Shown here in pieces: positions 1-29,642 of a stretch of DNA of 29,642 nucleotides. The stretch's first letter is position 1, and every line of letters starts with the position of its first letter. A model generated the notes under the pieces. The model was not told where the DNA came from. It was given only the letters and a program-made list of their open reading frames with translations, and searched no databases. A program made the translations under genes and the position numbers. The stretch is from an uncultured bacterium (GTDB lineage Bacteria > Latescibacterota > UBA2968 > UBA8231): positions 1 through 29,642 of the forward strand of contig CAXFTV010000594.1 of NCBI GenBank assembly GCA_964005845.1. The letters are read 5' to 3'.

Positions 1-48
1 CTAGAGGTATACGCCGAGGCGATCCAGGAACTCTTGGATCGCAGTTGA
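1..48 (+). CDS. 3' end of an upstream gene (partial, product unknown)
   Basis: Frame 1 reads LEVYAEAIQELLDRS-TGA(46-48) and is followed immediately by a strong terminator hairpin. Confidence 0.55.
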   Translation, partial: LEVYAEAIQELLDRS

Positions 49-54
49 GGAGCC

Positions 55-111
55 TTTTAAAAAGACAAAAAAAAACGCCCCTGGTGGGCGTTTTTTTTTG
101 TCTTTTTAAAA
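55..111. terminator. Bidirectional intrinsic terminator, perfect 26-bp inverted repeat
   Basis: TTTTAAAAAGACAAAAAAAAACGCCC (55-80), loop CTGGT, GGGCGTTTTTTTTTGTCTTTTTAAAA (86-111). GC core with a 9-T tract on each strand, between convergent genes. Confidence 0.93.
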
Positions 112-137
112 ATTGCGTTGCGAGCCGATTTCAGCTT

Positions 138-428
138 TCAATAGCTGGCGTATTCGTTGAGCACATCCTCGCCGTGGCGCTCGATCAGAACTTCCTTGAA
201 CTTTTGAATGGTGGTACCCGAACGCAGGTGCGCAAGCATTTCCTTTTTGCACATCACCATGAGGGTGCCACGGCGGTAATCGGGGAAGCGGCAAAAACCT
301 GCCTCGACCGAGTCTCCCGTTATACAGCACGTATCCTCTACTTCGAGCTCGACCTGGGAGCCGGGATCGAACGAAAAATCCGTCGACTCTTCTTCCCCGG
401 ACGAAGATCCAGAGCGTTCCTCTACCAT
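138..428 (-). CDS. Small acidic hypothetical protein (96 aa) with four Cys
   Basis: ATG preceded by AAGGAG (438-443, 9-nt spacer), a promoter-like sequence upstream and the terminator downstream; protein-like composition; no family recognised. Confidence 0.7.
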   Translation of the reverse strand: MVEERSGSSSGEEESTDFSFDPGSQVELEVEDTCCITGDSVEAGFCRFPDYRRGTLMVMCKKEMLAHLRSGTTIQKFKEVLIERHGEDVLNEYASY

Positions 429-483
429 AAAGCATCACTCCTTTGCTGGGATATACAAGCTTTGGTGCCAGGCACAAAAATTT

Positions 484-513
484 ATAATATAACTGAAACT
501 TTCCAAAGATCAA
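484..513 (-). promoter_or_regulatory. Putative sigma70-type promoter for the 96-aa ORF
   Basis: Minus strand TTGATC (513-508), then TATATT/TATTAT at 16/18-nt spacing in an AT-rich patch. Confidence 0.4.
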
Positions 514-542
514 GTGAGGCGAAACGACTGCAGAGAGAGAAA

Positions 543-1304
543 TCAAAAAGGCAGATCGGCAAACCTGGACAGCACATCAGGGCCCTCTCTGGTGATGGCG
601 ACGGTGTGTTCAAACTGGGCCGATAGCTTTCCATCCTCGGTGACGGCCGTCCACTCATCCTCCAGAACCCGCACCCCCGGACGGCCCTGGTTGACCATGG
701 GTTCGATGGTAAAAACCATGCCGGCCTGCAAGCGCCGACCGGTACCGGGCAAGCCAAAATGCAAAAGCTGCGGTTCCTCGTGAAACGCGCGCCCTATTCC
801 ATGGCCGCAATAGTCGCGCACTACCGAATAACCCTGAGCTTCTACATAGCTTTGAATCGCATGCCCTATATCTCCCAGGCGCTTGCCCTTTTCAGAAGCT
901 TGTAAGCCCAGTTCCAGCGCCTGTCGGGTAGCCTCTAACAAACGCCTGGTCTCGACGTCCCCAGCACCAACCATGACGGAAACATTCATATCCCCGTGAT
1001 AACCATCTTTCTGGGCCGCAATATCCACCGCGAGCAAATCGCCTTCCTCGAGCACTTGCTCGCCCGGAATGCCGTGCACCACGACCTCATTTACCGAGAC
1101 GCAAATACTCCTGGGGTAGCCCTTGTAATTTTTGGCGCTGGCCACGGCCCCCTGTTTGCGAATGTAGGTATCGGCCACCTGATCCAACCTGAGGGTGGTG
1201 GTGCCGGCAGCTACTTCTTCGATGACCCGCAGCATAGCTTCAGCTGCGATTCGGCAACTCGTGCGGATCTTTTCAATTTCGCGGTCGGATTTGAGATGTA
1301 TCAT
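543..1304 (-). CDS. map: Methionine aminopeptidase, type I
   Basis: MIHLKSDREIEK start; SVNEVVVHGIP, DIAAQKDGYHGD, GHGIGRAFHEEP, FTIEPM and SAQFEHTV metal-binding motifs. Confidence 0.98.
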   Translation of the reverse strand: MIHLKSDREIEKIRTSCRIAAEAMLRVIEEVAAGTTTLRLDQVADTYIRKQGAVASAKNYKGYPRSICVSVNEVVVHGIPGEQVLEEGDLLAVDIAAQKDGYHGDMNVSVMVGAGDVETRRLLEATRQALELGLQASEKGKRLGDIGHAIQSYVEAQGYSVVRDYCGHGIGRAFHEEPQLLHFGLPGTGRRLQAGMVFTIEPMVNQGRPGVRVLEDEWTAVTEDGKLSAQFEHTVAITREGPDVLSRFADLPF

Positions 1305-1338
1305 AGGAAAGCACAGGTTTTATCCTTATTATTAATGA

Positions 1339-1368
1339 ATTATCGTCAATTAAGTCGCGATCTGTCAA
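1339..1368 (-). promoter_or_regulatory. Putative sigma70 promoter of map
   Basis: Minus strand TTGACA (1368-1363), 18 nt, GATAAT (1344-1339), in the AT-rich divergent intergenic region. Confidence 0.5.
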
Positions 1369-1390
1369 GTTTCAAACACTTATTTTGCCC

Positions 1391-2407
1391 ATGCCGCTGG
1401 TTTCCGTTCTCATGTCCGCGTACAATGCCGCCGCCACTCTGGATGAGACCCTGCAGACCCTGCAGGCCCAGACCATGGACGACTTTGAGGTCGTCGCAGT
1501 GGATGACGGCTCCACAGACGCAACCCGACAAATCCTCACAAACTGGCAAAAGAGCTTCCCCTCTCTACGCTTGATCAGTGCCCCCCACAGAGGCCTGATC
1601 CCCGCTCTCAACGAAGGTCTGGGACTGTGCCGGGGGACGCTCGTAGCGCGCATGGACGCAGACGATCTAGCCCACCCTCAGCGCCTTGAAAAACAGGCGC
1701 AACTTTTACAGCGACAACCCGATATCAGCGTCGTGGGCTCACTCGTCAAAACTTTTCCCCGGGAAGATGTAGGCCCGGGGCTCCGCATCTACGAAGATTG
1801 GCTCAACCAGCTGGTGCACCACGATGATATCGCCCGCGAAATCTTCATCGAAAGTCCACTGGCCAACCCTTCGGCCATGGTGCGACGACAAGAAATCCTC
1901 GACCTGGGGGGCTACTGCGAACACGGCTGGCCCGAAGACTACGACCTGTGGCTGCGCTATTTCGCGGCGGGGCGGCGTTTCGCCAAAGTCCCCGAGGTCT
2001 TGCTCTGCTGGCGCGAACACCCGGGGCGCGTCACCCATACCGACAGCCGCTACTCGGTGGAAAATTTCCTGCGCGCCAAAGCATTCTATCTTGGCCAGGG
2101 CCCCTTGCGCGAATCCCGGGACCTGCTCGTGTGGGGCGCCGGTAAAACTGGACGACGGTTGTCAAAACATCTAATCCGCGGAGGTTTCAGGCCTCGTGCT
2201 TTTGTAGACATAGCCACGGCAAAAATAGGCAAGACCCTGCGCGGCATACCGATCATCGGGGCAGCGGACCTGCCCGCCCTGTGGCACCAGCTGGAACGCC
2301 CACTGCTCCTGATCGCCGTAGCCTCGCGCGGCGCCCGGGCCCTGATTCGGACCGAACTGGCCCGCCTGCAGTTGGTGGAAACCCGAGACTTCTGGTGCGT
2401 GGCCTGA
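1391..2407 (+). CDS. Family 2 glycosyltransferase with C-terminal Rossmann-like domain (QTGAL/B3GNTL1-like architecture)
   Basis: VSVLMSAYNA, VDDGSTD, RMDADD (DxD) and PEDYDLW GT-A motifs; C-terminal LVWGAGKTGRR and AFVDI. ATG at 1391 preferred over the TTG at 1385. Confidence 0.9.
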   Translation: MPLVSVLMSAYNAAATLDETLQTLQAQTMDDFEVVAVDDGSTDATRQILTNWQKSFPSLRLISAPHRGLIPALNEGLGLCRGTLVARMDADDLAHPQRLEKQAQLLQRQPDISVVGSLVKTFPREDVGPGLRIYEDWLNQLVHHDDIAREIFIESPLANPSAMVRRQEILDLGGYCEHGWPEDYDLWLRYFAAGRRFAKVPEVLLCWREHPGRVTHTDSRYSVENFLRAKAFYLGQGPLRESRDLLVWGAGKTGRRLSKHLIRGGFRPRAFVDIATAKIGKTLRGIPIIGAADLPALWHQLERPLLLIAVASRGARALIRTELARLQLVETRDFWCVA

Positions 2408-2440
2408 TGCCTACCAACTACTACCTGCGAGAGGAAAACT

Positions 2441-3253
2441 ATGAGCACTTTTCACTACTGTCTTAATTCCAGCACCATCCGCCCGGCGCCGCTGCTGGAA
2501 AAAATCCGCATAGCCGGCAGCGTCGGCTATGCCGCCATCGAACTGTGGAATGACGATCTCGACGCCCACCTGCAGGCCGGCGGCAGCCTGGGCGAGATCA
2601 GGCAGGCGCTTGACGACGCCGGTCTTCAGGTTCCCACTGTCATCGCCGTACATGGCTGGCTCGGCTCCTCCGGCCCTTCCCATGCCCGCGCCCTGGACGA
2701 AGCTCGCCGCCGCATGGAACAGGCTGTGGAAGTAGGTGCGGCCCACATCGTCGCCAGTCCGGCGATGGAATCCGTGGACCTGTCGCACAGCGGTGCCGAG
2801 TACCGCGAACTGCTGGAATTGGGCCGCCGGATCGGCGTGGCTCCGGCCATGGAATACCTGGGTTTCGTCGCCAGTGTCTACACCATTGACCAGGCCTGGC
2901 AAATCGCAACTGAGGCCGACCACCCCGACGCCACCATAATCATGGATCCATTCCACATCCTGCGCGGCGGCGGTAGCCTTGAGAGTATTGCGAAAGTCCC
3001 CGGCGAAAAAGTGGCCATCTGGCACTGGAACGACGTGCCGGACACCCGACCCATCAACCAGCAAACGGACGCTGATCGAGTCCTGCCCGGCGATGGTGTG
3101 GGGCCGCTGATGCAGATCGAAGGCCTGGCCCGCCAGCAGGGTTATTCTGGTTTTGTTTCGCTTGAACTATTCAACCCCAAACTCTGGGAACGGGACCCCG
3201 AAGAAGTAGCCCGCATCGGCCTCGACAAGATGCAGGCATATTTCGCGACTTGA
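2441..3253 (+). CDS. Sugar phosphate isomerase/epimerase, xylose-isomerase-like TIM barrel (IolI-like)
   Basis: GYAAIELW, AMEYLGF, MDPFH, WHWND, DRVLPGDG and SLELF metal-ligand pattern; SD GAGG upstream. Confidence 0.9.
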   Translation: MSTFHYCLNSSTIRPAPLLEKIRIAGSVGYAAIELWNDDLDAHLQAGGSLGEIRQALDDAGLQVPTVIAVHGWLGSSGPSHARALDEARRRMEQAVEVGAAHIVASPAMESVDLSHSGAEYRELLELGRRIGVAPAMEYLGFVASVYTIDQAWQIATEADHPDATIIMDPFHILRGGGSLESIAKVPGEKVAIWHWNDVPDTRPINQQTDADRVLPGDGVGPLMQIEGLARQQGYSGFVSLELFNPKLWERDPEEVARIGLDKMQAYFAT

Positions 3254-3305
3254 ACAGTGTTAGGCAACCGGTCTTGGCGCACTATCTGAAAGTATACAGG
3301 CGAAC

Positions 3306-3836
3306 GTGGAATTAACCCAGAGAGTGGAACTGGTGCAGGGCGATATCACGCGCTTGCACGTAGATGCCATTGTCAATGCTGCCAATCGCTCGCTCCTGGG
3401 CGGCGGCGGCGTAGACGGCGCCATCCATCGAGCCGCCGGCCCAGAACTCCTGAGCGCGTGTCGCCGCCTGGGGGGCTGCGACACCGGCGAGGCCAGAATC
3501 ACCCGCGGCTACAAACTGCCCGCGCGCTATGTCATCCATGCGGTAGGTCCCATTTACCAGGGGTCTGCGAAAGATGCCCACCTCCTGGCCGCCTGCTACG
3601 AACACAGTCTCGAACTGGCCGCCGAACACGAACTGGAAAGCATCGCTTTCCCCGCCATCAGCTGCGGCATCTACGGCTACCCCATTGCCGCGGCCTGTGT
3701 CGTGGCAATGGCGACTACGGGCACTTTCCTTGCGGAACATTCCCGTCCTTCCAAAGTTGTATTTGCGCTCTTTTCCGCAGCTGATTACCAGGTCTACGCA
3801 GAACAGTTGGCACAATTCAAGGGCCCATTCTGCTAA
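3306..3836 (+). CDS. ymdB: Macrodomain protein, O-acetyl-ADP-ribose deacetylase (YmdB/MacroD type)
   Basis: GDIT, AIVNAANRSLLGGGGVDGAIHRAAG, VIHAVGP and SIAFPAISCGIYGYP signatures; GTG start. Confidence 0.95.
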   Translation: MELTQRVELVQGDITRLHVDAIVNAANRSLLGGGGVDGAIHRAAGPELLSACRRLGGCDTGEARITRGYKLPARYVIHAVGPIYQGSAKDAHLLAACYEHSLELAAEHELESIAFPAISCGIYGYPIAAACVVAMATTGTFLAEHSRPSKVVFALFSAADYQVYAEQLAQFKGPFC

Positions 3837-3951
3837 TTCAATCGCCCCTTGGAACCATTGCGGACAGACGGTAATCCTACCCAACAAAATGTACGAAACA
3901 AAGCACAGGGCGCCGCAGAATTAATGCATCATCCGGCGCGAGGAGGGCTAC

Positions 3952-4452
3952 TTAGAGGCCCAGAATTTCGCGGGTTAGTTTGGGCAGATGATGCCAGTCT
4001 CTCAGTTCATAGCGATTGCCATCCGCATCTTCTATGAGCGCGCGGTGGCCCGAGAGCAGACGGATATTTTTGCGGATCTGGCGAATCTCGATGTGGCGGA
4101 GACCGCTCGAGGTTTCGACGTCGGCGTTGACTACGCCGAATTCTTCGTCGATGTGGTCAACGCCGAGAATGAGGGGGCAAAAGTATATCTTATCCAATTC
4201 CACGCGCAGGCAGGACCGGCTGTCTTCAGCCAGTTCATCAATATCTTCGAGCAGCCCCAATTCGGCTCCGTCCGCAAGGAAAAAACCGATGAAACGGGTG
4301 GAGGATTCCAGCGGAAAAGCACAGCGGATCTTGGGATCTGCGTATTCTTTCCCATCCAGATTCACCACCAATTCACCGCGCTCCGAATAATAGATTTCAA
4401 GGCGATCCGGATCCAGAATATGCTCTTCGTATCTCTGGTCTTCTCCCAGCAT
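3952..4452 (-). CDS. DUF1854 domain-containing protein
   Basis: RCAFPL...ELGLLEDIDEL...DVETSSG...IRLL...LIEDADGNRYEL pattern of DUF1854; TAATG stop/start overlap with the upstream ABC gene. Confidence 0.85.
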   Translation of the reverse strand: MLGEDQRYEEHILDPDRLEIYYSERGELVVNLDGKEYADPKIRCAFPLESSTRFIGFFLADGAELGLLEDIDELAEDSRSCLRVELDKIYFCPLILGVDHIDEEFGVVNADVETSSGLRHIEIRQIRKNIRLLSGHRALIEDADGNRYELRDWHHLPKLTREILGL

Positions 4453-6797
4453 TAGATAACCCTCGTTTTAGCCAGTTCGGTCTGCATATCCACCAGACGC
4501 CGATAAACGCCGTCCTCCTTGAGCAGCAACTCCTCGTGCGTGCCGACCTCGGCGACCCGGCCTTTTTCCAGAACTAGGAGCCGATCCGCGTTTTTCAAGG
4601 TGGAAAGGCGGTGTGCAATTGCAAAAGTAGTACGACCGGCAGTGAGACGCTCCAGAGCTTCCTGGATCTCGTACTCGGTCTCGGTGTCGACCGAACTAGT
4701 GGCCTCGTCGAGGATGAGAATTCGCGGTTGTCCGATCAGGGCGCGGGCAATCGAGATACGCTGGCGCTCGCCGCCCGAAAGTCGACCGCCGCGCTCACCG
4801 ACCTCGGTGTCGTAGCCATCCGGAAAATTCATGATAAACTTGTGTGCGTTGGCAGCTCGGGCGGCGGCAATAATCTGCTGACGGGTGGATTCCGGCCGTC
4901 CATAGGCGATATTCTGAGCAATGCTGCCGTGGAAAAGTAGCGGCTCCTGCAACACCACGCCAATCTGACCACGCAGTTTGCGCTGTTCTATTTCCGTGAT
5001 GCGCTGGTCGTCGATGAGAACTTCGCCGTCCGTGGCATCGTAAAAGCGCGAAACCAGATTGACCAGAGTGGACTTGCCGGCACCGCTTGGTCCGACGATG
5101 CCGATCATCTCACCTGGCTCAACCGCAAAGTTGACCTGGTCGAGGATGCGTTCAAACCCATCGTAGGTAAAGCTGACATTGCGAAACTCCACCGCGCCTT
5201 CCAGCACCCCCGGATCGATGGCATCTCTATGGTCGAAGACCTCCGGCTCGGTGTCGAGAATTTCGAAAACCCGCTCGGCGGAAGTGGCGGCACTTTCCAA
5301 CTCCTCGGACAGGGAGCACAGCTGATTCACCGGCTGGTAGAACATCATCATGTAGGCAATAAAGGCCTGCAAATCGCCCAAAGTCAGGGTATTCTCCAGC
5401 ACCCTGCTGCCACCAAACCACCACAAGACCACCGATCCGATGGAGGTGACAAAGGTGATAGAAGGCATAAAATAGGACCGCATCTTGATAGATTGCATTC
5501 TGGATTGACGCAATTCCGCACTGCACCGGTCAAAGCGATCAATCTCGCGGTTCTCCTGGGCAAATGCTTTGACCACCTTGGCCCCGGGAATGGTATCGGC
5601 CAGATGCGAGTTGAGCACGGCGACGCGTCGCCAGATCCCGTGAAAGACCCAGTGGATGCGCCGGGTGTAAAGTAGAGTTCCGAGAACCATTACCGGGACC
5701 GGAATCAGGGCCAGAATGGCCAGTTGCCAATTCATCAAGAACAATGCCACGCCGATACCCACCAGGGTCAAAATCGCGATCACCATGTCCTGGAAACCGC
5801 GGGTAATGAACATCCGCATACGATCGGTATCGCTGGTAACCCGGGTCATGATACGACCGGTGCTCATCTGGCTGAAAAAGCCGAGCGATAGAAGCTGAAG
5901 ATATCTGAAAACCTCGGTCTGCAAATCGTAGGCCACGTGCTGGCCGAGCCAACCCAGACAATAGGTCCGGGCGGCGCCCAACAACGCCCTTGTCAGATAG
6001 ATACCCAACAATCCCAGGACCACCCAGAGCAACAATTCCACCGCCTCCGGCGGCGGAATTTTGGCTAGCGTACGTTCACCGCCCTCGAGCGGCGCTGAAC
6101 TACTGGAACTAGAGGCCGCCTCGCCCCTTCCTTCCAAGCCGCTATTTTGGACGACCACCGGCGTGATGACATCGTCGATGAGAATGCGGTTTAGCTGTGG
6201 TGGCAACAGACTGACAGCGGTAATTATCAAGGTGAGGGCGAAACCCAACAGGGCCACCCCTTTGTAGGGGACGACATAAGAGAAGAGGCGCCAGAAAGTC
6301 TCCGTCTTGCGGATACAGTGCAGACAAACCGTAGTACCCGCTCTGAGAGCCCGACCGCAGGTGGAACAATGCATCACCTGGCGGGGTGCCGGAGCTGCCT
6401 CCTTCTCTTCCGCCTCCAACTCGGATCGCTGCAGATCGGCCGAGGCGGCCTCGACCGCATGCGGCACTCCCGAAAATTTGTAGTAGGCACTCTGGGAGAA
6501 CCGCACCAACTCAATGGTCTCGTCGGCCAGTTCTACCAACAGCGTGCCGTTGCCTACATAATTTCTGGTCTGGACTCTGCGGACTTTCTCCAGCTCAATG
6601 CTGCGGATATCGGGCTCGCCTACTCCGTTGGCGCGCAAGACTATGAGCCGCTCGTCCGTAAGCGCAAACCAGGAATCTCCGTACATGCCGTCCAGGCATA
6701 GATCGGCCTTGAGTAGCATCAGCAGGAGTTCGCCCACGTTCAGCTCCCCGCGCAGATGAATTTCCAGTTCCTTGGCAATGGGCTCGACCAAATTCAC
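4452..6797 (-). CDS. Fused ABC exporter (TMD+NBD) with N-terminal PH-like domain and CxxC...CxxC zinc ribbon
   Basis: Walker A GPSGAGKST, Q-loop VLQEP, LSGGERQR, Walker B ILILDE and H-loop IAHRLST; 6-TM permease; about 160-aa N-terminal extension ending in CSTCG...CLHC. GTG 6797 (GAGG upstream) chosen; 6815 is the alternative start. Confidence 0.93.
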   Translation of the reverse strand: MNLVEPIAKELEIHLRGELNVGELLLMLLKADLCLDGMYGDSWFALTDERLIVLRANGVGEPDIRSIELEKVRRVQTRNYVGNGTLLVELADETIELVRFSQSAYYKFSGVPHAVEAASADLQRSELEAEEKEAAPAPRQVMHCSTCGRALRAGTTVCLHCIRKTETFWRLFSYVVPYKGVALLGFALTLIITAVSLLPPQLNRILIDDVITPVVVQNSGLEGRGEAASSSSSSAPLEGGERTLAKIPPPEAVELLLWVVLGLLGIYLTRALLGAARTYCLGWLGQHVAYDLQTEVFRYLQLLSLGFFSQMSTGRIMTRVTSDTDRMRMFITRGFQDMVIAILTLVGIGVALFLMNWQLAILALIPVPVMVLGTLLYTRRIHWVFHGIWRRVAVLNSHLADTIPGAKVVKAFAQENREIDRFDRCSAELRQSRMQSIKMRSYFMPSITFVTSIGSVVLWWFGGSRVLENTLTLGDLQAFIAYMMMFYQPVNQLCSLSEELESAATSAERVFEILDTEPEVFDHRDAIDPGVLEGAVEFRNVSFTYDGFERILDQVNFAVEPGEMIGIVGPSGAGKSTLVNLVSRFYDATDGEVLIDDQRITEIEQRKLRGQIGVVLQEPLLFHGSIAQNIAYGRPESTRQQIIAAARAANAHKFIMNFPDGYDTEVGERGGRLSGGERQRISIARALIGQPRILILDEATSSVDTETEYEIQEALERLTAGRTTFAIAHRLSTLKNADRLLVLEKGRVAEVGTHEELLLKEDGVYRRLVDMQTELAKTRVI

Positions 6798-7158
6798 GAC
6801 AATATCCTCGCGCACCCTGGGATCAAATGCCCATAGGCGCTCCAGAACGGTGTTTGCTGGAGTTATTTAACGGGGAATAGTAGAAAAAGATCCAAATGGG
6901 AGGGAGATCATTTTGGACTAATTTAAAGTTAAGTCCCCGGTCTGATAAACGCAAATACCTTGACTTTCTATTGCCGCCTGGGATCTTGCCTTGGCCTGGA
7001 TAATTACATACCTTGATCCCAGCCTTAGATGTGCATCCAAGCACAACCCTGGGATTGGCATTGCAGCGACGATCACCAGAGGTTTGGGGGCGATTTTGAA
7101 AGCCTTCTAATCCGTGTTACACCGGTCCTTACCACCCGACAGGAGTTTTCGAAATCTC

Positions 7159-8175
7159 ATGGATATACCGATCACAGCAACAGAGCTCCGCTCCCGTTTG
7201 AGCCAGCTGCCACGACTGAAGCTGGCTGCCTTACCCACTCCCCTGGACGAACTGCCGGCGCTGAGCGCACATCTGGAAGGACCTCGAATTCTGGCCAAGC
7301 GCGAAGATCTGACTGGACTGGCTTTCGGCGGCAACAAAATCCGCGAATTCGAGTACTCCATTGCTCAGGCGGTGGAAGGTGGCTACGATGTGCTGGTCCA
7401 TGGTGCTGCGGCCCAGTCGAATCAGTCCCGCCAGACGGCAGCCGTAGCAGCACGACTGGGACTTAAATCGGTAATTGTAGGCCGCGCCGACGCCCATGCC
7501 CACCCGCAGGGCAACCTTTTGCTCTCACACCTGTTCGGTGCCGAAGTCCACTTGCCGGCCCCGGAAGATCAGGCCAAAACCCTCGAAGCTATAATGGCCG
7601 AACTACGGACCCGGGGGCACAAACCTTTCAACACCAGTAGCGACGCCGCCCTCTACCGCAGCATCGCCTATGTCGATGGTTTCCTGGAGTTGTGGGAACA
7701 ACTCCAAGAGCGCGATATCCACCCGGATGCTATCTACTTGTGCTCCGGCGCCCATACGCACGTGGGCCTGGTGGTGGGTGCCAAAGCCCTGGGCCTTGAT
7801 CTGCGCATCATTGGCATCAGTCCAAGCCCGCGCGACGACGACCAGGCCGCTCTGGGCCTGGCCGCACTGGCGGCCGAGAACGCGGCCCTTCTCGGCCTGA
7901 ATTTGGAGTTCGCGCCCGAGGATCTCGAAAGCTACGGCGTCTTTGCCGGGCCGGCCTATGGGGTCATGACCGATGCATGCCGCGAAGCCCTTCAAGTGAT
8001 GGCAAGGAACGAAGGATTAGTGCTCGACCCGACTTACACTGGCAAAACCGCAGCGGGTCTTATCGCCCATATTCGCGCTGGCTGGTGGAATGCAGGCCAG
8101 ACCGTCGTCTTCATTCACACCGGGGGCACCCCGGCCCTTTTCGCCTACAGCGAAGAGTTGGGATTGGATTTCTAA
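7159..8175 (+). CDS. PLP-dependent lyase, D-cysteine desulfhydrase/ACC deaminase/CuyA family (divergent)
   Basis: LPTPL, AKREDLTGLAFGGNK (PLP Lys), QSN, LDPTYTGK and FIHTGG; AGGAG upstream of ATG 7159. Confidence 0.92.
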   Translation: MDIPITATELRSRLSQLPRLKLAALPTPLDELPALSAHLEGPRILAKREDLTGLAFGGNKIREFEYSIAQAVEGGYDVLVHGAAAQSNQSRQTAAVAARLGLKSVIVGRADAHAHPQGNLLLSHLFGAEVHLPAPEDQAKTLEAIMAELRTRGHKPFNTSSDAALYRSIAYVDGFLELWEQLQERDIHPDAIYLCSGAHTHVGLVVGAKALGLDLRIIGISPSPRDDDQAALGLAALAAENAALLGLNLEFAPEDLESYGVFAGPAYGVMTDACREALQVMARNEGLVLDPTYTGKTAAGLIAHIRAGWWNAGQTVVFIHTGGTPALFAYSEELGLDF

Positions 8176-8177
8176 AG

Positions 8178-9665
8178 ATGCAAATGCCCCGCCCTCAATC
8201 CGAGCGCCTGCAGCGGCGCCCCGAACTGATCCGCCGCCTGCTGGAAGCGCTGCGGGAAGATCAGCTCATCCACCACCCCGAAGACCTGGTGGTCTACGAA
8301 TGCGACGCGCTTTCGGCCTATCGCCAGCGCCCAATGGCCGTGGTCCTGCCAGCCACTACCGAGGACGTCTCTACCGTTCTCAAAATCTGCAGCGCGCTCG
8401 GCATCCCCATCGTCCCCTGGGGTGCGGGCACCGGTCTTTCAGGCGGTGCCCTGCCCCTGCAGGACGGCGTGGTGGTGAGCATGGGCCGCATGCATCAGAT
8501 TCTGGACATCGACCTGAAAAACCGCACTGTAACGGTGCAGCCAGGAGTCACAAATCTGGCTGTTACCAACGCCGTAAAAGACCACGGTTTCTACTATGCC
8601 CCGGATCCCTCGAGCCAGCTGGCTTGCAGCATAGGCGGCAATATTGCCGAGAACTCGGGCGGCGTGCACTGTCTCAAATACGGCACTACCACCAACAATG
8701 TACTGGGCCTCGAAATCGTGCTGGCAGACGGAGAAATCGTGCGTTTCGGCGGCAAAGCCATGGAGCGCGAAGGATACGATCTGCTGGGCCTGCTGACCGG
8801 TTCCGAGGGCCTTCTCGGCATTACCACCGAGGCCACCTTGAGAATCCTGCCCCGCCCCGAGCTGGCACGCGCCATGATGGCCGCCTACGACAGCGTAGAA
8901 AGAGCCGGCCAGGCCGTGGCTCACATCATCGGTGCCGGGATGATACCGGCAGGTATGGAAATCATGGACCGGCTCTCCATTGAAGCCACCGAAGACTTTG
9001 TCGGCGCCGGTTATCCGCGGGGTGTGGAAGCCCTGCTACTGGTCGAACTGGATGGCGCCGCCAGCGAAGTTGAATATCTTCTCGGCACTCTGGAGGACTT
9101 GCTGCGCGCAAGTGGAGCCACCCAGATCCGCACAGCCGGAAGCGAAGAAGAGCGCCTCAAGCTGTGGGCCGGCCGCAAGGCCGCCTTCCCCGCCATGGGA
9201 CGCATCAGTCCGGACTACTATTGTATGGACGGCACCATCCCGCGTTCCAAACTGCCTTTTGTGCTGCAACGCATCCAGGAACTAGGCGAGCGCTTCGGCC
9301 TGCCCGTAGCCAATGTCTTTCACGCCGGCGACGGCAATCTGCATCCCCTGGTGCTCTACGACAGCAATCGGAATGGCGACCTGGACAAAGCCGAAGAACT
9401 GGGAGCCGAAATCCTGCGGCTGTGCGTCGAAGTAGGCGGCGTTCTGAGCGGCGAGCACGGCATTGGCGTCGAAAAACGCGATTTGATGCCGTGCATGTTC
9501 AACGCTGCGGACCTCGAGGCGCAGGAGCGCATCAAGGCCGGTTTCGATCCGGCCCACCTGCTAAACCCGGGCAAGGTCTACCCGGTACTGCGACGCTGCA
9601 TCGAAGGTGGTAAAATGCACGTACATAGCGGCGCGGAAAAATTCCCCCATCTGGAACGTTTCTAA
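8178..9665 (+). CDS. glcD: Glycolate oxidase subunit GlcD-like FAD-linked oxidase
   Basis: VPWGAGTGLSGGA, YAPDPSSQLACSIGGNIAENSGG, GSEGLLG, HAGDGNLHP, SGEHGIGVEKR and LNPGK. Real start is 8178, not the ORF-track 7977. Confidence 0.95.
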   Translation: MQMPRPQSERLQRRPELIRRLLEALREDQLIHHPEDLVVYECDALSAYRQRPMAVVLPATTEDVSTVLKICSALGIPIVPWGAGTGLSGGALPLQDGVVVSMGRMHQILDIDLKNRTVTVQPGVTNLAVTNAVKDHGFYYAPDPSSQLACSIGGNIAENSGGVHCLKYGTTTNNVLGLEIVLADGEIVRFGGKAMEREGYDLLGLLTGSEGLLGITTEATLRILPRPELARAMMAAYDSVERAGQAVAHIIGAGMIPAGMEIMDRLSIEATEDFVGAGYPRGVEALLLVELDGAASEVEYLLGTLEDLLRASGATQIRTAGSEEERLKLWAGRKAAFPAMGRISPDYYCMDGTIPRSKLPFVLQRIQELGERFGLPVANVFHAGDGNLHPLVLYDSNRNGDLDKAEELGAEILRLCVEVGGVLSGEHGIGVEKRDLMPCMFNAADLEAQERIKAGFDPAHLLNPGKVYPVLRRCIEGGKMHVHSGAEKFPHLERF

Positions 9666-9679
9666 GGAGATCGAAAACC

Positions 9680-10009
9680 ATGTCCACCGATGCGACAATA
9701 TCCTCCCAAGTCGGCACCCGACTGCTCTTCGAAAACGACCGGGTCCGCGTCTGGGACCTGAGCCTGGCGCCGGGCGAAAGTACCGGCCTGCATCGCCACA
9801 CCGACGACTATTTCTTCGTGGTTATTGGAGATGGTACCCTTCAAGCCGGCGATGCCAACGGTACTAAGAGGGAAGCCAGGGCCATGCGTGATGGCGAGGT
9901 TCGCTTTTCGGAGGTCGATGGCGAAAACGTCCACGAGGCCACCAACGTTGGGGACACCCCCTGGAGAAATATCGTCGTCGAGTTGAAAGATTCCCCCCCC
10001 TCCGGCTGA
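9680..10009 (+). CDS. Cupin domain protein (109 aa)
   Basis: LLFENDRVRVWDLSLAPGESTGLHRH (HxH) and NVHEATNVG second cupin motif; AAGGAG SD. Confidence 0.9.
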   Translation: MSTDATISSQVGTRLLFENDRVRVWDLSLAPGESTGLHRHTDDYFFVVIGDGTLQAGDANGTKREARAMRDGEVRFSEVDGENVHEATNVGDTPWRNIVVELKDSPPSG

Positions 10010-10011
10010 AG

Positions 10012-11145
10012 ATGGACACTACTGCAGCCGTCCAGGATCGCGTCGTCCAGGCCCTGGACACCAACGAATCCCTGGACATAAGAGCCGGCAATACCAAGCA
10101 CCAGCTCGGCCGCCGCTGCCAGGGCGACTCCGCTCTCGACGTCTCCGCCCTGGACAAAGTTGTGAGTTATGAACCCGGCGAGTTGATTCTCGTTGTCCAG
10201 CCGGGGATGGCCCTCAAAGCGATTGAAGAGCTGCTCGGGGCGGAAAACCAGCACCTGCCTTTCGAACCGCCGCATTGGGGTGCAGGGGCCACTATTGGCG
10301 GGACCATGGCCTGCAACCTGTCGGGACCAAGGCGCTTCAAAGCTGGAGCCCTGCGCGACTTTATTCTGGGCTTGGAGATGGTCGACGGCCATGGCGAGTG
10401 CGTTCGCGCCGGTGGCAAAGTGGTTAAAAATGTCACCGGTTACGATTTGTCCAAAGTCCTCAGCGGATCCTTTGGCACCCTGGGCGTACTTACCGAGATC
10501 TGCCTCAAAGTCTGGCCGCGCCCCGAGACCGGGCAGACCCTGGTGGTACACGGCCAGACTCCCGAGACGGCCCTGCAACTAATGCTGCACCTGGCGACCA
10601 TGCCCTACGAAATCACCGGTCTGACCTACCTTCCGGCCGCCGACCCAAAAGAATCCCGGACGCTGGCACGTCTCGAAGGACCAGGGCCATCGGTGGCAGC
10701 ACAGCTGCATAGATTAAGCGCCGATATAGAGGCTGACACATCTGCCGTGGAAGAGGGAGATTCCGAGCTCTTTTGGATGCGCCTACGCGAACTCGATCCC
10801 TTTCAGCCAGCTCCCGGCGAGCAACTTTGGCGTTTCGCCGTGCCGCCGGCCAGCGCCATGCAACTACTGGAAACCCTGAAAAAACACGCCCTCCTCCGGT
10901 GGGGCCTGGACTGGGGCGGCGGTCTATTGTGGGCGCTTTTCCCGGCCCCAGTACAGGCCGCTCTCCTGCACCAGGCCGCGCGTTCGCACCAGGGGATGGC
11001 CTGGCGCTTTGCCACGACCGCCGACGACCCCAACGCCGAGGCTTTCACGCCCCTTTCCGATGGTCTGAAGCGCTTGAATCAAATCCTCAAGAACGCCTTT
11101 GATCCAGTGGCAATCTTCAACCCCGGAAGAATGTACGCAACCTGA
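10012..11145 (+). CDS. glcE: Glycolate oxidase FAD-binding subunit GlcE-like
   Basis: YEPGELILVVQPG, LPFEPP, ATIGG...NLSGPRR, GGKVVKNVTGYDLSK, DWGGGL and FDPVAIFNPGRM. Confidence 0.93.
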   Translation: MDTTAAVQDRVVQALDTNESLDIRAGNTKHQLGRRCQGDSALDVSALDKVVSYEPGELILVVQPGMALKAIEELLGAENQHLPFEPPHWGAGATIGGTMACNLSGPRRFKAGALRDFILGLEMVDGHGECVRAGGKVVKNVTGYDLSKVLSGSFGTLGVLTEICLKVWPRPETGQTLVVHGQTPETALQLMLHLATMPYEITGLTYLPAADPKESRTLARLEGPGPSVAAQLHRLSADIEADTSAVEEGDSELFWMRLRELDPFQPAPGEQLWRFAVPPASAMQLLETLKKHALLRWGLDWGGGLLWALFPAPVQAALLHQAARSHQGMAWRFATTADDPNAEAFTPLSDGLKRLNQILKNAFDPVAIFNPGRMYAT

Positions 11146-11290
11146 TAGTAACCAGATCCTGCAATCTGTCCCAGAACCGGCCGCCGAAGAGAAAAACTCA
11201 CCCTTCTTTTCCCCGCGTTCCCCTGTATCCCGTTCACGGTCCTCGTTGGCCCGATCCTCTATGCCGGTCCACTACTTGCTCAAATAGGCG

Positions 11291-12475
11291 TCAATAAACC
11301 TGACCCGGCCGGTAGTCCGAATCCCGGGTCGGCTCCGAACTCAACCACAGCGCCCGGCGGTCGCGCGCGTATACATACTGGTAGTCATAGGTGTCCGGCG
11401 GCGGCGCCAGATTGCCCACTGAGGGATAGCGGGCAATGGCCTCTTCCACTATATCGATACCCAGACCCGGCACATCCGGTACGACAATTTGGCTGTCGAC
11501 GATCTCCGGTTGTCCTTCCATCACCTCGTAGCGCTGTGGCACATCGTCCTCCAGATGTTCCAGGATCAAAAAGTTTGGCAGGGTGGCCAGAAGGTGGACC
11601 GCTGCCATTTCCGCCACCGGCCCCAGCGAGCCATCGTGCGGTGCCATGGTAATATGGTGGGCTTCGGCCAGAGCGGCGATTTTTTTCATCTGCGCCAGAC
11701 CACCGGCCCGGCCCGTATCTGGCTGTACTACATCAATGATCTCGCGCTCGATCAACTCCCGTACACCCCAAATGGCGGCGTGCCGCTCTCCGGCCGCTAT
11801 CGGCAGGTCCACGGCCGCGGCCACCCGCGCCAGGGAGTCGACGTTTTCCGGTGCCACCGGATCTTCGTAAAACAGCAACCTGTAATTTTCCAGTTCTCGC
11901 CCCAGGGCAATGGCATCGCGCGGCGTCATCCAGGGTGGACCGTGGACGTCCACCATCAAATCCACTTCCAGACCCACCTCCCGGCGAATTGAATCGACGG
12001 CTTCCACGCAGTTTTCTATACCGCCCGTCTTCAGCGCCGTATAACCGCGGTCCACCAACTCCCGCGCCCGCGGGGCGTCGTGGGCGTGGGCATAAATCCG
12101 CACCCGATCGCGCATCTTGCCGCCGAGCAAGTTCCACACCGGCACCTCCAGGGCCTTGCCTTTGATGTCCCACAGGGCCATCTCCACCCCGCTCATGGCA
12201 CCACCACCCACAATACCGGTCATACCGTGGCCCATTATCGCACTCAACATCTTGTTCCACAGCCGCTCGATGTGAAAGGGATCCTCACCCACCAGCAAGG
12301 GTTCGAGGTCGTGGATAGCCGTCTCCACTACCCGCGGCCAGCCACTGGCCTCGCCGATTCCATAAATGCCCTCATCCGTTATCACCTTGACAAACAACCA
12401 GTTGCGCGCTGCCCACCCCCCGGTCTGCGGCGGCGCCGCGTGCATGAGGAAAGTTTTGATCTCTACGATTTTCAT
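11291..12475 (-). CDS. Mandelate racemase/muconate lactonizing enzyme family, probable acid-sugar dehydratase (DgoD-like)
   Basis: VKVITDEGIYGIGE, EMALWDIKGK; metal ligands in DVHG, YEDP and GER; QPD/APHD dyad; PGLG. GGAGG SD. Confidence 0.93.
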   Translation of the reverse strand: MKIVEIKTFLMHAAPPQTGGWAARNWLFVKVITDEGIYGIGEASGWPRVVETAIHDLEPLLVGEDPFHIERLWNKMLSAIMGHGMTGIVGGGAMSGVEMALWDIKGKALEVPVWNLLGGKMRDRVRIYAHAHDAPRARELVDRGYTALKTGGIENCVEAVDSIRREVGLEVDLMVDVHGPPWMTPRDAIALGRELENYRLLFYEDPVAPENVDSLARVAAAVDLPIAAGERHAAIWGVRELIEREIIDVVQPDTGRAGGLAQMKKIAALAEAHHITMAPHDGSLGPVAEMAAVHLLATLPNFLILEHLEDDVPQRYEVMEGQPEIVDSQIVVPDVPGLGIDIVEEAIARYPSVGNLAPPPDTYDYQYVYARDRRALWLSSEPTRDSDYRPGQVY

Positions 12476-12534
12476 TGCTCGTCCTCCAAAATTAGTCCTG
12501 GGAAACTAACGCTTCGCTATATAACGACATCTAA

Positions 12535-12566
12535 TATAGTGCCTCGAAGGCCTGTGAGGCACTATA
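12535..12566. promoter_or_regulatory. Near-perfect 32-bp palindrome in divergent promoter region (operator or hairpin)
   Basis: TATAGTGCCTC-gaAGGCCTgt-GAGGCACTATA: 11-bp perfect arms with an internal AGGCCT palindrome. Confidence 0.55.
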
Positions 12567-12723
12567 CCTACCACCTTCAAACAACGCCCTGTGGGACTTT
12601 CAAAATACCACTAATACGCGGTTCAACAAGCGTTTGACAGTCACCGTTCTTTTATTTAATTTTAGCTATTTCTGATAGTTAGAAAACTTCGCACAATTTA
12701 CAATTTTAGCCGGTAGACAATCT

Positions 12724-13692
12724 ATGGACCAGTTCTTAGGCCTAATCCAAGAGGAAATGGAACTCTTCGAAAAACGCCTGGATAAGGCCCTCTATTCCGA
12801 CGTAGAGCTGGCCCACCAGGTTGCTCGCTACATGTCTACCGTCAAAGGCAAACGGCTCAGGCCAGCCCTGGCCCTCATGTGCGGCAAGGCCGTCGAAGCC
12901 TGGGACCAGCGAATTATCGACGCAGCCGTAGTCGTGGAAATGATCCATGCTGCGACTATGATTCACGACGACGTCATCGACTCGGCAGCTACCCGGCGCG
13001 GCAAGGCTTCGGTGAACTCGGTCTGGAGCAACCAGGTGGCGGTTCTCATGGGCGATTTTCTCCTCTCCCGTGCTCTGTGCATCCTGGTCGACCTGGGCGA
13101 CCTCCTGGCACTGCAAACGGTATCCCGCGCCACCGAGCGCCTGAGCCAGGGAGAAATCTTCGAGATTCAAATCGGCCAGCAGACCGATACCCGCGAGGAT
13201 TCTTATTTCGGCATGGTCGGCGATAAAACGGCCTCACTGGTTGCCGCCTCCTGTAAAATCGGTCCCATTCTGGCGGGCGCATCCACAGCGGTTATTGAAT
13301 CCATGGGAAAGTATGGAGAATCCCTTGGAAAAGCTTTTCAAATCGCCGACGATATCCTCGATTTTACCGGCGATGCCCAGACCATGGGCAAACCTGTGGG
13401 ACACGATCTACACGAAGACAAGATCACCCTGCCCCTGATCCATGCTCTGCAGGCCGCACCGGACGAAAAACGCACGGGTATAGAAAGTCTGCTCCAGCAG
13501 CCGGACAAGGGCGATGAGGAGTACAAGCAAATCGTCGCATTCGTCGAAGAGTACGAGGGCGTAGCCACCGCCAGCAAATGCGCCCGGGAATACGCCAGTC
13601 GGGCCCAGGAGTGCCTGAAGGTGCTGAACCCCTCACCCGCCCGTACGGCACTGGAACTGGCCGTACGGCTGGTAGTGGAACGCAATAATTAG
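12724..13692 (+). CDS. ispB: Long-chain trans-polyprenyl diphosphate synthase (octaprenyl-PP synthase-like)
   Basis: GKRLRP, FARM IHDDVID, RRGK, GDFL, KTA, SARM FQIADDILD, GKP..DL and KITLP. Confidence 0.95.
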   Translation: MDQFLGLIQEEMELFEKRLDKALYSDVELAHQVARYMSTVKGKRLRPALALMCGKAVEAWDQRIIDAAVVVEMIHAATMIHDDVIDSAATRRGKASVNSVWSNQVAVLMGDFLLSRALCILVDLGDLLALQTVSRATERLSQGEIFEIQIGQQTDTREDSYFGMVGDKTASLVAASCKIGPILAGASTAVIESMGKYGESLGKAFQIADDILDFTGDAQTMGKPVGHDLHEDKITLPLIHALQAAPDEKRTGIESLLQQPDKGDEEYKQIVAFVEEYEGVATASKCAREYASRAQECLKVLNPSPARTALELAVRLVVERNN

Positions 13693-13754
13693 GCTTTGTC
13701 CACCAGCCCTAAGTAAAATGAGCTGGACATAAAAATATTGGGGCTTCCCGGCGT

Positions 13755-14783
13755 ATGAAGGTCCAGATTATCCTGGCCATCGTCGGCCTGGGCTTGGTAC
13801 TGTTCTTTCTACCACGGGCCGATGTGGCCGTGCCCTTTGTCGAAGCGCACCTGGCCATGGGCACCGTGGTCACCCTCAAGCTCTACGTAGAGGAAGAAGA
13901 AGTCCGACCACTGGCGGATCTTGCTTTTGCGGAAATTGATCATATAGATTCTCTAATGAGCGGCTATTCCGCAACCAGCGAGTTGAATCAGATCAACTCG
14001 CTGGCCGCGACGCAGAGGATAAATTGTTCCACCGAACTCAATCTCGTCCTGGAGCGCTCTCTGTACTTCGCCCGGCGCTCCCAGGGGAGCTTTGATGTCA
14101 CGATAGGTGCCCTGACCGATTTGTGGGATTTTCCGGACGCCCTGGCACCTCCGGCCGCGGCCGCAATCGACTCCGCTAGAGCCCTTGTCGGTCGTGATTA
14201 CCTGCAGCTGCAGGATCATCAGGTACGCTTGCTGCGCCAGGGGGTACGCCTGGATCTGGGGGCTGTGGCCAAGGGTTTTGCGGTGGATCGAGCAGTGGAA
14301 GCATTGGACGCAGCCGGCGTTTCCAGAGGCCTTATTATCGCCGGTGGCGATATTCGTTTCTGGGGTAAAAAACCGGATGGCCGGCCCTGGCGTTTCGCCG
14401 TCCAGCATCCGCGCGACCCAGACCAGTTAATCCAGGTCGAAGATTTGGGCCTGGCCGCCCTGGCCACCTCGGGAGATTACCAGCAGTTTTTCATCTTCGA
14501 GGGCAAGCGCTTTCATCATTTGCTGGACCCGCATACCGGTTATCCAGCACGCGCAGCGATTAGCGCCACAGCATGGGCCGAGACGGCAATGGATGCGGAT
14601 ATCCTCTCCACGGCCCTTTTTGTCCTGGGAGCAGAGCGGGGCATAGATTGGATTGAATCCCTGCCCGACGCCGAGGCCCTGGTTTTTTTTGAACGGGATG
14701 GGAAACTGGATTACAGCGCCTCCAGCGGAGTGGCGCAAAACCTACGCTTTATGAAAAAGGCCGACGAAAACTCTTCGTTCTGA
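13755..14783 (+). CDS. apbE: FAD:protein FMN transferase ApbE
   Basis: AMGT, SELNQIN, FDVTIG, DLGAVAKGFAVD, GGDI, ATSGDY, HHLLDPHTGYP and ADILST; N-terminal hydrophobic anchor without lipobox Cys. Confidence 0.96.
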   Translation: MKVQIILAIVGLGLVLFFLPRADVAVPFVEAHLAMGTVVTLKLYVEEEEVRPLADLAFAEIDHIDSLMSGYSATSELNQINSLAATQRINCSTELNLVLERSLYFARRSQGSFDVTIGALTDLWDFPDALAPPAAAAIDSARALVGRDYLQLQDHQVRLLRQGVRLDLGAVAKGFAVDRAVEALDAAGVSRGLIIAGGDIRFWGKKPDGRPWRFAVQHPRDPDQLIQVEDLGLAALATSGDYQQFFIFEGKRFHHLLDPHTGYPARAAISATAWAETAMDADILSTALFVLGAERGIDWIESLPDAEALVFFERDGKLDYSASSGVAQNLRFMKKADENSSF

Positions 14784-14816
14784 AACACAACAACACTCTA
14801 TAAAAGGCAATTGGAC

Positions 14817-17372
14817 ATGACGCAAAATTGGAAACCGCTTCTCATCGTGGCCCTCGCCCTCACCGCTGCATACTATCTGTACCCCAGTCTCCAGTTCTAC
14901 GGTATGAGCGAGGCGGAAAAAACAACCATGCAACAAAATTCGCCGGCGGCCCTGGACGACCTGCACAAGCGTTCGATCAATCTGGGTCTTGACCTCCAGG
15001 GTGGTATTCATCTGGTGATGGAAGTCGACTTGTCCAAGCTTCCCCCGGACGAAGCCACTGATGCAGTGGCCCGAACCCGCGAGGTCATCCGCAACCGCAT
15101 CGACCAGTTCGGCGTCGCCGAACCAACGATCCAGCAACAGGGCGAGAACCGCATCATCGTCGAACTACCCGGCGTCCAGGATGTCGAACGCGCCAAAAGC
15201 CTGATCGGCCAGACCGCCCGCCTCGAATTCAAGCTATTGCCACCCGCCGAAGAACGGGATCGCTTGATCGCCCGCCTCAACGCGGCTCTGGACAACAAAG
15301 AAACGGCTGCCGACAGCATCTCTGCGGCAGAGGAAGCCGGGGAAGAAGCCGAGAGTCTTTTTGAAGAAAGCGATGCGGATGATATCAGCGAAGAAGCGGC
15401 CTCCTTTACCGACATGCTCCTCCCGGTCCGGGGCGGTAGCGATATCGGCATCCGGGTGCGAGATCTGCCGCGGGTAAAACTCCTGCTCCAGGATTCCCGG
15501 GCCCAGGCCCTGATTGACGACGATGTGGAATTTCTCTTCTCCAGCAAAGCCGAGGGCAATCCAGGCAACCAGTACTATATCCTTTATCTGATCAACAAAA
15601 AATCGGAAATGAACGGCGATATGGTCCAGGATGCACGAGTTTCCATGGGAGACCAAATTGAGTATATGGGCCAGCCCATCGTCAATTTTGAAACTACCGA
15701 CGAGGGCATCGACCTTTTCCGCAACATAACCGGCCGCCATGTCGGCGAGCGCCTGGGCATCGTCCTGGACGGCACCGTCTATTCGGCCCCCGAACTCATA
15801 ACTCGCATCCCCGATGGACGCTCTATCATCACCGGCAGCGGCACCCAGGAAGAAGCCCAGGACCTGGCCATCGTCCTGCGCGCCGGCGCCCTGCCGACCA
15901 ATGTAGAAATCATCGAAGACCGCACCGTAGGCCCATCCCTGGGGCGCGACTCCATCGAACAGGGCAGGGAAGCAGCCCTCATCAGCATGGCGCTGATCGC
16001 CATTTTCATGATCGTCTATTACCGGTTCGCCGGAATTATCGCCAATCTAGCCCTGAGCCTCAATATCGTCTTTGTGATGGCAGTCCTATCCGGCTTCCAC
16101 GCCACTCTGACACTGCCCGGCATAGCGGGTATCATCCTGACCATCGGCATGGCAGTAGACGCCAATGTTCTCATCTTTGAGCGCATACGCGAAGAATTGC
16201 GACGCGGAAAAACCGTCCGGGCCGCAATCGACAGCGGCTACAGCAACGCCCTCTCGGCCATCATCGACGCCAATGTCACCACCTTTCTGGTTGGCATCGT
16301 ACTCTACGAATTCGGCACCGGCCCCATCCGCGGTTTCGCCCTGACGCTCTGCATCGGCATTCTCTCCAGTCTGTTCACCGCTTTTTTCTTTACCCGCACC
16401 ATATTCGATCTTATCACCAGGCAGACCCGCACCCAGACATTGAGCATCGGCCCGATAAAGCTGCTTTCGAATCTGAAAATCGCCTTCCTGTCGATGCGCA
16501 AACTGGCCTTGCTGGTCTCGGCTGGCGTCCTCTTGCTGGGCACTGTTTCAGTGGGCATCCATGGCATCAATCCGGGGATCGACTTTGCAGGTGGCTCCCT
16601 TCTCGAACTCCACTTTGACCCGCCTGTCAAAACCGAAAATCTGCGCAGTGCCATGGATAAACTGAATCTCGGTTCCGCCGAGATCAAAGAATTCGGCACC
16701 CCCAACGACATTCTGATTCGCATAACCGAAGGCACCGCCGGGGTGCAGATATCAGATAAAATCAAGGCCCTGATCAAAAGCGAATTTAGCGGCAATATCA
16801 AGGATGAACTGGAGTTTTTGAGGCGCGAGGAGCAGGTGGGGCCCAATATCGGCGAAGAGTTGAGCGAGGCGGCCCTGCGCGCCGTACTCGTATCGCTTGT
16901 CCTAATTCTGATTTACATGGCCTGGCGCTTCCATCGCTTTCTCTACGGCATCGCCGCAGTCGTAGCGCTTTTCCACGACGTCCTGATCACCCTGGGGCTG
17001 CTCTCTTTACTCGGCATAGAGATCAGTCTGGCTGTAGTGGCGGCCCTGCTCGCCATCGTGGGGTATTCGCTCAACGATACGATTGTCGTTTTCGACCGCA
17101 TCCGCGAAAACCTGACCACCCGCCGCCAGGATAGCTTTGCCGGCATGCTGAACCTCAGTATCAACGACTGTCTGAGCCGCACCGCCATTACCTCGGTAAC
17201 TACCCTGATGGCCGTTTTGGCGTTGATGATCTGGGGCGGCGAAGTTATAAGAAGCTTTACTATTACCCTGCTGATCGGTGTTATAGTAGGTACCTACTCC
17301 TCAATATTCATCGCCAGCCCCGTTCTTTACTACGGGCAGGAATACGCCGCCAGGAAGGAACGAAAAAACTAA
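14817..17372 (+). CDS. secDF: Fused protein translocase subunit SecDF
   Basis: LGLDLQGG, RIDQFGVAEP, LRAGALP, VGPSLG, GMAVDANVLIFERIREE (SecD); GIDFAGG, GYSLNDTIVVFDRIRE and GTYSSIFIA (SecF). ATG 14817 preferred over TTG 14811 by SD spacing. Confidence 0.98.
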   Translation: MTQNWKPLLIVALALTAAYYLYPSLQFYGMSEAEKTTMQQNSPAALDDLHKRSINLGLDLQGGIHLVMEVDLSKLPPDEATDAVARTREVIRNRIDQFGVAEPTIQQQGENRIIVELPGVQDVERAKSLIGQTARLEFKLLPPAEERDRLIARLNAALDNKETAADSISAAEEAGEEAESLFEESDADDISEEAASFTDMLLPVRGGSDIGIRVRDLPRVKLLLQDSRAQALIDDDVEFLFSSKAEGNPGNQYYILYLINKKSEMNGDMVQDARVSMGDQIEYMGQPIVNFETTDEGIDLFRNITGRHVGERLGIVLDGTVYSAPELITRIPDGRSIITGSGTQEEAQDLAIVLRAGALPTNVEIIEDRTVGPSLGRDSIEQGREAALISMALIAIFMIVYYRFAGIIANLALSLNIVFVMAVLSGFHATLTLPGIAGIILTIGMAVDANVLIFERIREELRRGKTVRAAIDSGYSNALSAIIDANVTTFLVGIVLYEFGTGPIRGFALTLCIGILSSLFTAFFFTRTIFDLITRQTRTQTLSIGPIKLLSNLKIAFLSMRKLALLVSAGVLLLGTVSVGIHGINPGIDFAGGSLLELHFDPPVKTENLRSAMDKLNLGSAEIKEFGTPNDILIRITEGTAGVQISDKIKALIKSEFSGNIKDELEFLRREEQVGPNIGEELSEAALRAVLVSLVLILIYMAWRFHRFLYGIAAVVALFHDVLITLGLLSLLGIEISLAVVAALLAIVGYSLNDTIVVFDRIRENLTTRRQDSFAGMLNLSINDCLSRTAITSVTTLMAVLALMIWGGEVIRSFTITLLIGVIVGTYSSIFIASPVLYYGQEYAARKERKN

Positions 17373-17403
17373 TTTTCTAGTCGGCGCTCCAGGGAGAAGG
17401 ACG

Positions 17404-18675
17404 GTGAAAAACTTTGTAGTCGGCGTCATTATCTTGCTCCTGGGAGTGCTGGGTCCGCAACAAAGTTTTGAATATGAGCCCGTGTGGACGCTGGGCCTGC
17501 TTTTACTGCTGGCCTTTTTAGCCCAGCAACTCGCCACCTTTATGGGCCTTTCCGCGCTCTTCGGCTGGATTGGCGCCGGCCTGATTCTCGGTCCCAGCCT
17601 TTTGCAGACCGTCCAGCCCGGCCAATTCATCTCTCTGCAACTGCTCCATACTCTAGCCGCTCTGTGGGTCGGTTTTCTGGTTGGAAGGGAGTTTTCCTGG
17701 CCGCCCTTAACCCCGCGATGGCGTTTATCCGGCTGCATCGCCCTGACCACCGTGGGCCTTTTTCTCGCCACAGCCATCGCCATCGGCTCCATGACCGAAC
17801 TCCCGGGCTGGCTGGCCTTGCTCTTCGCTGCCCTCGCTACTTTGTGGGGACCTTTTTCCACCTGGCAACAGCGGGACTATACCCACGTTATCACAGCTGC
17901 AATCCTGGGTAATGGCTTCAGTCTTATCGTGCTGAGCACGACGCTGGTTTTCCTGTCCTTGGAGGGGTTTTTACCCCTCCAAGCTCTGTATCTGACAGGC
18001 CGGATCTGGCTTTCGCTCCTGGCCGGCATCTGTGCCGCCGAGTTGCTGTGGCGCCTGAAAATTTTTGCGGCCCCAGTCCACACGCTGCTGCCAGTGGTCT
18101 TTGCCAGTTTCGCCCTCCTCACCTCCATGCTGTACTACCTGCACCTCTACGCCCTGCCCTGTGGCCTGGCAGCTGGACTCACCCTGGCCTGGCACAGGTG
18201 CGGGACCGCACCCCTAGAGCGCGTTCAGCAATTTATGCGCCCCATAGCATTCGCCACCTTTTTTGCCCTCGTGGGCGCCACCATCGACCTGCACATCTTG
18301 TGGCCAGTCCCCAACGAAATCTATCAGATTCTGGCGATCCAGATCCTCGCGGTCCTCTTTTTTCGGGCTCTGCTTCCTTCTATCTGGACTCCCTTTGGCG
18401 CCGCGGCCCTCAGCTCTCAAAAACATATTGGCTGGCTCCTCCTGCCCAAGGGCGCGCTACTCTTCGAGTTGATCTATCACCGGAACAGCCTGGTAGACCT
18501 GGTGCAAAACCACTGGGGGCAACTGCTGCACCAGGTATTTCTGACCGACATCCTGATACACCTTCTGGCCTTTTCTCTGCTGGCTGCCTTCATCTGGCGG
18601 CAGATCCAGTCCAATGCAGCGCAAAGTGGCACGGCCGCAGAGAAACCAGATACCAGTCCAGCACCAGCCCCTTGA
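17404..18675 (+). CDS. Polytopic membrane protein, divergent cation:proton antiporter (CPA2/Na_H_exchanger-like)
   Basis: About 12 hydrophobic segments; GWIGAGLILGP and GFLVGREF resemble the CPA N-terminal motifs, LLPKG the late motif; GGAG SD and GTG start. Confidence 0.65.
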   Translation: MKNFVVGVIILLLGVLGPQQSFEYEPVWTLGLLLLLAFLAQQLATFMGLSALFGWIGAGLILGPSLLQTVQPGQFISLQLLHTLAALWVGFLVGREFSWPPLTPRWRLSGCIALTTVGLFLATAIAIGSMTELPGWLALLFAALATLWGPFSTWQQRDYTHVITAAILGNGFSLIVLSTTLVFLSLEGFLPLQALYLTGRIWLSLLAGICAAELLWRLKIFAAPVHTLLPVVFASFALLTSMLYYLHLYALPCGLAAGLTLAWHRCGTAPLERVQQFMRPIAFATFFALVGATIDLHILWPVPNEIYQILAIQILAVLFFRALLPSIWTPFGAAALSSQKHIGWLLLPKGALLFELIYHRNSLVDLVQNHWGQLLHQVFLTDILIHLLAFSLLAAFIWRQIQSNAAQSGTAAEKPDTSPAPAP

Positions 18676-18777
18676 AATCTCAAACGCTCAGACGGTTTGG
18701 ACAGAGTATCCCCGACCTCATAAAATACTTCAGGTCCAGACCCGGCCCGAAGAGCCGCCGCTATCGCGAAGTTCCAA

Positions 18778-18806
18778 TTGTGCAGAAACCTGGTGCTGTT
18801 TATATT
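18778..18806 (+). promoter_or_regulatory. Putative sigma70 promoter of the yggS-ileS operon
   Basis: TTGTGC, 17 nt, TATATT, about 20 nt upstream of the yggS ATG; a 7-bp inverted repeat CAGAAAC/GTTTCTG (18783-18817) overlaps it. Confidence 0.5.
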
Positions 18807-18826
18807 TAAAGTTTCTGGGATTTTAT

Positions 18827-19519
18827 ATGGAAGCAATCTCGAAAAATTGGGAAAACCTCCAGGAACGCCTGGCACAGGCCGCCCAACGAGCAGACCGCGA
18901 CCCCCGGGAAATCACGGTAGTCGGCGTGACCAAAACCCGCACGCCCGCGGAGATCGAAGCGGCCCTTGCCAGTGGCATTAAAATTGTGGGCGAAAATAGA
19001 ATCCAGGAGGCCGAAGCGAAGAAGGGGCAGGTAAAAGCCACGGCCCAGTGGCACCTCATTGGCCATCTGCAGACGAACAAGGCCAAAAAAGCCGTCGAAC
19101 TTTTTGATCTGGTGCAGTCCGTGGATAGCCTTCGCATAGCCACAGCTCTGGACAAGCGGTCCGCACAGGCCGGACGCATTCTGGATATTCTGCTACAGGT
19201 CAACACCTCGGGGATCTCGCACCAGGCTGGCACCTCTCCGGAAGCGCTGGAGGAACTGGTGGGCCAAATAGCCGGACTTTCCCACCTGCGCATACGAGGT
19301 CTCATGACTATTGGCGCCCTGAGTACTGACGAGTCCCTGGTGCGCTCCTGCTTTGCCCGCTTGCGCCAATTGCGGGACCAAATCCTGGCCGCCTCCATGG
19401 ACGGGGTAGAAATGAAGTACCTCTCCATGGGCATGAGCGGCGATTTTGAGCTGGCCATAGCGGAAGGAGCCAACCTTTTGCGCCTCGGTACCACTCTTTT
19501 TGGCCCGCGTCCGAACTGA
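18827..19519 (+). CDS. yggS: YggS family PLP homeostasis protein
   Basis: VGVTKT, GENRIQE, WHLIGHLQTNK, LLQVNTS, GLMTIG and LSMGMSGDFELAIAEGANLLRLGT. Real start 18827. Confidence 0.97.
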   Translation: MEAISKNWENLQERLAQAAQRADRDPREITVVGVTKTRTPAEIEAALASGIKIVGENRIQEAEAKKGQVKATAQWHLIGHLQTNKAKKAVELFDLVQSVDSLRIATALDKRSAQAGRILDILLQVNTSGISHQAGTSPEALEELVGQIAGLSHLRIRGLMTIGALSTDESLVRSCFARLRQLRDQILAASMDGVEMKYLSMGMSGDFELAIAEGANLLRLGTTLFGPRPN

Positions 19520-19544
19520 CCTCTGAAGGGAGTACGGAATCACC

Positions 19545-19829
19545 GTGTTCGATACTGGCAATTTTCTCGGCGGAGTAATCAAGATCATCAGTTCCCTGGT
19601 TAGTGTCTACATGTGGGTGATCATAATCAGGGTGTTGATTTCCTGGATAAACCCCGATCCCTACAACCCGATCGTCCAGTTTCTCCGCAGTGTGACCGAT
19701 CCAGCCATCGAAGGTCTGCGGCGCATGTTGCCCAGATTCCTGTGGTCCAGCGGACTGGACTTTACCCCCCTGGTACTGATTTTGTTGCTCCAAATTGCCT
19801 TGGCTGCCTTGGACAGTTTCCAATTCTGA
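19545..19829 (+). CDS. yggT: YggT/YlmG family membrane protein
   Basis: IIIRVLISWINPDPYNPIVQFL..VTDP and LDFTPLVLIL. Confidence 0.95.
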   Translation: MFDTGNFLGGVIKIISSLVSVYMWVIIIRVLISWINPDPYNPIVQFLRSVTDPAIEGLRRMLPRFLWSSGLDFTPLVLILLLQIALAALDSFQF

Positions 19830-19839
19830 GATCCATCCT

Positions 19840-22800
19840 ATGGAGACCAAAGACACAGCGCCCCGCAAGCATTTTGGCGAAGTTGCGTCCCAGACCAGCT
19901 TTCCCCAGCAGGAAGAAGAAATTCTGAAATTCTGGGAGCAAGGCGACCTGTTCAAAAAATCGGTGCGCAATCGTCCTGCATCCAGATCCTTCATCTTCTA
20001 CGATGGCCCCCCCTTTGCCAGCGGTCTGCCGCACTATGGCCATTTGCTAGCTTCGATTATCAAGGATGTAGTACCGCGTTACTGGACCATGCGCGGCTAC
20101 CGGGTAGAGCGCCGCTTCGGCTGGGACTGCCATGGCCTGCCAGTCGAAAATGAGGCCGAACAACAACTGGGCCTGGGCGCCCGACGCGATATCCTCGAAT
20201 ATGGGATCGACCGCTTCAACGATTCGTGCCGCGACCTGGTATTGCGCTTTACCTCCGAATGGCAACAGTTTATCCAGCGCGTCGGCCGCTGGGTCGACTG
20301 GTCAAATCAGTATCGCACCATGGATCCCGAATTCATGGAATCGGTCTGGTGGGTTTTTAAATCCCTGTGGGACAAAGGCCTGATCTATGAAGGCTACAAG
20401 TCTCTGGCCTACTGCCCGCGCTGTGCCACGCCCCTATCCAACTTCGAAGTCAACCAGGGCTACCAGGAAGTCCAGGATCCCTCCATCACCGTGCGCTTCA
20501 AGGTTCGCGGCGAAGAAAACACCTCGATCCTGGCCTGGACCACTACTCCATGGACCCTACCCTCGAATATGGCCCTGGCGGTGGGCCGCGACATCCCCTA
20601 CGCACGAGTGACCCTTAAGAGCGGCGAAAAACTCATCGTTGCCCGCCCGCTCTGCGAGAAAATCTTCAGCAGACACCAGGACGATATCGCCCAGATCGAA
20701 GAGCAGGCCGTCGAAGCACTTTTGCAAATGCACTACGAACCGCTATTCGACTACTTTGCGGCAATGGGCGATGAGGGTGCCTTCCGCGTCGTCGCCGCGG
20801 ATTTCGTCTCCACCGAAGACGGCACCGGGGTCGTCCACATCGCCCCTGGTTTTGGCGAAGACGATTACCAGTTGGGTCAGCGGGAAGGCATCCCGGTGGT
20901 GTGCCCGATCGACGAGGATTGCTCTTTCACCTCCGAAGTAGCCGACTACCAGGGGCAATTCGTCAAAGACCTGGATACTACTATCATCCGGCGACTGCGC
21001 CACAGCGGCCAGCTCTTTGCCGAAGGTTCGCTGGTGCACAGCTACCCCTTTTGCTGGCGCTGCGAAGCCCCGCTCATCTACCGGGCCATCTCGACCTGGT
21101 TCGTCGATATCGAACAAGTGAAGGAAAAGATGGTAGCCGCCAATCAGCAGGTCTGGTGGGTCCCCGAGCACATCAAGGACGGCCGCTTTGGCAAGTGGCT
21201 CGAAGGCGCCCGGGACTGGGCCATCAGTCGCAACCGCTACTGGGGTACCCCGCTGCCTATCTGGCGCAATGAGGAAACTGGCGAGATCCTGTGTTTGGGC
21301 AGCCGGGCCGAATTGGAACGTCATTGCAACCACGCGGTCGAAGATCTGCACAAACACATAATCGACCCTATTGAAATTCCAGCGGCAGATGGAAAGGGGG
21401 TTTTTAAACGCATCCCCGAGGTGCTGGACTGCTGGTTTGAATCGGGGTCTATGCCCTATGCTCAGAACCACTATCCTTTTGAAAACAAAGCATTCTTCGA
21501 GGACAACTTTCCGGCAGATTTTATCTCTGAAGGCCTAGACCAGACGCGCGGCTGGTTCTATACTCTCACCGTTTTGGGCGCTGCACTCTTCGAAAAACCG
21601 GCCTTCAAAAACTGCATCGTCTCCGGTATGCTGCTGGCCGCAGACGGGCGCAAGATGAGCAAGAGGCTCAAAAATTACCCCGAGCCTAGCGAAATGCTCG
21701 ACCAGTACGGAGCCGATGCTCTGCGCCTCTATCTGCTCAACTCAGCCGCCCTCAAAGCCGAGGAAATGCGCATGACCGAGGACGGCATCAAAGAGAGTCT
21801 GCGTTCGGTTATCATCCCTTTGTGGAATGCCTACAGTTTTTTTGTGACCTATGCCAATATCGACAACTGGTCCCCGGATCAGGTGCAAAAAACCGCCACC
21901 GCCCATCGACTGGACCGCTGGATCCTCTCTGAACTACAGACTTTGATCCACAATATCAACACCGAAATGGAAGCCTATAGGCTCTACCGCACGGTGCCGG
22001 CAATGGTCGAATTCGTCGAGAAGCTGACCAACTGGTACATCCGCCGCAGCCGGCGACGCTTCTGGAAATCCGAAGATGATGCCGACAAGGCTGCCGCCTA
22101 CGCCACCCTCTACCAGGTCCTGGTCCAGTTCGTCAAAAGCCTGGCTCCGGTTCTGCCCTTCATCACTGAAAGCATCTACCAGAATCTGGTGTGCACCTTT
22201 GATCCCCAGGCCCCGGAAAGCGTGCACCTGTGCGACATGCCCCAGGCCGACGAAGCCCTGCGCGATCTCGAACTCGAGGCCCAGATGGCACTGGCCACCC
22301 GCGCCGTCGTACTCGGGCGCTCACTGCGCAGCAAGCACAATCTCAAGATCCGCCAGCCGTTGCAGCGCCTCCTGCTCTTGCCGCCCGATGAACGCAGCGG
22401 CAAAGAGCTGGAGGATATGACCGATTTGATCGCCGATGAACTGAATATCAAAAACGTGGTCCTGGTCGAGGACGAAACGTCTATCAGCACCGTTTTGTAC
22501 AAGGCCAATTTCCGCGTTCTGGGCCCCCGTTTCGGCAAGCGCATGAAAGAAGTCGCCAGCCGCATCCAGCAGCTGACCCCCGCAGATCTAAAGATCCTTA
22601 ATGCAGGCGAAAAAATCGCCGTTGCCGAGGGCGAGATAGGCCTGAGCGATATCGAAGTCCAGCGCCAGGAGAAAGAAGATGTGGTCGTAGCTGTAGACAA
22701 CAACCTCTGCGTTGGCCTGGATACCCACCTGGACGAAAATCTGGTTATGGAAGGTCGCGCCCGCGAATTTGTCAACCGGGTGCAGAACATGCGCAAGGAA

Positions 22801-23040
22801 GCTGGTTTCGATGTGGCCGATCGGATTTACCTTTGGACCCAGGGCAGTACCGCGTTTGAAAAGGCCATCCAGACCCATAAAAACTACATCGCCGCTGAAA
22901 CGCTAGCCCTGGACCTGCAAATTGGCTCACTGCCCCCGGATCCTCTCCTGTGCCAGGAGTGGCAGGTGGATGACGAAGCCTGCACTACCGGTCTGAAAAA
23001 AGTAGAGAGTGGTTCAAAATACCCGAATCAGTCCGCCTGA
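19840..23040 (+). CDS. ileS: Isoleucine-tRNA ligase, type 2 (archaeal/eukaryote-like)
   Basis: YDGPPFASGLPHYGH, GWDCHGLP, WTTTPWTLPSN, DWAISRNRYWGTP, EGLDQTRGWF and KMSKRLKN; long type-2 C-terminus. Start ATG 19840. Confidence 0.98.
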   Translation: METKDTAPRKHFGEVASQTSFPQQEEEILKFWEQGDLFKKSVRNRPASRSFIFYDGPPFASGLPHYGHLLASIIKDVVPRYWTMRGYRVERRFGWDCHGLPVENEAEQQLGLGARRDILEYGIDRFNDSCRDLVLRFTSEWQQFIQRVGRWVDWSNQYRTMDPEFMESVWWVFKSLWDKGLIYEGYKSLAYCPRCATPLSNFEVNQGYQEVQDPSITVRFKVRGEENTSILAWTTTPWTLPSNMALAVGRDIPYARVTLKSGEKLIVARPLCEKIFSRHQDDIAQIEEQAVEALLQMHYEPLFDYFAAMGDEGAFRVVAADFVSTEDGTGVVHIAPGFGEDDYQLGQREGIPVVCPIDEDCSFTSEVADYQGQFVKDLDTTIIRRLRHSGQLFAEGSLVHSYPFCWRCEAPLIYRAISTWFVDIEQVKEKMVAANQQVWWVPEHIKDGRFGKWLEGARDWAISRNRYWGTPLPIWRNEETGEILCLGSRAELERHCNHAVEDLHKHIIDPIEIPAADGKGVFKRIPEVLDCWFESGSMPYAQNHYPFENKAFFEDNFPADFISEGLDQTRGWFYTLTVLGAALFEKPAFKNCIVSGMLLAADGRKMSKRLKNYPEPSEMLDQYGADALRLYLLNSAALKAEEMRMTEDGIKESLRSVIIPLWNAYSFFVTYANIDNWSPDQVQKTATAHRLDRWILSELQTLIHNINTEMEAYRLYRTVPAMVEFVEKLTNWYIRRSRRRFWKSEDDADKAAAYATLYQVLVQFVKSLAPVLPFITESIYQNLVCTFDPQAPESVHLCDMPQADEALRDLELEAQMALATRAVVLGRSLRSKHNLKIRQPLQRLLLLPPDERSGKELEDMTDLIADELNIKNVVLVEDETSISTVLYKANFRVLGPRFGKRMKEVASRIQQLTPADLKILNAGEKIAVAEGEIGLSDIEVQRQEKEDVVVAVDNNLCVGLDTHLDENLVMEGRAREFVNRVQNMRKEAGFDVADRIYLWTQGSTAFEKAIQTHKNYIAAETLALDLQIGSLPPDPLLCQEWQVDDEACTTGLKKVESGSKYPNQSA

Positions 23041-23110
23041 ACTTTTGCGACGGCCTCCTCATGAAAATGTTCTCAAATGAGGCAATACGGAGTAATTGGA
23101 GACCATCAAA

Positions 23111-23488
23111 ATGACTGAGAAAGATCTAAATTTTTTCAAAAAACTATTGCTGGCAAAGCGCGCCGAGGCCAAGAGCACGCTGGCAGAATTCGACCGCATG
23201 GCACGCACCGAAGCCGCCCAGGAAGCATCTGAAGACCGCTCTGCCTACTCTCTGCACATGGCCGACCGGGGAACCGATGCTATGGAACGAGAAAAATCCC
23301 AGCTCTTTGCACAGCGCAGCGGCGCTTACGCAGAATATGTCGAAGAAGCTCTGGACCGCATCAAAGATGGCACCTTTGGCGCCTGCCGCATCTGCGGCCT
23401 GGAGATCAGCCGGGCGCGCCTGGAGGCCGTACCCACTGCCACGCAGTGCATAACCTGCAAGGAAAAAGGAGAAACCAAGTCCTCGTGA
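23111..23488 (+). CDS. dksA: TraR/DksA family C4 zinc-finger regulator
   Basis: HMADRGTDAMERE coiled-coil tip, CRICG...RLEAVP...CITC; GGAG 9 nt before ATG 23111. Confidence 0.9.
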   Translation: MTEKDLNFFKKLLLAKRAEAKSTLAEFDRMARTEAAQEASEDRSAYSLHMADRGTDAMEREKSQLFAQRSGAYAEYVEEALDRIKDGTFGACRICGLEISRARLEAVPTATQCITCKEKGETKSS

Positions 23489-23985
23489 GAGTGCTCTGGC
23501 TGCTACCCATAACCCTGGTCATTGACCAGGCTTCTAAATACCTGATCACCAGCACTATGAGCCTGTACGATTCGGAACCCGTACTCGGCAATTTTTTCAG
23601 ACTTACCTATATCCACAACCCAGGTGCGGCCTTTGGCCTCAACATCGGCAGCCCCATGGTCCACACCATCGTCTCAATTATTGCCCTCGCGATCCTGGTT
23701 TATCTGTTCTGGACTATGCCGCGGGAGAATCGGCTCCTCCGCTTTGCCCTGACTCTGGTACTGGGTGGTGCACTGGGCAATATCATCGATCGCTTGCACC
23801 TGGGTGCAGTCATCGATTTTTTCGACTTTGGCATCGGCGACCTGCGCTGGCCGATTTTTAATTTCGCCGACAGCTTTGTCACCGTGGGGGTCTTTCTCCT
23901 GGCCCTGGGATACACCCGGCAGAAGGAGAATAAACCGGCTGACCAGGAAATCCATTCGCAAAGCGATCAGCCCCTCGAAAACTGA
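23485..23985 (+). CDS. lspA: Lipoprotein signal peptidase II
   Basis: DQASK, NPGAAFG, GGALGNIIDR and IFNFAD; GTGA overlap with the dksA stop. Confidence 0.97.
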   Translation: MRVLWLLPITLVIDQASKYLITSTMSLYDSEPVLGNFFRLTYIHNPGAAFGLNIGSPMVHTIVSIIALAILVYLFWTMPRENRLLRFALTLVLGGALGNIIDRLHLGAVIDFFDFGIGDLRWPIFNFADSFVTVGVFLLALGYTRQKENKPADQEIHSQSDQPLEN

Positions 23986-24005
23986 GATCCGGGAGTTCTG
24001 CCCCC

Positions 24006-24956
24006 ATGCAGATCCAGGTCCAGCAAGGCATCTCTCAGCGACTCGATCTTTTCCTGCGCCAGCGCCATCCCGAATGGTCGCGCAATCACATCCAGAATTT
24101 GATCAAAAAGGGGGCAGTTCTACTCAACGGCCAGAGCATCCGCGCCAGCTACGTCGTCCGCCCCGGAGATCGGATCGTCGTGGACCTGCCCACCCCCGAA
24201 CCAGTGGCTATAAGGCCCCAGGACATTCCTCTCGACATCCTCTTCGAAGACGGGGATTTAGTGGTGGTGAACAAAGGGGCCGGAATGACGGTACACCCGG
24301 CTCCCGGCTCCTGGCAGGACACTCTGGTAAATGCCTTACTGTTTCACTGCCGCGACCTCTCCGGAATAAACGGCGAACTGAGACCAGGTATCGTGCACCG
24401 CCTGGACAAAGACACCACCGGTCTGCTGGTGGCGGCAAAAAACGACACTGCCCACCGCAATCTGGCCAGCCAGCTCGAAAGGCGCTGCATCGAACGCCGC
24501 TACAGCGCCCTGGTATGGGGCCGGGTAAAGGCTGCAGAGGATCGCATCGACGCCCCCATTGGGCGCCATCCGCGCGACCGCAAAATCATGGCCGTGGTCG
24601 AAAATGGTCGCAGCGCAGCTACTCGCTTTGCGACCGCTGAACACTTTTGCTTCCTGAGTCTGCTGGATCTGCAGTTGGAGAGCGGTCGCACCCACCAAAT
24701 CCGCGTCCACCTGCAGCATTACGGCCATCCCGTCTTTGGCGACCCGGCCTACGGCGGACGCAACCGCACCCCCGGCATTCGCCCGGAATACCGCCGACGC
24801 GCCAACTACCTGCTGACCCTGATCCAGCGCCAGGCCCTTCACGCCCGCCAGTTGCGCTTTAGCCATCCTACCAGCGGCGCCCACATGGAGTTCGAGGCCG
24901 CTCTGCCAGACGATATCACTGCCCTCATCGAAGCCGCGCGTCAGTCCGAAGGCTAG
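24006..24956 (+). CDS. rluD: RluA family 23S rRNA pseudouridine synthase with S4 domain
   Basis: RLDLFL S4 domain, VNKGAGMTVHP, GIVHRLDKDTTG (catalytic Asp), GRTHQIRVH, GDPAY and QALHA. Confidence 0.96.
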   Translation: MQIQVQQGISQRLDLFLRQRHPEWSRNHIQNLIKKGAVLLNGQSIRASYVVRPGDRIVVDLPTPEPVAIRPQDIPLDILFEDGDLVVVNKGAGMTVHPAPGSWQDTLVNALLFHCRDLSGINGELRPGIVHRLDKDTTGLLVAAKNDTAHRNLASQLERRCIERRYSALVWGRVKAAEDRIDAPIGRHPRDRKIMAVVENGRSAATRFATAEHFCFLSLLDLQLESGRTHQIRVHLQHYGHPVFGDPAYGGRNRTPGIRPEYRRRANYLLTLIQRQALHARQLRFSHPTSGAHMEFEAALPDDITALIEAARQSEG

Positions 24957-25034
24957 TAGTTGGGAAGAGAATTATCCGGCTTCGCGCGAACCATCCAGTT
25001 CCAGCTGCCCCGGCGCGACCTGCCCGACACGGTT

Positions 25035-26096
25035 CTACTCATTGCCCCAGGGGAAGGACTGCAGATACAAACCTCGCTCAACGGCGGGCAAATCGATCCT
25101 GGCCCCCCGCTGCTGTGACGAAAGGTGGATGGCAAAGCCGATCTCCGTCGCCCGCCGCGCCTGCTCCACGTCACAGGACGTGCGTCTGCCCGTCTGCACC
25201 GCCTCTACCAGATCTCTCACCATGGCGGCACCAGCCGGCCAACCCCCTTTCCCCGCAGCTATTTCCAGGGGCTGCATGCGACCTGCACCAGGGGGGCCTT
25301 CTTCCAGCCAGATAAAATTTTCCCTAGCGTCGTCAAAAAGGAACAACCGCCCTTTTTCACCGCTGATCTCAAAATTCATGTTGGCCCCCTGGTGCGCCCC
25401 ATCCGGAGTTAAATAGAGCACCAGGCCGTCTGCCAGTCCAATCTGCCCCCGTCCAGACGGGTCCAGACGCCGCCGCGAATCCGCCCTCTCACCCGCCACA
25501 TCGTCCACCAGGCCGCTGACCCACACCGGCTCCAGATCTCCCGCCAGCGCCAGCATTGCATCGTACCAGTGACAACCGTGGTTGATCAGATTGGGCAACC
25601 CATATGCCACCATGCTGGTGAGCGGTCCTATCGCCCCCGCAGCGATCAACTGGCAAACTTCCCTATAACCCTCCAGCCAACGCCTGTCCAGGGCAAAAAG
25701 CAAAGGCACCTCCTGGCACGCGGCCCCGATTCTATCGGCCTCTTCCAAACTTGTGGCCAGGGGTTTATCGCACAGTATGCCCCGCACTCCGGCTTGCACC
25801 GCCTGCTCAATCTGATCGGCGTGTTGGGTCTGACGCGTGGCAATACATACCAGGTCCGGCGCCTCGCGTTCCAGCATCTGCTCGTAGTCGTCGTAGGCGG
25901 AAATAGGTCCCCAGACCTCCTCCCAGCACCCCCTAAATTGGGCCCGTGTATCCGCCCCGCGGTCGAAGACGGCGACAACCTGAATCTGCGGCACAGCATT
26001 GAATGCCGCGGCAAAATTGTGACTCCCGGGATCGGGCTTCAGCATGCGATGGCAGCCGGCAATCGCAACGCGCAATCTTTCGGGTTTGCGCTCCAT
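25035..26096 (-). CDS. Gfo/Idh/MocA family oxidoreductase
   Basis: N-terminal Rossmann RVAIAG, YDDYEQML, DLVCIAT..HAD, CDKPLA and HGCHWYD; AAGGAGG SD. Confidence 0.93.
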   Translation of the reverse strand: MERKPERLRVAIAGCHRMLKPDPGSHNFAAAFNAVPQIQVVAVFDRGADTRAQFRGCWEEVWGPISAYDDYEQMLEREAPDLVCIATRQTQHADQIEQAVQAGVRGILCDKPLATSLEEADRIGAACQEVPLLFALDRRWLEGYREVCQLIAAGAIGPLTSMVAYGLPNLINHGCHWYDAMLALAGDLEPVWVSGLVDDVAGERADSRRRLDPSGRGQIGLADGLVLYLTPDGAHQGANMNFEISGEKGRLFLFDDARENFIWLEEGPPGAGRMQPLEIAAGKGGWPAGAAMVRDLVEAVQTGRRTSCDVEQARRATEIGFAIHLSSQQRGARIDLPAVERGLYLQSFPWGNE

Positions 26097-26118
26097 TTTT
26101 CCTCCTTGAAAATTATTT

Positions 26119-26853
26119 TTATTGGTAGATCTGGGTCGTCGGTTTGATGATCAACTCCGGTACGCATGCCCTGGGTGGCAGGCCGGCGACAAAGAGCGCT
26201 GCGGCGGCCAGGTCCTCGGGCTGCAGAATGCGCGCCCGGTGTTCAGCACCCACCGGATCTGGCCGCAATTCCAGTATCGGAGTCTCGACTTCGCCCGGAC
26301 AAATGGCGCAAGCCCGGATCCCGTAATCTACTTCCTCTTCGTTGATAATGTGGTTAAGGGCTACCATGCCGTGCTTTGAAGCCGAATAAGCCGCTCCTCC
26401 GAGCTTGCCGGCGCGCACCCCGGCAATTGAGGATATATTGATGATCATGCCGTCTTTTTTTTTCCGCATTGCGGGCAGAACTGCGCGGACGAAATTGAAT
26501 GCCCCGGTCAGATTGACAGCTATGGTGCGGTCCCAATCCCGGGGATCGACCTCGGCGAGCGCTCGCGGATTGCTGTTGGTTCCCGCATTATTGACCAGAA
26601 TATCGGTCGTGCCGAAACGCTCTTCTACCTGGGCTACTATCGCGTCGACGGACTCGCGCTCGGAGACATCACAGGGAAGGCACATGACGCGCTCTCCAGG
26701 CAGGCCGCTGGCGGCCTCTTCCAACTTGTCCAGACGCCGGCCCACGAACGCCACCCGCCCACCCCGCTCGACAAAACCAGCGGCGATGGCTCGACCAATC
26801 CCGGTCCCCGCTCCGGTCACGACGACGACCTTGCCCGCAAATTTTTCCATCAA
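26119..26853 (-). CDS. SDR family oxidoreductase, probably NADP(H)-dependent
   Basis: TGAGTGIG, GRR basic motif, NNAG, NISS, YSASK and ICPGEVET. Confidence 0.95.
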   Translation of the reverse strand: MMEKFAGKVVVVTGAGTGIGRAIAAGFVERGGRVAFVGRRLDKLEEAASGLPGERVMCLPCDVSERESVDAIVAQVEERFGTTDILVNNAGTNSNPRALAEVDPRDWDRTIAVNLTGAFNFVRAVLPAMRKKKDGMIINISSIAGVRAGKLGGAAYSASKHGMVALNHIINEEEVDYGIRACAICPGEVETPILELRPDPVGAEHRARILQPEDLAAAALFVAGLPPRACVPELIIKPTTQIYQ

Positions 26854-27041
26854 ACCCTCCCTCTAAGTTTCTGCCCGCCGACTTCTATGAGCGGACCAAT
26901 ATCCTGGTATCCCCGTGGGAAAAGTAGAAAAGTACAAAGCGGAATAGCTGCCTGTACCAAGGGACCACCTCCCTCCTGGACAGGCTGTTTATTATATTAC
27001 CACACCAAACCGGCATCATCAAGGCCGTCCCAGCCTCCATA

Positions 27042-27068
27042 CTCGCAAGCGCACATCCCGCTTGCGAG
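27042..27068. promoter_or_regulatory. 10-bp perfect hairpin in the SDR / NlpC-P60 divergent intergenic region
   Basis: CTCGCAAGCG-CACATCC-CGCTTGCGAG, no U-tract. Confidence 0.4.
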
Positions 27069-27131
27069 GCACTGCGACAAATCTTAAGTTAGGTACACCC
27101 CACCGAATCCGCTCATTCTGCAAACAGCCAA

Positions 27132-27653
27132 ATGTACCCTCTCTTAGGAATCCTTTGTTTCCTGTTGCTCCTGAACAGCTGCGCTTCAATTGCGCCAGCT
27201 CCGCGCTACACCAAAGCCGCAACCCGGGATGGTTCCACCAAAATCGTCAGGGAGCTGAAAAAGCGCCAGCGCGGCGGCAAAAATCGCCTCTTGCGAGTTG
27301 TCGACAGTTATCTGGGCGTTCCCTATAAATGGGGTGGGACCACTCGTCAAGGCATGGATTGCTCGGCTTTTGCACGCGCCATCTACCGCGAAACTTACGG
27401 CGTCGAATTGCCCCGCACATCCAAACAAATGTACCAGCTTGGTCAGAAAGTTTACCCACAACAAAGCCTGAAGCCCGGCGATCTGGTCTTTTTCAAAGAC
27501 ACTTATTCGGGACCAGGCGTTTCCCATGTGGGCGTATACATCGGCAAGGGCCGCTTTGCCCATGCCAGTTCCAGCGCGGGTGGGGTCATCACCGGGCTCG
27601 AAAGTTCCTATTTTAAAAAGCGCTACGCCGGAGCGCGGAGAATCGCGCGCTAA
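27132..27653 (+). CDS. NlpC/P60 (C40) cell-wall endopeptidase lipoprotein, MepS/Spr-like
   Basis: Signal peptide with lipobox LNSC; LGVPYKWGG, GMDCSAF, LPRTS, PGDLVFF, SHVGVY and FAHAS (Cys-His-His). Confidence 0.96.
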   Translation: MYPLLGILCFLLLLNSCASIAPAPRYTKAATRDGSTKIVRELKKRQRGGKNRLLRVVDSYLGVPYKWGGTTRQGMDCSAFARAIYRETYGVELPRTSKQMYQLGQKVYPQQSLKPGDLVFFKDTYSGPGVSHVGVYIGKGRFAHASSSAGGVITGLESSYFKKRYAGARRIAR

Positions 27654-29006
27654 ATGTCAACCTTTCCCCTTTGCTGGCTGCGCCGCAACGGCCCTTTCCT
27701 AGTGGTTGGTCTCGCCATTGAAGCAGCGCTGCTCTATCTGCTCTATCTGGGTGATTTGCACACCCGGATTCCACTGTTCTGGTGCGGTGCCTTTGCCGCT
27801 TTTGGATTCTATCTCCTCGGCACTTACCTGGTAATATATCGGCCAACTGGATCAGTACACCTGATTCTACTTCTCGCCCTGGCCTTCCGCCTGACCATGT
27901 GGTGGAGTCCTCCCACTCTTTCGGACGACATCTACCGCTACGTCTGGGACGGCCGCGTCCAATTGGCCGGCATCAACCCCTATCGGCATCCCCCGGAAGC
28001 ACCAGTACTGTCGCCGCTGCGCGACGCGCTCTATCCCGGCATCAATCACAAGGAAATCCCGACGATTTACCCTCCCCTGAGCCAGTTGTTTTTTCGTCTG
28101 GTGTGCACCTTTCAGCCGGGCCTGGGAATGATGAAATTTGCCCTTATGACGATCGAGTGCGCTATCGTGCTCCTGCTTGTTAAAATTCTATTGCAACAGC
28201 GCCGGGATCCCCGCCGGGTTCTGCTCTACGCCTGGAATCCGCTGCCCCCGATCGAAATTGCCGGCAGCGGCCACAGCGATGCCCTCGGCGTTTTCTTTTT
28301 ATTACTGGCGCTCTACGGACTGTCAGCCGGACGCAAAACTGCTGCGGTCTGGGCCCTGAGCGCTGCTTTTCTCAGCAAGCTTCTGCCCATTCTGGCCCTG
28401 CCGCTTTTCTGGCGCCGCATGGGGGAACATCCTTTCCACCCTCGGGGGCGCTGGCCCCTGATCTTGTTCCCCGTTCTGGGTTCCCTCGGTTTTCTTCTCT
28501 TCGCCGACGGCGGCACCCACTTGTTCACCGGCCTGCAGACATACCTGCTGAAGTGGCGCTTCAACGATGCTTTGTTCTCACTTTTTTATGAAATCATCAA
28601 AAATCCCAGCCTCGAATGGGACGATGCCGCACTGCTACTAACCAGGCAGATCTTTACCGGCATCCTGCTGCTCACCGCTCTTTGGGCACCGCTGAAATAT
28701 GCAAACCCCTATCGCGCCACCTTCATAATCATGGCTGTTTATCTGCTGCTATCGCCCACGCTGCACCCCTGGTACCTGCTGTGGCTACTGCCCTTCCTAA
28801 CCCTGTTTCCACAACCGGCCTGGATAATTTTGAGCGGCCTCATCTTCCTTGCTTATGAAGTATTGATTGGCTATAGTATGAACAATGTTTGGGACGAACG
28901 CGACTGGGTGAAATGGACTCAGTTTGGGCCATTTTTTTTGCTCCTGATCCTGCAGTTAGCGCTCGCGCGCCGGCGCCGCAAAGACACCCAGGAATCCAAG
29001 ATATGA
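27654..29006 (+). CDS. Integral-membrane GT-C glycosyltransferase, GT87/DUF2029-like
   Basis: SDDIYRYVWDG, GINPY, YPPL, WNPL..EIAGSGHSD and HPWY; multiple TM segments; starts directly after the NlpC/P60 TAA. Confidence 0.85.
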   Translation: MSTFPLCWLRRNGPFLVVGLAIEAALLYLLYLGDLHTRIPLFWCGAFAAFGFYLLGTYLVIYRPTGSVHLILLLALAFRLTMWWSPPTLSDDIYRYVWDGRVQLAGINPYRHPPEAPVLSPLRDALYPGINHKEIPTIYPPLSQLFFRLVCTFQPGLGMMKFALMTIECAIVLLLVKILLQQRRDPRRVLLYAWNPLPPIEIAGSGHSDALGVFFLLLALYGLSAGRKTAAVWALSAAFLSKLLPILALPLFWRRMGEHPFHPRGRWPLILFPVLGSLGFLLFADGGTHLFTGLQTYLLKWRFNDALFSLFYEIIKNPSLEWDDAALLLTRQIFTGILLLTALWAPLKYANPYRATFIIMAVYLLLSPTLHPWYLLWLLPFLTLFPQPAWIILSGLIFLAYEVLIGYSMNNVWDERDWVKWTQFGPFFLLLILQLALARRRRKDTQESKI

Positions 29007-29611
29007 GATATCTCCGGACAAACCGGGTAGCTCCCTGTTTCGCTACCTGTGGACCGGACTGGGCGCAATTAGAGGTGCGACCTGGCGGGCCGCCCCCTCG
29101 GGAGCGCGGAGATAATCTCTCCGAAAGCTTCCTGGGCAACTCCAGAGCAAGCGCATGAGAAGTCGATCTGCCCATCGCGCCCAAAACCGGCTCGAGTGCC
29201 AAATTGGAACTAAAATCTGTGCCCTGAGTCCATGCCCCTACAGCATTGGCCACAGGACAAAAATTCTGCCGCTGACCAAAGGCTCTGCTGGCCAGTTCGC
29301 AACGGCCGCTGCCGCAACAGCTGCTGGAAAAGATTTCGCACCCCGATATGACATACAGGTCTTTCCTGCCTATATTTTTGCTACGGAATTTACCCGCAGC
29401 CTCCGCTTTTGGCGGGTGCTGCACACGGTGGCAAAAAAGTGGCAACTATTTGTTTATCTCGTGCATCTTCACTACTACCTGCTGGTCGGAGCGCTACCTT
29501 CGACCGGATCGGCTGGATCTGTTTGTGCCCGATTGGATTCCGGATGTCGAAGATGAAACTTTCTACTTCTGTGCCCGTGGTCGCGCGAATATCCGCGTCC
29601 ACCATCTGTAG
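29003..29611 (+). pseudogene. Interrupted or frameshifted coding-like region (one or two genes, product unknown)
   Basis: ATG overlaps the GT87 stop (ATGA). Genome-typical codon stretches switch between frames, and the last segment reads ...RPDRLDLFVPDWIPDVEDETFYFCARGRANIRVHHL-TAG. Confidence 0.45.
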
Positions 29612-29642
29612 CCGCCCGGCGCCCTGGACGCGATTGCCGGAG

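Follow-up and report, generated by a model that had tools for sequence, protein, structure and literature searches.

Results

A soluble two-domain glycosyltransferase at 1391 to 2407

The gene under study lies near one end of the window, by which we mean the whole 29.6-kb stretch of DNA that was analysed. An intact open reading frame runs from 1385 to 2407 on the forward strand, with an alternative TTG start at 1385 and an ATG at 1391. The protein read from the ATG, referred to here as P0001, is present as a 100% identical entry in a public collection and has full-length homologues in the thousands. Its features and those of three neighbouring genes are as follows.

543 to 1304, reverse strand: map, encoding methionine aminopeptidase, divergent from the glycosyltransferase gene (Pfam Peptidase_M24, E 9e-52)
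1391 to 2407, forward strand: coding sequence of the QTGAL-like glycosyltransferase P0001, 338 residues, stop codon included (open reading frame list and translation)
1391 to 2095, forward strand: GT-A (GT2) catalytic domain, residues 1-235 (Pfam PF00535, AlphaFold2 secondary structure, PDB GT-A matches)
1499 to 1519, forward strand: VDDGSTD motif, residues 37-43 (D38 conserved in 92% and D39 in 98% of 103 family members)
1655 to 1666, forward strand: DxD motif D89-A-D91-D92, after the invariant R87 (R87, D89, D91 and D92 invariant in the family alignment A1)
1931 to 1942, forward strand: P-E182-D183-Y motif (E182 and D183 invariant in A1)
2096 to 2404, forward strand: basic C-terminal Rossmann-like domain, residues 236-338 (AlphaFold2 model of the domain alone, fold matches, pI)
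2135 to 2152, forward strand: glycine-rich loop G249-x-G251-x-x-G254 of the C-terminal domain (G249 invariant, G251 92%, G254 80%)
2441 to 3253, forward strand: xylose-isomerase-like TIM-barrel gene, 34 bases downstream of the glycosyltransferase gene (Pfam AP_endonuc_2, E 1e-27)
3306 to 3836, forward strand: Macro-domain protein gene (Pfam Macro, E 2e-46)

An earlier sequence-only reading of this DNA had described the protein as a soluble glycosyltransferase of two domains, and every motif that it quoted from P0001 was located: VDDGSTD at residue 37, DADD at 89, YEDWLNQL at 134, PEDY at 181, WREHP at 207 and AFVDIATAKI at 270, with LVWGAGKTGRRLSKHL at 246 and LQLVETRDFWCVA from 326 to the end in the C-terminal domain. 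No membrane segment was detected in P0001, the highest Kyte-Doolittle window of 19 residues reaching 1.08; with the compact globular model described below, this value identifies a soluble cytosolic protein. Pfam Glycos_transf_2 (PF00535) covers residues 5-170 (E 2e-32), and residues 240-333 give weak NCBIfam matches of the Rossmann type (NeuD/PglB/VioB, Rex and WbaP). When P0001 was compared with the named polysaccharide equivalogs EpsE, EpsD, TuaG and PgaC, it fell below every NCBIfam cut-off, the best score being 103.9 bits for EpsE against the 450 required.

Functional roles can be suggested for the conserved acidic residues of the catalytic domain. From general knowledge of GT2 enzymes, we take D38 and D39 to be the typical nucleotide-binding acidic pair. 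The D89-A-D91-D92 stretch is presumably the DxD motif that binds the metal and diphosphate, and D183 is presumed to be the catalytic base by analogy with the "ED" base of inverting GT2 enzymes.

The gene has housekeeping neighbours and no glycan cluster

The remaining 25 kb of the window is of housekeeping character and encodes a DUF1854/ABC pair, a PLP enzyme, glycolate-oxidase-like FAD proteins, an enolase-superfamily protein, a polyprenyl synthase, ApbE, SecDF, IleRS, LspA and an RluD-like pseudouridine synthase. Neighbourhoods were also compared across 113 related loci, of which 83 had flanks of up to 8 kb and 30, all from Myxococcota, had flanks of 1.5 kb. Polysaccharide, LPS or EPS genes were absent from the window, and in none of the 113 loci did the glycosyltransferase gene sit in a polysaccharide locus. 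Nor was a flippase, polymerase, priming transferase or further glycosyltransferase found near the gene, in the window or in the related loci. The statement that the gene lies outside a polysaccharide cluster and divergent from map was thus confirmed on both counts in the window, and the worry that homologues might reside in LPS or EPS loci was not borne out, their neighbours in the 113 loci being housekeeping or unrelated genes.

What synteny exists is specific to lineages. The divergent pairing with map recurs in 17 of the 83 longer loci, all from a Latescibacterota-like clade in which map, the TIM-barrel gene, the Macro gene and the DUF1854/ABC genes form the shared surroundings. The TIM-barrel gene follows the glycosyltransferase gene at the same position in 8 of 83 loci, and the Macro gene, which lies directly 3' of it in close relatives, is no more than 1.5 kb away in 6 of 83. 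One Myxococcota lineage carries aroQ upstream together with a convergent RluA/D-type pseudouridine synthase gene, another has a class-V aminotransferase gene nearby, and the loci of Anaerolineales hold MscS, metallophosphoesterase and GalE-like genes. No partner gene common to the lineages was found.

P0001 represents a conserved bacterial family

A word-indexed search returned 6,165 relatives among 8,000 candidates, and the best 120 of these are uniform in build, all being 323-368 residues long with at least 94% query coverage and at least 57% identity. An exhaustive search gave 2,042 clusters (50% identity) at E <= 1e-30. In a collection of species genomes, members with 43-64% identity occur in Latescibacterota, Gemmatimonadota, Chloroflexota (Anaerolineales), Acidobacteriota (Thermoanaerobaculia), Armatimonadota, Verrucomicrobiota, Myxococcota, Bdellovibrionota, Thermodesulfobacteriota and Bacillota. 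Identity of this order between phyla argues for one conserved acceptor and not for variable glycans.

The limits of the family are best seen in Chloroflexota, where 14 of 251 genomes (about 6%) carry a member that matches over positions 2-336 with E < 1e-120; the next-best matches in that phylum are paralogues that consist of GT-A only and align over positions 1-230 with E values of 1e-42 to 1e-61. Judged by such sequence comparisons, the QTGAL-like bacterial family of about 340 residues is sharply bounded and cleanly separated from other GT2 enzymes. Carriage is more frequent in Myxococcota (75 of 201 genomes, 37%), where nearly every carrier has one copy, and extends to genomes of 9-12.7 Mb, which may belong to cultured organisms. 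Two cultured Bacteroidota, Aureibacter tunicatorum (NBRC 107587) and Persicobacter sp. JZB09, have full-length members on megaplasmids.

Eight residues are invariant in A1, an alignment of 103 family sequences: R87, D89, D91, D92, W137, E182, D183 and G249. The two domains differ in charge. The GT-A part has a family median pI of 6.5 (5.4 in P0001), and the C-terminal domain one of 10.1 (11.6 in P0001), with R255, K259, K278, R316 and R320 as its conserved basic residues. To judge from its composition, the basic domain is compatible with RNA binding. High identity between phyla, a copy number that is usually one, scattered housekeeping context and a basic C-terminal domain together fit a conserved macromolecular acceptor such as tRNA. 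Two fusions were also encountered, one of a TudS-type 2-thiouracil desulfurase to the glycosyltransferase (P0213) and one of a CYTH domain to it (P0215). Each is a cluster with one member, and as single observations they give a hint of nucleotide or nucleobase chemistry in general. The N-terminal extensions of P0228 and P0262 were set aside because they resemble what reading high-GC DNA in the wrong frame would produce.

QTGAL is the only Swiss-Prot fold match that covers both domains

QTGAL (B3GNTL1) is the established galactosyl-queuosine enzyme and acts on queuosine-34 of tRNA-Tyr (PMC11755703, PMC12518689); its loss in mosquitoes accompanies the absence of galQ (PMC11705514). The sequence-only reading held P0001 to be co-linear with this enzyme, and the claim was examined by structure search. 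The AlphaFold2 model of P0001, computed with A1 as input, has a mean pLDDT of 98.0 and a pTM of 0.94. Against the 550,129 AlphaFold models of Swiss-Prot, the four best Foldseek matches are the human, rat, mouse and zebrafish QTGAL, with E values from 6e-27 to 3e-23, TM scores of 0.82-0.84 and 23-25% identity, and the alignments span query residues 2-338 (from residue 8 in zebrafish) and thus both domains. Ordinary GT2 enzymes occupy the list from the fifth rank onward; their alignments are confined to the GT-A half, and their TM scores by query do not exceed 0.64. Among the Swiss-Prot models, therefore, only QTGAL covers both domains, which upholds the co-linearity and answers the objection that the likeness might be confined to generic GT2 features.

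No two-domain match was found in the PDB, which yielded only GT-A enzymes (WrtF, K4CP, SpsA, TarS and RmlT). The AFDB clusters returned a bacterial cluster first (TM 0.96, 42% identity) and then unnamed full-length matches of 20-24% identity, and a feature search of the ESM Atlas with P0001 reached a eukaryotic cluster named "beta-1,3-N-acetylglucosaminyltransferase-like 1" (B3GNT-like 1). Folded alone from its own alignment (A2), the C-terminal domain forms a small Rossmann-like module (pLDDT 96.6). Its best PDB folds are the N-domain of the WbpM-type protein 3nkl (TM 0.75) and the NAD domain of Rex, and further neighbours are the N-domains of VioB, PerB and PglB, and WbaP.

On the predicted model, the co-linearity of P0001 with QTGAL holds across both domains and the likeness is a specific one. 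P0001 very probably belongs to the QTGAL/B3GNTL1-like family of two-domain GT2 enzymes, and would be a further bacterial example of an enzyme type already known.

Queuosine genes in carrier genomes

The source genome, a metagenome-assembled genome of 806 contigs and 81% completeness, encodes tgt, queA and queG above curated cut-offs and has tRNA genes with GUN anticodons for Tyr (GTA), Asp (GTC) and His (GTG). The presence of tgt, queA and queG implies that the presumed substrate, tRNA with queuosine-34, exists in this organism.

Linkage and co-occurrence were less informative. None of queA, tgt and queG was found within 8 kb of the glycosyltransferase gene in the 83 longer loci or within 1.5 kb in the 30 Myxococcota loci; the sole match was a tgt-like stretch, 33% identical, that lies 7 kb away in one locus (L019). 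In Chloroflexota, tgt is present in 14 of 14 carriers versus 206 of 237 non-carriers (220 of 251 overall, a frequency at which 14 of 14 would arise by chance with a probability of about 0.16), and in Myxococcota the figures are 71 of 75 carriers versus 118 of 126 non-carriers, a tally that includes one tgt-positive non-carrier genome flagged as unpublished (G494). Because tgt is nearly universal, its co-occurrence with the glycosyltransferase is uninformative. A pooled binomial comparison (61 of 63 carriers against a background of 88%) was set aside, its groups being neither matched nor phylogenetically independent.

As for queA, it is present in 49 of 50 close carriers, and 12 Chloroflexota carriers that passed a 90% completeness filter have tgt and lack queA. 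In the five genomes of this clade that were examined, queG, queC, YhhQ and Qng1 were likewise absent from all five, with one or two tgt genes kept. The glycosyltransferases of the queA-less carriers are monophyletic (SH-aLRT 100) and their stem is long (1.07), and a single clade of this kind points to one evolutionary event in which queA is absent and the glycosyltransferase retained. The clade requires either direct salvage of queuine or a function of the glycosyltransferase that is independent of queuosine.

As to whether family members track queuosine genes, tgt occurs in carriers at background frequency, and queA accompanies nearly all close carriers and is missing from the 12-genome Chloroflexota clade. 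Homologues in genomes without queuosine, which would have counted against the proposal, are for the most part not seen, and the queA-less clade comes close to being such a case. As to the broader suggestion of a bacterial QTGAL member acting on Q-tRNA, the family assignment stood, and the queuosine acceptor gained no support from que linkage, which is missing, or from tgt, which stays at background.

Discussion

A candidate queuosine-tRNA hexosylating enzyme

That animal tRNA contains glycosylated queuosines has been known for decades; the enzymes that make them were named recently, and their purpose is debated (PMC12518689, PMC11755703). The presence of a QTGAL-like family in bacteria suggests that some bacteria may also add a sugar to queuosine, and our literature search found no paper on bacterial QTGAL homologues or on hexosyl-queuosine in bacteria. 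By analogy with QTGAL we propose P0001 as a candidate queuosine-tRNA hexosylating enzyme, a tentative assignment to which we give somewhat less than an even chance. Under this proposal P0001 would be a cytosolic, inverting, metal-dependent GT2. The GT-A domain would bind a UDP-hexose, with D38 and D39 holding the nucleotide and D89-x-D91 holding Mn2+ or Mg2+ and the diphosphate, and D183 would deprotonate the acceptor hydroxyl for inverting transfer. The basic Rossmann-like domain would hold or position the acceptor, predicted to be the cyclopentenediol of queuosine-34 in a tRNA with a GUN anticodon, and the product would be a hexosyl-queuosine, a nucleoside so far unreported from bacteria.

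In favour of queuosine, QTGAL, the sole characterised protein with the architecture of P0001, acts on tRNA. Several observations weigh on the other side: at 23-25% identity to QTGAL the acceptor specificity may differ; the solved relatives of the C-terminal domain bind nucleotide-sugars or NAD and not RNA; and the que genes are unlinked, tgt is no commoner in carriers and one clade lacks queA.

Relation to known enzymes

P0001 and QTGAL (Q67FW5, Q6GV29, Q3U129 and Q4V9J0) share the same domain architecture in the same orientation, with a whole-chain TM score of 0.84. In both, the GT-A domain carries DxD and ED motifs and is followed by a small Rossmann-like C-terminal domain, in a cytosolic chain of about 340-360 residues with no membrane anchor. 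The differences are that P0001 is bacterial and stands at the low sequence identity given above. In bacteria, moreover, tRNA-Tyr is of the long-arm class II type, which sets it apart from the tRNA that QTGAL modifies in eukaryotes.

The generic GT2 enzymes SpsA, EpsE, the chondroitin polymerase K4CP, TarS and WrtF resemble P0001 in their GT-A fold, in having a DxD motif and in their inverting mechanism, and generic GT2 sequences match its GT-A half with E values down to 1e-22. These enzymes, however, align from residue 1 to no further than about residue 240 (TM by query at most 0.64), lack the C-terminal Rossmann-like domain and are mostly encoded in glycan clusters or attached to membranes. 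The C-terminal domain, for its part, shares its fold (TM up to 0.75), a profile similarity of E about 1e-7 and a glycine-rich loop with the modules of WbpM/PglF-type proteins (3nkl), NeuD/PglD/VioB/PerB, WbaP and Rex. The P0001 module differs from them in being placed C-terminal to a glycosyltransferase, in being strongly basic and in having no acyltransferase, dehydratase or DNA-binding partner domain.

Two further enzymes resemble P0001 in the function proposed for it and are unrelated to it in fold and chemistry. Bacterial GluQRS, the glutamyl-queuosine synthetase, is a truncated aminoacyl-tRNA synthetase that also decorates the cyclopentenediol of queuosine-34. QTMAN (GTDC1) is a functional analogue that decorates the same cyclopentenediol (PMC11755703); it is a retaining enzyme outside GT2, and an alpha linkage has been described (PMC12518689).

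Alternative acceptors

The strongest competing explanation keeps the family assignment and changes the acceptor, which would be another soluble molecule: a different nucleic-acid base, a nucleotide or cofactor, a small metabolite or a protein. We regard it as a serious contender that stops a little short of being an even proposition. The Rossmann-like domain with its GxGxxG loop would then bind the nucleotide moiety of the acceptor or a regulatory nucleotide, in keeping with the nearest relatives of this domain, which are nucleotide-sugar and NAD modules (3nkl, VioB, PerB, PglB, Rex and KtrA), and with the conservation of the glycine-rich loop. The Chloroflexota clade that keeps the glycosyltransferase without queA (and, in the five genomes examined, without queG and queC), the separation of queuosine genes from the glycosyltransferase in the loci examined, and the single TudS and CYTH fusions, with their link to nucleotide or nucleobase chemistry, point the same way. 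There is precedent in soluble GT2 enzymes that use small molecules, such as MftF, which is among the NCBIfam matches of P0001. A metabolite pathway, however, would be expected to leave a conserved pathway partner, and none appears in any lineage; a pI of 10-11.6 is not what is usually seen in domains that bind small molecules; each fusion was observed once; and the only characterised protein of the same architecture acts on tRNA.

That P0001 is an ordinary GT2 of the cell envelope or of exopolysaccharide synthesis, as its automatic annotation ("glycosyltransferase involved in cell wall biosynthesis") would have it, is improbable: EpsE, EpsD, TuaG, chondroitin polymerase and similar proteins are the best NCBIfam and PDB sequence matches of the GT-A half, and a GalE-like epimerase and a LysM/SdrD-type surface protein are encoded nearby in a few Anaerolineales loci, but those matches lie far under the family cut-offs and concern the GT-A half only, P0001 has no membrane segment, the window and the related loci offer none of the accessory genes of glycan assembly looked for above, and 43-64% identity between phyla in a gene that is usually single copy is unlike the strain-variable enzymes of glycan synthesis.

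Implications for queuosine glycosylation

Returning to the hexosylation of queuosine, a wider proposal can be made, which we consider possible and rather on the doubtful side. Many environmental bacteria, among them Latescibacterota, Anaerolineales, Acidobacteriota and more than one-third of the Myxococcota sampled, would make hexosylated queuosine with a QTGAL-like enzyme. Queuosine glycosylation would then be no eukaryotic invention, and eukaryotic QTGAL would descend from the bacterial family. In the Chloroflexota clade that has tgt and lacks queA, salvaged queuine would be inserted directly and then receive its sugar, as in the pathway of eukaryotes.

Should the acceptor prove to be something else, the family would still be one of highly conserved cytosolic glycosyltransferases that lacks an annotation of its own and whose members current pipelines wrongly label as cell-wall enzymes. 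A large and well-delimited bacterial family with the architecture of QTGAL would suggest an origin for the eukaryotic enzyme and would provide genetically tractable systems in which to study the role of the queuosine sugar. With cultured organisms among the carriers, the question of whether bacteria glycosylate queuosine becomes directly testable.

Distribution of tgt relative to queA and the glycosyltransferase

Queuosine in tRNA is a possible acceptor of the QTGAL-like glycosyltransferase (GT). A clade of 4-6 Mb Chloroflexota genomes (G074, G114, G123, G150, G159, G175, G191, G215, G231, G247, G263 and G295; loci L100-L112) carries 1-2 bona fide tgt genes per genome (E ~1e-137), and queA is absent from all 12 of these genomes. 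The five members checked for queG, queC, YhhQ and Qng1 lack these as well. The TGT of this clade is an orphan lacking any recognized source of precursor.

Roughly half of the Myxococcota genomes sampled, nearly all of those of 9-12 Mb among them, have two full-length tgt paralogues above the curated cut-off; GT carriers and non-carriers are alike in this. A tgt-like stretch also lies ~7.4 kb upstream of the GT, not adjacent to it, in one Gemmatimonadota MAG (L019:82-633, minus strand). It shares 33% identity with the TGT of the window's genome and is probably a paralogue.

Fusion proteins

Two single ORFs join a full-length family member to another domain, and each fusion occurs once.

L098:5001-6470, P0213, TudS-type 2-thiouracil desulfurase (PF04463) plus family member
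L099:5001-6689, P0215, CYTH domain plus family member

Their surroundings are housekeeping genes (tig-clpP-clpX; pth-rplY-prs).

Gene neighborhood

A gene pair, DUF1854 and ABC transporter, occupies 3952-6815 of the window. Two long ORFs elsewhere in the window had no Pfam match at E <=1e-5.

3952-4452, minus, DUF1854 gene, its stop codon overlapping the next gene
4452-6815, minus, fused ABC transporter (787 aa)
17404-18675, plus, 423-aa ORF without Pfam match
27654-29006, plus, 450-aa ORF without Pfam match

The transporter has an N-terminal extension of ~190 aa that contains cysteine, and the pair again adjoins the GT region in related genomes.

A divergent map-GT pair was found at 17 of the 83 loci, in a Latescibacterota-like clade (window 543-3836; loci L010-L029 and L038). 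Within this clade either a Macro-domain gene lies directly 3' of the GT, at <=1.5 kb in six loci and overlapping it in L010, or a TIM-barrel gene intervenes between the two, in eight loci, an order shared by the window. The GT-Macro association is lineage-specific.
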